Source: Planctomycetota bacterium
Lineage (GTDB): Bacteria > Planctomycetota > B15-G4 > SIAN01
Assembly (NCBI GenBank): GCA_031409275.1
Contig: JANNXA010000014.1
Span: 256,001-320,000 of the forward strand
Direction of reading: 5' to 3'
Length of the DNA: 64,000 nucleotides
Within the stretch, counting starts at the first letter, position 1. Every line of letters starts with the position of its first letter. The position numbers were made by a program, and so were the translations under genes. Positions 1 to 64,000 of the stretch are shown here, in pieces. The notes beneath the pieces are model-generated. The model was not told the origin of the DNA and ran no database searches. It was given only the letters and a program-made list of their open reading frames with translations.

Positions 1-756
1 ATGCTCGGCCTGCCCGAAGAGCAGGAGCTCTACCCGCCGATGAAGCTGACGCTCGAGACGATCGTCGATCCTGCCACCGATCACCCGGTCGCGCCCGACC
101 CGACCGGCGACGTGCTGCTGATGGGCGACAGCCTCACCAAGATCTTCTCCGACCCGACGCTCGGACTCGGCGACGGCAGCGGTCTCGCCGAGCACCTCGC
201 CTGGCACCTCGATCGCGCGCTCGACGTGATCGCGATCGCGGGCGGTTCGGCGACCGGCACGCGCGAAGCGTTGGCGCGCCGCGAAGGCGATGGGCTCGCC
301 GGCAAGAAGCTGGTGCTGTGGCAGTTCGGCGTGCGCATGCTCGCGTCCGGCGGCAAGGAGTGGCGCAAGGTGGCGTTGCCGCCGCCAGCGGCGCGCGCGG
401 CGCCGGCGGGCGTCCCCACCGATCGCGTCACGCTGGTGGGAGAACTCGTCGAGGTCTCGAAGATCCCGACCGACTTCGACTACGACTTCTGCCTCGCGGT
501 GCATGAGTACAAGGTCGTGCGCGTGATCGACGGCGCCCTTTCACCGCGGCTCAAGAGCGACCGCTTCTGGGTCGCCTTCCCGGCCATCGTCGACGGCAAG
601 GATCAGCCGCCGCGCCGCTACACGGTCGGCATGCGCCATCGCCTCGTCGTCGAGGACTACCGATTGCGCTACGACGAGAACACCTCGTGCTGGGACGAGA
701 CCGACGCGGGCAAGGTGATCTACGTGCCCGTCGAGTGGGAAGAGGCCAAGGAGTAG
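1..756 (+). CDS. AlgX/AlgJ-like SGNH O-acetyltransferase family protein, probably 5'-truncated by the window edge
   Basis: LLMGDSL motif, 'LAEHLAWHLDRALDVIA..GG..TREAL' and 'KKLVLWQF' resemble AlgX/AlgJ domains; extra C-terminal beta domain. Confidence 0.7.
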   Translation: MLGLPEEQELYPPMKLTLETIVDPATDHPVAPDPTGDVLLMGDSLTKIFSDPTLGLGDGSGLAEHLAWHLDRALDVIAIAGGSATGTREALARREGDGLAGKKLVLWQFGVRMLASGGKEWRKVALPPPAARAAPAGVPTDRVTLVGELVEVSKIPTDFDYDFCLAVHEYKVVRVIDGALSPRLKSDRFWVAFPAIVDGKDQPPRRYTVGMRHRLVVEDYRLRYDENTSCWDETDAGKVIYVPVEWEEAKE

Positions 757-802
757 CGCCGCGGCCGCGACGTCGTCGCGCGGCGACGTCAGGCTCGCAG
801 GA

Positions 803-1981
803 TCACTCCTCCTCTTCCGCGAAGAGTTCGATCGGCTCGTAACGTAACCGAGCGATCGCAAGCTGCTCCGGCAGCAGCCAGATCGCGAGGCGCTTGCCCG
901 TCCAGTCGGCTGGCTCACGCCGAGCCAGCTTCTGGCGCACTTGCTGCTGCCCGCCGCTCGCGGCGAAGACGCAGTCGATCTTCCAGCCGGTGAAGCGCGT
1001 GAGCTGGCTGCAGAAGTCGGCGCCCTGCTCGTTGTGGACCCGCGCATAGCTGTCGCCGAACACGAGGATCGGACTCCTCGGGTCGAGGCTTGGGAACGGC
1101 TGGTTGCCTTGCACGACCACGCGACCGCGCATCAGCTCGTCACGCGACCCCTTGCTGGCCAGCTCATCGCCGGCGTTGTAGGTGATCGACCGCTCCTCGA
1201 CGCGGAAATGGGAGTTCTCCTTGTACGGCCCGCGCTTGAACCATGGGTACTCCGCGATTCGTTGCGCCACATGCTCGGCGCACAGTTCGGCACCTCGCAC
1301 GGTCCAATGCGGGTCGCTCTTCAGGAACAGCAGATCCTCGCGTGAGGGGTCCTCCGGAACGCGCGCCGCGACGAACGGCTCGCTGAGGTTCTGCGTCTCG
1401 ACCCCTTCGCGTGACGATTCCAGGAACTGCTTGACGACGCAAAGGCCCATCCCGGCGAAACCCACGCCTTTCAGCTCGGGCAGCACGATCTCTGGATAGA
1501 CGGAAAGCTTCGACGGAACCGCCACGACCAGGAAGTCGATGCCGCGCGCCGCGAACTGCCGCTCGAGGTCGACCAGGGTGACGAGCAGCGTGTAGGTGCC
1601 GTCGTCCTTGGGCGAGCGCCGCTCCAATGCCGGCGCCCGCGGCACCAACGAGATCGCCCGCAAGAGCGCGGTGGTGATCGTCCACTCGCCGATCTCGACG
1701 TGGCCTGGCTCGTCGGGGTGAAGGGCGTCCCACGCCTCGTAGCGCCGCGTGCAGTCGGCGATCCACTCGTCCTGATGACCGAACTGTTCCATTCGCGCCA
1801 GCAGCGACTCGAGATCTTGACGCTGCTGCGCGAGGCGCGCGGCACGCGTCGGGTCGGAGCGCTCGACAGGCGGATGAACTCCAGTGACAGGGCCAGCCCC
1901 ATCGGCCGCAGGCGCGGGAACGGGCGCCTCCTGACCCAGCGGGAACAGCAGCACTCCGAGCAGCAGCGCGGTCGATCGCAC
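803..1981 (-). CDS. secreted AlgX/AlgJ-like SGNH O-acetyltransferase family protein
   Basis: Signal peptide; 'VPSKLSVYPE', 'KSDPHWT' (DxH) and 'VFGDSY' motifs. Confidence 0.75.
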   Translation of the reverse strand: MRSTALLLGVLLFPLGQEAPVPAPAADGAGPVTGVHPPVERSDPTRAARLAQQRQDLESLLARMEQFGHQDEWIADCTRRYEAWDALHPDEPGHVEIGEWTITTALLRAISLVPRAPALERRSPKDDGTYTLLVTLVDLERQFAARGIDFLVVAVPSKLSVYPEIVLPELKGVGFAGMGLCVVKQFLESSREGVETQNLSEPFVAARVPEDPSREDLLFLKSDPHWTVRGAELCAEHVAQRIAEYPWFKRGPYKENSHFRVEERSITYNAGDELASKGSRDELMRGRVVVQGNQPFPSLDPRSPILVFGDSYARVHNEQGADFCSQLTRFTGWKIDCVFAASGGQQQVRQKLARREPADWTGKRLAIWLLPEQLAIARLRYEPIELFAEEEE

Positions 1982-2090
1982 GGGAAGGTCGACTCCAACG
2001 GTGAGGCCGGTGCGGCGGAGAGCGGACGATACGCGCGGCGCCGCGCATGAGAAGATCGGCCGATCCCCGACTCGTCATGGAGCGCCGTGC

Positions 2091-4007
2091 ATGTCGTCCG
2101 CTTCTCCCCCGCCCGCACCTGCCCAGGCTCCGCGCGAGATGACAGCGAAGTCGATCGCGTGCGGGCTCGTGTTCGGCGCATTGTTCGGCGCCGCCAACGC
2201 CTACCTCGGGCTCAAGGCGGGGCTCACCGTCTCGACCTCGATCCCGATCGCCGTGCTGTCGGCGGCGGCGTTCCGGCTGATGGGCGGTGGCACGATCCTC
2301 GAAGCGAACCTCTCGCAGACGATCGGCAGCGCCTCGAGTTCGCTCGCGACCGGAACGATCTTCACCATCCCGGCGCTCTTCATGTGGGGCGATCGGCCGA
2401 CCTACGCGCAGGTCGCGCTGCTGGCGCTGTGCGGCGGATTGCTCGGCATCTTCGCGATGGTGCCGCTGCGCCGACTGCTGATCGTGCAGGGCGACGCCGA
2501 GCTGCCGTTCCCGGAAGGGCGCGCGTGCGCCGAAGTGCTGCGAAATGCCAATAGCGGCGCGCGCAACGGCCGCTGGATCTTCATCGGCCTTGGCGTCGGT
2601 GCGCTGCTCAAGCTGGCGATCAGCGGCTGGCCGCTGCTCTCGATGCCGACCGCGGACGGCGGTGCGCTGCGCTACGTCCCGGAAGAGCTGAAGCTGGAAC
2701 TGCCCTTCCTGCCCAACGGGGCGCTCACCCTCAGCGTCGACGCGGTGCTGCTGGCGGTCGGCTTCATCGTCGGCTACCGCGCATCCGCAGTGATGGTCGC
2801 GGGTGGGCTGCTCTCCGCGCTGGTCCTCTATCCGCTGGTCACCAAGATGCACTCGGTCGGCGCCGCGGCCGACGGCGGCAGCGCGACCGCACTCTCGTTC
2901 GGCGCAGCGAAGAGCTTCGTGCGCTACATCGGCATCGGCGCTGTCGCCGCCGCCGGCCTCATCACGGTGCTGAAGACTGCGCCCACCATGGGCCGCTCCT
3001 TCGCCGCGGTGGCGCGCGGCTTGAAACGCGGTGGCGCCGCGGCGGGCGACGTGGCGACCGATCGCGACATCCCCGCGTGGACGCTGCTCGCCGGTCTCGC
3101 CGCGCTGGGCGCAGTGCTGGCGTTCGTGCCCGGAGTGCTGGCCGGCGACCTTTCGCTGCACCTGCGCCTGCTGTGCGCCGGCGCGGTGATCCTCTTTGGC
3201 TTCCTCTTCGTGCCGGTCAGCTCGCGACTCGTCGGCGTCATCGGCGTCTCCTCGAATCCGACCTCGGCGATGGCGCTGATCACCCTGGCGGGCACGGCGC
3301 TCTTCTTCGTGCTGCTGGGTCGCGCGCACGAGCCGGGCACCAAGGCGGCGGTGCTGACCGTCGGCACGGTCGTCTGCGTCGCCGCGTCGAAGGCGGGCGA
3401 CATCTCGCAGGATCTGAAGACCGGCTGGCTGGTCGGCGCAACTCCCGCGCGACAGCAAGTCGGCCAGATCGCGGCCGCGCTGCTGTCGAGCTGGGTCGTT
3501 GCCGGCGTCGTGATGATGATCGGCAGCCAGGCCGACGGCGGCTTCACCGGCCCCAACGCGATGCCCGCTCCGCAGGCCAACTTGATGAAGACGATCATCG
3601 AAGCGGTGGTCGGCGGGTCGCTGCCGTGGGATCTGGTGGCGATGGGCGGCGGCATCACGCTCGTGAGCGCGCTGGTCGGACTGGCGCCGCTGCAAGTGGC
3701 GCTCGGCATCTACCTGCCGCTCTCGACGATGACGACGATCTTCGTCGGCGGCTGCGTGCGCCGCTTCGTCGAGGCGCGCGCGAAGGGCGACGCGCAGGCG
3801 GTCGAGGGTGGCGTGCTGTGCGCCTCGGGGTTCGTGGCCGGCGTCGGTCTCGCGGGCGTGACGCTGGTCGGCTACGCCTTCGCGGCCGGGTCGAAGCGGA
3901 TCGGGGAGCTGCCCCACCCGCACGCCGCCGAGAACGTCGCCGCGCTGGCCCTGCTCGGCATCGCGAGCTTCCTGCTGGTGCGCGCGGGTCGGCGCGAAGC
4001 CGCCTGA
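2091..4007 (+). CDS. OPT family oligopeptide transporter
   Basis: 'ANAYLGLKAGLTVSTSIP', 'LPFPEG', 'SSNPTS', 'DISQDLKTG', 'PAPQA' motifs; multiple TM segments; start set at ATG 2091. Confidence 0.92.
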   Translation: MSSASPPPAPAQAPREMTAKSIACGLVFGALFGAANAYLGLKAGLTVSTSIPIAVLSAAAFRLMGGGTILEANLSQTIGSASSSLATGTIFTIPALFMWGDRPTYAQVALLALCGGLLGIFAMVPLRRLLIVQGDAELPFPEGRACAEVLRNANSGARNGRWIFIGLGVGALLKLAISGWPLLSMPTADGGALRYVPEELKLELPFLPNGALTLSVDAVLLAVGFIVGYRASAVMVAGGLLSALVLYPLVTKMHSVGAAADGGSATALSFGAAKSFVRYIGIGAVAAAGLITVLKTAPTMGRSFAAVARGLKRGGAAAGDVATDRDIPAWTLLAGLAALGAVLAFVPGVLAGDLSLHLRLLCAGAVILFGFLFVPVSSRLVGVIGVSSNPTSAMALITLAGTALFFVLLGRAHEPGTKAAVLTVGTVVCVAASKAGDISQDLKTGWLVGATPARQQVGQIAAALLSSWVVAGVVMMIGSQADGGFTGPNAMPAPQANLMKTIIEAVVGGSLPWDLVAMGGGITLVSALVGLAPLQVALGIYLPLSTMTTIFVGGCVRRFVEARAKGDAQAVEGGVLCASGFVAGVGLAGVTLVGYAFAAGSKRIGELPHPHAAENVAALALLGIASFLLVRAGRREAA

Positions 4008-4019
4008 GTTCGCGCGGTC

Positions 4020-4180
4020 GTGTCCTGATCCAGAAGTTCGCGAAAGTAGTCGGAGGCGAGCTTTGTGCAGCGCGAGGAGGGCGGACGACTTCAACTTCGA
4101 GGGAAGTTGATGAGGAGGCCCGACGAAGCGATGCGCGAAGGGCGCCCCGAATTCTGAAGCGAACTTCTGGATCAGGACAC
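4020..4180. mobile_element. MITE/REP-like long-hairpin element with perfect 22-bp terminal inverted repeats
   Basis: gtgtcctgatccagaagttcgc (4020-4041) is the exact reverse complement of 4159-4180; internal hairpin tcaacttc/gaagttga at 4091-4110; no coding capacity. Confidence 0.65.
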
Positions 4181-5760
4181 TAACCGGCCGCTTCCGACGA
4201 GTGCGTTTCGTAGAGCCGCACCAGCAGGAAGAAGAGGCCCGCAGCGATCGCGACATCGAGCGCGACCCCCGCCGCGACGGCCCAGAACGGGTCGTCGACT
4301 CGCGGGAGCAGATACCACCAGAGCACCGCTCCAGGCGCTGCCGCGGCGAGCCACACGAGCGGTCGCAGCATCTGCGCCGGCGCGGCGCCCTGCGTCCCGC
4401 GCGCCGAGGAGCCCTTCGGAGCGAAGAGGAACGGCGCGAGGTTGTCGATCACCACCGCCAGGAACATCAGCAGCGGGATCGCGAGCGCCGGTCCGGTGAT
4501 CGGCAGCTCGCCCGCCGGATCGAGCTGCAGCAGGACGAGCAGCAACGCCTCCTGCAGCAGCACGCCGACCAGCCACGGCACCAGCAACTCCGCCAGGACC
4601 AGGGCGCTTGGGGCGAGCGGCAGCGCGCGCAGCTCCTCCATGCGATCGAATTCGCGGCGCAGGTCGAAGGAGATCGCGCTCGACCAGAAGATCGTCGCCG
4701 TGACCAGGGAGCCCATCGCGACCTTGATGCCGATGCCATTGCGCGCCGCCATCGCCGCGGGGAGCACCAGCGTCAACCCGATCAGCAGACCGGGCAACAC
4801 CGTGCGCCACGATCGCCCCATGACGATCAGGTTCTTCCAGACCAGCGCGCCCGCGCCTCGGAAGATCCATCGCGACGGCGGCAGCGCCATGGAACGGCCG
4901 CGCCGCCCCTCCGTTCCCTCCAACACAATCCCGTGCCGGCGCCGCGTCGACTGCGCGGCGCGCGCCGTGGTGGCGACCGACTCCTCGAGGAAGTCGATCT
5001 CGGGCAGCAGCAGCAGCGCCAGCGTGCCGACCGCACCCAGGACGAGGCGCAGCAGCGCGAACGCGCCGGCGCCGGTCGTTTCGGCGTAGACGAAGTCGAC
5101 GCACGCCGCCGACGGAAAGAAGACGACGCGCGCCAGTGGCGATGCCGCGACCGGACCGACCAAGCGCGCGAGGCCGCCCTGCTCCGAGATCGCGAAGACG
5201 AGGTAGGCGAGCGCGCCGAACAGGACCAGCGTCGCGACGGTGCGTGCCGCCGCGCGCAGGCGACGCGCGACCGCATCGGAGAAGCGCGTGATGAGGACCG
5301 CCACCAGCAGCTGCAGATGCAACGCCGTGACCTGCAGGAACGCCATCCCGATCAGGAAGCGGCCGGGCGAAGCGAGGCGTAGCCCGAACGCGAGCGTGAT
5401 GAAGAGCACCGACACCAGCGTCAGCGGCCACAACTGAAGCAGTCGCCAGATCAGGAGCTGGCGCGGCGAGAAGGGGGCCGGGAAGAGGAAGTCGACGTCG
5501 GCCGGCGCGAAGCGCGGGCCTTGCTGCACGAAGCCGCCCGCCACGGACATCGTGAAGATCATCGCCCCGAGGACGGCGAACGATTCGCGAGTCACCGGCG
5601 CCGTCGCGTGTCGACCGGGCCACGTGGCCCAGACGACGAAGCCGAGCGCCACGAGCGCGAGCAGCACGCCGAAGAACCGGCTCGGCTGTCGCAACGAGCG
5701 CGCGAACTGGCGCAGCACGCCGCGCTGCCGCAGCACGTAGAGCTGCCAGAGCACGGCCAT
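4180..5760 (-). CDS. putative ABC exporter permease
   Basis: Polytopic membrane protein, 'ADVDFLFPAPFSPRQLL' motif; ATG at 5760 overlaps the stop of the upstream ATPase gene (TGATG). Confidence 0.8.
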   Translation of the reverse strand: MAVLWQLYVLRQRGVLRQFARSLRQPSRFFGVLLALVALGFVVWATWPGRHATAPVTRESFAVLGAMIFTMSVAGGFVQQGPRFAPADVDFLFPAPFSPRQLLIWRLLQLWPLTLVSVLFITLAFGLRLASPGRFLIGMAFLQVTALHLQLLVAVLITRFSDAVARRLRAAARTVATLVLFGALAYLVFAISEQGGLARLVGPVAASPLARVVFFPSAACVDFVYAETTGAGAFALLRLVLGAVGTLALLLLPEIDFLEESVATTARAAQSTRRRHGIVLEGTEGRRGRSMALPPSRWIFRGAGALVWKNLIVMGRSWRTVLPGLLIGLTLVLPAAMAARNGIGIKVAMGSLVTATIFWSSAISFDLRREFDRMEELRALPLAPSALVLAELLVPWLVGVLLQEALLLVLLQLDPAGELPITGPALAIPLLMFLAVVIDNLAPFLFAPKGSSARGTQGAAPAQMLRPLVWLAAAAPGAVLWWYLLPRVDDPFWAVAAGVALDVAIAAGLFFLLVRLYETHSSEAAG

Positions 5761-6530
5761 CAGGAGCTTCCAGGCGCCGCGGCTGCGGCGGCGCTGCCGT
5801 CGTGCTCGTCGTCGACGAGGCGGAAGAAGATCTGCTCGAGCGTCGCGGCGGTGGGAAGCGCCGCGAACGCCCGGATCTCGTCGAGCGTCCCCTCCACCAC
5901 CTTCGCCCCGCGCTTCACCAGCAGCACCCGCGTGCAGACGCGCTCCACGAGTTCGAGCTGGTGCGACGAGACGACGATCGCGGTCCCCTCGCTGGCGGCG
6001 TTCGCGATCACGTCGCGCATCACCCGCGTGCCGTGCGGATCGAGGCCGGTCAACGGCTCGTCGAGCAGCAGCGCCGCCGGCCGATGGAGCAGCGCGCAGC
6101 AGATCGCCAGCTTCTGCCGCATGCCGCGCGACAGCGAGCCGCATAGTTCGTCGCGCTTGCCGTCGAGCTCGAACTGCTCCAGCAACTGCTCCGGGTCGCG
6201 AGCATCGTCGGCGGAGTACGCCAGGCGCGCGAACTCGAGGTGCTCGCGAACCGTGAGCATCTCGTAGGGATTCGGCGTGTCGGGCACGAGCGCGAGGACT
6301 CGTTTGGCGCGGACCGGCTCCTTGACGACGTCGAAGCCGCCGACGCGAATCGAGCCGCTGGTCGGCCGCAGGATGCCGGCGATGGCGCGCAGCGTCGTGG
6401 TCTTGCCGGCGCCATTGGGGCCGACCAACCCGAGGATGTCGGACGGGGCGACGGTGAACGACAGTTCCTTCACCGCCTCGGTCCCGCCGCGCGGTCCGTA
6501 GCTCTTCGAGAACGACACGACCTCGATCAC
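5760..6530 (-). CDS. ABC transporter ATP-binding protein
   Basis: Walker A GPNGAGKTT, signature LSRGM, Walker B LLLDEP, H-loop SSH; GTG start 6530. Confidence 0.93.
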   Translation of the reverse strand: MIEVVSFSKSYGPRGGTEAVKELSFTVAPSDILGLVGPNGAGKTTTLRAIAGILRPTSGSIRVGGFDVVKEPVRAKRVLALVPDTPNPYEMLTVREHLEFARLAYSADDARDPEQLLEQFELDGKRDELCGSLSRGMRQKLAICCALLHRPAALLLDEPLTGLDPHGTRVMRDVIANAASEGTAIVVSSHQLELVERVCTRVLLVKRGAKVVEGTLDEIRAFAALPTAATLEQIFFRLVDDEHDGSAAAAAAPGSS

Positions 6531-6604
6531 GCGCGCGCTCCAGAGGATCCTGCGGGTGCGCGCACGGCCGCCCCGATCAACCGCCTCAGTATGCTCGCTG
6601 CGCC

Positions 6605-8893
6605 ATGAAGCGCGCATGCCTCGCCTTGGCCCTCTTCGGCGCGCTGCTGCTCGCTTGGGCGTTGCCACGGCTGCAACGAGACGATTCGCTGGCGCAGTTC
6701 TTCCCGGAGCACAGCGAGGCGCGCGCCCGTTTCAGCGCCTTCTCGGCCGCGTTTGGCACCGACGACACGCTGCTGGTCACCGTTCACGATGACGAGGATC
6801 CGCCGCTCCTGCGGCCGGGCGCGCTGAACTACCTCGACCGGCTGCACGCCGCGCTGGCCGGCGATCCGGCGCTGGCGACGGCAGTGTCGCTGGCGACGCT
6901 CGACGATCTGCGCATCGGCACGCTGCTCGGCCGCGCGATTCCGTTGCCGCCGACGCCCCTGGTGCCGCGCGATCGCGCGAGCGTGACCGGTGCGCGCGCC
7001 GCCGCGCTCGCCGCCCACCCGCTGCTGCGCGAGGGACTCCTCTCCGACGACGGTCGCAGCGCGGCGTGCTGGCTCGTGCTGGCGCCGGGACTGCGCGCGC
7101 GCGCCGACTACCTCGCGCAGGTCGAATCGCTGGCGGCGAAAGTGCCCGCCGTCCTGCCCTCCGAGGGGCGGCTCACGGTCGCGGTGACGGGCTTCCCGCT
7201 GCTGCAATCGGCGACGCAGCAGCTGCTGGCGCGCGACGGCGCGAGGTTGCTGCTCGGCGCGCTGCTGCTGGTGAGCGCGCTTGCGGCGGCGTTTGGCGTG
7301 CCGTGGCGCATGGGTGGCGCGTGGCTGATCTCGTGGCTACCGGTCGCCGGAACGTTCGCGGCGTGGTCGTGGCTCGCGGGACGGCCGCTCCACCTCTTCA
7401 GCCACACGCTGCTGCCGCTGCTGCTGGTGACCAACGGCTCGGGGTTCATCCACCTCGCGCGCACCTTCGCTCTCGGCGACGCGACGCAACGACGTCGCGT
7501 GACGCGCACCACGGTCTGGACGGTGCTCACCACCTCGATCGGCTTCGCGACGTTGCTGCTCTCGCCACTGGCGCCGTTGGCGCGGCTGGGCGGCGAAGTG
7601 GCGCTCGGCACGCTGCTGGCATTCGCTTCGACGCTGCTCTACGTGCGAGCCTTCGCCCCGCCACCGCACGCCGAGGCCTCGACTCCGACCCCCGCCGCCC
7701 GCGGTTTCGCGCGCTGCACGCGAGCGCCGGCGTGGCTGCTCGCCGCCGTCACCCTCGCCTGCCTGCCCTGGTTCCTGTGGCGCGACGCAGCGCCGGCGCC
7801 GCTCGCGAGCTTCCTCGACGAGCTGCCGCCCGACCACCCACGCGTCATCGCCACGCGCGCAGCGGATGCGGCCTTCCACGCGCAAAACGCGTTCGAGATC
7901 GTGGTGGAGCTGGCGCCGGAACGGGCGCAGGCGCAGCTCTGCAATCCCGCCTTCCTGAGCGAGCTCGCCGCCTTCGAGGAAGCGCTGCGTCTGGAGGCGG
8001 GCCCCGATCTGGCCCACGTGCTTTCGCCGGTCACCTTCCTGCGCTACGTCGAGCTTCGATTGACGGAGGCGCAAACGCCAACCGACGCGCCGCGCGCCGC
8101 CGCCGAGTTCGTGGTGCAGTGGATCCTGCAGCCGTGGTTCGCGTTCGCGCAGGCGAAGCCGCAGAGCGGAGTCGCGGCCGCGCTGCATGCCGCGTTGCGC
8201 GAACCCCTTGCGCAGGTGCTCACCGCCGACGGCACCCATCTGCGCTTCGGCGGCCGCATCGGCGCACTCCCGCCCGCACGCGTGAAGGCGCTCGCGGAGC
8301 AGTTGCGGCGCGAGCTCTTCGCGACGTGGTGCACGCGCCTGGACGCGCGCTCGATCGACGTCACCGGCCACGCGCTGCTGATCGCCGAGATGGCCGACGA
8401 AGTACGCTCGACCCAGATCCGTTCGCTGGCGAGCGGCGGCGCCGTGCTCGCGCTCCTCCTGCTGTTGCTGCTGCGCGATCTGCGGCTCGGGCTGCTGGCC
8501 GTGGTCACCAACGCGCTCTCGATCAGCGGCGTGCTGCAGATCGCGGCCTGGAGCGGCATCGCCGTCGATCTTTCAACGACCCTGCTGATCGCCGCGCTGT
8601 TGGCGGTGGTGGTCGACAACACGCTCCATCTGCTGATCGAGTGGCGCCTGCTGCGAAGCGAGGGGCGCGGCGCGGCGGCGGCGTCCGAAGCGATCGTGCG
8701 CACCGGACCCGCGATGCTCCATGCAAGCGGCTGCCTCGCGGCCGGGTTCGCTCTCTTCGCGACCAGCGAGATGCCGGCGTGGCGTCACTTCGCGGCGGGC
8801 GCGCTCGCCGGCCTCGCGATCGCGCTTTTCTACGACTTCGTGGCGCTGCCGACCGCGATCGCGTGGATCACGAGGCGCAAGGAACCGCGCTGA
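6605..8893 (+). CDS. MMPL/RND family exporter
   Basis: Two repeats of periplasmic loop plus TM bundle; 'FGTDD', 'VTGFP', 'VTGH', 'VVVDNTLH'. Confidence 0.75.
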   Translation: MKRACLALALFGALLLAWALPRLQRDDSLAQFFPEHSEARARFSAFSAAFGTDDTLLVTVHDDEDPPLLRPGALNYLDRLHAALAGDPALATAVSLATLDDLRIGTLLGRAIPLPPTPLVPRDRASVTGARAAALAAHPLLREGLLSDDGRSAACWLVLAPGLRARADYLAQVESLAAKVPAVLPSEGRLTVAVTGFPLLQSATQQLLARDGARLLLGALLLVSALAAAFGVPWRMGGAWLISWLPVAGTFAAWSWLAGRPLHLFSHTLLPLLLVTNGSGFIHLARTFALGDATQRRRVTRTTVWTVLTTSIGFATLLLSPLAPLARLGGEVALGTLLAFASTLLYVRAFAPPPHAEASTPTPAARGFARCTRAPAWLLAAVTLACLPWFLWRDAAPAPLASFLDELPPDHPRVIATRAADAAFHAQNAFEIVVELAPERAQAQLCNPAFLSELAAFEEALRLEAGPDLAHVLSPVTFLRYVELRLTEAQTPTDAPRAAAEFVVQWILQPWFAFAQAKPQSGVAAALHAALREPLAQVLTADGTHLRFGGRIGALPPARVKALAEQLRRELFATWCTRLDARSIDVTGHALLIAEMADEVRSTQIRSLASGGAVLALLLLLLLRDLRLGLLAVVTNALSISGVLQIAAWSGIAVDLSTTLLIAALLAVVVDNTLHLLIEWRLLRSEGRGAAAASEAIVRTGPAMLHASGCLAAGFALFATSEMPAWRHFAAGALAGLAIALFYDFVALPTAIAWITRRKEPR

Positions 8894-8926
8894 GGCCGCC
8901 GCGGGTGTTGCGGCCGAGCCGCTCGA

Positions 8927-9673
8927 TCAGCCGACGACTCCGCAGCACTTCTTGTGCTTCTTGCCGGAGCCGCACGGGCAGGCGTCGTTGCGCCCGACCT
9001 TCGGCTGCGCGTGGATCGTCTCGACGCGAAGCTCTTCTTCGAGGTCGGGGCACTCCTTCAGCATCTGGCGCGACAGCTCGACCGCTTTGGCGCGGTCGCC
9101 CTTGTTGTGCCAGAACTGGACGAGCCCATCCCACGTGAATCGCAGGTCCTTCTTGGTGTCGCCGGTGCGCGCCTTCTCGACCGCCGCTTCGTAGTGCTTC
9201 TGCGCCCGATCGAGATGCCCTTCCTGCTCGAGCACGTAGGCCTGGCGCAACTCCGGCCAGCAGTGCGCGGGATGGTCGGCGAGCGCGGCGGTGAGCACCT
9301 TCCGGGCCCCCTCCTTGTCGCCCGCTTCCCACAGCACCACCGCGCGTTCGGCATCGAGATAGGGCTTGCCGAAGACCGGTTCGAGGCGACCGCAGAGCTC
9401 GTCCCCCTGCTCCTTGCGCCCCTTCTTCGCGAGGAACGACGGCAGCTCGAGCAGCCACGCGCGCAAGTCGGCCGGCAGCTCGGCGTTCAGGTGGTCGTAG
9501 ACCTTCTGAGAGAACTTGTGGTCGGCGCCCATCAGCACGCCGATCGCATCGAGCGCCCCGAGTCGCGCATCGTCGAGCACGAAGGCGGGCGGGTTGCGCT
9601 TGCCGACCGTGCCGTTCATCGCGCGCTGCAGCGCAAACACGAGGCGTTCGAGAGTGGCGGCTTCGATGGTCAT
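8927..9673 (-). CDS. TPR-like protein with C-terminal SEC-C metal-binding motif
   Basis: C-terminal KVGRNDACPCGSGKKHKKCC; helical repeat middle; start set at ATG 9673. Confidence 0.85.
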   Translation of the reverse strand: MTIEAATLERLVFALQRAMNGTVGKRNPPAFVLDDARLGALDAIGVLMGADHKFSQKVYDHLNAELPADLRAWLLELPSFLAKKGRKEQGDELCGRLEPVFGKPYLDAERAVVLWEAGDKEGARKVLTAALADHPAHCWPELRQAYVLEQEGHLDRAQKHYEAAVEKARTGDTKKDLRFTWDGLVQFWHNKGDRAKAVELSRQMLKECPDLEEELRVETIHAQPKVGRNDACPCGSGKKHKKCCGVVG

Positions 9674-9740
9674 GGCGTGCGCTCGATCCTTCGGGTCGCG
9701 GGCCGCGGTGCGGGCGGCGGGAAAGGGGCGGAACGATAGT

Positions 9741-10580
9741 TCAGTGCGACGCGGCCTGCCAGAGGACCGAGGCGCCATCCATCACCGGACCGTCCATGCA
9801 GGCGCGGGCGTAACGGGCGAGCTGGCCATCGCCGTCGGTGACCGGCACGGCGCAGGCGTTGCAGACTCCAAAGCCGCACGCCATGAGCGTCTCGAGCGAC
9901 ACCATGCAGCGCACGCGACGAGCCGCCGAGAGGCGGGCCACCGCGGCCATCATCGGATCGGGCCCGCAGGTGTAGACGCAAACGGGACGGGCGCCGAGCT
10001 CGTCGAGCGTGGCGGCAAGCAGCTTGTCGACGCGGCCTTTCATGCCGTGGCTGCCATCCTCGGTGGCGGTCCGCACCGGCACTCCCAGTCGCTCGGCCGA
10101 CGCAAGGTCGAAGAGCTGATCGCTCGAACGGGCGCCGTAGAGCAGCAGCGCCGGCTCGCGCGCCGCCCGTTCGCGGCGCCGCTCGAGCCAGCGAAACAGC
10201 GGCGGCAGCCCCACGCCGCCGGCGACCAGGACGGTCGTCACGCCCGGGTCGGCGTGGGGGAACGGGCGGCCGAGCGGCCCGACCAGCGTCAACGCGTCAC
10301 CGGTGCGCAGCCGCGACAGGCAACCGGTGCCGCGCCCCACGTTCTTGAAGATGAAGGAGAGCTCGGGCCCGCGGCCGTCGGGAGCCGCCGAATGGACGCT
10401 GAACGGTCGGTTGAGGAAGGGGAAGTCGGCGCCGTCGGTGCGCACCATGAAGAAGTGGCCGCCCTCGAGCGGCTCGGCGAACGGCGCCGGCAGCGCCACA
10501 CGCAGCAGGAAGCCGTCACGCCCGGCACTGCTGCAGTCGATCACCGTGGCGCGAACGACGTGACGTTCACAGCTGCTCAC
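9741..10580 (-). CDS. pyrK: dihydroorotate dehydrogenase electron transfer subunit
   Basis: RPFS FAD motif, GPLGRPF, AGGVG, CGPDPM, 2Fe-2S motif MACGFGVCNAC...C.DGPV; GGAGG RBS before GTG 10580. Confidence 0.88.
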   Translation of the reverse strand: MSSCERHVVRATVIDCSSAGRDGFLLRVALPAPFAEPLEGGHFFMVRTDGADFPFLNRPFSVHSAAPDGRGPELSFIFKNVGRGTGCLSRLRTGDALTLVGPLGRPFPHADPGVTTVLVAGGVGLPPLFRWLERRRERAAREPALLLYGARSSDQLFDLASAERLGVPVRTATEDGSHGMKGRVDKLLAATLDELGARPVCVYTCGPDPMMAAVARLSAARRVRCMVSLETLMACGFGVCNACAVPVTDGDGQLARYARACMDGPVMDGASVLWQAASH

Positions 10581-11857
10581 CGAGTCCTCCTTGCTGCGCG
10601 ACGCGAGAGCCCCGCTCCACTCTCGTCGCCGTAAAGCGCCGCGCCGGCGTAGGTCACCGCCAGGTGCCCCTCCGCGTCGACGGCCTGATCGTAGACCAAG
10701 CGCTCGCCGTGGCTTGCCTCGACGGCGAAGAGCGCGGTGTAGAGACTCGCCACGCTGCAGATCCGGTCCTGGTTGCGATGGCCCGCGACCGCATCGAAGA
10801 AGCCTTGCGGAGAGGCGCTGGCGATCGCGACGAGGGTGGCGGCGTCGCGAGCTCGCACTTCCGCCATGAAGGCCGCATCGACCGCGCGTTCGTCGCCGAA
10901 ACGCGGGCCGACGTGCGCGAGGTCGGCGCCCACCACGACCAGCACCCGACGACTCTCGGCGGCCAGCGCGCCGCGCAACGCGCAGATGAAGTCGCGCGTT
11001 TCGGGGTCGCGCAGCGGTCCGTGCCCCGGCTCCATCAGGTCGTCGAAGGAGGTCGCGAGGATCGGCACCACACTCGGCGGTGCGGCACGGAACAAGTGGG
11101 CGAGCCAGACGGCCTGGAACTCGAGCGAGTGCTCGTGACGGTGCGTGAGCTCGCCGCGGCGATAGTCGCGCGGCAGGCTGCGCTCGAGCATCGCGAGGAA
11201 CGGCGCATCGAGCGGCAGGCGGCCGAGCGGTGTCTCGAACCCCTTCGCGCTCAGGATGAAGCGCCCTTCGTCGGCGGCGTGACCGGTTCCGAGCAACACC
11301 ACGACTTCGGGCGGCTCGAAGTCGAGGAGGCGCGCGTAGCTCCGTCCGTAGCTCGCGCCGCCGCGGTGGAAGTCGAGGTGCGGCGCGATCAGCAGCCGGA
11401 GGCGACCAGCGGGAGCGGGACCGGGCAGCGCAGCGGCGAGCCAGCCATCGAGGGTGGCCGCGAGCGCGACTGGATCCGACTCGTACGCGCCTCCCGCATG
11501 CGCCGCCGGACGCCATTCGAGCGCCGACCAGCACTTCCGGAGTTCCGCGCGATGCGCTGCGAAACGCGGCGAGTCGAGCAGCAGATGCTCGTCCATCGAG
11601 GTCAGGAACTCGGCGAGTTCGGCTGGCGAGAGCGACTGCTGCGTGCGCGCGGTGAAGTCAGCGCAGATCTGCGCGTGGTCTCGGGAGCCGTCCGACAGCG
11701 CCAGCAGCAGGAGCGCGGCACCCGACAGTTCGAGCGGGGCCTCGAGGTAGCCGCCGGGGTCGGTGAGCAACCAGGCGCGACTCCGACCGGCGGCAGCGCC
11801 AGCGAGCGGAGCGAGGTCGACGGCGCGCAGGCGAGGGTGACTTGGCAGCGGAAGCAT
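10577..11857 (-). CDS. amrB: AmmeMemoRadiSam system protein B (MEMO1 family) with N-terminal extension
   Basis: 'AHAGGAY', 'IAPHLD', 'LGTGH', 'EHSLEFQ', 'ADLAHVG..FGD', 'RICS'. Confidence 0.85.
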   Translation of the reverse strand: MLPLPSHPRLRAVDLAPLAGAAAGRSRAWLLTDPGGYLEAPLELSGAALLLLALSDGSRDHAQICADFTARTQQSLSPAELAEFLTSMDEHLLLDSPRFAAHRAELRKCWSALEWRPAAHAGGAYESDPVALAATLDGWLAAALPGPAPAGRLRLLIAPHLDFHRGGASYGRSYARLLDFEPPEVVVLLGTGHAADEGRFILSAKGFETPLGRLPLDAPFLAMLERSLPRDYRRGELTHRHEHSLEFQAVWLAHLFRAAPPSVVPILATSFDDLMEPGHGPLRDPETRDFICALRGALAAESRRVLVVVGADLAHVGPRFGDERAVDAAFMAEVRARDAATLVAIASASPQGFFDAVAGHRNQDRICSVASLYTALFAVEASHGERLVYDQAVDAEGHLAVTYAGAALYGDESGAGLSRRAARRTR

Positions 11858-11916
11858 GCGAAGGACGGGAGCATAGCTCGGCGATGCGCACGACTCGGCG
11901 TAGCATGCCGCGCCTC

Positions 11917-12429
11917 ATGGAACTCCACCGCTACATCCGCGACGTCGCCGACTTCCCCAAACCCGGCATCCTGTTCAAGGACATCACGCCACTTCTGCGC
12001 GATGCCGCCGCACTGCGTCATTGCGTCGCCGAATTGGCGCGAAGGATCGAGGGGAAACGCATCGACGCGATCGCCGGGATCGAATCGCGCGGCTTCTTGT
12101 TCGCGGCGACGCTCGCGGTCCAACTCGGGGTCGGACTGATCCCGCTGCGCAAGCCCAACAAGCTCCCCTACCGGCGTTTGCGCGAGGAGTACGCGCTGGA
12201 GTACGGCCGCGATGCGCTCGAGATGCACGAAGACGCGGTGGCGCCGGGAGAGCATGTCGTCCTGGTCGATGACCTGCTCGCGACCGGTGGCACGATGAGT
12301 GCAGGGCGTCGTCTGGTCGAACGGGCAGGCGGCAAAGTGGCGGCCTGCCTCTTCGTCATCGAGTTGACGTTCCTTGGCGGACGCGCGAAGCTCGCGGGAG
12401 TGCCGGTCGAGGCGCTGCTTGCGTACTAG
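11917..12429 (+). CDS. apt: adenine phosphoribosyltransferase
   Basis: DFPKPGILFKDITPLL, GIESRGF, RKPNKLP, YALEYG, PRPP motif VDDLLATGGT. Confidence 0.96.
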   Translation: MELHRYIRDVADFPKPGILFKDITPLLRDAAALRHCVAELARRIEGKRIDAIAGIESRGFLFAATLAVQLGVGLIPLRKPNKLPYRRLREEYALEYGRDALEMHEDAVAPGEHVVLVDDLLATGGTMSAGRRLVERAGGKVAACLFVIELTFLGGRAKLAGVPVEALLAY

Positions 12430-12648
12430 CGCGGGTCCGCGAACGAGCCGGCGACCTTGCAGAACGGCTTTCCCTACTTTGGCGCCAGTTTGTCGCCAGA
12501 ACGCGGGAGACAAGGCGTGGCTATGGTGGCAGAGTTCCGCTAGCGAACGTGCAGCAACAAGACCCGCTCGTGGGGGCGCGCGCCCGCCACGAATCGCAGC
12601 CAGGCGGGATCCGATAGGACGGGAGCGAGACCGACCGGAGGACAGGCC

Positions 12649-13167
12649 ATGACGAACTTCCGGGACAAGCTGAAAGAGATCCGTGCGAGCGAGGCTGAAC
12701 GGTCCCGCCAGCGGATTCCGTTGTCTGACCACGAACTCGGACTCGACCAGCCGGCCGAGAAGTACCTCTCCGCGCGTGGCGAGTTGGTGAAAGAGCTCGA
12801 GCGGCTGATGAACGAGTTCATCGCCGAGAGTCCCATGTTCGAGATCGGCCACGGCTTCTTCGAAGGGAAGTACGTCCTCTCGCTGTCGTGCGACGAGCCG
12901 CTGCTCGAGGATGGGCGCGGGGTGCGCAAGCACTTCACGCGCATCAACTTCCTGCTCGACCCGTGCGCCGCCGACGGCCACTTCTCGATCACGACGAAGC
13001 TGACCATCCGCGATCGCGACGTTCCGAAGGGTTTGATCGAAGGCAACCTCGGCGTCGGCAGCGACCTCGCGGCCTTCCGCAGCTTCGGCGAAGAGCAGAT
13101 GCTGCGGTTCGCGACCGAGTACTTCGCCGGTCGTGTTCCCGCTCCGTCACTTCACTCAGCGAACTGA
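12649..13167 (+). CDS. hypothetical protein
   Basis: GGAGGA RBS, protein-like composition, followed by an intrinsic terminator. Confidence 0.75.
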   Translation: MTNFRDKLKEIRASEAERSRQRIPLSDHELGLDQPAEKYLSARGELVKELERLMNEFIAESPMFEIGHGFFEGKYVLSLSCDEPLLEDGRGVRKHFTRINFLLDPCAADGHFSITTKLTIRDRDVPKGLIEGNLGVGSDLAAFRSFGEEQMLRFATEYFAGRVPAPSLHSAN

Positions 13168-13197
13168 CCGCGCCACCCCGTCCAAGCAGCGTCCCCA

Positions 13198-13240
13198 ACG
13201 CCGCCCGCCGCCTCCATGCGGCGGGCGGCGTCATTTTTTT
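13198..13240 (+). terminator. Rho-independent terminator
   Basis: 14-bp stem acgccgcccgccgc/gcggcgggcggcgt, 6-nt loop, then cattttttt. Confidence 0.85.
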
Positions 13241-13313
13241 CGCGAGAACGAGGGCTGCCCAGTAGTCACCGCCTCGGAGACTCCCCGGGGTGACAGAAAA
13301 AGTATTGAGTCGC

Positions 13314-13341
13314 TTGACTTCGTCCTTTCACGTTGTACAGT
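13314..13341 (+). promoter_or_regulatory. candidate sigma-70 promoter for the riboswitch-sigma factor transcript
   Basis: TTGACT-N16-TACAGT in an AT-richer patch just upstream of the riboswitch. Confidence 0.5.
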
Positions 13342-13371
13342 TTGTCCAAGACTCGCAACTTGACTCGCAGC

Positions 13372-13482
13372 GACAGGGACCAAGGGCAAACTTTCCGAAA
13401 GGAAGGGGCGCAAAGCTAAAGGGCCTTCTCCGCACTTCTCTGGCACCCACCAGCGAAGCGGAATGGCAGCCAGCTGCCGCAC
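13372..13482 (+). promoter_or_regulatory. cyclic di-GMP-I (GEMM) riboswitch
   Basis: GGGCAAAC-tttcc-GAAA-ggaag-GGGCGCAAAGC...GGGCCT...ATGGCAGCCAGCTGCCG matches the class I aptamer (P2 GAAA tetraloop, CGCAAAG junction); boundaries approximate. Confidence 0.9.
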
Positions 13483-13577
13483 CGGGCGACCGGGGCGTTC
13501 GGTCACCCCTCTTTCGGAGGGGTGGCCGCCCGTTCCATCGCACCCGTCTGCGACCGCCCCCCACCAGGAGCGATCTC

Positions 13578-14417
13578 ATGGGGCAGGGTTCTGCGATCGG
13601 ATCGACGGCGGCGCCGAAGCTGAAGGAGCGCGAGTCGCGGGGCGTCGTCCCCGAAGGTCCGGAGATCGAGCAGGTCTGGCGTACCTACAAGGACACCAAC
13701 GACCCGAACCTGCGCAACCTCCTGATCGAGCGCTACCTGCCGCTCGTGCGCTACATCTCCGAGCGCCTCCTGGTGTCGCTCCCGAAGTCGATCGACGTCG
13801 ACGATCTGCAGAGCGCGGGCGTGTTCGGGTTGATGGACGCGATCGACGGCTTCGACCTCGAGCGCGGCATCAAGTTCAAGACCTACTGCACGACCCGCAT
13901 CCGCGGCTCCATCCTCGATGAGCTGCGCAGCCAGGACTGGGTGCCGCGCCTCGTCCGTCTGAAGGCGCACCAGCTCGCCAAGGCCTACAAGGCGCTCGAG
14001 ATCGAGCTCGGCCGCGAGCCGACCGACTACGAGATGGCCGAGAAGATGGGCGTCTCGCTCGAAGAGCTGTCGGGGATGGTCGACGAAGCGTCCGTCTGCA
14101 ACATCTTCTCGCTGTCGGAGAAGTGGGACGACAACGAGGACGATGACTCGCTCGAGAAGGTCGAGATGCTCGAGGACAAGGCGAGCCTCGATCCCATCGA
14201 GACGCTGAACCAGAAGGACGTGCTGCGCGCGATCACGCGCTCCCTCACCAAGAAGGAGAAGCTGATCATCATCATGTACTACTACGAAGGGCTCACGATG
14301 CGCGAGATCGGCGACATCCTGAACCTCACCGAATCGCGCGTCTGCCAGATCCGCAGCAACGTGATGGCGAAGCTCAAGGTCCAGCTCGAGAAGATGCGAA
14401 AGAGACTGGTGATTTGA
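13578..14417 (+). CDS. fliA: FliA/WhiG family (sigma-28) RNA polymerase sigma factor
   Basis: 'DDLQSAGVFGLMDAIDGFD..RGIKFKTY..RIRGSILDELRSQDWVPR', 'YYYEGLTMREIG..LNLTESRVCQI'; AGGAG RBS before ATG 13578. Confidence 0.92.
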   Translation: MGQGSAIGSTAAPKLKERESRGVVPEGPEIEQVWRTYKDTNDPNLRNLLIERYLPLVRYISERLLVSLPKSIDVDDLQSAGVFGLMDAIDGFDLERGIKFKTYCTTRIRGSILDELRSQDWVPRLVRLKAHQLAKAYKALEIELGREPTDYEMAEKMGVSLEELSGMVDEASVCNIFSLSEKWDDNEDDDSLEKVEMLEDKASLDPIETLNQKDVLRAITRSLTKKEKLIIIMYYYEGLTMREIGDILNLTESRVCQIRSNVMAKLKVQLEKMRKRLVI

Positions 14418-14477
14418 AGCCACGACGCACCCTCCACGCGACCGGAGGGGCCAGAGGACCGCCCTGTGAGCCTCCGA

Positions 14478-14506
14478 TGCGAGCCGGCCCAAAAAGCCGG
14501 CTCGCA
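14478..14506 (+). terminator. hairpin downstream of the sigma factor gene (possible terminator)
   Basis: 11-bp stem tgcgagccggc/gccggctcgca; weak U-tract. Confidence 0.4.
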
Positions 14507-14559
14507 CCGTTTGCGCCGCCCTTGCGCCGGCAACGGCAACGCGCGACGATCGCCCAACC

Positions 14560-15333
14560 ATGGCGGACGCCTGGTCTCATCTCGCGGATTGGCACGGCTT
14601 CGCGCTGACACGCGTCGAACTCCTCGACGCCGTCGACTCCACGAACGCCGAAGCGCTGCGCCGCCTCGATCGGCACGCTGCCGCCGACGGCCGCGTCCTC
14701 GTCGCGCGCCGCCAGACCGGCGGGCACGGCAGCCGCGGACGCGCCTGGCATGACGTCGCCGGCCGCTCGCTTGCCCTCACGGCCCTGCTCGACTGGCCAC
14801 GGCAGCGGCCGCTGGCACTCGCGACCTGGCTCGGGGTCGTGGCCGTCAGCGACGTCCTGCTGGCGCGCGGCCTCGCGCCGCAGCTCAAGTGGCCCAACGA
14901 CACGCTGCTCGCTGGCGAGAAAGTGGCCGGCGTCCTCGCCGAGATCCGCCAGCGCGACTCCATCGCCGTGGCGCTCGGAATCGGCGTAAACGTCGGCCAC
15001 TCGCGCGCCGAGCTGCCGACCGACTGCCCGACGCCGCCCACCTCGTTGGCGCTGCACGGCGTCGACGACCGACCGGAGTTCCTCGCGCTGCAACTCGTGT
15101 CTGCCCTCGATCGCCGGCTGTGCGAGCTGCAGGACGACGGCGGCGGCGGCTTGCGCGATGCCTTCCTCGCCCGCCTCTCGCTCGCCGGGCGACGCGTCCG
15201 CGCGACGACCGCAGACCGTGATCACGAAGGGGAGCTGCTGGCGCTCGCGCTCGATGGTCAGATCACGCTGCGTGACGCCGGCCAGCAGCGAATCCTCCAC
15301 GGCGCCCACGTCACGGCGCTGCGCGCGGTCTAG
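14560..15333 (+). CDS. birA: biotin--[acetyl-CoA-carboxylase] ligase (no HTH)
   Basis: DSTN, QTGGHGSRGRAW, KWPND, KVAGVL, GIGVNV. Confidence 0.92.
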   Translation: MADAWSHLADWHGFALTRVELLDAVDSTNAEALRRLDRHAAADGRVLVARRQTGGHGSRGRAWHDVAGRSLALTALLDWPRQRPLALATWLGVVAVSDVLLARGLAPQLKWPNDTLLAGEKVAGVLAEIRQRDSIAVALGIGVNVGHSRAELPTDCPTPPTSLALHGVDDRPEFLALQLVSALDRRLCELQDDGGGGLRDAFLARLSLAGRRVRATTADRDHEGELLALALDGQITLRDAGQQRILHGAHVTALRAV

Positions 15334-15411
15334 AATCGCGCGCCCTTTCTCCCACCGCCCCGGTTCGCTGCGCAGCCCCTTCGCTGTCGGCGTACCTGTC
15401 AGGAGCTTCTG

Positions 15412-16143
15412 TTGCGCCCCGACGGCCGCCAAGCAAACGAACTTCGCAAACTCAACTTCCAGCGCCGCTTCACCGATGCGCCGCTCGGATCGGTGCTCTC
15501 CAGCGCCGGACGGACGATGGTGCTCTGCACGGTCACGGTCGACGACACCGTTCCAGCGTTCCTGATGAACACCAACCAGGGCTGGCTCACCGCCGAGTAC
15601 GCGATGCTTCCGGGCTCGACCGGCGGCCGCAAACCGCGCGAGCGCGGCGGACGTCCTGACGCGCGCGCGCTGGAGATCGGTCGCCTGATCGGCCGCAGCC
15701 TCCGCGCCGCCGTCGACTCGACCCGCTTCCCCGGGCGCACGATCTGCGTCGATTGCGACGTCGTGCAAGCGGACGGCGGCACGCGCACGACCGCGATCAA
15801 CGGAGCGATGGTGGCGTTGACCGACGCGTTCCGAGTCATGGAGCAGCGTGGCTGGGTGCGCGGCAAGGCGCTCGCCATGCCGGTCGCGGCGATGTCGGTC
15901 GGCATCGTCCGCGGAGAGGTCCTCGTCGACCTCTGTTACGAGGAGGATTCCCGCGCCGAGGTCGACCTGAACGTCGTCCTCACCGCGGACGGTCGCTTCG
16001 TCGAAGTGCAGGGCGGGGCGGAGCGCGGCGCGTTCACCCCCGCGCAGCTCGAGACGATGCTGGCGTCCGCACGCGGCGCGCTCGAAGAGGTCTTCTCGCT
16101 GCAGCAGAAGGCGCTGGCGGGACCTCTGCCGGCGGACGAGTGA
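15412..16143 (+). CDS. rph: ribonuclease PH
   Basis: RPDGR..NELR, GWLTAEYAMLPGST, EIGRLIGRSLRA, QADGGTRT, DLCYEEDS; TTG start with AGGAG RBS. Confidence 0.96.
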   Translation: MRPDGRQANELRKLNFQRRFTDAPLGSVLSSAGRTMVLCTVTVDDTVPAFLMNTNQGWLTAEYAMLPGSTGGRKPRERGGRPDARALEIGRLIGRSLRAAVDSTRFPGRTICVDCDVVQADGGTRTTAINGAMVALTDAFRVMEQRGWVRGKALAMPVAAMSVGIVRGEVLVDLCYEEDSRAEVDLNVVLTADGRFVEVQGGAERGAFTPAQLETMLASARGALEEVFSLQQKALAGPLPADE

Positions 16144-16777
16144 TGGCCCGACCGCCCGACACTGGCGACGTCGGCGCGCTCGCGATCCTGCTCGCAACGC
16201 GCAACGCCAAGAAGCTGCGCGAGCTCGATCGCATCGCGCAGGCGGCGGCGCTGCGGATCCACTTCCTCTCGCTCGACCTCTATCCCGAGGTCGCGACCGC
16301 GCCCGAGGAGGAGGCGACGTTCGCCGGCAACGCCCGCGCGAAGGCGCAGTGGTATGCGCGCGCCACCGGGCAGATCTGCCTCGCCGACGACTCCGGGCTC
16401 GAAGTCGACGCGCTCGCCGGCGCGCCCGGCGTCCGCTCGGCCCGCTACGCCGGCCCCGCCGCCACCGACGCCGACAATCGCCGCGCGCTCCTGACCGCGC
16501 TGTGCGACGTGCCTCCGCCGCTGCGAACGGCGCGCTTTCGCTGCGCGCTGGCGCTCGCCGACGACGAGCAGCTCCTGTTCGAGGCCGACGGCACCACCGA
16601 AGGCGTCCTCCTCGACGCCGAGCGCGGCACCGCCGGCTTCGGCTACGATCCGCTCTTCCTTTCGACCGACCTCGGACGGACGTTCGCCGAGGTCGACTCC
16701 CAAGAGAAGGACCGCGTGAGCCATCGCGGACGCGCGCTGGCGCGGCTTCTCGACTTCCTTCGCGACGCACCGATCCT

Positions 16778-16781
<4 letters not shown>
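16143..16781 (+). CDS. rdgB: non-canonical purine NTP pyrophosphatase (RdgB/HAM1)
   Basis: ATRNAKK, ADDSGLEVDAL.GAPGVRSARY, GFGYDPLF, SHRGRA; coupled to the rph stop. Confidence 0.95.
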
Positions 16782-18573
<1,792 letters not shown>

Positions 18574-18574
<1 letters not shown>

Positions 18575-20055
18575 TGTCCGCATCGACGTCGCCTGCGCCG
18601 GCCCGCCCGGGCCTCGTGCGGGTCGTCATGGAGAACATCGAAGCGCTCGCCATCGCGGTGGTGATGGCGCTGATCCTCAAGCACTTCCTGATCGAGGCCT
18701 ACAAGATCCCGACCGGCTCGATGCAGCCCGGGATCATGGGCGACCAGAACGTCGGCATCTACGACCGCGTGCTGGTGAACAAGCTGGTCTACCTGCTGCG
18801 CGAACCGTCGCGCTACGAAGTGGTCGTCTTCAAGAACCCGCTCTGGCAGCGGCAGAACTACATCAAGCGGCTGGTCGGCTTCGGCGGCGAGCGCGTCGCC
18901 ATCCGCAACGGCGACCTCTTCGTGACGCCGCCCGGCGAGCGCGACGAGGCGATCGCGCGCAAGCCGGACGCCGTCTGGCGTGCCGTGCGCAAGGCGCTGA
19001 TCACGGAGCAGGGCGGCGCCATCGACCTCGGGCGCAGCTTCGAGGTCGACCGCGGCGAGGCGCGCATCGCCGGCGAGCAGATCGTCGTTCCGGCCGGCGG
19101 CGACGTGGCGATCCGCACGCGCGAGCCGATCAAGGATCGCTACCTCGACGGCTACGCGCCGGAATGGGTCGAGGCCTACACGTCGCAGAACTCGGGCAGC
19201 TACTTCACGCGCCTGCAGGGCTGCGACGTCAGCGACGTCGAGCTCGCTGCCGACGTGACCCCCGGCGCCGACGCGACCCGCATCGTCTTCGAGATCCGCG
19301 AGTCGGGGCGCATGCATCGCGCCGAGCTCGCCATCGGCAGCGGGCGTGGGACGTTGCTCACGCAGGTGCAGGACGGTCTCGACGCCGTGGAATGGGAAGA
19401 ACAGGCGCAGGAGACCACGTTCCCGGCGCTGCCCGGCGGCGTCACCACGCGCGTCTCGCTGCGCAACGTCGACGACGAGCTCATCCTCGAGCTCGACGAC
19501 GAGGTCGTGGTGCGTCGCCGCTATCGCACCAAGGGCGTCGACGCCGAGCACGACCCGAAGACGCGCGCGCTGCTCGCGACGCGCGCGTTCGTCGAGGCGA
19601 AGGGCGCGTTCACGCTGAGCGACGTCGAGCTTTGGCGCGACATCCACTACCTCGCCGACGGTCGCGAGGACGGCGCGCGCGCCGCGGTCTTCAGCGTGCC
19701 CGACGGCGAGTTCATGGTGCTCGGCGACAACACGCAGAACTCATGGGACTGCCGCCAGTGGGAGAAGGCGACCTACACGCTCGCCGACGGCAGCAAGATC
19801 GCGGGCAACTTCTTCTCCGCGGGCCGCAAGGGCCAGAACCCGGAGAGCAACCCCGCCTATGACGGCTCCACCATCGAGTTCCGCAACCTCTATGGCGAGC
19901 TGTTTCGCTTTCCCGAGACCGACACCGCCGAGAACGATCCGGTCGTGGTGAACGTCCACTCGGCGCCGCGCGGCTTCCTGCTCGGCAAGGCGCTCGCCGT
20001 CTTCTGGCCGCTGCCGCCGGCATCGCCGACCTGGCGCCTCAAGTGGGTTCGCTGA
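18574..20055 (+). CDS. lepB: signal peptidase I with large insertion
   Basis: IPTGSM (catalytic Ser), NYIKR (catalytic Lys), GDNTQNSWDCR; follows lepA with TGATG overlap. Confidence 0.9.
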
Positions 20056-20065
20056 GGCGGCTCCG

Positions 20066-20794
<729 letters not shown>

Positions 20795-20842
20795 GCCAGG
20801 GGAAACCCCGTTCGCCGGTCGTTTGTTCGCATCGCGTGCGCT

Positions 20843-20871
20843 TCGAGCCGCCCCCCCTCGACGGTCGATAC
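20843..20871 (+). promoter_or_regulatory. candidate sigma-28-type promoter
   Basis: TCGAG-N16-GTCGATAC about 40 nt upstream of the HD-GYP start. Confidence 0.4.
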
Positions 20872-20911
20872 ACCTTCCGGTTGGTGGAAGGGCGAAGAGG
20901 AAGACCCGTCG

Positions 20912-22021
20912 ATGAGCAGCGCGCATTCGCAGACGCCGACGCGTTCCGCGTCGATCGCGACCGTCGTTCCACCCACGTGCCACGGCACGATCCTCGTCAC
21001 CGACGATGAACCGGGCATCCGCCAATCGCTGACCCTCTTCCTCTCTCGACTCGGCTACACCGTGGTCGAAGCCGCGACGGCCGACGCTGCCGTCGAGATG
21101 CTCGACCACCATCGCTTCGACCTCGTCCTCTCCGACATCGCGCTGCCCGGCAGCAACACCGGGCTCGACTTGCTGGCCGCCGTCAAACAGCGCTCGCCCG
21201 AGACCGACGTCATCTTGATGACCGGTCACATGGACCTCGACTTCGCCATCAACGCGCTGAAGCGCGGCGCCGCCGACTACTTCAAGAAGCCCTTCCTGTT
21301 CGACGAGCTGAAGCATGCGGTGCAGCGCTCGATCGAGCGGCGCCAGCTGCTGGAGAAGGCGCGCGAACTGGAACGGCTGCAATCGCGCCACGACGCGCTG
21401 AAGGGCGTGCAGCGCGAGTTCATGGTGTCGCTCGCCGCGATGATCGACGCCAAGAGCCCCTTCACGCGCGCCCACAGCGAGCGCGTCGGCATCTACTCGC
21501 GCGCGTTCGGCGAGAAGCTCGGCATCTCCACCCGCGAGCTCAAGATCGTGACCACCGGCGGACGGCTCCACGACCTCGGCAAGCTCGGCACGCCCGACTC
21601 GATCATCAACAAGCCGGGCAAGCTCGACGCCAGCGAGTGGGAGATCGTCCGGCAGCACCCGATCTGCGGCGCGCAACTGCTGCAGCCGATCGCGATGATG
21701 CGCCCGTACGTGCCGATCGTGCGCTCGCACCATGAGAACTGGGACGGCAGCGGCTACCCCGACAAGCTCGCGGGCGACGAGATCCCGTTGACCGTGCAGA
21801 TCGTCAAGATCGCCGACTACTACGACGCCATCACCTCCGATCGCCCCTACCGCAAACCAATGACGCTGCGCGAAGCGTGCACGACGCTCGAAGCGGAGTG
21901 CGGCCGCGCCTTCCCGGAGCCGCTGGTGCGCTCGTTCGTCGAGTTGCTGCAGGTGGCCCCGTGGCAAGCGCGCGACGCGGTCGGCGATGCGGTCGAACCG
22001 GTCGAGCCGGTCGGCGCCTGA
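20912..22021 (+). CDS. response regulator with HD-GYP c-di-GMP phosphodiesterase domain (RpfG-like)
   Basis: REC domain (TDD..., SDIALP, MTG, KP) plus HSERV, LHDLGK, HHENWDGSGYP, ADYYDA.TSDRPYR. Confidence 0.93.
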   Translation: MSSAHSQTPTRSASIATVVPPTCHGTILVTDDEPGIRQSLTLFLSRLGYTVVEAATADAAVEMLDHHRFDLVLSDIALPGSNTGLDLLAAVKQRSPETDVILMTGHMDLDFAINALKRGAADYFKKPFLFDELKHAVQRSIERRQLLEKARELERLQSRHDALKGVQREFMVSLAAMIDAKSPFTRAHSERVGIYSRAFGEKLGISTRELKIVTTGGRLHDLGKLGTPDSIINKPGKLDASEWEIVRQHPICGAQLLQPIAMMRPYVPIVRSHHENWDGSGYPDKLAGDEIPLTVQIVKIADYYDAITSDRPYRKPMTLREACTTLEAECGRAFPEPLVRSFVELLQVAPWQARDAVGDAVEPVEPVGA

Positions 22022-22107
22022 GCCCGCCGGCCCGCCGCCCGCGGGCTTGATCGATCGGAGGCGGCCCCCTAGCGTCCCCTGCCCCTTTCCCGGACAGGAT
22101 GCTCGCG

Positions 22108-22857
22108 ATGAAGGTCACCGTCTGCGTCAAGCGCGTGCCGAGCACGACCGCGCGCATCAAGGTCGCGGCCGACGGCAAGTCGATCGACGAGGCTGGCGTC
22201 GAGTACGTGCTGAATCCCTACGACGAGTTCGCGGTCGAGGAGGGGTTGCGCCAGGTCGAGAAGGCGGGCGGTGAAGTCACCGTCATCGCCTACGGGCCGG
22301 AGGCGGTCACCAAGGAACTGCGCAACACGCTGGCAATGGGCGCCCATGCCGCGATCCACGTCACCGCGGACGCCACGCCGCGCGACGCGCTCGCCACCGC
22401 GAAGGTCCTGGCGGCGGCGATCGCCCCGACCGCGCCCGACCTCGTCCTCTTTGGTCGCCAGGCGATCGACGGCGACCAGGGGCAAGTGGGCCTGATGGTC
22501 GCGACGTTGCTGGGCTTCGCGGCGTTGCCCGACGTGGTCAAGCTCGAGATCACCGGCGCCAGCGCGAAGGCGTCGCGCGAAGTCGAAGGCGCGATCGAGA
22601 GCAGCTCGTTGCCGCTGCCGTGCGTGATCACGACGCACAAGGGGCTGAACGAGCCGCGCCTGCCCAACATGAAGGGGATCATGGCGGCGAAGAAGAAGAC
22701 GATCACGCCGCAAAGCGCCACGCCGACCCCTGCGACCAGCAGCGTGCAATCGCTCGAACTGCCGCCCGAACGGGCCGCCGGGAAGATCGTGGGCGAAGGC
22801 GCCGCGGCGGTGCCGGCGCTACTGAAGGCGCTGCGCGACGAAGCGCACGCGCTCTGA
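22108..22857 (+). CDS. etfB: electron transfer flavoprotein subunit beta
   Basis: VCVKRVP, NPYDEFAVEE, LAMGA, GRQAIDGD.GQVG, NEPRLP. Confidence 0.95.
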   Translation: MKVTVCVKRVPSTTARIKVAADGKSIDEAGVEYVLNPYDEFAVEEGLRQVEKAGGEVTVIAYGPEAVTKELRNTLAMGAHAAIHVTADATPRDALATAKVLAAAIAPTAPDLVLFGRQAIDGDQGQVGLMVATLLGFAALPDVVKLEITGASAKASREVEGAIESSSLPLPCVITTHKGLNEPRLPNMKGIMAAKKKTITPQSATPTPATSSVQSLELPPERAAGKIVGEGAAAVPALLKALRDEAHAL

Positions 22858-22900
22858 GCGGCCGCGCCTTTCCCTACTGACTCGCCACGAGGAACGCCCC

Positions 22901-23884
22901 ATGTCATGCATCATCGCGATCGCTGAACAGACCGACGGCAAGCTGAAGAAGGTCGCCGGCGAGGTCGCCTCGGAGGCGCTGCGCCTCGGCAAGAGCGCGG
23001 GGCTGCCCGTCGTCGGCCTCACGATCGGCGCGGGCGCGGCGACCGCCGCCGCGCAACTCGGGGCCTTCGGCATCGCCGCTGCCGTCGCCCTCGACGGCCC
23101 CACGCTCGCCCCCTACTCGGGTGAGGCGTTCGCTGCTGCGATCGCCGCCGCCGTGAAGACGCGCGGCGCGAAGCTGGTCCTGCTGGGCGCGACGAGCTTC
23201 GCGCGCGACCTGCTCGGGCGACTCGGGGCGCTGCTCGATTCGAGCCCCGCCGCCGATTGCGTCGCGATCACCGCGAATGGCGCCAGCTTCACAGCGCGCC
23301 GCCCCGTCTTCGCCGGCAAGGCACTGCAGACGGTTGCGTTCGCGGCGAGCCCGGCGATCGCGAGTCTTCGCCCGAACGTCTTCGCCGTGACCGCGGTCAC
23401 TGGCACGACGACGAAGGTCGAGACGCTCGCCCCCGCCGCACCGCCTGCCCACTGCGGTCGCCTCGTCGAACGCGTCGCCACGGGCGGTGGCCGCGTCGAG
23501 CTCTCCGAGGCGGAGTGCATCGTCGCTGGCGGCCGCGGCCTGAAGACCCCGGAGACCTTCGCCAAGCTGATCGAGCCGCTCGCCGCCGCGCTTGGTGCCG
23601 CCGTCGGCGCCTCGCGCGCCGTGGTCGATGCCGGTTGGCGCCCCCACGGCGAACAGGTCGGCCAGACCGGCAAGACGGTCGCTCCGAAGCTCTACTTCGC
23701 GTGCGGAATCTCCGGCGCGATCCAACACCTCGCCGGCATGCGCACCTCGAAGACGATCGTCGCCATCAACAAGGACAAGGAAGCGCCGATCTTCAAGGTC
23801 GCCGACTACGGCATCGTCGGCGACGTCGAAGAGGTGCTGCCGGCGCTGACCGAAGCGGTGAAGAAGCTGAAGTCGGGCGGCTGA
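22901..23884 (+). CDS. etfA: electron transfer flavoprotein subunit alpha
   Basis: [40 protein letters not shown]. Confidence 0.96.
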
Positions 23885-23914
23885 GCGCGGGGCGGCCGAG
23901 CGCCTCCCCTCCAT

Positions 23915-24250
23915 TCACCCCCGCGGCCGCCATGCGCACTCGCGCAGCACCACTCGATGGCGGGCGCTGAAGGGCACTCCTTCGTGGCGCAGCAGCTCGC
24001 GCTGGATCCGGGCGCCGAGGCCTTCGTCCCGATCGGGGATGGAGCCATCGCCGGAGACGACACGGTGCCACGGGATCGCCCGCTCGTCGGGTAGCGCGCG
24101 TAGCGCTGCACCGACGTGGCGAGCGTGGCGCGGCAGGCCGGCGAGCGCCGCGATCTGCCCGTAGCTCGCGACGCGCCCGCGCGGGATGCGGGCGATGACG
24201 GCGTAGAAGCGCTCGGCGCGAGCGAGCGCGTCGGCGATCGGACGACTCAT
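23915..24250 (-). CDS. alkyltransferase-like (ATL/MGMT family) DNA-binding protein
   Basis: IPRGRVASYGQIA, ARHVG, PWHRVV (Trp in place of the catalytic Cys). Confidence 0.92.
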   Translation of the reverse strand: MSRPIADALARAERFYAVIARIPRGRVASYGQIAALAGLPRHARHVGAALRALPDERAIPWHRVVSGDGSIPDRDEGLGARIQRELLRHEGVPFSARHRVVLRECAWRPRG

Positions 24251-25794
24251 CCGCCGCTCAACTCCACGGCATCGAGCACCGCGACCTGGCAGGCGCGCAG
24301 GTCGGGCAACACGTAGGCGAAGTCGTCCGCCTGCAGGCGAACGCTGACGAAGGTCTGCGTCGCGAGTTCCGTCGGCAGCGAGAAGGTGCCCGAGAACGGT
24401 GCCGTCCCCTTCGGTTGCATCGTGCCGACCTTGGTGGCGTCGACGTAGACGTCGATCGTCACTCCATCGATCTCGGCACGGCCGAGCCCTCGACCGCTCA
24501 CCTTCAAGGTCGTGCGCCCTTCGCAGCGCAGGATCATCGACGCATAGGCCGAAAGGTAGCCGCCCTTCTGGACGCCGCCGTGGACCTGCGCGGCCGCGTC
24601 ATCATCGATCCGCCGGAAGTCGAGCGCGGGCGCGATCGTGCGCCGCTCGAGCAGCCCCTTCAGCGTCGCCGGCCGCGTCACCTCGCGCTCCGCTTCGGGG
24701 AGGAGCCGCTCGACGACCGCCTTCGCGGATGCACGCTCGGCGAGCGTCCGCTTCGGCAGCAGCCCGCGCGTGCGGATCACCTCATGGAGGAAGAGCGCGA
24801 CCTGCTCGTGGCCGGCGCGGTTCCAATGGGCGTCGCTCTTGCTGTTGCGGTAGCGCTCGTCCTTGTTGAACGACGAAGGGAACGGCACCGACTGCTCGGG
24901 ACGCAACTCCTTGCCGAGGTGCTGCTGCGCGGTCGCCAGCAAGCCGGAGTAGCTGTTGAAGAGCAGGTACTTCCCGCCCGTCGCCTCGACCGCACGCGCG
25001 AGACGGCCGACCTCGTGGCCCGCCTCCTCGAAGCGATGGCGGCTCTCCCAATCGAGGCCGAAGAGGAGCCAGCTGTTCTCTTTGGTCCCAAACGCGAAAC
25101 GGGGCCCCTCGACGTAGAGGAAGGCGTCGGCGCGTTCGGGGAAGCGCGACGACCACATGCCGAGCGCCCCCATGCCGCGCGCCGCCGGGTTGTCGTCGAG
25201 GTCGTTGCGGATCGCGATCTGCACCACGAGGTCGGGCTGCAGCAGCGCGAGCTGGCGGCGCAGGTAGGCGCACTCCGAGTAGACGTTCCACGTGTTCACG
25301 CCGAGGTGGAGGCACTCGATCGGCCCTCCGCCCGGCGCGTCGTCGCGCAGCATCTGCTCGAGGAAGACGCCGACGCGATCCTCGGCCTTCACCCCGTAGC
25401 CCATGACGAAGGAGTCGCCGAGGAAGACGACGCGCGTCGTGCCGGCGGGCTTGGGCAGCGCGAAGCTCTTCTCGCGGAGCCCGAGTTCGTTGCTGTCGAT
25501 GGTGATCGCTTCGAGGGCGCGCGCCTTCAGGTTCGGCTGCAGCAGACGTGCGACCGCGGGATCGGGATGCGCGTCCCACACGCCCTGTCCGCGCGCCACG
25601 AGTTCGGCCAGCGCTTCACGGCGCAGCTGCGGATCGAAGAGCGCCGTGTTCTCGCCGCCGTTCGCGTCACCGCCGCCCGAAGAGCCGCCGGGGCGTAGCA
25701 GCAACCACCCCGCGCAGAGGAGTGCGCCGATCGCGAGGCCGGCGAAGACGAACGCGACCCGCCACGCACGGCGGAGCTGCTGCATCGCTTCCAT
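24247..25794 (-). CDS. membrane-anchored SGNH/GDSL hydrolase family protein
   Basis: N-terminal TM, 'SNELGLRE', 'FLGDSFVMGYGV', 'RNDL', 'DAHWN..GH'. Confidence 0.82.
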   Translation of the reverse strand: MEAMQQLRRAWRVAFVFAGLAIGALLCAGWLLLRPGGSSGGGDANGGENTALFDPQLRREALAELVARGQGVWDAHPDPAVARLLQPNLKARALEAITIDSNELGLREKSFALPKPAGTTRVVFLGDSFVMGYGVKAEDRVGVFLEQMLRDDAPGGGPIECLHLGVNTWNVYSECAYLRRQLALLQPDLVVQIAIRNDLDDNPAARGMGALGMWSSRFPERADAFLYVEGPRFAFGTKENSWLLFGLDWESRHRFEEAGHEVGRLARAVEATGGKYLLFNSYSGLLATAQQHLGKELRPEQSVPFPSSFNKDERYRNSKSDAHWNRAGHEQVALFLHEVIRTRGLLPKRTLAERASAKAVVERLLPEAEREVTRPATLKGLLERRTIAPALDFRRIDDDAAAQVHGGVQKGGYLSAYASMILRCEGRTTLKVSGRGLGRAEIDGVTIDVYVDATKVGTMQPKGTAPFSGTFSLPTELATQTFVSVRLQADDFAYVLPDLRACQVAVLDAVELSGG

Positions 25795-25938
25795 CGGTCG
25801 ATTCTCCGTCGTGCGAGAGCGAGGCGGCCCAGGACGCCGAGACCGCAGCAGGCGACTTTGAAGAGTCGCCGATCAAGGTCGACGAAGTCATGGGTGGCCG
25901 CGGCCAGTCGAACGCCGCGGGCATTCTCTTACGCGCTC

Positions 25939-27627
25939 CTAATGCCGGAAGTGGCGCATGCCGGTGAAGGCCATCGCAACGCCGTGCTCGTCGCAGGCGG
26001 CGATCACTTCCTCGTCACGACGGCTGCCGCCTGGCTGGATCACCGAGGTGACGCCCGCCGCCGCGGCGGCATCGAGGCCGTCGCGGAACGGGAAGAAGGC
26101 GTCTGAGGCGAGCGCCGCGCCCTTGGCGCGCGCCCCGGCCTTCTTCACCGCGATCTCGACCGAGTCGACGCGGCTCATCTGGCCCGCGCCGGCGCCGACG
26201 AGCTGACCGTCCTTCACCAGCACGATCGCGTTGCTGCGCACGTGCTTGACGATGCGCCATGCGACCTGCAAGTCGGCCGTCTCCGCATCGGTGGCGACGC
26301 GCCGACTCTTCCAGGCAAGTTCGAACGGGCGGGCGAGGTCGCGCTCCTGGACCAGCGCGCCGCCGACGATCGAGCGCACGGCGAAGCGCGGCGTCTTGCC
26401 GGCGCGGGGCGCGGTGTCGCCGCACGCCAGCACGCGCAGGTTCTTGCCCCACACGGCGCCGGAGCGCAACGCGGCGAGCGCCTCCGGAGAGACCTCCGGC
26501 GCCACCACCACTTCGAGGAAATGGTCCGGGACGGCGATCTTGCGCGCCAGTTCGACGCCAAGCGGCCGGTTGAGCGCGAGGATCCCGCCGAAGGCGGAGA
26601 GCGGGTCGCCGGCGTAGCACTTCTCGAATGCGGTGAGCGGCGTCGCGCCCGTCGCGCAGCCGCACGGGTTGTTGTGCTTGACGATGACGGCCGCGGGCTG
26701 CGCGAACTCCTTCACCAGCTCGAGCGCGGAGTCGGCGTCGAGGAAGTTGTTGTACGACAGCTCCTTGTGCTCGGTCAGGATGCGCGCGTGCAGGACGCTC
26801 GCTTCGCCGGGATCGCGGCCGCGCAACACGAACCCGCGCTGATGCGGGTTCTCGCCGTAGCGCAACCGACGTGCATCGGCGCCCACGACGACGGTGGCGT
26901 CGGCCGACGCCGCCAGCAACGGTTCGAGCGTCAACGGCAGATCGCCTTGCAGCAGGACCCCGGCATCGATCGGCAACGCCTCCTTGGGCGCCGACTGCGG
27001 CGCGACGAAGGTGTCGAAGAAGGCGCTGATGTCGCGGTCGTACTGCGCGATGATCCGGAACGCCTTGGCGGTCAGCTCGGCGCGCAGCGCCATCGGCGGG
27101 CGCTCGCCATTCGCGGCGGCGGCGACGACACGCGGGTAATCGGCCGGATCGACCACCGTCGTGACGCGCGCACAGTTCTTGCACGCGGCGCGAATCACGG
27201 TCGGACCGCCGATGTCGATCTCCTCGATCACGTGCGCGAGCGCCGCGTCGTCGAGCGGGGCGAGCCCGCCGCCGGACACCTGATAGCGCGCCGCCGCATC
27301 GGCGAAGCGGTAGAGGTTGACGGCCACGACGTCGATCGGCGGGATGGCGTGGGCGGCGAGGTCCGCCTGGTCGCTTGCGAGTTCGGTGCGTGCAAGCACG
27401 CCGGCGAGGAGCTTCGCCTGCAGCGTCTTCACCCGACCGCCGAGCATCTCGGGGAAGCCGGTGAAGTCGCCGACTTCCGTGACCGCGAGACCTGCCGCTC
27501 GCAGCGCCTTCGCCGTTCCACCGGTCGACAGCAGCTCGAAACCGGCGGCGACGAGGCCGCGGCCGAACTCCTCGATCCCCGTCTTGTCCGTCACGCTGAG
27601 CAGCGCGAGTCGCCGAGCCGTCACCAC
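25939..27627 (-). CDS. purH: bifunctional AICAR transformylase / IMP cyclohydrolase
   Basis: ALLSVTDKTG, STGGT, GGRVKTL, IDIGGP, LRYGENPHQ, KHNNPCG, GQMSRVDS, ASDAFFPF, RHFRH. Confidence 0.97.
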   Translation of the reverse strand: MVTARRLALLSVTDKTGIEEFGRGLVAAGFELLSTGGTAKALRAAGLAVTEVGDFTGFPEMLGGRVKTLQAKLLAGVLARTELASDQADLAAHAIPPIDVVAVNLYRFADAAARYQVSGGGLAPLDDAALAHVIEEIDIGGPTVIRAACKNCARVTTVVDPADYPRVVAAAANGERPPMALRAELTAKAFRIIAQYDRDISAFFDTFVAPQSAPKEALPIDAGVLLQGDLPLTLEPLLAASADATVVVGADARRLRYGENPHQRGFVLRGRDPGEASVLHARILTEHKELSYNNFLDADSALELVKEFAQPAAVIVKHNNPCGCATGATPLTAFEKCYAGDPLSAFGGILALNRPLGVELARKIAVPDHFLEVVVAPEVSPEALAALRSGAVWGKNLRVLACGDTAPRAGKTPRFAVRSIVGGALVQERDLARPFELAWKSRRVATDAETADLQVAWRIVKHVRSNAIVLVKDGQLVGAGAGQMSRVDSVEIAVKKAGARAKGAALASDAFFPFRDGLDAAAAAGVTSVIQPGGSRRDEEVIAACDEHGVAMAFTGMRHFRH

Positions 27628-27670
27628 GATCGCTCCCCCTGTCGTGGGCCGCGCGCCGCGCGACCGCCGC

Positions 27671-28820
27671 CTACTTCTTCTCGCTGTCCTTCTTGTTGCT
27701 GTCCTTGCGCTTCGCCCGCAGGTGCGCTTCGAGGAATCCGCCGATGTCGCCGTCCATGACCGCGTCGACGTTGCCCGACTCGAAGCTGGTGCGATGGTCC
27801 TTCACCAGCTGGTAGGGCTGGAAGGTGTAGGTGCGGATCTGGTGGCCGAAGCTGATGTCCGTCTTCACGCCGGAGAGGTGCTTCAGCTCCGCCTCGCGCT
27901 TCTCCTCTTCCCGCTGGACCAGCTTCGCCTTCAGCATCTTCATGCAGGAGGCGAGGTTCATGTGCTGCGACCGTTCGTTCTGGCACTGCGTCACGATGCC
28001 CGTCGGCAGATGGGTGACGCGCACCGCCGACTCGGTCTTGTTGACGTGCTGGCCACCGGCGCCACCGGCTCGGAACTTGTCGATGCGCAGCTGCGATTCG
28101 TCGATCACCAGCTCGACGTCGTCCTCGATCACCGGCGAGGCGTCGACCGAAGCGAACGACGTCTGGCGGCGCGCATTGGCGTCGTACGGCGAGATGCGGA
28201 TCAGGCGGTGCACGCCGTTCTCGGCGCGCAACCAGCCGTAGGCGTAGGGCCCTTCGACCTGCAGGGTGGCCGACCGCAGGCCGCCCGACGCGTCATCGGC
28301 AACCGAGTCGATCTGCTGCACCTTGAAACCGTTCTGCTCGGCGAAGCGGGTGTACATGCGCACCAGCATGCGCGCCCAGTCGCACGACTCGGTGCCGCCC
28401 GTCCCCGCCTGCACCAGCAGGTAGGCGTTCACGTGGTCGTACTTGCCGTCGAAGGTCACTTCGAGGTCGAAACGGTCGACGTCGTGGCGCAACTTCTGGC
28501 CGAGCCGCACGGCGTCGGGCAGCAGTTCCGCCCCGTCCGCCTCGCGCGCAAGCTCGAGCGTGGCGTCGAAGTCGCCGAGTTCCTTGTCGAGTCGCGCGAT
28601 CGGGTCCATGCGACTGCGCAGGATCTTCAGGCGATCGATATCTGGTCGGCTCTTGCTGAGATCGTTCCAGAAACCGGGCGCGGCCATGCGCAGCTCGATC
28701 TCGGAGCGCTCCTTGTCGAGAGCGGGGACGTCAAAGACAGTCGCGGATCGAGCGCAGCTTGGTACGCAGCGCAGCGAGCTCGGCGACGAGGGCTTCAATC
28801 GAAGGCGAACCGTCGGTCAT
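27671..28820 (-). CDS. prfB: peptide chain release factor 2 with programmed +1 frameshift
   Basis: ATG 28820 gives 29 codons ending CTT-TGA-C (28736-28730); the +1 frame continues DVPAL...; GGTESCDW, GVHRLIRISPY, GGQHVN motifs. Confidence 0.95.
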
Positions 28821-28927
28821 GAGTGGCACATTCCCCGAGGAAGGGGCGCCACTCTAGTGTTCGGATCGCGAAGTTCGGGCGAGAAGTCGCAGCCAAGCTT
28901 CGGAGTCACGACATCAGCCCGGAGGGT

Positions 28928-29566
28928 TCACGAGCCCCTGCTCCGGACCTTGGAGGCGTGGGCGAGGATGGCGCGGGCGAGCGCCGTCGGCTCGGGAAGT
29001 CCGCCCTGCCCCACTTCGCCGCAGGCGAGTTCCTTCACCACCGGTTCGAGCATGGCGAGGCGCGATCCGTGGAGCGCAGCGAGTTCGCGTCGATTGCGTC
29101 GCGTCACGGGGTGGTCCCACATCTCGCCGTTCATCGCCGGCGCGATCAGCAACGGCAACGCCTGCGGCAGCGCCAGCAGCGTCGCGCTGGCCAGGTCGTC
29201 GGCGAGACCGGCCCACAGCTTCGCAAGGAAGTTGGCGGTGGCCGGGACGACCGCTGCGACGTCGAGGTCGCGGGCGAGGCGGATGTGGTCGATCGCCCCG
29301 TCGGTGACGCCTGGCAGCAGCTCGACGTGAACGCGGCGCCCCGAGAGCGCTTCGAACGTCAACGGCGTCACGAACTGCGTCGCCTCGCGAGTCAAGATCA
29401 CTTGCACCGTCGCGCCAGTGCGCCGCAGCTCGCGCACGACATCGCATGCTTTGTAGGCCGCGATGCCACCGGTCACCACCAGCAGCACGCGCGTTGCGAC
29501 TTCCGGCGCCAACGGCGGCGGCGAAGACTCGGCAGAGGTCGAGGAGGGGACGCGGTGGCGGCTCAT
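28928..29566 (-). CDS. coaC: phosphopantothenoylcysteine decarboxylase (stand-alone flavoprotein half of CoaBC)
   Basis: VTGGIAAYKA, PATAN.LAK, APAMN, ELACGEVGQG. Confidence 0.9.
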   Translation of the reverse strand: MSRHRVPSSTSAESSPPPLAPEVATRVLLVVTGGIAAYKACDVVRELRRTGATVQVILTREATQFVTPLTFEALSGRRVHVELLPGVTDGAIDHIRLARDLDVAAVVPATANFLAKLWAGLADDLASATLLALPQALPLLIAPAMNGEMWDHPVTRRNRRELAALHGSRLAMLEPVVKELACGEVGQGGLPEPTALARAILAHASKVRSRGS

Positions 29567-30270
29567 CGTGAACTCCTCCGCAAGAGGTTACGCGGCGGCG
29601 GCCCGACCGAACGCAGGGCGCGTTGCGCCGCGATCGCCTCGCAGCGGCGCACCAGGAGCCGCGCCGCCGCGGCACGCGATGGCGCGAGCTCCGTGGCGCC
29701 ATCGCGTGGATCGACCCACCAGCCACGATGCTCGGCGCCCACCTCTTCGAGCAGATTGGCGAAGATGCCGTCGGCGCCGGCGTTGCGCGCGGTCTTGATC
29801 GCCCGCGAGAAGAGTTCCGCCGGCGCGATCTTCGACTCGAGTTTGAAGAGCACGAACGCCGCGCGCGGGTAGCGGCGACGCAGGGCTGGCGCGATCTTCT
29901 TCAGCGGTCGCAGCTCCAGGCGCCAACCGCCTTGGCCGCTCGCGAACTTCCCTCGCAGCGGTCGCGGCGCGTAGTCAGAAACAGCGGCCGCGTGAAGGAT
30001 CGCATCGGGAGCTGGTTGCGCCGCAAGCAGCGCCGTCCGCAGCTGCGCCGAGCTCTCGAACCGGACCACGTCGATGCGCGGTGATCGCGGCGCGACCACG
30101 TGCTGCGCAAGGAAGAGCGTCACCGCATGGCCGCGAGCCGCAGCCGTTCGCGCGAGGCCAAGCGCCATGCGTCCGGTCGAGACGTTGCCGATCCAGCGAA
30201 CGGCGTCGATTGGCTCACGCGTCCCGCCGCCCGTGATCCAGAAACGGAGCGGCGTCGCCAATCGCGTCAC
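29563..30270 (-). CDS. coaB: phosphopantothenate--cysteine ligase (stand-alone CoaB half)
   Basis: ITGGGTREPIDAVRWIGN.STGRM, AAAVSDY, FKLES, AN; GTG start 30270 overlaps the upstream stop. Confidence 0.85.
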   Translation of the reverse strand: MTRLATPLRFWITGGGTREPIDAVRWIGNVSTGRMALGLARTAAARGHAVTLFLAQHVVAPRSPRIDVVRFESSAQLRTALLAAQPAPDAILHAAAVSDYAPRPLRGKFASGQGGWRLELRPLKKIAPALRRRYPRAAFVLFKLESKIAPAELFSRAIKTARNAGADGIFANLLEEVGAEHRGWWVDPRDGATELAPSRAAAARLLVRRCEAIAAQRALRSVGPPPRNLLRRSSR

Positions 30271-31109
30271 TTGGCCGGAGCGAGCACCAGGAAGTCGTCG
30301 ATCGCCCAATCGCTGACGTCGCCCGCGAACTTCGTGATCTCGATCGCACGGACCGGATGGTAGTCGCTGGCGAGCTCGGCGATCACGCTCTCGACTTTGT
30401 TGGTCGCGAGGTCGGTGATCCAGAACTCGAAGTAGTCGACGTCGGCCGAGAGGTTGGCCATCGCCGCTTCCATGAGGTAGCGGCCACCCTTCTTGAGCTG
30501 CGTCTTCAGCGGATGGCCGCTGACGACGAGTTGGCCGTCGGTGACCTCGATCGAGAACATCTCGACCGTGGAGCCGTCCCCCGCGCTTCCGGGCAGGGCG
30601 AACTCGCCGTCGGCACTCTCGTGGAAGCGGATCTTGAAGTGGCCACCGTCCGCCTTCGGCTCGACCGTGAAGGCACCGTAGACGCCGCCCGCGGCCGGAA
30701 CCTCAAGTCCGACGCGATAGCCGATGTCGTTGGTTCCGGCGGTGCCTGCATCCGACAGCACCAACTGCTCGCGCACGACGCCCGAGGCTGGCGCCACGTC
30801 CTTCAGCGACCGTCCGCTCGACGTGAACGTCGTGATCGAGCCGATTTCGGCAGGCTGCGACCGTCCATCGCCGGAACCATCGGCGACGCCGGTGAAGCTC
30901 GCGCGCGCATCCTCGAAGAGATCGAACGCTGCCGAGGCGCTTCCGCCGAGCGGCGAGTTCCCACTCCCCGCCGTGCCAAGTGCCCACAGGATCGTGAGGG
31001 CGCAGACGCCCTTGCGCCAAGCACGGCTCGAGCCGTTGGCGCGACGCCGCCCGAACAAAGTGGATGTTGCGAGCCGAACGAGTCGGGAGATCACCGTCAC
31101 GGGTTGCAC
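30267..31109 (-). CDS. hypothetical secreted beta-rich protein (start uncertain)
   Basis: Hydrophobic signal-like segment, beta-strand-like composition; stop overlaps the coaB start. Confidence 0.65.
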   Translation of the reverse strand: MQPVTVISRLVRLATSTLFGRRRANGSSRAWRKGVCALTILWALGTAGSGNSPLGGSASAAFDLFEDARASFTGVADGSGDGRSQPAEIGSITTFTSSGRSLKDVAPASGVVREQLVLSDAGTAGTNDIGYRVGLEVPAAGGVYGAFTVEPKADGGHFKIRFHESADGEFALPGSAGDGSTVEMFSIEVTDGQLVVSGHPLKTQLKKGGRYLMEAAMANLSADVDYFEFWITDLATNKVESVIAELASDYHPVRAIEITKFAGDVSDWAIDDFLVLAPAK

Positions 31110-31337
31110 CTGGGAGAGAACTGCACCGCTGCTAGCTCATCCGCCCCCGGCGGCAACTCCCCTTCAACGCCGGAGTTGCATCGCTTTCCGAACTCTCGCT
31201 GGGTGCTGGCAGCGCACGATTCCACGGGAGTTCGCGGGGACAATTAGACTCAGAATTCGGGTTTCGTCGATGGCCTCTTTCTCGTCATCTCGCCGACATT
31301 TTCTGGAAGGTTCGGATTCGGATCTTTTCCTGCGCGA

Positions 31338-34300
31338 TCAACGGGCGTCCACCACATCCTCGCCATCCCCACCCTCGCGCAATCGCTGCAGCCGCTGATA
31401 GAGGTTGCGCTCCGAAATCTGCAGTTCCTTGGCCGCGCGCAGCCGATTGCCGCCGCACCGCGCCAGCACCTCCTGCAAGTACGTCCGCTCCTGCGCTTCC
31501 AGGTACTCCTTGAGCGGCAGCGCGTGCAACGGTTCGCCGACGACGGTGTCGGGCAGTTCGCTGCGCAACGCGTCGACACCGATCTCTTCTGCATCTCGGT
31601 TCAACACCAGCAGCCGCTGCACCGCGTGCTCGAGTTCGCGCACGTTGCCGGGCCAGTCGTGCAGCACGAGCCGTCGCCATGCCAGCGGGGTGAAGCGCGG
31701 CGGCGCGCGCTTCAGTCTTGCCGACTCGCGCGCCACGAAATGGTCGAGCAACAACGGCACGTCGTCGCGCCGCTCGCGAAGGGCTGGGAGGTGGACCTGC
31801 AGCACCATCAGCCGGTACATCAGGTCCTCACGGAACCGACCGGCAGCGACCTCTTTCTTCACGTCCTTGTTCGACGCGGCGACGATGCGCACATCGACCT
31901 TGCGCACCGGCCCGCCGCCGAGCCGTTGCACCTCGCCGCTCTGCACCGCACGCAGCAGCTTCGCCTGCAACTCGGGCGACGCCTCGCACACCTCGTCGAG
32001 GAAGAGCGTGCCGCCGTCGGCGCGTTCGAACAGGCCGGCCTGCTCCTCGTTGGCGCCGGTGTACGCGCCTCGTTGATGGCCGAACAGCTCGTTCTCGATC
32101 AACGTCGGCTGCGTCGTCGCGCAGTTGAGCGGCTCGAACGGCTTCTCGGCGCGGCGGCTGCGGCGATGGAGAGCTCGGGCGACGAGTTCCTTGCCGGTGC
32201 CGCTCTCGCCGGAAACCAGCACCGGCAGGTCCGCATCGGCGAACAGCTCGATTCGCCGCTTCACCTCCTCCATCTCCTGGCTCTGCGCGATGATCCCCTC
32301 GAACTGCGGCACGCGGCCGGCCGATCGGCGCGCCTGATCGAGCGACGCCTGCGCCGCGCGCAGCTCCCCTTGCTGCTCGAGCAGCACCTTCTGGAGTTCG
32401 CGGTTCAGCCGCGCGATCTCCGCCTGGTTCGTCTCGAGTTCCGCTTCGCGGGCGCGATTCGCTGCCAGCAGTTGCGTCTTCTCCAGCGCGATCGCGGCGA
32501 AGTCGGCGAGGTTCTCGACGTAACGCAGATCGGAGGGCCGAAAGGCGTCGATGCGCGTGGGCTCATCGAGGTAGAGCGAACCGATCGTCTCGTCGCGATC
32601 TCGCATCGGCACGCACAACACCGACAGGAGCTTGAGCTCCGAGATCGACGCTGCATCGCGCCACTGCTCGTCGGCGCTGACGTCGGAGAGGAGCACTGCC
32701 GAGCCATCGCGCGCCACCTTGCGAGCGACCGAAGAGCTGAACGCGAGCTCGGGACGTTCGATGTCGGCGGCCTCGAGGTTGCGGGCGACTCTCACTTCGA
32801 CCTGCCCCCCGCGCCCGAGCAGCAGGAATCCGCGCGCCGCGCGCGTCGCTTCGACCGCATGGTCGAGCAGCAGGCGCAGCAAGCTCTCGCCATCCACGGC
32901 CGCCGAGATCTCTTTCGCGACCTGCATCAGCCGTTCGAGCGCTGCGAGCCGTTCCGCCGACTCGCCGTCGTGAGCGGCCGTCAGGGGCACGGTGAGTCGC
33001 CGCCGCAGCGTTCGCGCGCGGCGCAGCAACGGCCGGTGGCCCGATCGGCGCGCGAACTCCTCCGACTCCTCGAGCAGGCGGCGATCCTGGAGAGCCGTGC
33101 CGAGGACGAGCGCCGGCTCCGCCTTCTGCGCCAGGAAGCCGGGTGCCTGCGCCGCGTCGTAGGCCGCGCGCGCCTGCTCCAACCTCGGCGCCGCGACCGC
33201 GCGACCGTGGCGCAGCGCCGCAACCGCCGCCATCACCGCGGCCCGCGCTCGCAGCGCCACGTAGTCGCTGCCCTCGAGATCGGCGAGCTGCTCTTCCGCC
33301 GTTGCGGCCAGTTCCTCCTGCCGACCGAGCCGCCGCAGCGCCGAAAGGCGCGCGTCTCGCAGGAAGAGCCGGCGGCGGCGCGAGCCGATCGACTGCGGCA
33401 AGCCCTCCAGCGCGCTTTCGACCGCGCGGCGGCTGCCCGCGAAGGTCGCCCACTGCAGGCGGTACTCGGCGACCAACGCCCCAAGGTCGTCGTGGCCGGT
33501 CGCCACCGGATCGGCGGCGACCTGCGCCATCAGCAAGCGCGCGGCGCGTCCGCGTCCCTCGCGCATGAGCACTTCGGTGCGCACCAGTTCGGCGCGCCAC
33601 GCACCTTGAGCGTCGTCGATCGTTCGCGCAATCGCGACGCAGGCATCAAGCGCCGCATGGGCGGCGGCGAAATCACCCTCGTTGAGCGCGACGTGCGCCT
33701 GCATCAACTCGATCCGACGCAGCACGCTCGGCCGGTTCATCGCGTGCGCGATCTCGCGCGAGCGCTGCATCTCCTGCTTGCACTCGACGAAGCGGCCGAG
33801 ATCGAACAGCGTGTTGGCCAGGTTGAGCGCGTGGATCGCCTCCTGCTGCCGATCGCCGAACGCGACGGCCGCGGCGAGCGCGCGGCGGAACGTGGTGACC
33901 GCCGCCTCCGGGTGGCCGCAATCCTCCTGGAAGCGGGCGAAGTTGCCTTCGATCGTGGCGACCTGGAGCGGCAACCCCGTCGCCTGCGCCGCGGCGAGCG
34001 CGACACGGAACCCCGTCGCCGCCTCCTCGAAGCGGCCCATCCGCCACAGCGTGATCGCGTGGATCGAGCGCAGTCGGTGGTCGCCACCGTCGCCCGCCAC
34101 GCGTGACTGCGCGAGCGCGAGGCGGCAGACCGCTTCCGCATCGGCGTCGCGCGACAGCTGGTGCAGCAGATAGGCACGCAGCGCCGCCGATCCTGGAGCC
34201 CGTTCGCCGAGTCCCGCGGGGGCACGATCGAGCCGGTCGAGCGCATCGCCCGGACGGCCGCAGCGATCGAGCGCGCGAGCATGCTCGATCAGCGCGCGGC

Positions 34301-36431
34301 CGCGCGTCGCATCGTCGTCGAGGAGCTCCGGCAACGGCGCCAGCAACTGCTCGGCGCTCGCGTGCGAACCGCGCCGCAACTCGACGATCCCGCGCACCAA
34401 CCGCGCGGCGGCACGCGCGGGCGCGGCGACGGTGGGCTGATCGAGCTCGCGCGCCGCCGCGTCGCCTTCGGTGAGCCGCTGCGCATCGATCATCGCCAGC
34501 GCGGACGCCGCGAACCGGCGCGCCGACGTCGCATCGCCAGGGTCGGCGCGAAACGCGTGACGAGCGCGGCGCGCGTCGCGATCGGCGAGCTCCGGATGAT
34601 GATCGAGCAGCTTCGCCGCGAGGCGATGCAGCTCCTGGGCGCGAGCTTCTGGCAACTCCGCGCGGACGCACGCCGCGACGCCGCTTTCGCTGCAGCGCCA
34701 CGCGGCGCCCACGCGCTCGACGAGCCCCGCGTCGGCCAGCGCACGCAGTTCGCCGGCACCCGCGTCCGGCGCGAGCGCCTCGAGTTCGAGCGCGGTCGCA
34801 TCATGATCGAGCAGCGCCAGCGCCTCGAGCGCGGCGCGGGACGCCCCGCGAGTGGACTGCACCCGACGACGCACCAGTTCGAGCAGATCGCCGCCCGCTT
34901 CCGCGAGGTCGACTCGCGTCGGATCGAAATGGAGGCCTCCGAAATCGGCAACCAACGCGCCCGCCTCGGTGGCGTAGCACAGCAGTTCCACGACGCGAGC
35001 GACGTCGACGTTCGCGGCGGCTCCTTCACCCGCACCGAGGTATCGGCGAAGCGGCTCCGGCAATGGCGCGCCGATCCAGCCGGGGAAGATCCGCTTCAGC
35101 TCGTCCGCGGCGAGCACGCGTGGCGAGAGCGTCCGCAGCTCGAAGGCCGCGGAACAAGCGTCCGCCAGCAGCGGATCGGCGCGCGCGGCACCGGCTCCCG
35201 AAGCGACGATCTCGATTCGAGCGCGAAGCAGGAACCGCAGCAGCGCTTCGTCATCGGCATGGCGGCGCGGCAATTCCTCGACGAAGAGGACGAGGCGCCG
35301 TGGCATCTCGCCGCGCTGCAATCGTGCCAGCAGGAGGTCGAGGCTGCCCGTTTCCGGCTCGCCAGCGAGGGTGCGGAGCTGCTCGTTCAGGGAGTCGCGC
35401 ATCGTCGCGGCTCCCGCTTCGGGGGCGCAGCAGACGACCAGCGGCCACGCCTCGCCAAGCAGCGCCGTCGTCCGCAGCTCTCGAAGCAGCGCGTCGCGGC
35501 CGCCGCGCGTCGGCGCTGTCACCCACGTGATCGTGCCGCCGGGACGCGATTCGCCGGCGGCAAGCTGCTCGTGCCATGGCGGATCGAGCGGCGGCACCGA
35601 GCGGATGCGACCGAGCAAGGTCGCCGGCGTCATCTGCGGCAGCGGCTCCGCGGCGGCGCGCGACAGGTCGGCCAGCACAACCGCTGCGTGTTCGTAGCGC
35701 TCGGCGGGCGATTTCGCGAGCAGGCGCGCGACGATGTCACGCAGCGGTGGCGGCGCGGCGAAGTCCGCGTTGAAACGGATCGGCTGCTCGAGGTGGGCCC
35801 GCGCCCATTCGGTCGGCGTCGCCGCTTCGAACGGATGGCGGCCGCTCCAGAGCTCGAAAAGGAGGACTCCAAGCGCGTAGAGGTCGCTCGAGTGGCTCGG
35901 CGGCGCGCCGCGAAAGAGCTCCGGAGCGAGGTAGGGCAGCGACCCCGCCGCAACGGCGCCTCCAGCTGCGACCGCCAGTCCGAAGTCGATCAGGATCACG
36001 CGTGGCTCGGCGCCGCCCTCGACCAGCAGATGGGCGGGCTTCAGGTCGCGATGCACGATTCCGCGCTCGTCGAGCAGGGCGAGCGTGCGCAACACTTCCG
36101 CGAGCGCGCGCTGTTGGATGGCGAGGTCGGCGGTGGCGAGCGCCTCGATCCATGGCCCACCGCTGCCCGGTTCGCTGGTGAAGAGCCAATCGCCGCTGGC
36201 AGGGTCGAGTCCGAGCTCATCGACGCGCGGAATGCCCGGGCACCGCAGCGCCTGGAGCCGGCGAAACTCCTCCTGGACGAGGGTGGCGCGCCTGGCAGGG
36301 GTCCGTTTCAACGCCAGCGGCGGACCGCCGCGGACGAGATCCTGCACCAGCACGACCTGCGCCGTCGCGCCGCGGCCAAGTCGCGCGAGGGGTCGGTAAC
36401 GCCCGCTGATCGGGTCGGGCAGATCGATCAT
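31338..36431 (-). CDS. sigma-54 enhancer-binding protein fused to Ser/Thr kinase, TPR-like and GAF domains
   Basis: N-term LGRGA..V, ALK, HRDLKP, DFGL, APE; TPR-like helices; GAF; AAA+ GESGTGKE, GAYTGA, LFLDEV, WPGNVREL; C-terminal Fis HTH; start near 36431. Confidence 0.9.
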   Translation of the reverse strand: MIDLPDPISGRYRPLARLGRGATAQVVLVQDLVRGGPPLALKRTPARRATLVQEEFRRLQALRCPGIPRVDELGLDPASGDWLFTSEPGSGGPWIEALATADLAIQQRALAEVLRTLALLDERGIVHRDLKPAHLLVEGGAEPRVILIDFGLAVAAGGAVAAGSLPYLAPELFRGAPPSHSSDLYALGVLLFELWSGRHPFEAATPTEWARAHLEQPIRFNADFAAPPPLRDIVARLLAKSPAERYEHAAVVLADLSRAAAEPLPQMTPATLLGRIRSVPPLDPPWHEQLAAGESRPGGTITWVTAPTRGGRDALLRELRTTALLGEAWPLVVCCAPEAGAATMRDSLNEQLRTLAGEPETGSLDLLLARLQRGEMPRRLVLFVEELPRRHADDEALLRFLLRARIEIVASGAGAARADPLLADACSAAFELRTLSPRVLAADELKRIFPGWIGAPLPEPLRRYLGAGEGAAANVDVARVVELLCYATEAGALVADFGGLHFDPTRVDLAEAGGDLLELVRRRVQSTRGASRAALEALALLDHDATALELEALAPDAGAGELRALADAGLVERVGAAWRCSESGVAACVRAELPEARAQELHRLAAKLLDHHPELADRDARRARHAFRADPGDATSARRFAASALAMIDAQRLTEGDAAARELDQPTVAAPARAAARLVRGIVELRRGSHASAEQLLAPLPELLDDDATRGRALIEHARALDRCGRPGDALDRLDRAPAGLGERAPGSAALRAYLLHQLSRDADAEAVCRLALAQSRVAGDGGDHRLRSIHAITLWRMGRFEEAATGFRVALAAAQATGLPLQVATIEGNFARFQEDCGHPEAAVTTFRRALAAAVAFGDRQQEAIHALNLANTLFDLGRFVECKQEMQRSREIAHAMNRPSVLRRIELMQAHVALNEGDFAAAHAALDACVAIARTIDDAQGAWRAELVRTEVLMREGRGRAARLLMAQVAADPVATGHDDLGALVAEYRLQWATFAGSRRAVESALEGLPQSIGSRRRRLFLRDARLSALRRLGRQEELAATAEEQLADLEGSDYVALRARAAVMAAVAALRHGRAVAAPRLEQARAAYDAAQAPGFLAQKAEPALVLGTALQDRRLLEESEEFARRSGHRPLLRRARTLRRRLTVPLTAAHDGESAERLAALERLMQVAKEISAAVDGESLLRLLLDHAVEATRAARGFLLLGRGGQVEVRVARNLEAADIERPELAFSSSVARKVARDGSAVLLSDVSADEQWRDAASISELKLLSVLCVPMRDRDETIGSLYLDEPTRIDAFRPSDLRYVENLADFAAIALEKTQLLAANRAREAELETNQAEIARLNRELQKVLLEQQGELRAAQASLDQARRSAGRVPQFEGIIAQSQEMEEVKRRIELFADADLPVLVSGESGTGKELVARALHRRSRRAEKPFEPLNCATTQPTLIENELFGHQRGAYTGANEEQAGLFERADGGTLFLDEVCEASPELQAKLLRAVQSGEVQRLGGGPVRKVDVRIVAASNKDVKKEVAAGRFREDLMYRLMVLQVHLPALRERRDDVPLLLDHFVARESARLKRAPPRFTPLAWRRLVLHDWPGNVRELEHAVQRLLVLNRDAEEIGVDALRSELPDTVVGEPLHALPLKEYLEAQERTYLQEVLARCGGNRLRAAKELQISERNLYQRLQRLREGGDGEDVVDAR

Positions 36432-36578
36432 CACGGCGCCTTCGACGAGGAACGGCTCGGTGTTGCCGGCAGCGGGGCGATTGTAGCCCCGCTGTCGCGC
36501 TCGCGGGTGCCGCGTAAGCTGCCGACGAACCACGCCCGCCCCGGCGCCGTTGCCCGGCCGTCGCTGAAGGAGCCCCCG

Positions 36579-38147
36579 ATGAATCGCGTCACCCCGCTGC
36601 GCCGCTTCCTGCTCGCCGCTTGCGCCACCGCGGCTCTCGCGCCTGCGCTGCTCGCCGACGTCGTGGTGCTGAAGAGCGGCGAGAAGCTCGAAGGGAAGAT
36701 CCTCTCCGAGACGGCGACCTCGATTCGCATCGAGACGCCGTTTGGCACCACCGATGTCGAGCGCACGCGCATCGCGAAGATCGAGAAGGGACAGACGCCC
36801 AAGGACAAGTACACCGAGCGCAAGGCGACGCTGAAGGCGGGCGACGTGAGCGGTCGTTGGGAGCTCGCCCTCTTCTGCAGGGAGAACAAGCTCACCAAGG
36901 AGTGGAAGAAGCTCCTCGACGAGATCCTCGCCATCGACCCGAGCCACGATCAAGCCAACCGCGAAGTCGGCCGCATCCAGTACGACAACAAGTGGTTCAC
37001 CAAGGAGCAGCTCGAGAAGTACAAGGACGAGGAGCGCAAGAAGATGGAGGCCGCCGGCATGGTCCTCCATGACGGCCGCTGGATGACCGAAGCGGAAGCG
37101 ATGACGGCGAAGGGCTTCGTCCAGGTCGACGGCAAGTGGATCAGCAAGGAAGAGGTCGAGCGGCTGGTGGCGATCCGCGACTGGCAGGCGACCTACGGCA
37201 CCGAACTCCACATCGTCACGAGCGAGCACTTCGAGCTGCGCACGCCGCTGCCGCCCGAAGACCTGCAGGAGGTCCTCGACCTCTGCGAATCGGCCCACGC
37301 CGAGTTCGTGGCCATGGCCAAGCCGGACGAGAAAGAGCTGCGGTTCATGGATCCGGCGCAGAACGTCTTGTCGCGCATCTACATCTATGTGCACGACTCG
37401 CCCGGCAGCGTCACGCAGTTCATCGAGTCGGGCTACATCAAGCGCCACTACGTCCCGCTGACGGTGCTCGAGGACCAGAAGGACGCCGACAACTTCTCGG
37501 TCTACTTCCCGATCCCGCTGATCGTGCTGAGCGAAGGACGTCACCTGAAGTCGAGCGACTCGCGCGACTTGAACCAGGCGGGCATGGCGCTCGCGCACCT
37601 CGGACAGATCCTGATCCGCCGATTGAAGCGCGGCGGCGGCCTATGCGGCTGGGCCGAGGCCGGGATGGGGCATTGGGCCGAAGGCGAATGGAACGGTTAC
37701 GCGACGCTGTCGATCATCGAGTACCCGCACTACGAGCCCTACGTCGACAAGTGGACGCCGGACGGTTGGGAGAACTTCCCGCGCTGGAAGGAGAACCTCA
37801 GCAACCCCGCCGAGGTATCCAAGCTGCCTTCGCTCAGCGACATGATGGAAAAGCCCGTTGAAGAGCTCACCATCGCGGAAGAGGCCAAGGCGTGGAGCAT
37901 GGTCCTGTTCCTGCTCGAGACGCGGGCCGAGAAGTTCTTCGACTTCGTGCGCGCGTCGAAGACCAAGTTCCACGACGAGATGGTCACCAACTCGCGGGCG
38001 TTCAGCGACGCCTTCGCGCCCGAGACGATCGGGCAGATCGACGCCGCCTGGGCCACCTGGGTGAAGACGATGAGCAAGGGCGAGCCGAAGATGAAAGCAC
38101 CATCGGCGCCTCTCGGCGGCAAGCCCGAAGGCGGCGGCCGCCCCTGA
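36579..38147 (+). CDS. secreted hypothetical protein
   Basis: AAGGAG RBS, signal peptide ending ALLA-DVVVLKSG..LEGKI, repeated 'DGKW/DGRW' motifs, C-terminal region with gluzincin-like 'W.E.G...W.E'. Confidence 0.8.
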   Translation: MNRVTPLRRFLLAACATAALAPALLADVVVLKSGEKLEGKILSETATSIRIETPFGTTDVERTRIAKIEKGQTPKDKYTERKATLKAGDVSGRWELALFCRENKLTKEWKKLLDEILAIDPSHDQANREVGRIQYDNKWFTKEQLEKYKDEERKKMEAAGMVLHDGRWMTEAEAMTAKGFVQVDGKWISKEEVERLVAIRDWQATYGTELHIVTSEHFELRTPLPPEDLQEVLDLCESAHAEFVAMAKPDEKELRFMDPAQNVLSRIYIYVHDSPGSVTQFIESGYIKRHYVPLTVLEDQKDADNFSVYFPIPLIVLSEGRHLKSSDSRDLNQAGMALAHLGQILIRRLKRGGGLCGWAEAGMGHWAEGEWNGYATLSIIEYPHYEPYVDKWTPDGWENFPRWKENLSNPAEVSKLPSLSDMMEKPVEELTIAEEAKAWSMVLFLLETRAEKFFDFVRASKTKFHDEMVTNSRAFSDAFAPETIGQIDAAWATWVKTMSKGEPKMKAPSAPLGGKPEGGGRP

Positions 38148-38189
38148 GGTCGCCACCGCCCGCCCCGATCACCGAACGCGGAGGCAGCG

Positions 38190-41100
38190 TTACTTCGTGC
38201 CTCCGGTCGCGCGCGCCGCAGCCGCCGCCGCCGTGAGCTGCGGATCGAGCGCCACCGCGCGCGCGAGGTGCTGCTCCGCCGTCGGCAGATCGCGCTGCAA
38301 CGCGAAGAGCAGCTCGCCGACCCGCAGATGGGCGAGTGGCGAATCGGCGAAGAGCTTCAGCGCCGCCTCCCCCTGCCGCAACGCCCCTTCGAGATCGCCG
38401 GCTTCGCGCGCGTGCCGTGACAGCTTGAGTCGCAGCTCGTGCGCGATGGCGATCTGATCTCGGTTCGAGGTCAGCAACGCTTCGCCGCAGCGATCGTCGA
38501 GGTACTCGGCGGCGATCTTCGGACCGGCGACGATCAGCAGCTGGCGCGCGAAGTCGAGCGCCGTGTAGGGCGCGGGGCTGCTGTAGCGACGACCACCGAG
38601 CGGCAGCGACAGATCGAGCAGCGACTCGACCGGCGCCGTGACGAAGCGCAGGTCGGCGACCAGCTGCTGCGGATCGACCGCCCCCTTGTAGAACGCCACC
38701 AGCCGGCCGCTGCCATCGAGCAGGAAACTGGCGGGCGTCGGCAGCGGCGGGTGGCGCGGATAGAGGGCCGAGTAGAAGCCACGCACCCGCTCGACACCGC
38801 CGGCGTCGAGGAACCCGACCGGCCACTGGAAGCCCTTCTCCTTGGCGAGCGCGAGTGCGGCGGCCTTGTCAGCAGGGTTGTCGTCGGCCTCATCGAGACT
38901 CAACGCCAGCACGCGAACGGAATCGAGGCTCGAACGCGCCTTCACCAGCGCATCGAGTTCTTCGCTGCATCGGCAGCACCAGCTGGTCCAGACCACGATG
39001 AGCAGCGGCTTCGCGGTCGCGAACTCGAGCGTGCGCGGCTTGCCCGACGCGTCTTCGTACGGCAGGCGCGGGAAGGGCAAGCGCATCGAAAGGATGCTGC
39101 GCGACTGGGCGGAGACCTTCGTGTTCGGAAGCGCCTTGGCTGCCAGTGGAGCGCCCGCCGGCGGCGCGGCGATCGCAGTCGCGCGCCCACTTCCTTGCTT
39201 CAGCCGGAAGCGGCCGTCGGCCGCGACTCCTTCGAACCGTTCCGTCGCGCCACCAGGCCAGCGCACGCTGACACGATCGATGGCTGCGGACGCACCGAGC
39301 CCGAAGTGGACCGTCTTGCTGCCCTGCGAGAGGAAGCCCTCGCCCGCGCGCAGCGTGCGCAACATCGGCCGTGCATCTCCGACGACGTAGAGCTCGACGC
39401 GCGCACCGATCGCGTCGATGTTGGTGCCTGGTGCCGTGGCCGCGAGATCGAACTCGACGAAGTGGTTCGTCCGCTGCGCGTCGTTGCGCATGAAGCGGAC
39501 CTGTGGGCCGTTGCGGTTGACGATCCAGAGATCGAGGTCACCGTCGCCGTCCCAATCGACCTTGCCGCAAGCGCGAGCATCGTCCGGGAAGTCGAGGCCG
39601 CTGACGGCCGAGGCATCGGCGAACCGCTCGCCCTGCGTGTTCAGGAAGAAGACGTTGCGCTCCTTCCCCGACCAGCCCGCGCCTTCGCTCAGCATCTGCT
39701 CGAGATGGTCGACCGCCGCGTGGTAGGCGGTGATGTCCATGTCCGCGGAGAGCTTGTCCGGCGAGTGCGACAGAACCTGTCGCCACCAGAAGCTTCAGAG
39801 GTCCTCCGGTTCGGTGTTGGTCAGGTAGCCGTTGCAGACGAGCACGTCCTCGAAGCCGTCGTTGTTGGCGTCGAGGAAGAACGATCCCCAAGCCCAGCGA
39901 CCCAGCGTCGTTCCGGTCGCCTCCGAAACATCGGTGAAGGTGCCGTCGCCGCGATTGCGGTACAGCGAGTTGCCGCGCGCGAGGAACTGGAAGCGGCTCT
40001 TCCGGTCCTGCTCGATCTCCGGCTTGAAGTTCGGTTGATAGGTGATGCGATTGCCGGCGGAGGACCACATGTTCGAGACGTAGAGGTCCATGAAACCGTC
40101 ACGGTCGTAGTCGCCCCACGTCACTCCCATGCCGAACGAACGGTCGACGCAGCCCGCCTCCTCGGCGACTTCCTTGAAGTGGCCGCCATCGTTGCGGTAG
40201 AGCACGTTCGCGCCGAAGTCATTGGCGACGTAGAGGTCCTGATCGCCGTCGTTGTCGTAGTCCTCGAATGACGCTGCCCAGCTCCAGCGGTGGTTCTTCT
40301 CATCGAGGCCGAACTCGGCCGTCGCCTCGGTGAACGCCATCGCCCCACCGGGCTTGGTGTCGTTCCTGAAGAGGAGGTTGCGTCCGCCGTTGTTGGCGTC
40401 GTGCAGCGGGATCGGATGGGCGAGCTGCCCGGGATCGGCGTTCTCGTCGTGGAAGACGCAGGCATAGAGGTCGACGTCGCCATCCTGATCGACATCTGCC
40501 GCCGCGAGCGAGATCGACGGGCGCTTGAGCGGCAGCAGCAGCTGACGCGTGAAATGGCCCTTGCCGTCGTTGGCCATCACCATCAGGTCGAAGCCGGTGC
40601 CGGCGACGAGGTCCTGGTCGCCGTCGCGGTCGAGGTCGAGGAGCAACGCCGCATGGGTCGGCTCGATGAAGTCGACCCCCGACTGCTGCGACACATCCTT
40701 CACCGTGCCATCGGGTTGGTGGAGGAACATGCGGTTGGGGAGGCCGCCCGCCTGGCAGATGAAGAGATCGTCGAGGCCGTCACCATCGACGTCGCCGACG
40801 GTGACCCCTTGGTGACCGCGAGTGTCGTAGCCGAGACGAGCGTCCATCCGGCTCAGCCACTCTTCACTGCCCGTGACGAGCTGACGCTCGAACGACGCGT
40901 TCTGACCGATCGCCGCCAGCGTGCAATCGGCGAAGAGCGTCCCGGTCGGGCCACGGCCCTCGACCTCTTCGAACGCGTCGAGAGTGATCCCGGCGAGAAG
41001 CCCCGGGTCCTCGCCGGCTGGCAGCATCCAGCGGCAGCTCCAATACGAGATCTGTTGCAGCGTGCCGCGCGGCAGCGTGGCGAACGTCTCGACGCGAACC

Positions 41101-41621
41101 CACGTGCGCAGCGGCGTTTCGTCAGCGTGGACGTGGATGGTCTTGATGGCGACGCGCCGCGCGGTCGCGCCCGCCATCGGCTCGAAGAGTTCGGCGAGGG
41201 CGGCGGCGAACCCCTCGGCGCCTTGACGCGTCGCCGCGGCTCCCGCTTCGAGTGCGCCAGCAGCGGGTCGGCGGACGATGAAGCTCGACTGGTCGTAGAC
41301 CGTCGCGCATGACGCCGGACGCAGACGACCGAGGGTGAATCCGGGCGCGATGAAGTGCTCGAGTTCATGCACATCGGGCGCATTCGTGGACGAGACGTAT
41401 GCCGCCCACTTCTTCAGCGTCTTGTCGACGCGACGCGCGTACTGCTCGGACATCCAGCCATCGCTTCGAGGGTCATCGTCGATGCGCGCCTTGCCCAACG
41501 TGCCCGTCGGCCCCTCGCCCGGCGTTTTCTGAGGCTCTGCTGGAACCTGAGCCGACGACGCGGCGGCAAAGGCAGCGAGCGACCACGAGATCGCCATGGA
41601 CGGCGCAAGTCGGAACCGCAT
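38190..41621 (-). CDS. secreted FG-GAP/VCBS repeat + ASPIC/UnbV + thioredoxin-like + TPR protein with one in-frame TGA (39797-39795), candidate selenoprotein
   Basis: Signal peptide, many DxDxDGxxD repeats on both sides of the TGA, 'DAIGARV', 'GEGFLSQ..VHFGLG', 'VRWPGG', WCCRC; the two ORFs are in frame and joined by 18 sense codons. Confidence 0.75.
39765..39797 (-). promoter_or_regulatory. UGA plus bacterial SECIS-like hairpin
   Basis: UGA-AGCUUCUGGUG (11 nt)-GCGACAG-GUU-CUGUCGC; perfect 7-bp stem with G-U at the start of the loop. Confidence 0.65.
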
Positions 41622-41749
41622 CGTGGAGCCCTCCTGACCGGACGGAGCGACTGATCCGCGCGCCTCAATATCGCGCGTCGACCGCGTTGGGGAGGGGGCA
41701 GCGACGAGGATCGCTGACCTTCGGCGCGCGCGCCTCGACTCGCCTTCGC

Positions 41750-42829
41750 TCAGAGCGCGACGAGCGAGCCTAGCAGCGCTCCGAACCGATCCGCGGCGAT
41801 GCGCGACTCGATGGTCACCTGCGTCCCGCGATGCAGCAACGACGCCGAACTGATCGAGCCGAAGCGCGACACGAAGGCGACGTCGAAGTAGGAGTTCGAC
41901 GCGTATCCCGACGGCATCGTGTCGAGCGGCGAGTGCTCGATGAAGTCGATGTGCTCGACGCCGTCGCTGTAGACGAAGCGCCACAGCAGCAAGGGCTGCA
42001 AGGCACGCGCCTGGTTGGCCTCCGTCTGGATCGAGACCTCCTGGATCTCGATGAGTTCGAATCCGGCGGGGAGCCCCCCATCCTTCGGGAGCACCAGCGT
42101 CAGCCCGAGCGCGGCCGCATGAAGGCGCGCCGTGTCGAGCGTCGGCAGGTTCTCGCTCGTCACGATCGGCGACTCGTTCGGGACGAGTCCGCTCGGCGGG
42201 CCCCACCGCAGGCTGGTGACCACCATGTGGCTGGTCATCCGCGAGCCGGACGGATCCTTCACGTACTCCTGGTACTCGAGGGGAAAGCCCTCGCGGCCGA
42301 CGCGAGTGCTGGCCGTCAGGACATAGAAGGGGCGATCGTCAACGACGGGCTCGATGAGGAAGGTGAGGGAGGGTTCGCCTCGCGCGGTGATCGGCTCACG
42401 ACCGAGTTCGACGATGGTGATCCAGTAGTTCGCCGCCATCCGATCGAGATCGTCCGGCGTCGCATCGCGCTGGAACAAGGCGCGCATGCCACCACCGGTC
42501 GCGAGTTGCGCCGCGAGGCGATCGAACGCTGCAAGCTCGTGCGGATCAGTGATCGCGGCGCGCGCCAGACCGTTGCGTTCGAGCAATTCGATCTGGAAAT
42601 GGCCCGCGCCATCGGACTTCACGCGCTCGAGCCACTCCACCTGCAGACCGGCGTCGTCGGCCGTGAATCGTCGCTCGACGGTGAACGCGTGCGACGAATA
42701 GTCGAAGACCACCTTGCGGCAGGTCTGCTCGAGGAGGGTCTCATCACAACCAGTCGCCGAAACGAGCAACGCCAGGCCGCACACGGCCGCGAGCAGCGAC
42801 TTCCAAGCGCGACAGGCGCCCCGCATCAC
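41750..42829 (-). CDS. MucB/RseB-like periplasmic lipoprotein
   Basis: Lipobox-like VSATGC; C-terminal 'LPAGFEL...FVYSDG...FIE'; third gene of an ECF/anti-sigma locus. Confidence 0.65.
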   Translation of the reverse strand: MMRGACRAWKSLLAAVCGLALLVSATGCDETLLEQTCRKVVFDYSSHAFTVERRFTADDAGLQVEWLERVKSDGAGHFQIELLERNGLARAAITDPHELAAFDRLAAQLATGGGMRALFQRDATPDDLDRMAANYWITIVELGREPITARGEPSLTFLIEPVVDDRPFYVLTASTRVGREGFPLEYQEYVKDPSGSRMTSHMVVTSLRWGPPSGLVPNESPIVTSENLPTLDTARLHAAALGLTLVLPKDGGLPAGFELIEIQEVSIQTEANQARALQPLLLWRFVYSDGVEHIDFIEHSPLDTMPSGYASNSYFDVAFVSRFGSISSASLLHRGTQVTIESRIAADRFGALLGSLVAL

Positions 42830-43458
42830 GGCCCGCCCCGCAGCGGAATCGACGCCCGACCCGGGAGGATCGGCGTCGATAGCGACGGGTCACTTCCACC
42901 ATGAGGGGCAGAAGCGACACGCACGATGCGCACCGCCAACGACGGCCGATCGGAGAGCGCCGCCGTCTCAGCAGCGAAGCCGCGGCGCGCCGGCGACGAC
43001 TGCAGCAGCGGCCAGAGCGACAGGCCTACGAGTGCGGCAGCGGCGACCGCTGCCGCTCGACGCAGGCGCAAATGCAAACGCACCACCGATGCGATCGGCA
43101 GCGCGCCTGGAACGACGCGATCGAAGGTCAGGCTTGCCGGCGCCGCCAGCACCGGCAGCAAACGAAGCTGTTCGCGCGCCCGTTCCCCGTCACGCTCCAG
43201 CTTCGAATCGAAGCGAGCTTCGTCGACCTGGGCCATGATCGCAGCGAAGTCGAGCGCACCGCCCGCGCGGTTTTCTGGCGATCGGCGCGGGAGCTTCGAG
43301 AGGCTTTCGGCGACTCGACTCCGCGAGGCGAGGAGCGCGGCGCAGTCGGGGCAAGCGGCCACATGCCGGAGCAGTTCCTGCTCAGACTCAGCGGCCCAGC
43401 TCGGAAGCAGCACTTCCGAATACCGCGCACAGCCAGTGGTGTTCTTGACCCCGTCCAT
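42826..43458 (-). CDS. zinc-binding anti-sigma factor (zf-HC2 type) with one TM
   Basis: HVAACPDC (HxxxCxxC), TM AAAVAAAALVGLSLW; downstream of the ECF sigma gene; start set at ATG 43458. Confidence 0.75.
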   Translation of the reverse strand: MDGVKNTTGCARYSEVLLPSWAAESEQELLRHVAACPDCAALLASRSRVAESLSKLPRRSPENRAGGALDFAAIMAQVDEARFDSKLERDGERAREQLRLLPVLAAPASLTFDRVVPGALPIASVVRLHLRLRRAAAVAAAALVGLSLWPLLQSSPARRGFAAETAALSDRPSLAVRIVRVASAPHGGSDPSLSTPILPGRASIPLRGGP

Positions 43459-43464
43459 CGCGAT

Positions 43465-43494
43465 TAAGACTGTTTTCCAGTGCCCCAGGGTTCC
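43465..43494 (-). promoter_or_regulatory. sigma-E-type promoter upstream of the anti-sigma gene
   Basis: GGAACCC-N17-GTCTTA on the minus strand. Confidence 0.6.
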
Positions 43495-43603
43495 GCAATT
43501 CTCTGAGCCGCCACCGAAGCGCTCAACGGGTCGAGCGGAACCTATCTCCCGACGCAGCGACCGCCGACGCCGCCCGTTCGCTCTTCGTTCCGTCGCCGCG
43601 GGC

Positions 43604-44209
43604 TCATGCGAGACCGCCGCCAGGGGTCCGGAACGCTCCACTCTCGAGGAGCTCCTGCAGTTGCTGATGCGCACGATTGAGGCGCGACTTGACCGTGCCG
43701 AGCGAGATGCCGAGCACGGCGGCGATCTCTTCGTACGCCATGTCCTCCATGTACCGCAGCACGATCGCCGCGCGCAACGGCTCGCTCAATCGACGCAAGG
43801 CTCGCTCGACCTGCTGGGTGCGCTCCTCTCCTTCGGCCACCAAATCGGAGGGATCGGGCAACGGGTCGGCGATCCGAACCAGCAAGCTCTCGCCGGCATC
43901 GCCACTCGTCGTCGGCAACAGCGTCGTGTTCGACTTGCGGCGATGATCGACGCACAGGTTGAAGACCACGCGGTAGAGCCAGGTGTAGAAACGCGACGCG
44001 AATTGGAACTCGCCGAGCTTGCGAAAGACCGTCACGAACGCTTCCTGGCTGACATCCTCGGCGTCCGCCGGATTGCCGAGCAGTCGCGACGCCAGGTTGA
44101 AAACACGATCGCGGTAGAGGTCGAACAGCGTTCGGAATGCCGTATCACGAGCCGCTCCCGACTCGCGTTGACAACGGCGGATCAGTTCAAAATCTGGATC
44201 TTCGCTCAT
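43604..44209 (-). CDS. ECF RNA polymerase sigma factor (RpoE/SigW-like)
   Basis: DAEDVSQEAF, FYTWLYRV..N.C.D..R, YEEIA..LGISLGTVKSRLNRA. Confidence 0.93.
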   Translation of the reverse strand: MSEDPDFELIRRCQRESGAARDTAFRTLFDLYRDRVFNLASRLLGNPADAEDVSQEAFVTVFRKLGEFQFASRFYTWLYRVVFNLCVDHRRKSNTTLLPTTSGDAGESLLVRIADPLPDPSDLVAEGEERTQQVERALRRLSEPLRAAIVLRYMEDMAYEEIAAVLGISLGTVKSRLNRAHQQLQELLESGAFRTPGGGLA

Positions 44210-44229
44210 GCTCTCGTTGCAGTCGGCGA

Positions 44230-44259
44230 TTGGACGGCTCATTCGCCGCGCGATGTTCC
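44230..44259 (-). promoter_or_regulatory. sigma-E-type autoregulatory promoter
   Basis: GGAACAT-N17-GTCCAA on the minus strand, 20 nt upstream of the ECF ATG. Confidence 0.6.
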
Positions 44260-44398
44260 AGCGATCTGGAGTGCGTCGGCGCGGCGCATTCTTCCAGCCG
44301 ACCGACGCCGCGACGCATCTTTTCGAGCACGCCCGCGAGTTCGCGACGCTCGATCGCAGCGTGGGGATGGCGGCGGGAGTCCCCTGCCGCCGCGCGGC

Positions 44399-45376
44399 TC
44401 ACTGATTGGCCTTCGACTGCAGGTAGCCGTAGTCGAGCATCAGGAACGTCTGGCTGTCGAGCGCGGTGCAATCCGCATCGATGCAGTACAGGAGCCCGTC
44501 CGGCTCGCAGTCCGCCGAGTTGACCACGAACTCGAGAGTCGCGACTCCGACGGGAGCGCCTTCGCTGAACGCGACGCTGCAGTATTCCGGCGTTTCGTCA
44601 TCCGGCGGCGGGATCGGCTGCAGCGGTTGCACCGCGAACGACAGCAGCCCCGACGGCAGCGCCGGGCCACCGGCGACGACGAAGGAGGTCGCGCCCTGCG
44701 ACGAGAGGAACAGCTGGTCGATCGCCTCGATGCCTGCGAGCTTCGTCGCAAAACCGAGGCAGATCGGAGCGGCCGTCCGCATCACGGAGAGGTCGACGTC
44801 GAAGTGAAACGAAACGAGGTCGAGGCCGAGGAAGTCGCTTGCGCAGAAGCCGGTGGCGATCGTGGGGATGAGGGAGGTGAGGTCGATGACGCCAAGGCCG
44901 CTGCCCGGATCACCCTCCACCGCCGCGACGAAGTTCGGGCTGCCGGCAACGACGTGGAACGAGTCGATCAGGTCGACGTTCGCCGGATAGAAGGCGGTGT
45001 AGACGCGCAACACGCCCGCCGACTCGTAGGCGTAGGAGCGCACCGCGGGCGCAACCTCGGGGGTCGACGCCGGATCGACGGGATCCGATCGAAGCACCCA
45101 CTCCGCTCCATCGCTGTAGCCGTCGTCGTCGCAGTCGAAGTCGAACGAATCGGTCTTCGAAAAGCGCTCGAACTCATCGGAAAGACCGTCGGCGTCGGTG
45201 TCGTGACCCTCGGGGTAGTCCGCGCGCGCAAGCGACGGCCCGAACGTTCCGCCAGACGGAACGACTTCGCAGCGTCGGAGGTCAAGCGAAGAACCGACGT
45301 AGGCCAACGCCACGCCAATCACGACTCCACTGGCGCGCCGCCAGCTTCGCGATCGCTCACATCGAGACGGTTCCAT
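44399..45376 (-). CDS. hypothetical exported protein with Ca-binding-like DxDxDG repeats
   Basis: DTDADGLSDEFE and DCDDDGYSDGAE; acidic; several C-terminal Cys; start uncertain. Confidence 0.65.
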   Translation of the reverse strand: MEPSRCERSRSWRRASGVVIGVALAYVGSSLDLRRCEVVPSGGTFGPSLARADYPEGHDTDADGLSDEFERFSKTDSFDFDCDDDGYSDGAEWVLRSDPVDPASTPEVAPAVRSYAYESAGVLRVYTAFYPANVDLIDSFHVVAGSPNFVAAVEGDPGSGLGVIDLTSLIPTIATGFCASDFLGLDLVSFHFDVDLSVMRTAAPICLGFATKLAGIEAIDQLFLSSQGATSFVVAGGPALPSGLLSFAVQPLQPIPPPDDETPEYCSVAFSEGAPVGVATLEFVVNSADCEPDGLLYCIDADCTALDSQTFLMLDYGYLQSKANQ

Positions 45377-45521
45377 GGCGCACCTCAAGTCGCGTCGGGG
45401 GGATCACGTCGACCGTTCCGAGGTCGTACGCGCGTCCGCATGGTAAGCCGTGCCACCGCTCTCGCAAGGAGTGGCAAGTCGAACCAGCGCGGGATCGAAC
45501 GAACGATCAGCCTTGGCATGG

Positions 45522-47252
45522 TTAGCGCCGCATGATCTGAGCATCCAGTCGGTTGAGCACGCTCTTCTGGAATTCAGGGTCGACATCCAGGCTGAGTTCG
45601 AGCGCCAGTGGGAAGGCTCGCCGAAGCAGGTAGAGCGCCGCCTCCCGTGCCTCCCGGGCCGCTCCGGTGTCGACCGCGAGCTTGCGCACCTCCCAGAGGA
45701 CCGAGCGGTCCACCTCGTCGAGCAAGGCCTCGACGATGAGCGGGTGGATCGGCGGGCGCCGCAACTTGGAAAGCAGCCATGCGGTGTCGCCCGCAGCGAC
45801 TTTGGCGCGAAGAATTTCCTCGCGTGGTCCGTCGCGAACGCGCGACAAGAGCACCTTCAGCTCATTCGCATGGTGCGGCCCAAGCACTAGCCAGAGAAAC
45901 CGCTCGCCAAGTTCCGCCTCGCTGCCCAGATCAAGGTAGTCGCCACGGCCAAGCTTCGCGATCTGCGCCAACGCGGCAGCACCGTCCTCTTCGGGCCGGG
46001 GCGCCACGGCGCGCTCGGGACCGGTGTAGATCGCTGAAACGATCGCTCCTGGAATCGACTTGGGATCGCCCCGCACGAACCCGGAGATCAACGAACGAAT
46101 GCGTCCCTCGTCGCCGGCGTGCGGCGGTGCATCACCGATGACCACGACGACGCGATGGGTGCCCGCGCGCCAACCACCGCGTTGAATCGCCTCGGCAAGG
46201 CCAGCCGCCACCGCTTCCGGCACATCGCCGCCACCTTCAGCGCGCAGTGTCCAGAGGAAGTTGAGGATCGCGTAGCGGTCGGACGAGAGCGGAAGCGACT
46301 TGGTGGTGAACTCGTCGTCGCCGTCGCGATAGGCCACGACGCCAAGCCGCAAGTTGCCGACCAGCGTCGCGAGCGTGGAGACCATCGAATCGACCGCGGT
46401 GCGCGCTTGCGCGAGGAACGGCTGCATGCTGCTCGTCGCGTCGATCACGAAGATGAGATCGACGCCGCATCCACGCAGTGCCTGCAGCCTCGACAAGATC
46501 GCCGTGCCGACGCCGGACTGACCTTCAAGCGAGAGTCGACCGACTCCTGCGAGGCCATCTCCGCCGCCGATCGCGCCAATGCCGAGGTCGAGCGCACCGA
46601 CACGCAGCATCGAATCGTCGGCGCGCCCCGGCTCGACGACCGCCTGCGGATCGGGATCGGGCGTCGGCAGATCGGTCAGCGGTTCGACGTCAGGCTCCGC
46701 CTCCTGCAAGAGTTCCGGCTGCGTCGGCAGCTGCATTTCCTGCGCGCGGAACGACTCGTCTGGCTCGACCAGCGCGTCGCTTTGCAACGCCAGCGGCACC
46801 GGCGGCGGCGGTTCGGCGACGACGAAGTGCTGCAGGATCCAGAGCACCAGTCCGTGCAAGGTCGCCGAGAGCGCGAAGCCGATGCTGCGATCGAAAGTTC
46901 GAGCCAGTCGCCGCCGCCAATGGCCGGAGCGTGGTTCGCTGAGCATCGCGCACGGCGCCAACAGGAACCGCAACGCGCCAAGTTCGATGACGCCGTGCGC
47001 CGGCACGAGCCGCTCGACTTCCTGCACGACTTCACCGCTGACTCGTACCGCCGCACCCGGAAGCGCCCGAATCCACACGCCCCAATCGTCGCAGCGCACA
47101 CTGGCGTGGAACGGCTCGATCGACGCGTGAGAAAGCTGCGCGCGGTTCTGAGCGGCATGCCCGATCGATGCGACGATCCCGGGACGCAGACGCAGCAGCT
47201 CCGCGCCCCCGCCTTCGAGGCTCAGTGCGAACTCAACCGGCTTGGGGATCAC
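45522..47252 (-). CDS. membrane protein with degenerate FHA-like N-terminus and VWA domain
   Basis: FHA-like 'SIGH...SI..FHA'; TM 'LSATLHGLVL'; MIDAS DATSSM, GVVAYRD, GGGDVPEAV, IGDAPPH. Confidence 0.8.
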   Translation of the reverse strand: MIPKPVEFALSLEGGGAELLRLRPGIVASIGHAAQNRAQLSHASIEPFHASVRCDDWGVWIRALPGAAVRVSGEVVQEVERLVPAHGVIELGALRFLLAPCAMLSEPRSGHWRRRLARTFDRSIGFALSATLHGLVLWILQHFVVAEPPPPVPLALQSDALVEPDESFRAQEMQLPTQPELLQEAEPDVEPLTDLPTPDPDPQAVVEPGRADDSMLRVGALDLGIGAIGGGDGLAGVGRLSLEGQSGVGTAILSRLQALRGCGVDLIFVIDATSSMQPFLAQARTAVDSMVSTLATLVGNLRLGVVAYRDGDDEFTTKSLPLSSDRYAILNFLWTLRAEGGGDVPEAVAAGLAEAIQRGGWRAGTHRVVVVIGDAPPHAGDEGRIRSLISGFVRGDPKSIPGAIVSAIYTGPERAVAPRPEEDGAAALAQIAKLGRGDYLDLGSEAELGERFLWLVLGPHHANELKVLLSRVRDGPREEILRAKVAAGDTAWLLSKLRRPPIHPLIVEALLDEVDRSVLWEVRKLAVDTGAAREAREAALYLLRRAFPLALELSLDVDPEFQKSVLNRLDAQIMRR

Positions 47253-47362
47253 TTCAGGTGCCGCTCCGAGCAGCCACTGCTCCTATCGCTGCAACCCGAG
47301 CGCGGACACAAGGTCGCGGCGCCATCCCCGGTCGAACGCCGCCACGATCGCCGCCACCACCG

Positions 47363-48247
47363 TCAGGCGCCCGCGTGCGCGCTGCGTCCACGCAACGCGT
47401 CGAGCGCCTGGCGGAGCGCCACCCGGGTCGACTCCTCCGCCGCCATCAGCGGCAGGCGAACCTCGCCATTCCCGATCCCTTCGAGCGCGAGCGCGGCCTT
47501 GACTGGCACCGGGTTGCTCTCGATGAACAGCGCGCGGAACAGCGGCAGCAGTCGGTAGTGGCGCTTGCGAGCGGCGGCGAAGTCGCCGCGTGCCGCTTCC
47601 TGCACCAGCGCAGCGATCTCCTCCGGCACGACGTTGCCGGCGACCGACACGATCCCCTTCGCGCCGAGCGCCATCCACGGCAACGTCAGCGCGTCGTCGC
47701 CGGCGAGGATCGTGATGGGCGAAAGCTCCGCGACGTCCATGCAATCGCTCGGCGAGCCCGTCGCGTCCTTCAGCGCTGCGATCCGCGGATGGCGCGCGAG
47801 TTCGACGATCAACGACGGCGGGATGCGAGTGCCGGTGCGACCGGGGATGTTGTAGACGATCAACGGCACTGGCGAGGCGTCGGCGACCGCCAGGAAATGC
47901 GCCTTCAGTCCGCGCGGCGTCGGCTTGTTGTAATAGGGCGTGACGATCATCGCCGCCCGACACCCCGCCGCGGCGGCCGCCTTCGTGCGACGAATCGTCT
48001 CAGCGGTGTCGTAGGTGCCGGTGCCGGCGATGACCGGCAAGCGACCCGCGGATGCCGCGACGACGAGCTCGATCACTTCGGCATGCTCGGCCTCGGAAAG
48101 CGTCGGCGCTTCGCCGGTCGTTCCGCACGCGACCAACGCGGATGTACCGCCGGAGACCTGCTTCTCCACAAGGGCGCGCAGCGCGGCAGCGTCGATGCGA
48201 CCGTTGCGGAATGGCGTGATCAGGGCGACGATCGACCCCTCGAACAT
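47363..48247 (-). CDS. dapA: 4-hydroxy-tetrahydrodipicolinate synthase
   Basis: ALITPF, GTTGE, TPYYNKP, YNIPGRT, LKDA, ESNPVPVK. Confidence 0.97.
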   Translation of the reverse strand: MFEGSIVALITPFRNGRIDAAALRALVEKQVSGGTSALVACGTTGEAPTLSEAEHAEVIELVVAASAGRLPVIAGTGTYDTAETIRRTKAAAAAGCRAAMIVTPYYNKPTPRGLKAHFLAVADASPVPLIVYNIPGRTGTRIPPSLIVELARHPRIAALKDATGSPSDCMDVAELSPITILAGDDALTLPWMALGAKGIVSVAGNVVPEEIAALVQEAARGDFAAARKRHYRLLPLFRALFIESNPVPVKAALALEGIGNGEVRLPLMAAEESTRVALRQALDALRGRSAHAGA

Positions 48248-48293
48248 CGAAACGCTCCTCGTTGGTTGGACGACAAGGCGGCAGTTCTATCCC

Positions 48294-48899
48294 ATGAAAC
48301 GTCCCGATCCTGAACGCTCGCCGCGCATCCTTGGCGGTCGCTTCCGCGGCCGCGCGCTCTTCGTCGCCGAAGGGCTCGTCACGCGCCCCGCTCGCGCGCT
48401 GGTGCGCCGCTCGTTGTTCGACTCGCTGCAGACCGCCGTCGAGGGCTCGCGCTGGCTCGACCTGTTCGCTGGCTCGGGTGCGTTCGGCATCGAGGCGCTT
48501 TCACGCGGCGCGCTCCACGCCACCTTCGTCGAAGCCGGCCGTGAGGGGATCCGCTGCCTGCGCGACAACCTCGCCCGCCTCGAGCTCGCCCCTCCTGAGG
48601 CCGATCTCCTCACGGACCGCCTGCCGGGGCTGCTCCAGCGGCCGCCGCCAGCCGGAGCCCCGTTCGACTTCATTTCGCTCGACCCGCCCTTCGCCATGGT
48701 CCGCAGCAGCGACACTCGCGCCGAGCTGATGGCCGCCCTGGCAGCCGCGGGGCCGCTCGGTTGGTGGCAGCCGGGGGCGCTGCTGCTGTTCGAGGAGCCG
48801 GGCGACGCTCCGGCCCCGATTCCCGCGGGATTCGAGCAGGAAGAGCGGCGCGAGCACGGCGCGACATCGCGGCTGCGGCGCCTCCGCTACCGAGGCTGA
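48294..48899 (+). CDS. rsmD: 16S rRNA m2G966 methyltransferase family
   Basis: RILGGRFRGR, TRP, LDLFAGSGAFGIEALSRGA, LDPPF. Confidence 0.9.
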   Translation: MKRPDPERSPRILGGRFRGRALFVAEGLVTRPARALVRRSLFDSLQTAVEGSRWLDLFAGSGAFGIEALSRGALHATFVEAGREGIRCLRDNLARLELAPPEADLLTDRLPGLLQRPPPAGAPFDFISLDPPFAMVRSSDTRAELMAALAAAGPLGWWQPGALLLFEEPGDAPAPIPAGFEQEERREHGATSRLRRLRYRG

Positions 48900-48921
48900 G
48901 TTCCGGCAAACGAGCCTCGCC

Positions 48922-48950
48922 TCAAGCCCTCCCCCTTCGCCTGCCGATCA
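48922..48950 (+). promoter_or_regulatory. candidate sigma-28-type promoter
   Basis: TCAAG-N16-GCCGATCA; -10 differs from GCCGATAA at one position. Confidence 0.55.
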
Positions 48951-49009
48951 ACCATGGCGAGCTTCGAGAAGGAGGCCCACACCATGCTTTGCAACCTGGA
49001 TACGAACCC

Positions 49010-49195
49010 ATGGACCTCCGACCCGCGGCCGAATCCGGCCTGAGCGATTTCCTGTTCCAGCTTCCGAACGGACCGTTGACGCACCAAGAACGCGTTCGGC
49101 AGCTCGAAGAGGCGATCGCCCACGGACAGATCAAAGAAGCCGACTTGGACCGCGTGATGACACGGCTGCTGGAAGAACTTCAGCGCACGTCTTGA
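49010..49195 (+). CDS. small FlgM-like anti-sigma-28 candidate
   Basis: ERVRQLEEAIAHGQIK..D..V..RLLEE resembles the FlgM C-terminal pattern; start uncertain. Confidence 0.55.
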   Translation: MDLRPAAESGLSDFLFQLPNGPLTHQERVRQLEEAIAHGQIKEADLDRVMTRLLEELQRTS

Positions 49196-49217
49196 CGCGA
49201 AAGAAGGAGAGAGCGCC

Positions 49218-50531
49218 TTGAAGAAGCGGAGCTGCACGCGGTTCCTGGCAGCTTGCGCCCTGGCGTCGTTCGCCGGGTTTGCGCGCGCCGAGGAACAGGC
49301 CGAGACCAAGCGGATCGCGATGACGCTCGACGAGGTGCGCGCGTTCCCCGAGGCCTACTGCCGAGTCCCGTTCGAGATCGACCTGCTCTATCACGGGCCT
49401 CGCAGCCTCTACAACCCGTTCTTCACGGTGTTCGAGCCGTCGAGCTTCGCCAACTTCGCGGCGTGGCCGGCCGAATCGCCGATCTTCGAGCGCCAGCACT
49501 ACCTCGAGGATCACCCGCTCTTCTATTACGAGCGCAAGGACGCCGCGCTCCAGCGCACGATCTTCGCGCTGAAGCCCTACACGTGGTTCAGCGCCCGCTG
49601 CATCGTGCGCAGCATCGCGCAAGGCCGCGCCTGGATCGAAGTGCTCGCGATCACCTCGGTGGGCGCGCAGCTCGACAACACCGATCTGCGCCACCTGGTG
49701 AGGGCGAATTCGCTCGCCGACGCCGGCGAATTCGATCGAGCGCTGCTCGAGATCGAAATGGCGCGGCTCTTCTCGGCGCCGACGCGCTTCGTGGCGCAGG
49801 CGCGCCGTGAGGAAGGTCGCGTCGCGCTGGCCGCCAATCAACCCGAACGCGCGCTGCTGGCTCTCCAGCAGGCGTGGCAGTCGCTGCCTGAGGACAAGCT
49901 CGTCGCGGCGCTGCTCGACCGCGCTTCGGCGCAGGTCGCGCTGCTGCGTCAATCGCAGGTCGCCACGCTTCCGGGCGCCGCGCCGGTGACGGCGCCGGCG
50001 GTCGAGACGCGGACGAAACCGAAACCGCAGGCTCCGGTGACGCCGGTCGCCCCGGAAGTCGCTCCCGAAACCGAACCGACCCCGCCCGCCACCAAGCCTC
50101 AGGACGAGGACGGCGAGCAGCCAAGCGGCGAGACCCCGGTGCTCCCCGTCGTCGAACCCGTCGTCGAACCCGCCGTCGATCCCGCCGACGCGAGCAAGAC
50201 TCCGGTGACGGCACCTGACGACACCACGCCGCCGGTCGTCGAGCCGACCGATCCCGCCGATGGCACCACTCCTGGCGCAAACGACGTGACTTCCACTGAA
50301 GCAGACGCGACCGAAAGCGATGCGACCGAGGAGGGCGCGAGCGGATCGCCCGTCGATGAGGCGACCGAAGAGGCCACCGACGAGGCGACGGAAGAGGCCA
50401 CCGACGAGGCGACCGACGAAAGCACCGATGACGGTGTCGACGATCTGCCCAGCGATCCGCCAGTCGATGGCGAGACGCCGCCGCCGACGCCTGCCGACGA
50501 AACGGGTGAAGCCGGCGACGACAGCGCCTGA
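49218..50531 (+). CDS. secreted hypothetical protein with TPR-like segment and long Pro/Thr/acidic tail
   Basis: AAGGAG RBS plus TTG start, signal peptide ending ARA, low-complexity C-terminal third. Confidence 0.8.
   Translation: MKKRSCTRFLAACALASFAGFARAEEQAETKRIAMTLDEVRAFPEAYCRVPFEIDLLYHGPRSLYNPFFTVFEPSSFANFAAWPAESPIFERQHYLEDHPLFYYERKDAALQRTIFALKPYTWFSARCIVRSIAQGRAWIEVLAITSVGAQLDNTDLRHLVRANSLADAGEFDRALLEIEMARLFSAPTRFVAQARREEGRVALAANQPERALLALQQAWQSLPEDKLVAALLDRASAQVALLRQSQVATLPGAAPVTAPAVETRTKPKPQAPVTPVAPEVAPETEPTPPATKPQDEDGEQPSGETPVLPVVEPVVEPAVDPADASKTPVTAPDDTTPPVVEPTDPADGTTPGANDVTSTEADATESDATEEGASGSPVDEATEEATDEATEEATDEATDESTDDGVDDLPSDPPVDGETPPPTPADETGEAGDDSA
50358..50429 (+). repeat. coding 12-bp tandem repeat (EAT[E/D]) x6, last copy degenerate
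   Basis: gaggcgaccgaa gaggccaccgac gaggcgacggaa gaggccaccgac gaggcgaccgac gaaagcaccgat. Confidence 0.85.
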
Positions 50532-50558
50532 TCGAAGCGACGAAGATTCGAATGCAAT

Positions 50559-50584
50559 GCGGCCGGGAGGCGACTCCCGGCCGC
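50559..50584 (+). terminator. GC hairpin with GNRA loop (possible terminator)
   Basis: gcggccgggag-gcga-ctcccggccgc; weak U-tract. Confidence 0.5.
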
Positions 50585-50669
50585 GCTCGTTTGGCGCGGT
50601 CGTTTCCACGACGCGGGCGCGCGCAGCAGCAGCGAGCCGCGGCGCGATCTGGCATATTGCCCCGCCCTC

Positions 50670-51668
50670 ATGCCCACCTCTGCCCTGCCGCCACTCGCCT
50701 TCGCACCGCTGCCGATCGACCGCCCGTGGGGCGGATCGCGTGCGGCCACGTATCTCGGGATCGTGCCCCCCGCAGGGCGCGGACCGATCGGCGAGTGGTG
50801 GCTGGTTTCGGCGCGCGCCAGCCAACCGTCGCGCGTCGTCGGCGGTCCACTCGCCGGCAAGACGCTGCCCGAGCTGCTCGAGCATGACGGCGCGGCATTG
50901 CTCGGCGCTCATGGAGCCGCGGGCCGCCAGCGCCGGTTCCCGCTGCTGCTCAAGCTGCTCGATACCAGCGCGCCGTTGTCGGTGCAGGTCCATCCTTCCG
51001 ACGCCGCCCAGCCGGGCGAAGGCAAGACGGAAAGCTGGTACATCGTCGAGGCGACCGCGGACGCCACCTTCTGGCTCGGATTGGTCCCCGGCGCGAAACC
51101 CGCCGACGTCTTCGCGGCGGCTCGCTCGGGACGCTCGCCCGAGTCGTTCCTCGCGCGCCACCAAGCCGCACGCGGACTGCTCGCCCATCTGCCGCCGGGC
51201 ACGCTGCACGCGCTCGGTGCCGGCATCGTCGCCGTCGAGTTCCAGAGCAACGCCGACACGACGTGGCGCATCTGGGATTGGGAACGGAAGCCGGCCCGCG
51301 AGCTCCATCTCGCGCAGGCGGAGCGCGACACCGCCCTCGACCAGACGCCGCACCTCTTGTCGGCTGCACCCGATCGCACGCGCACGCCACCCTGCGATCG
51401 ACTCGTCGACTGCGACGCCTATCGGGTCGAACGGCTCGAGATCTCGGCGCCCACCCACCTCACCACCGATGGCGATCGTTGCGAGATCCTGCTCTCGCTC
51501 GGCTCCGCGCTGCGCGTCCGCAACGAGGCGGGCTCGACCGAGGTGCCGCGCGGCCATGCCTTCCTGCTGCCCGCGACCTCGGGCGACTACGTCGTAACAC
51601 CGGAAGCGCGCGCCGAGCTGCTGCGCTTCCTGCCGGCACCGGCCGCGACCGGTCGAGGATCCACATGA
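50670..51668 (+). CDS. manA: class I mannose-6-phosphate isomerase
   Basis: RPWGG, IGEWW..S, FPLLLKLLD, LSVQVHP, GKTESWY, PGTLHALG, EFQ.N.DTT.R..DW.R, RELHL. Confidence 0.9.
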   Translation: MPTSALPPLAFAPLPIDRPWGGSRAATYLGIVPPAGRGPIGEWWLVSARASQPSRVVGGPLAGKTLPELLEHDGAALLGAHGAAGRQRRFPLLLKLLDTSAPLSVQVHPSDAAQPGEGKTESWYIVEATADATFWLGLVPGAKPADVFAAARSGRSPESFLARHQAARGLLAHLPPGTLHALGAGIVAVEFQSNADTTWRIWDWERKPARELHLAQAERDTALDQTPHLLSAAPDRTRTPPCDRLVDCDAYRVERLEISAPTHLTTDGDRCEILLSLGSALRVRNEAGSTEVPRGHAFLLPATSGDYVVTPEARAELLRFLPAPAATGRGST

Positions 51669-52714
51669 GCGACATGCGACTGCAACGTTGGCTGGCGATG
51701 TGCGGCGTGGCTTCGCGCCGCCGCTGCGAAGAGCTGATCACCAGCGGCCGCGTCGACGTGAACGGCCAGGCCGTCACCGAACTCGGCTCGAAAGTCGACC
51801 CGGAGAAGGATGAAGTGCGCGTCGACGGCGAGCGCGTGCGCGCGCCGACTCGTCGCTACTACGTCGCCCTCAACAAGCCGGTCGGCGTGGTCTGCACCGG
51901 TGACGATCCGGCCGGCCGGCCGCGCGCCATCGATCTCGTGGCGGCGATTCCTGCTCGCCTCTTCCCGATCGGCCGCCTCGACGAGGACAGCGAAGGGCTG
52001 CTGCTGTTGACCAACGACGGCGATTTCGCCGAGCGCGTGGCCCACCCGCGCTACGAAGTGCCCAAGGTCTATCGCGTGACCGTGAAGGGCGTGCCCGACC
52101 CGAGCGCGCTCGCGAAGTTGATGGAAGGCGTCTGGCTTTCCGAAGGCAAGACCGCTCCGGCACGCGTGATGACGCTGCGCAAGACGCGCGAGTTCACGAC
52201 CGTGCTGATCACGCTGCGCGAAGGACGCAATCGCGAAGTGAGACGGATGCTCGCGAAGGTCGAGCTGCCCGTGACGAAGCTGCTGCGCGTCCAGGTCGGC
52301 GCAGTGAAGCTCGGCACGTTGAAGCGCGGCGAATGGCGAATGCTGGCGCCTTGGGAAGTGCAGGCGCTGCAGGAAGAGCAAGCGCCGGGGCCGGGCGCCG
52401 GCACCGTGCCGCCGCGCAGCGCGCAGCCGCGCCGTCCGCGCGGACCCGATGCGCCGCGAGGCCCGATGGGGCCGCGCGGACGCCCGTCGTCGGCGCGCCC
52501 TGGCAAGGGACGACTGCCGCCGGCTCAGCGCTCGCGACCGCCGGGTCGCAGCGATGGCCCGTCGGGCCGTTCGTACGCGCCACGCGGTGGCGCCGGCGGC
52601 GCTGGGCAAGGGCGGCGACCGTCCGGCCCGCGCGATGGTGGCGCGCGCGGCGACGGCGGTGGACGCGGCGGCGGTGGCCGCAACGGCGGCGGCGGACGTC
52701 GGTCGGGCCGCTAA
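51665..52714 (+). CDS. rRNA pseudouridine synthase (RluB/RsuA family) with Gly/Arg-rich tail
   Basis: S4 domain RLQRWLA.CGVASRR, NKPVG, IGRLDEDSEGLLLLTNDG, EGRNREVRRM. Confidence 0.93.
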   Translation: MSDMRLQRWLAMCGVASRRRCEELITSGRVDVNGQAVTELGSKVDPEKDEVRVDGERVRAPTRRYYVALNKPVGVVCTGDDPAGRPRAIDLVAAIPARLFPIGRLDEDSEGLLLLTNDGDFAERVAHPRYEVPKVYRVTVKGVPDPSALAKLMEGVWLSEGKTAPARVMTLRKTREFTTVLITLREGRNREVRRMLAKVELPVTKLLRVQVGAVKLGTLKRGEWRMLAPWEVQALQEEQAPGPGAGTVPPRSAQPRRPRGPDAPRGPMGPRGRPSSARPGKGRLPPAQRSRPPGRSDGPSGRSYAPRGGAGGAGQGRRPSGPRDGGARGDGGGRGGGGRNGGGGRRSGR

Positions 52715-52786
52715 CCCGGCTGGCGAACCGCAGTGCGATCGTGAGGGCAACGAGAGCCGACGACGAAACGGCGCCGGCTCCGTCGA

Positions 52787-54787
52787 TCAGCGACCGTCGT
52801 CGGTGCCGGCCTCGCCTGGCGACACCGGCGCCGGCTCCGTGCCACCGGCAAGCCCGACGTCGATCTCGGTCATGCTCGCGGGACTGTCGAACGAGTAGCG
52901 CAGTTCCTTGACGCGTTCGCGCATGCGCGCGCGATGGGCGCCAAGCGGCCGCGTGCCGTCGTCGAACCCGAGCAATGCCTCGTAGCTCGGGATTCGGGGC
53001 ATGAGCGCCATCGTCTGCGCTTCGCGCACGTCGAGCATCCAATAGAGGAAGTCGCCCGCCGGCGTCGTCTCGGCCTTCGCATCGGAAAGCGGTACGCCGA
53101 ACAGCCCGAGCACGAGTGGCGCGACCTGGTAGCTGCGGCCACCGCCTTTGCCCATCGGAATGCCGCGCTTGCCCTGCACTTCCCCGTCCGCGCCGGGATA
53201 TGCGAGCAGCAGCATCCCCGACTTCTCGCGCGCGGAGGTGTGCTTCGCGTAGGTGTAGCGCAGCGGAAACAGCGTGTTGATGCCGACCGTTCCGCGCGGC
53301 AGCGTGACCTGCGTTTCGCTCGGCAGCGTCGAGAAGATGATGAAGTGCGAGTCCTCCTCGCCCATCTTCATGTCCCAGAACAACGAGCTGCGCACCCCGC
53401 CTCGGCGATCGTCCCACTTGAGATCGATCTGGATCGACCCGAGCTTCTCGTGGATCTCGCGCCAGCGCACGGCGCGCTCCTGCGGCGTCGCTTTCGGGAC
53501 GCACCCCTGCGGCCATTCGCCGGCGAAGTTGATCGAGACGTGGCGGATGAAGCTCGTCTGCCAGACGGTGCGATCGAAGCAGGTCGTGTGGGCCCAGTCG
53601 ATCGAGCCGTCGGGCAGTCGCGCCAGCAGCCCGAGTTCCTCGAACAGCCGGTTCATGTTGAAGTCGCGATTGGCGAGCTCGCTGTCGGGCATCAGCGAGT
53701 GGTCGGTGACCAGGATCACCGTCGTGTCCGGCCCCATCGCGTCGCAGAGGTCGCGCACCATCGCGTCGAGCGCGATCGCCGCCATCGGGATGACGTTGGC
53801 GAACTGCTTGTAGTCGGCCGCGACTTTCGCGCGCATGCCCGCGTCTTTGTGGCGCAACCAGTCATCGGGATCGATGTTCATCCAGAACAGATGGGACGCG
53901 ACATCGAACGAATCGAGGCAGCAGGCCGCGAACTCGATCGACGGGTCGTTCCGGAGCAGAGTCTGCAGCGACTGCTTGGCCGCGAAGTCGCTGCGCAGCG
54001 CCTGCTCGAGCTGCTTCAAGTTGCGCAGCGTCGGCGCATCGCTCGTGCCTGCCTGCAGCTTCTTGATCGCGCTGAAGACCGGCGGCAGGTTCCCGTTCAG
54101 CGCCGCCGCCAACTCGCCCGCATGGGTCGCGGCCAGTTCCGGCGGCCAGGTGAGGTGCTCGCCTCCCTTGGTGAACGCCTCGGGGATCGTCGGCAGGTCG
54201 ACCCGCCCGAGCGGTCCGAATGGCCCGAGCCCGAACTTCTCGAGGAAGAAGCGGTCGCTGACGAGGTAGCCGTTCAGCGGCTCGGCCGGCCAGGTGACCG
54301 GCCAGTTGCTCACCGCGCACTTCACGCCGACCGCCGAAAGCACGTCCCAGAAGGTCGGGACCTGGCGATGGGCCGTCGTGACCGGCGCACGCTCGTAGCT
54401 GTCTTCGATCGGCACGGTGAGGTCGCGCACGCCGTGTCCGCGGACGATCTCGCCGACCTTGGTCGGCGGAAAGCCGGTGGCGATGGTGGTCCAGCTCTCG
54501 GCCGGGTCGAGCCCCACGCTGTAGGGATCGAGCGTCGCCTGCTCACCGAGCAGCGGCACCAGGATCCCGTGCTGGCGCAACTCGGCGAGCTTCTTCAGCT
54601 GACCGGAATCGAACAGCGGCTTCATCACGTCGAAGTCGAAGCCGTCGACGCCGAGCAGGAGCACCTTGCGGTGGCGCGGCGTGATCGATTGGACGCCGTG
54701 GTCGCTGCAGGAGGCGCAGGCGACAACGACGACGAGCAGGGCGAATATGCGCGCGAGCAAGCGCGGCGCGGCGAGGTTGACGCTCAT
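52787..54787 (-). CDS. alkaline phosphatase superfamily / type I phosphodiesterase lipoprotein
   Basis: LLGVDG.D, WTTIATG, WPVTWPAE, FD..SHLFW, VTDH; lipoprotein-like signal. Confidence 0.8.
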   Translation of the reverse strand: MSVNLAAPRLLARIFALLVVVVACASCSDHGVQSITPRHRKVLLLGVDGFDFDVMKPLFDSGQLKKLAELRQHGILVPLLGEQATLDPYSVGLDPAESWTTIATGFPPTKVGEIVRGHGVRDLTVPIEDSYERAPVTTAHRQVPTFWDVLSAVGVKCAVSNWPVTWPAEPLNGYLVSDRFFLEKFGLGPFGPLGRVDLPTIPEAFTKGGEHLTWPPELAATHAGELAAALNGNLPPVFSAIKKLQAGTSDAPTLRNLKQLEQALRSDFAAKQSLQTLLRNDPSIEFAACCLDSFDVASHLFWMNIDPDDWLRHKDAGMRAKVAADYKQFANVIPMAAIALDAMVRDLCDAMGPDTTVILVTDHSLMPDSELANRDFNMNRLFEELGLLARLPDGSIDWAHTTCFDRTVWQTSFIRHVSINFAGEWPQGCVPKATPQERAVRWREIHEKLGSIQIDLKWDDRRGGVRSSLFWDMKMGEEDSHFIIFSTLPSETQVTLPRGTVGINTLFPLRYTYAKHTSAREKSGMLLLAYPGADGEVQGKRGIPMGKGGGRSYQVAPLVLGLFGVPLSDAKAETTPAGDFLYWMLDVREAQTMALMPRIPSYEALLGFDDGTRPLGAHRARMRERVKELRYSFDSPASMTEIDVGLAGGTEPAPVSPGEAGTDDGR

Positions 54788-54810
54788 GGGCGGAGGATAC
54801 ACTGCCTTGG

Positions 54811-56907
54811 ATGGTGGTGATCTCGAGGCGAGCCGCTCCCGTCATCGTCGCATTCGCGCTCGCGGCCGCAGGCCGTTGGCTCGTCCACGATCGAGAGCAG
54901 TGGTGGTTGCTGCTCGGCGGCGGCGCGCTCGTGGCGATCGCCGCGCTGGCCGCGCGACGCGCGAGCGACCCGGTCGCGCGCGCCCTGCCGCTGCTGCTCG
55001 CGGCGCTGGTCGGCGGACTCGGGGCCGGCCACGTCCTCGGCGCCACCGCTCCCGGCGCACCGTTGCCGTGGCTGGCATTGGCCGGCGCGGCCGGGCTGAT
55101 GCTGCTCGCGATCGATGCTCGATCGGGCCATGCCGGTGGAGTCGGCGCGCCGGTCATCGGCATCGAGCCGCTCCCCGTATCGCTCGGGCGCGCCGGGAGC
55201 GTGGGCGTCACGCTGGCGATGGCGCTCGCGCTCGCCGCCGTCGGCCACCTGGTCCTCCTCGGCAAGCGCCATGACATCCCCGGCATCGGACCGGTCTTCG
55301 CACTCGACGACGACATGATGATCACGCTGCGCTACGCGGCGAATCTCGCACACGGCGACGGCCTGGTGTGGAACGCGGGCGAGCACGTCGAGGGCATCAC
55401 CAACCTGCTCTGGGCGCTGCTGCTGGCGCCACTGCACTGGCTCTTCTCGACCGAACGCGTCGCCGCCGCGGCGATCGCGCTCGACCTCGCACTGCTGCTC
55501 CTGCTCTTGATCGAGTGCGCGCGCCTCGTGCGCCAACTCGGGGGATCGAGCGTCGCGGCCGGGCTCGCCGCCATCGCGCTCTCGACCCACCAGGCGACGC
55601 TGCATTGGGTGGCGGGCGGCGGCGAGTCGCCGCTGGTGACGCTGCTGTTGTTGTTCGTGGCGCGACGTGCGCTCGCCCCCGCAACGAGTCGACGCGGCGC
55701 GCTCGTGGCCGCGACGGCGGCCGGCCTCGCGTGGATCACGCGCCCCGACGCCCTGCCGGCGCTGCTGCCGCTGCTCGCGTTGCTGGCGTGGTCGCACCAT
55801 CCGCCCGTCGCGGCTGGAAGCGGCGCGCCACGGTGGCGCCACGCCCTCGCCATCGCAGCCGCCGCCGCGGCGCTGCCACTCGCCGCAACGCTTTTTCGGC
55901 TGGCCTATTACGGCAGCCCGCTGCCGAACACCTACTACCTCAAGATGACCGGCTGGAACGGTCGCGCGGACGCCGGATTCGCCTACGTCGCCGCGGGTCT
56001 CGCCCACCACTTCGGCTTCGCTGCGGCAGCGGCCATCGGCGCCACGCGCCTCGCCTCGCGCGGCGCGCTCGCGCTGCTGCTCGCCGTCCTGCTGCATGGC
56101 GCCTACGTGATCTACGCCGGCGGCGACGAACTGCCGATGGAGCGCTTCCTGCTGCCGACCATGCCGTTCGTGCTCGCGCTCGGATTCGCCGGCGCGAGTG
56201 CGTCGATGCGAGAGCGCGCTCCAGCGGGCGCCACGGCCGGTGGCACCTGCGCCGCTGCAGTCGCCGCGTTCCTGCTCCTCGCGCTCGGGACCACGAACGG
56301 CGGTTATGTCCCGTTCACGCGCGATCCGGCGCAGCTCTCGCGTGCCAGCGCCGAGCGCGCCAACACGATGATCGGCTACCTGCTGCGCGCGAACACGGCG
56401 CCCGATGCGACCGTCGCCCACTTCTGGGCTGGCGCAGCTGCCTACTTCTCGCAGCGGCGCGGGATCGACCTGCTCGGCAAGTGCGACCCGGTGATCGCGC
56501 GGCGGGAGGCGAAGGCGGGCCTCATGAAGCCGGGCCACAACAAGTACGACTTCGCCCACTCGCTCGCGCTGCAGCCCGACGTCATCGTCGGCGGCGACGG
56601 TGGCGCGGCGACGCTCGCGTTCCTCACCGAGAAGTACCTGAACCCGGCGAGCCCCCACCACGGCTACCGCGCCTTCGCCGATCTCTACCGCCATCCCGAC
56701 TTCGCGAACCTCTACTGTCGCGCCGCGAAGGACGACGTCGGTCGCCCCGCCGCGATGCCGCAACTCGTGGGCGGGAGCGGCAGCACCCTGCTCGACGAAT
56801 ACGCGGACGTCAGTCGCCGATTCCATGCACTCTTCGTGCGCGCCGGCTCGACCCGCGCGCGACCTCCCGCTGAATGGACTGCCCCGACCCGCGCGAACCT
56901 CCGGTGA
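54811..56907 (+). CDS. polytopic GT-C-like glycosyltransferase membrane protein
   Basis: DDDMMITLRYA.NL..G.GLVWN.GE.VEG.TN, GGE, TRPD, R..YYG..LPNTYY.K, GGD, IDLLG..D. Confidence 0.75.
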   Translation: MVVISRRAAPVIVAFALAAAGRWLVHDREQWWLLLGGGALVAIAALAARRASDPVARALPLLLAALVGGLGAGHVLGATAPGAPLPWLALAGAAGLMLLAIDARSGHAGGVGAPVIGIEPLPVSLGRAGSVGVTLAMALALAAVGHLVLLGKRHDIPGIGPVFALDDDMMITLRYAANLAHGDGLVWNAGEHVEGITNLLWALLLAPLHWLFSTERVAAAAIALDLALLLLLLIECARLVRQLGGSSVAAGLAAIALSTHQATLHWVAGGGESPLVTLLLLFVARRALAPATSRRGALVAATAAGLAWITRPDALPALLPLLALLAWSHHPPVAAGSGAPRWRHALAIAAAAAALPLAATLFRLAYYGSPLPNTYYLKMTGWNGRADAGFAYVAAGLAHHFGFAAAAAIGATRLASRGALALLLAVLLHGAYVIYAGGDELPMERFLLPTMPFVLALGFAGASASMRERAPAGATAGGTCAAAVAAFLLLALGTTNGGYVPFTRDPAQLSRASAERANTMIGYLLRANTAPDATVAHFWAGAAAYFSQRRGIDLLGKCDPVIARREAKAGLMKPGHNKYDFAHSLALQPDVIVGGDGGAATLAFLTEKYLNPASPHHGYRAFADLYRHPDFANLYCRAAKDDVGRPAAMPQLVGGSGSTLLDEYADVSRRFHALFVRAGSTRARPPAEWTAPTRANLR

Positions 56908-56914
56908 GAACTCG

Positions 56915-57889
56915 ATGACCCTGCTCGCGATGCTTCAATCGGCCGCGGCCGCAACCACCTCCTGGTGGGAGCACGACCTCGAACCGAACCTCTTCGTCAT
57001 CCCGTTCTGGAAGATCGGCCCGCTCCAGCACGGCATCCCGATCCGCTTCTATTCGCTCTCCTACCTGCTCGGGCTCGCCTTCGCGTGGTGGTTCATGCGG
57101 CGCCTCTCGCGGCAGCGACGCATCGCGCTCGACGAGGTCGCGGTGGCCGACCTGATCATTCCCTACGCGCTGCTCGGCGTGATGGTCGGCGGACGGCTCG
57201 GTTACGTCCTCTTCTACGACGTCGATCCGACGACGGGCCGCTACGCGTGGCTCGACGAGCCGTGGAAGATCCTCCAGATCTGGGAAGGCGGGATGGCGAG
57301 CCACGGCGGCCTGCTCGGCGTGCTGGTCGCCATGTGGCTCTTCGCGCGCCGCCGCAAGGTGCCGACGCTGCACGTGCTCGATCTCTGCGCGCTGACGGTT
57401 CCAGTCGGGCTCTTCCTCGGCCGCATCGCGAACTTCATCAACGGCGAGCTGTGGGGACGCGTCACGACCGTGTCGTGGGCGGTGCTCTTCCCGAAGGCGC
57501 CCGCCGCCTCGCCGATGTTCCAGGCCGCCCATCCGGAGCTCGCCGCCCTCTTCCAGCGCGGCCTCGCGCCACGCCACCCATCGCAGCTCTACGAGGCGCT
57601 CGCCGAAGGGCTCATCGTCTTCATCGCGCTCTTCGCGATTCACCGCAAGGCGCTGCCGCGCGCCGGAACGCTCTCCGGCGTTTTCCTGCTCGTGTACAGC
57701 GTGGGGCGCCTCATCGGCGAGCAGTTCCGCGAGCCCGACAGCCACATCGGCTACCAGTGGCTCGGCCTCACCCGCGGCCAGATCCTCACCGGCGGACTGC
57801 TGATCGCCGGCATCGCGATGCTGACCTACGCGCGGCGGCGTGGGCCGCAAGTGTTCACGCCGCCCGACGCGCCGACGCCTGCTCCCTGA
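56915..57889 (+). CDS. lgt: prolipoprotein diacylglyceryl transferase
   Basis: GGRLGYVLFY, IWEGGMASHGG, GRIANFINGELWGR, RHPSQLYE, EQFREPD. Confidence 0.96.
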   Translation: MTLLAMLQSAAAATTSWWEHDLEPNLFVIPFWKIGPLQHGIPIRFYSLSYLLGLAFAWWFMRRLSRQRRIALDEVAVADLIIPYALLGVMVGGRLGYVLFYDVDPTTGRYAWLDEPWKILQIWEGGMASHGGLLGVLVAMWLFARRRKVPTLHVLDLCALTVPVGLFLGRIANFINGELWGRVTTVSWAVLFPKAPAASPMFQAAHPELAALFQRGLAPRHPSQLYEALAEGLIVFIALFAIHRKALPRAGTLSGVFLLVYSVGRLIGEQFREPDSHIGYQWLGLTRGQILTGGLLIAGIAMLTYARRRGPQVFTPPDAPTPAP

Positions 57890-57986
57890 AGCTTCAAGTT
57901 GCAGCGAGTAGGCTGCACCACTCGCCGCCGCCGACGACGATCCCGACGTCACGCGACTTCCGACCGATTCGCCAAGGAGAACCGCC

Positions 57987-58766
57987 ATGGTCGCCACGCT
58001 GCTCTTCGCGCTCGCCTCGATGGTGCCGCTCCCCCAGGATCCGGCGGCCCCGCGCGACGACGCATCGGCAGCGGCCGCGCGCGACGCCCTGGAGAGGTCG
58101 GGAGCGTTGGTGCTGCGGGTCGCGCAGGAGAGCAAGGAGTGGACGGTGAGCTTCGCCGTCCATGGCGCCAAGGCCGGCGATGCCGAAATGGCGCCGCTCG
58201 CGCAGATGCAGGAGGTCGTCGAACTCGATCTCGGCGCGACCAGGATCAGCGACGCGGCGCTCGCGACCATCGGCAAGCTGGCGACGCTGCGAAAACTGGT
58301 GCTGCGACAGACCGCCGTGACCGACGCTGGCATGAAGTCGCTCGCGGGCCTCGTCGCTCTCGAATCGCTGAATCTCTACGGCACCAAGGTCGGCGATCCG
58401 GGTCTCGAGCCGCTCGCCGCACTCAAGAAGCTGAAGCGCCTCTACCTCTGGCAGACGGCCGTCACCGACGACGGCGTCGCGAAGCTGCAGCAAGCGCTCC
58501 CTGACCTCGCCATCGTTCGCGGTGCGGTCGCGCCCGTCGCCCCGAAGAGCTGCTGCGAGAAGGCGAAGGCCGAGGGTAAGGAGTGCGATCATCCCTGCTG
58601 CGTGACCGCGCGCGCGGCGGGTCGCCTCTGCTTCAAGTGCCACCCCGATCGCGCCACCACCTGCTGCGAGAAGGCGGAAGCGGCCGGCAAGGCGTGCGAG
58701 CACCCCTGCTGCATCGAAGCCGCGAAGGCGGGGAAGCTCTGCGAGAAGTGCAACCCGCATCAGTAG
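57987..58766 (+). CDS. secreted leucine-rich-repeat protein with tandem Cys-rich C-terminal domain
   Basis: AAGGAG RBS; four LxLxxTx[IV]xD LRR units; two 32-aa Cys-rich repeats. Confidence 0.85.
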   Translation: MVATLLFALASMVPLPQDPAAPRDDASAAAARDALERSGALVLRVAQESKEWTVSFAVHGAKAGDAEMAPLAQMQEVVELDLGATRISDAALATIGKLATLRKLVLRQTAVTDAGMKSLAGLVALESLNLYGTKVGDPGLEPLAALKKLKRLYLWQTAVTDDGVAKLQQALPDLAIVRGAVAPVAPKSCCEKAKAEGKECDHPCCVTARAAGRLCFKCHPDRATTCCEKAEAAGKACEHPCCIEAAKAGKLCEKCNPHQ

Positions 58767-58941
58767 CCCGCTTTATTCATGAGCCCCGTAGCGAGGCGAC
58801 GGGATGTTGGCGCAGGACGAGGAGGGAAATCGCGGCTCCGACGATGCGGGTCTGCTGACCCGCTGAGGAAGGAACGCGGTTTTCAGACGATGTCATGCGT
58901 CGACAGACCGAGCCGCAGCAGGGACTCGTGAACAAGGCGGG
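58767..58941. mobile_element. second MITE/REP-like long-hairpin element with imperfect terminal inverted repeats
   Basis: cccgctttattcatgag vs ctcgtgaacaaggcggg (14/17 complementary); nested stems; central gcgggtc/gacccgc at 58846-58863. Confidence 0.55.
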
Positions 58942-58970
58942 GTAGCGCTGCCACTGCGAAATTCCTGCGC

Positions 58971-58999
58971 ACCAGCTTGGGAAGCTCGACCGTCGATGA
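58971..58999 (+). promoter_or_regulatory. candidate sigma-28-type promoter
   Basis: ACCAG-N16-GTCGATGA upstream of the GGAGGA/GTG start at 59056. Confidence 0.33.
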
Positions 59000-59055
59000 A
59001 GGCGACACGAGCATCCTGCCGCGAAAGCGGCGCTGCGACCGCATGGAGGACCGCC

Positions 59056-60618
59056 GTGGCCTTGAACCTCGCCGAACTTCTCGCCAGCGCGGAGCGGCTG
59101 CCGACGCCACCGGCGGTCGCGCTCGAACTGCTTGCGCTCTCGCAACGCGAGGACGCCGACGTCGACCAGATGGCCGCGGTGATCTCGCGCGATCCCGCGC
59201 TCGTCTCGAAGATCTTGCGGGTCGCCAACACGCCGCTGTTCGGTGCACGCAAAGTGACCACGATCAAGCAGGCGCTGATGACGATGGGCATGCGCGCCGT
59301 GCAGGTGATGGCGCTCAGTTTCTCGCTCGTGCGACCGGCGGCCAGCGCGTCCGTCGACGACGACACCACGTTCTGGCGCAACTCCCTCACGGCGGCGGTG
59401 GCGGCACGGCTCATCGCCGCGCGCTGGCTCCCGCGCCAGGCGGACGAGTGCTTCGTCGCCGGGCTGCTCCTCGAGATCGGCGTGATGACGGCGCGCCTCG
59501 CGTGGCCGGACAAGTGCCGCCCGCTCACCGCGCTCCAGAACAGCAGCCGCGAAGTCGGCCTCGAGGCCGAGCGCGCCGCGCTGGGCGCCGATCACATGGC
59601 GATCGGCGCGATGCTGCTGCGCAAGTGGGCGTTGCCGCCGTCGATCTGCGACGCCGTCGCCTTCCACCACGAGCCGCAGTCGCTGCCCGCGACCGCGCCG
59701 GCCACGACGCGCGCGCTGACTCGCGTCGCTTCGATCGCCGCCACGATCGAGCGCTGCCTGCGCAACGAACTGCTCGGCCACGACGAGGAGCGCCTGCGCG
59801 AGGACCTCGACCTGGTGCGCAAGCGCCTCGCCGCCGACCACGGCGCCAGCGACGACGACGTCTCGATGCTGTTCCAGGAGGTCCGCAAGGGGCGCCGCGA
59901 GATGGCCGCCGTCTTCGACATCAGCCTCGGCGACCCGCGCACGGTCGAGGAGATCCAGATCTGCACCAGCCGGCTCCTGGTGCAGCTCTCGGTCTCGATG
60001 GCTGGCCACACGGCCGCGCTTGAGCGCGACAACGCGAAGCTCGCGACGCTCGCGGCATGCGACGGACTCACCGGCCTTCCCAACCGCCGCGAACTCGACA
60101 GCCGTTCGACCGAACGCTTCGCCGCCGCGGCCGCCAGCCGCGGACCGCTCGCGGTGCTGATGCTCGACATCGACCACTTCAAGCAGGTGAACGACACGCA
60201 CGGCCATCCGCTCGGCGACGCGGTGTTGAAGGCGCTGGGAAGCACGCTGCGGCGCGACCCGCGAGACGGCGAGTTCATCGCGCGCTACGGCGGCGAGGAG
60301 TTCTGCGCGCTGGTGCCGGCCGCCAACGAGTCGGCGTTGCGCACGCGCGCCGACGAGCTGCTGGCGGCGATCCGCGCGCTGCGCATTCCGCTGCCCGATG
60401 GCGGCGAGCTGGCGCCCACGGTCTCGATTGGCGGAGCGCTCGTGCCGGACGCTTCGAAGCTGCCGGGCCCCGATGCCTTGCGCGAGGCGGCCGACCGTTG
60501 CCTCTACGAGTCGAAGACGGCCGGCCGCGACCGCGCGACCGTGCTCACGCTGGCGACGGCCCCTCAGCCGCCCGCGCCCGTCTTGACCAGCGCGAGCCCG
60601 AGTTCGCGCGCGAGCTGA
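59056..60618 (+). CDS. HDOD domain + GGDEF diguanylate cyclase
   Basis: HDOD: LPTPPAVA, DPALVSKILRVAN, GLL..IG, W.LP, HH; DGC: DGLTGLPNRR, DIDHFKQVND.HGH..GD, RYGGEEF. Confidence 0.93.
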   Translation: MALNLAELLASAERLPTPPAVALELLALSQREDADVDQMAAVISRDPALVSKILRVANTPLFGARKVTTIKQALMTMGMRAVQVMALSFSLVRPAASASVDDDTTFWRNSLTAAVAARLIAARWLPRQADECFVAGLLLEIGVMTARLAWPDKCRPLTALQNSSREVGLEAERAALGADHMAIGAMLLRKWALPPSICDAVAFHHEPQSLPATAPATTRALTRVASIAATIERCLRNELLGHDEERLREDLDLVRKRLAADHGASDDDVSMLFQEVRKGRREMAAVFDISLGDPRTVEEIQICTSRLLVQLSVSMAGHTAALERDNAKLATLAACDGLTGLPNRRELDSRSTERFAAAAASRGPLAVLMLDIDHFKQVNDTHGHPLGDAVLKALGSTLRRDPRDGEFIARYGGEEFCALVPAANESALRTRADELLAAIRALRIPLPDGGELAPTVSIGGALVPDASKLPGPDALREAADRCLYESKTAGRDRATVLTLATAPQPPAPVLTSASPSSRAS

Positions 60619-62714
60619 GCCAGCTCGGCCGACGCCGGAAAACGATCGACGAAGCGCGCCAGCGCCTCCTCCGCTTCCTTGCGCAGCCCCAATCGCACGA
60701 ACGCCCGGACGGCCGCGACCGCCAGGTCGACGCGATCGAGGTGGTCGGCCGCCCGCAGCAATCCCTGCACGCCGCGCGTCGGATCGCTCGACTGGAATTC
60801 CTGCGCATCGATCATCCCGAGCCATCCGTCGATCTGGCGCGCCTGGATCTGCGTCAAGCGATCGCGGGGATCCCCAGCCTCTCGCGCCACGCGCGCGAGC
60901 TCACCTGCCAGCGCGAGCTCCTCGCGCGCGCGCGTGTAGAGCGGGGCTGCCAGTTCGCCCGGCGGCAGCGAGCGCGCTTCCTGCTGCGCCTCGCGCGCCA
61001 TCCGCAGCAGCGTCTCGATGCCGGTCGCGACGCCCCATGGCCGCGCGCAGCGCAACTGCGCCACGCGCTGCAACCGCGTGCGCGCCTGCTCCCGATCGCC
61101 ACGCACAGCGGCCGCATCCGCGAGATCGGCCTCGATCGCGCCGATCACCGAGCGGGCGAAAGGATCGCGCTCGTCCCGATCGAGGCCGCGGATCGGCGGC
61201 GCGACGAACGACGCAAGTGCCGCGCGCGGCGGCTTCACTGCACCCGCGGGCGATGGCAGCGCCAGTTGCCACAGCAGCCCGCGTCGCTCCATCTCGAGCC
61301 CTTCCTGCACCCCCGCGACGAGGTCGGCGGTGAAGAGCGGCGCGACGCGCGGCGGCGGCGGCGCGCCGGATCGCGCGGCCTGCCGCGCCAGCACGAGGTC
61401 CGCCTCGCCTTTCAACTGCGCGCGCGAGACCAGCGTGACGTCGGGCCGGACCCCTTCGGCGTAGCGCAGCGCCAGCAGCGGGTAGAGCGCGACATCGCCC
61501 GAACCGATGTACTGCGCCCCTTGCGGCATCTCCGCCAGCAAGGCGCGCGCGTAGTCGTCCGCCAGCCATGCGCCGCGCCGATCGCAAAGGGTGAAGTTGC
61601 GCGCGAACAGCGAAGCGGGCAGCAGCAGCGCGAGCGCGACGCGCACCGGGGCGCCACGCGCCGTCGCGGGCCACCACGCTGCCGCCAACAGGGACTCGAT
61701 CCCGAACGCGACCACCACCGCGAGCGCCATCCATCCGCACGTCAGGTAGCGCGAGTAGAGGAACACATCCCACCACGCGCCATGCAGCGCCAGCGGCACG
61801 AGATTGAAGGTCCACAACACGGCGACCGCCGCCAGCAGGCCGCGCCGGCGGCCGCGCCACATCGCGACCGCGCCCGACACCAGCAACGGAAGACCGAGCC
61901 ACCACCACTCGCGCACGACTTCGCCGCCGTGGTGGCGAACGATGGTCAGTTGATCCGCGATCGACTCCGCCCAGCGGCGCTCCTGGTGCGCTTCGCGACG
62001 CAGGTAGGCGACCAGCGCCTTTCCTTCCTCGAGTTCGCCGATGCGCGTGGTCGTTCCCTCGCTCACGCCGACGCGGAACTCGATCGGCGGATCGGCGGCG
62101 GCGCGCCAAGGCAGCCAGCCGTAGAGCGCCAACCCGGGCAGCAGCGCAAGCACGGCGGCGGCGAGCAGCCGCGGACGACGGAAGAGCGCGCGCTCGCGCA
62201 CGAAGACGAGCAGCGCCAGCGCCGGCACGTGGGCGATCACCATCGGGTGGTTGGCCAGCCCGAAGCCGAGCAGCAACTGGTGGAGCACGATCCAACGCGG
62301 GGCGCGATCCTCGAGCCAGCGCGCACTGCACCACCAGAGGCTCGCGCTGCACAGCGCTGCCAACGGATACGTGCGTGCGACGGTCGCTTCACCCCAGATC
62401 GGCCCGAGCAGCGCGAAGGCGAGCGCGCCGCCGTACGCCGCCGCGCGGCTGCAACCGAGCCTGCGCAGCGCGCGGAAGAGCAGTTCCGCGGCCAGCGCGG
62501 CGCACACGGCGCTGAAGAGATTGAGCCGCCAGGAGACCGTTCCGATCGGCACCAGCAGCGTGAACACCTTGCCCAGCAGCAGCCACAGCGGGTAGCCGGT
62601 CGGATGCGGGATGCCGAGCACGTGCGCGGCGGCGGTCAGCTCGCCGGAGTCGCCGACCCAGACGGTCGGGCACAAGGTGAAAAGGTAGATCGCGAAGGCG
62701 GCGAGGAAGGCCAT
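60564..62714 (-). CDS. DUF2723 / TMEM260-like GT-C membrane protein
   Basis: YLFTL.PTV..GDSGEL..AA..LGIPHPTGYPLW, LANH, multiple TMs, helical C-terminus. Confidence 0.85.
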   Translation of the reverse strand: MAFLAAFAIYLFTLCPTVWVGDSGELTAAAHVLGIPHPTGYPLWLLLGKVFTLLVPIGTVSWRLNLFSAVCAALAAELLFRALRRLGCSRAAAYGGALAFALLGPIWGEATVARTYPLAALCSASLWWCSARWLEDRAPRWIVLHQLLLGFGLANHPMVIAHVPALALLVFVRERALFRRPRLLAAAVLALLPGLALYGWLPWRAAADPPIEFRVGVSEGTTTRIGELEEGKALVAYLRREAHQERRWAESIADQLTIVRHHGGEVVREWWWLGLPLLVSGAVAMWRGRRRGLLAAVAVLWTFNLVPLALHGAWWDVFLYSRYLTCGWMALAVVVAFGIESLLAAAWWPATARGAPVRVALALLLPASLFARNFTLCDRRGAWLADDYARALLAEMPQGAQYIGSGDVALYPLLALRYAEGVRPDVTLVSRAQLKGEADLVLARQAARSGAPPPPRVAPLFTADLVAGVQEGLEMERRGLLWQLALPSPAGAVKPPRAALASFVAPPIRGLDRDERDPFARSVIGAIEADLADAAAVRGDREQARTRLQRVAQLRCARPWGVATGIETLLRMAREAQQEARSLPPGELAAPLYTRAREELALAGELARVAREAGDPRDRLTQIQARQIDGWLGMIDAQEFQSSDPTRGVQGLLRAADHLDRVDLAVAAVRAFVRLGLRKEAEEALARFVDRFPASAELAQLARELGLALVKTGAGG

Positions 62715-62740
62715 CGCGGCACGTTATCGGCGCGCACCGC

Positions 62741-64000
62741 TCACAGGAGCGGCGAGAGGAGTCGCGCGGCGGCGCAGCGCAAGCGCATGGTCTTGCTCTG
62801 GCGGGCCAGCAGTTCGAGGGTCACCTCGTTGGCTTGGGCGACGTCGCGCAGGAACCGCCGCTCGAGCGCGGCCGCGAACGTCTCGTCGTTCACCAGCGCA
62901 CCGATCTCGAAGTTGAGGCGGTAGCTGCGCAGGTCGACGTTCGCGGAGCCGACCGAGGCGATCTGGCCGTCGGCCACGAGCGTCTTGCCGTGCAGCATCG
63001 AGGGCGCGTACTCGAAGATGCGCACGCCGCCGCGCAGCAGCTTGCCGTAGTAGGAACGCGCGGCGTAGGCCGCGATCTTGACGTCGGAGATCGCCATCGC
63101 GGGCAGCAGCACGCGCACATCGATCCGGCGCAACGCCGAACTCACCAATGCCGTGAGCGTCGCCTCGTCGGGGATGAAGTAGGGGCTCGAGAGGTAGACG
63201 CGTTTGCGCGCCGACGCGATCGCTGCGAAGTGGACGAAGGCGCTGGCGTTGTGCTCCTGGTCGGGACCGCTTGTGACGATGGCGACCATCGAGCCGGGGG
63301 TCGCGGCGGGCGCCGGCACCGGGAACGCCGGGAGCGCGCGACCGCCGGCGTAGACCCAGTCCTCACGGAACGCCTGCGCCAGCGAGCTGACCGACGGCCC
63401 GCGCAGTTCGAGATGCGAGTCGCGATAGACCGCCATCCCGTGGCGGCGACGGCTGCCCGAGTACTCGTCGCCGACGTTCATGCCGCCCGTGAAGCCGACC
63501 TCGCCGTCGACCACGATCAGCTTGCGGTGGTTGCGCAGATGGACGGAGAGGCGGCGGCGCAGCGGATTCATCGGCTGGAACGCGCGCGCCCGTCCGCCGG
63601 CGGCGACCAGCTTCTGGAGCCGCTCGGTGTTGATGTGCATCGAGCCGAGCGCGTCGTAGAGGAGCCGCACCTCGAGGCCGGCCTGCGCACGCTCCGTCAA
63701 CAGGTCGAGGAAGCGCCGTCCCGTCTCGTCGTTCTGGATGATGTAGTACTCGGCCCAGATGAAGCGGCGCGCGCCGCGCAACGCCTCCTCGATGCGAGCG
63801 AAGGTCTGCTCGTTCTCGGTCAGCAGCGTGACTTCATTGCCCGCATTGGGCGCGATCCCGGTCAGGTTCGCCGCCAGGTCGAGCAGCGAGTCGCCCTGCA
63901 CGGCCGCGGGAGTCGCGTCGCCGCCGCCGAGCTCCTGGCGCAACTGCGCCGCGGCGCGTCGACGCAGGAGCTTCACGCGCCGCACGCTCGGGCTCGCCAG
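62741..64000 (-). CDS. cls: cardiolipin synthase (5' end outside the window)
   Basis: Two HKD motifs (NHRKLIVVDG..GGMN; LHGKTLVADG..GSAN), SGPD, SPYFIP. Confidence 0.92.
   Translation of the reverse strand: MASPSVRRVKLLRRRAAAQLRQELGGGDATPAAVQGDSLLDLAANLTGIAPNAGNEVTLLTENEQTFARIEEALRGARRFIWAEYYIIQNDETGRRFLDLLTERAQAGLEVRLLYDALGSMHINTERLQKLVAAGGRARAFQPMNPLRRRLSVHLRNHRKLIVVDGEVGFTGGMNVGDEYSGSRRRHGMAVYRDSHLELRGPSVSSLAQAFREDWVYAGGRALPAFPVPAPAATPGSMVAIVTSGPDQEHNASAFVHFAAIASARKRVYLSSPYFIPDEATLTALVSSALRRIDVRVLLPAMAISDVKIAAYAARSYYGKLLRGGVRIFEYAPSMLHGKTLVADGQIASVGSANVDLRSYRLNFEIGALVNDETFAAALERRFLRDVAQANEVTLELLARQSKTMRLRCAAARLLSPLL

Follow-up and report, generated by a model that had tools for sequence, protein, structure and literature searches.

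The gene under study lies on the minus strand, a point left out of the initial annotation, at positions 38190 to 41621 of the window, by which we mean the whole 64,000-nt stretch of DNA that was analyzed. Read from 41621 down to 38190, its frame holds 1143 codons, a final stop, and a single internal stop, a TGA at codon 609 (positions 39795 to 39797) in the context EPEDL*SFWWRQV. The initial annotation, which joined two open reading frames sharing one frame into a protein of 1143 amino acids (aa), is confirmed by this translation, provided that TGA609 is read as selenocysteine (Sec). The protein collection splits the gene into two proteins of 608 and 516 aa (P0130 and P0122). The entry "VCBS repeat-containing protein [Planctomycetes bacterium]," which is closely related to it (86% across the matching region), stops at the TGA site. 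Upstream, on the same strand (41750 to 44242), are genes for an ECF sigma factor, a probable anti-sigma factor (labeled so from its position), and a MucB/RseB-like lipoprotein. When 20 fetched loci and the window were compared, this gene order was common only to one genome of the same genus, and no neighbor gene family recurred in more than three loci; therefore, the neighborhood names no substrate. An Rfam search of positions 37000 to 43000 returned a single chance match under the threshold; a promoter scan returned no sites, and terminators were at chance level.

All domains of the joined protein are encoded on the minus strand. A probable signal peptide (aa 1 to 24, positions 41550 to 41621) was recognized by eye and from hydropathy, and close relatives have similar N termini. 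The best 12-residue hydropathy was 1.62 at this N terminus versus 0.21 for the product of the downstream ATG, in line with the earlier claim that the latter has no signal peptide. Judging from these features, the 1143-residue protein is probably exported. An N-terminal domain without a Pfam or NCBIfam match (approximately aa 45 to 225, positions 40947 to 41489) is followed by a seven-bladed FG-GAP beta-propeller that spans the TGA (approximately aa 229 to 713, positions 39483 to 40937; Pfam FG-GAP_3, 1e-40) and by an ASPIC/UnbV domain (aa 737 to 804, positions 39210 to 39413; Pfam PF07593, E = 1.8e-19). Next come a TlpA/ResA-like thioredoxin-fold domain (aa 847 to 995, positions 38637 to 39083; NCBIfam TlpA, E = 8.6e-9, below cutoff) and a TPR-like segment (aa 1065 to 1128, positions 38238 to 38429; Pfam TPR_16, E = 9e-5, below cutoff). 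The TPR-like segment had not been pointed out in the initial annotation. The thioredoxin-fold domain contains C882-x-x-C885 (positions 38978 to 38967), E888, and P963, and it resembles Protein Data Bank (PDB) entries 1jfu, 4txo, and 4nmu by sequence and fold matches. The WCxxC motif that had been pointed out here reads W881-C-C-R-C885, i.e., a CxxC with an extra Cys. Against the NCBIfam TlpA model, the domain scored 35.5 bits (the cutoff is 230), and no family-level TlpA, DsbE, or ResA score was obtained.

An AlphaFold2 model of residues 225 to 1000 was computed from 98 sequences with Cys in place of Sec (mean pLDDT of 94.2, pTM of 0.94). The best fold match was murine CRTAC1 (9etn_A; E = 1e-27, TM score of 0.71 by target, 16% identity), followed by TlpA and ResA. 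Seven blades were counted from the strand list of the model; strands A and B of blade 6 come before the TGA and strands C and D after it. The stop thus falls inside one propeller whose FG-GAP repeats continue on both sides, as had been proposed, and the model indicates that the joined product is one CRTAC1-like propeller protein. Residue 609 is predicted to begin a helix that belongs to a 60-residue insertion separating strand B of blade 6 from strand C. We take the B-C loops of an FG-GAP propeller to be its ligand face, opposite the DxDxDG calcium loops, which would place Sec609 on that face. Other B-C insertions also carry conserved residues (N411-G412 and S520-A522-G523-R525).

The TGA also occurs outside this assembly. 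The study behind the assembly includes a second sample (X3), and a contig of that sample crosses the TGA with zero differences; X4 contigs did not cover the site, and X5 contigs ended 2 nt away from it. In the phylum sample, 93 of 401 genomes contained matches, 202 in all; among the 150 of these that were listed, 135 had one TGA, 15 had no stop, and none had TAA or TAG. Since TGA accounts for 84% of ordinary stops in the source genome (2013 of 2408), this absence of TAA and TAG is weaker evidence than it appears. Members also occur in Acidobacteriota: among 251 genomes sampled as the phylum of an Acidobacteriota record, 55 matched, and 50 of 65 matches had the TGA, a count that leaves out two unpublished genomes (G807 and G704), on which no conclusion here depends. 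A sample drawn as the phylum of genome G401, whose record is labeled Verrucomicrobiota, gave one match in 251 genomes, G401 itself, with six TGA copies; a wide spread in that phylum is not claimed. A contig search covering 2 of 64 parts of the collection, matched mostly generic FG-GAP proteins.

For codon-level analysis, loci forming part of the matching set were fetched. By a motif-based tally, TGA occupied one shared column in 81 of them, and a sense codon was found in 30. Left out of this tally were 24 alignments that failed the motif pattern (12 of which showed TGA by another method), four skipped duplicates, three sense matches judged spurious (the second hits in L136, L144, and L166), the loci of the two unpublished genomes, and P0021, on which the pattern failed. 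In the source genome, a second paralogue of the family (contig C34) has TGA and a downstream hairpin at the same column, while a third (contig C7) carries CGC (Arg) there and ends without a thioredoxin domain. The Arg codon in a sister copy is what one could expect if the TGA were a nonsense mutation or an assembly error in one genome, but 81 loci distributed over many genomes share this TGA at an identical column, as does the C34 paralogue, and the contig from another sample is identical; this explanation is left with a negligible probability. A single-genome mutation or assembly error was accordingly rejected as a candidate on the grounds of TGA conservation in the phylum, in Acidobacteriota, and across the 81 loci.

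A conserved TGA might still be a real stop, with two chains assembling into one propeller and the downstream hairpin acting on mRNA stability or on restart. The source genome uses TGA more often than any other stop, and gene callers see long frames on both sides of the site: among the 120 best short matches in the database, 21 end exactly before it and 22 begin shortly after. Codon +8 is GTG, a possible start, in 56 of the 81 TGA loci, but it is CTG in the gene studied here and a non-start codon in about a quarter of the loci. No restart ATG is conserved across the 81 loci, 28 of which have no ATG at all within 50 codons. Residues +1 to +7 are conserved as protein: codon +1 encodes Ser via AGC, AGT, or TCG in 79 of 81 loci, and W at +4, R at +5, and V at +7 are conserved. 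A stop would, moreover, split one blade of the modeled propeller and yield a second product without a signal-like N terminus, and, in the genomes checked, TGA with the hairpin is restricted to those with Sec genes. We regard termination at the TGA as highly improbable.

The hairpin occupies positions 39783 to 39767 on the minus strand (+12 to +28 after the TGA), exactly where the initial annotation had placed a 17-nt hairpin behind an 11-nt spacer; it has a 7-bp stem and a GUU loop. The minimal SECIS of Escherichia coli fdhF is likewise a 17-nt stem-loop 11 nt past the UGA. The folding energy of the 17-mer was −9.2 kcal/mol, and all 200 dinucleotide shuffles of the 48-nt stretch starting from the TGA were less stable than the natural stretch (z = −3.9). 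When the region was recoded synonymously for an identical peptide, the mean energy was −4.15 versus −10.6 for the natural sequence (P ~ 0.009, 1000 recodings). Of all 98,811 TGA triplets in this genome, 40 are followed by a matching pairing pattern; these 40 include the sites of both family paralogues that have the TGA.

Across homologues, all six core pairs were formed in 65 of 72 distinct TGA loci, compared to 3.2 expected from synonymous shuffles that kept each gene's codon usage; the other seven lacked the full set of six in the same register. In sense-codon loci, the corresponding number was 3 of 30, with 1.3 expected. The third base of the stem's Arg codon covaries with the first base of the codon four positions on (CG, 23; GU, 21; AU, 15; GC, 3; UA, 3), and where Arg is changed to Cys or Ser, the partner's synonymous base shifts in step (UA, 3; AU, 2). 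Two-sided pair changes amounted to 62 cells, a value that none of 500 shuffles equaled, while slid registers gave 6 or fewer; since relatedness inflates the shuffle test, the sense-codon loci are the better control. TGA homologues thus keep the hairpin through compensatory changes. It had also been suggested that the hairpin is built with atypical codons. CGA, used for 7 of 82 Arg codons, and GTT, used for 5 of 64 Val codons, are indeed both rare in the gene, but GTT is dispensable in the loop because GTC, GTG, and TGG are found there too (GTC, 41; GTG, 23; GTT, 7; TGG, 1 of 72 TGA loci). The comparison of these loci indicates that the hairpin is under selection, and behind TGA only.

According to the consensus in the Fig. 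2 legend of a recent review (PMC13188914), a bacterial SECIS (bSECIS) has a loop of 3 to 9 nt, a stem of 4 to 16 bp, a G in the first two loop positions, a spacing of 16 to 37 nt, and a minimum free energy of −7.5 or below. By this legend, the hairpin (loop of 3 nt, GUU; stem of 7 bp; spacing of 18 nt; −9.2) conforms to the consensus, and the energy cutoff was passed by 69 of 72 TGA loci versus 10 of 30 sense loci.

The machinery for Sec insertion is present in the source genome: selA, selB, and selD scored above curated cutoffs in profile searches, and a tRNA-Sec gene was found using ARAGORN. The selD gene itself contains an in-frame TGA, and the hairpin behind it shows an identical G-GUU-C apex. 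A crude scan revealed several further TGA codons at the U of thioredoxin-like UxxC or CxxU motifs. The genome also encodes a DsbD membrane domain, which seems to share its frame with one of these TGA-xx-Cys sites. In the phylum sample, selA was detected in 88 of 93 family-positive genomes versus 202 of 308 others, a comparison limited by the nonindependence of kin and by a selA base rate of 290 of 401. Of the five family-positive genomes without selA, four (67 to 84% complete) had the TGA and selB above cutoff; in the fifth (91% complete), selB was also not above cutoff, and the family member had no TGA. All 40 TGA-bearing Acidobacteriota genomes had selB (36) or selA (4), compared to 9 of 13 sense-only genomes. 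Among the genomes checked, no TGA copy was found in one lacking both selA and selB. The TGA, the hairpin, the Sec machinery, conservation, and covariation together form a well-supported Sec-recoding signal. None of the three conditions named in the initial annotation as refuting it was borne out. Overall, these sequence data support the Sec insertion proposed initially and make it very likely that TGA609 is decoded as Sec.

Abundant homologues with Cys at the Sec position are the usual discovery criterion for selenoproteins, as described in the review (PMC13188914). This criterion, which is not a strict requirement, does not describe the propeller family. In the 120 best full-length homologues, which are sense-codon genes by construction because the collection divides TGA genes in two, the site residue was S in 50, A in 21, Q in 12, L in 10, G in 7, D in 6, N in 6, E in 4, C in 3, and H in 1; Cys was found at none of the 30 sense loci. 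The expectation of Cys at this position thus failed, and two of the three members with Cys at the site have no CxxC. The rarity of Cys homologues, i.e., the missing Sec/Cys signature, would fit a leaky or hairpin-stimulated read-through of UGA as Trp or Cys without selenium. However, Trp was absent from the site in all 120 proteins and 30 sense loci, and the hairpin fits the bSECIS consensus and is linked to selA/selB. Selenium-free read-through is accordingly a very remote prospect, and decoding as Sec remains the preferred reading.

The CxxC motif was intact in 70 of 74 TGA members whose thioredoxin-fold domain lay in the fetched DNA versus 7 of 139 sense members (2 of 25 loci and 5 of 114 proteins), a sense set dominated by one Acidobacteriota clade. 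Because of this dominance, we built a tree of 136 sequences from the propeller and ASPIC columns with the site excluded. On this tree, which was midpoint-rooted and had several deep supports below 0.6, sense codons were nested among TGA lineages, with nine Sec/sense changes and seven CxxC changes. Of the nine sense groups, two kept the CxxC; in the other seven, either the motif was degenerate or the domain failed to align. W878, E888, and S651 also track the TGA. Ser651 (positions 39669 to 39671, minus strand) was found in 99% of 81 TGA members, in 54% of all 149 sense members, and in 11% of 18 sense members chosen from outside the large Acidobacteriota clade.

The initial annotation proposed that the thioredoxin-like domain is able to recycle Sec. 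The joint loss of Sec and CxxC lends this idea correlative support; the partnership is not obligatory, since 9 of 79 complete TGA members have no CxxC (4 with a degenerate motif and 5 ending after the ASPIC domain). In three of the five that end early, a Cys lies five residues past the site; 5 of the 79 lack both the CxxC and any Cys in the ~55 residues that follow the site. Such Sec members without a partner thiol in the protein would be understandable under the main alternative, in which Sec on the propeller face would bind a metal or a cofactor or act in sensing, with the CxxC acting elsewhere or only keeping Sec reduced. Many of the residues that replace Sec (E, D, H, N, Q, S, and C) are of ligand type, but A, L, G, and R are found there too, and the parallel loss of CxxC, W878, and E888 with Sec in several separate lineages argues against a ligand role, which we consider unlikely, though worth keeping in mind. 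From the sequence patterns, we somewhat favor over it a redox relay in which a Sec nucleophile would be recycled by the fused CxxC domain.

By analogy with established bacterial decoding, SelB carrying Sec-tRNA very likely binds the hairpin at +12 to +28 and inserts Sec. In the relay, Sec609, predicted to open the helix in the B-C loop insertion of blade 6, would attack an oxidized sulfur or a disulfide in a substrate bound at the ligand face. The Sec intermediate would then be resolved by the CxxC domain, which DsbD would feed. Lineages that lost Sec, mostly together with the CxxC, may have become non-redox binding or scaffold proteins. Taken as a whole, Sec decoding in a probably exported CRTAC1-like propeller whose redox-active Sec is re-reduced by the fused CxxC appears to be a likely account of the gene.

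The same observations allow for a broader proposal, to which we give an even chance: a large and ancient selenoenzyme family in which Sec is ancestral and Cys almost never substitutes for it, with an exported CRTAC1-like propeller whose ligand face bears a selenium active site, its own thioredoxin recycler, copy numbers that reach eight or more in a genome, and Sec-less descendants that are redox-dead binders. If so, the CRTAC1/ASPIC-UnbV fold would acquire a catalytic role, and the family would represent a class of selenoproteins that searches for Sec/Cys pairs tend to miss. A widespread family, often present in several copies per genome, would join the bacterial selenoproteome, and a systematic annotation error, the cutting of its members in two by gene callers, would be corrected. 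One residue and one CxxC would also provide a testable handle on the function of bacterial CRTAC1/ASPIC-UnbV propellers.

No FG-GAP, ASPIC, or CRTAC1 protein is among the 119 families in the table of the 2026 review, and the terms FG-GAP, ASPIC, CRTAC, propeller, and VCBS are absent from its text (PMC13188914). Term searches did not find the family in the text and four supplements of deep-Sep (PMC12013277), in the texts of PMC9312934 and PMC13745706, or in the text and one possibly incomplete supplement of BSepDB, which has 111 families (PMC13326102). In NCBIfam (June 2026), no selenoprotein model matched; there were eight weak matches to non-selenoprotein models, all below cutoff. Literature searches retrieved no paper on a propeller selenoprotein family, although an earlier mention, e.g., in supplements, is possible. 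The propeller family is therefore absent from the selenoprotein catalogues examined, to the extent of these texts and supplements, and to that extent the suggestion that it is not among described families holds.

With known bSECIS selenoproteins such as formate dehydrogenase and SelD, the family shares an in-frame UGA, a 3-nt loop starting with G 18 nt downstream, a 7-bp stem with an energy below −7.5 kcal/mol, and selABCD. It differs from them in that its Sec lies in a beta-propeller insertion, outside any CxxU or UxxC motif, and in that Cys homologues, far more abundant there, are rare here. Like CRTAC1/ASPIC-UnbV proteins (murine CRTAC1, 9etn_A), it has an FG-GAP propeller followed by an ASPIC/UnbV domain, to which it adds the TGA-bearing helical insertion, the N-terminal domain, the thioredoxin-fold domain, and the TPR-like tail; other FG-GAP/ASPIC paralogues in the source genome do not have the TGA-bearing insertion. 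The thioredoxin fold, the W-CxxC-xx-E motif, and the conserved proline loop are shared with TlpA/ResA oxidoreductases (1jfu, 4txo, and 1st9), but here the domain is fused to a propeller and scores below NCBIfam cutoffs. In contrast to catalogued UxxC selenoproteins of the TlpA/redoxin type, the Sec of this family lies outside the thioredoxin-fold domain. The decoding mechanism is thus a known one, and what is new is the type of fold in which Sec occurs, the scarcity of Cys forms, and the joint loss of Sec and CxxC.

Three members of the family that carry TGA at the site, the loci L130, L135 and L152, end after the ASPIC domain and have Cys residues at positions +5 and +13 from the site. It is possible that these residues serve as a replacement partner for the absent CxxC domain. 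A sense member, L114, has Glu (GAG) at the site, yet the full hairpin and CxxC are kept; it adjoins a TGA-bearing paralogue on the same contig of a relative (G362:C104). L114 appears to have lost Sec only recently.

In one genus, three to five paralogues with the TGA stand in tandem arrays (G229:C253, G305:C36, G290:C204 and G197:C19; genome:contig). The whole source genome of the window, G000, has FG-GAP/ASPIC-type paralogues on ~18 contigs, with three paralogues belonging to the insertion-bearing subfamily.

Directly upstream of the main gene and on the same (minus) strand, window positions 41750–44242 hold genes for an ECF sigma factor, a probable anti-sigma factor and a lipoprotein of MucB/RseB-like type, which has an atlas score of 0.95 and whose family occurs on 25% of cluster members. 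The sigma/anti-sigma/RseB-like order is also present upstream of the main gene in one same-genus genome. In this setting the main gene may be part of an envelope-stress operon. Downstream lies a large Ser/Thr kinase-TPR-GAF-sigma54 activator fusion (31338–36430, minus strand).

Additional in-frame TGA codons in UxxC (thioredoxin-like) or CxxU (AhpD-like) contexts are located in G000 at C7:112758 and 86341, C47:5887, C9:150784, C16:170423, C50:48182, C51:406320 and 106506, and C34:79169. One such TGA falls within a C-terminal domain, that of a protein which appears to be DsbD. The coding-like frames interrupted by TGA at C43:63697 (plus strand), C23:25248 (minus) and C6:2306 (minus) lack the UxxC pattern and could possibly encode further selenoproteins; two of these TGAs are near Cys, and one is in a heavy-metal-binding-like context. 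Overall, G000 seems to be a genome rich in selenoproteins.
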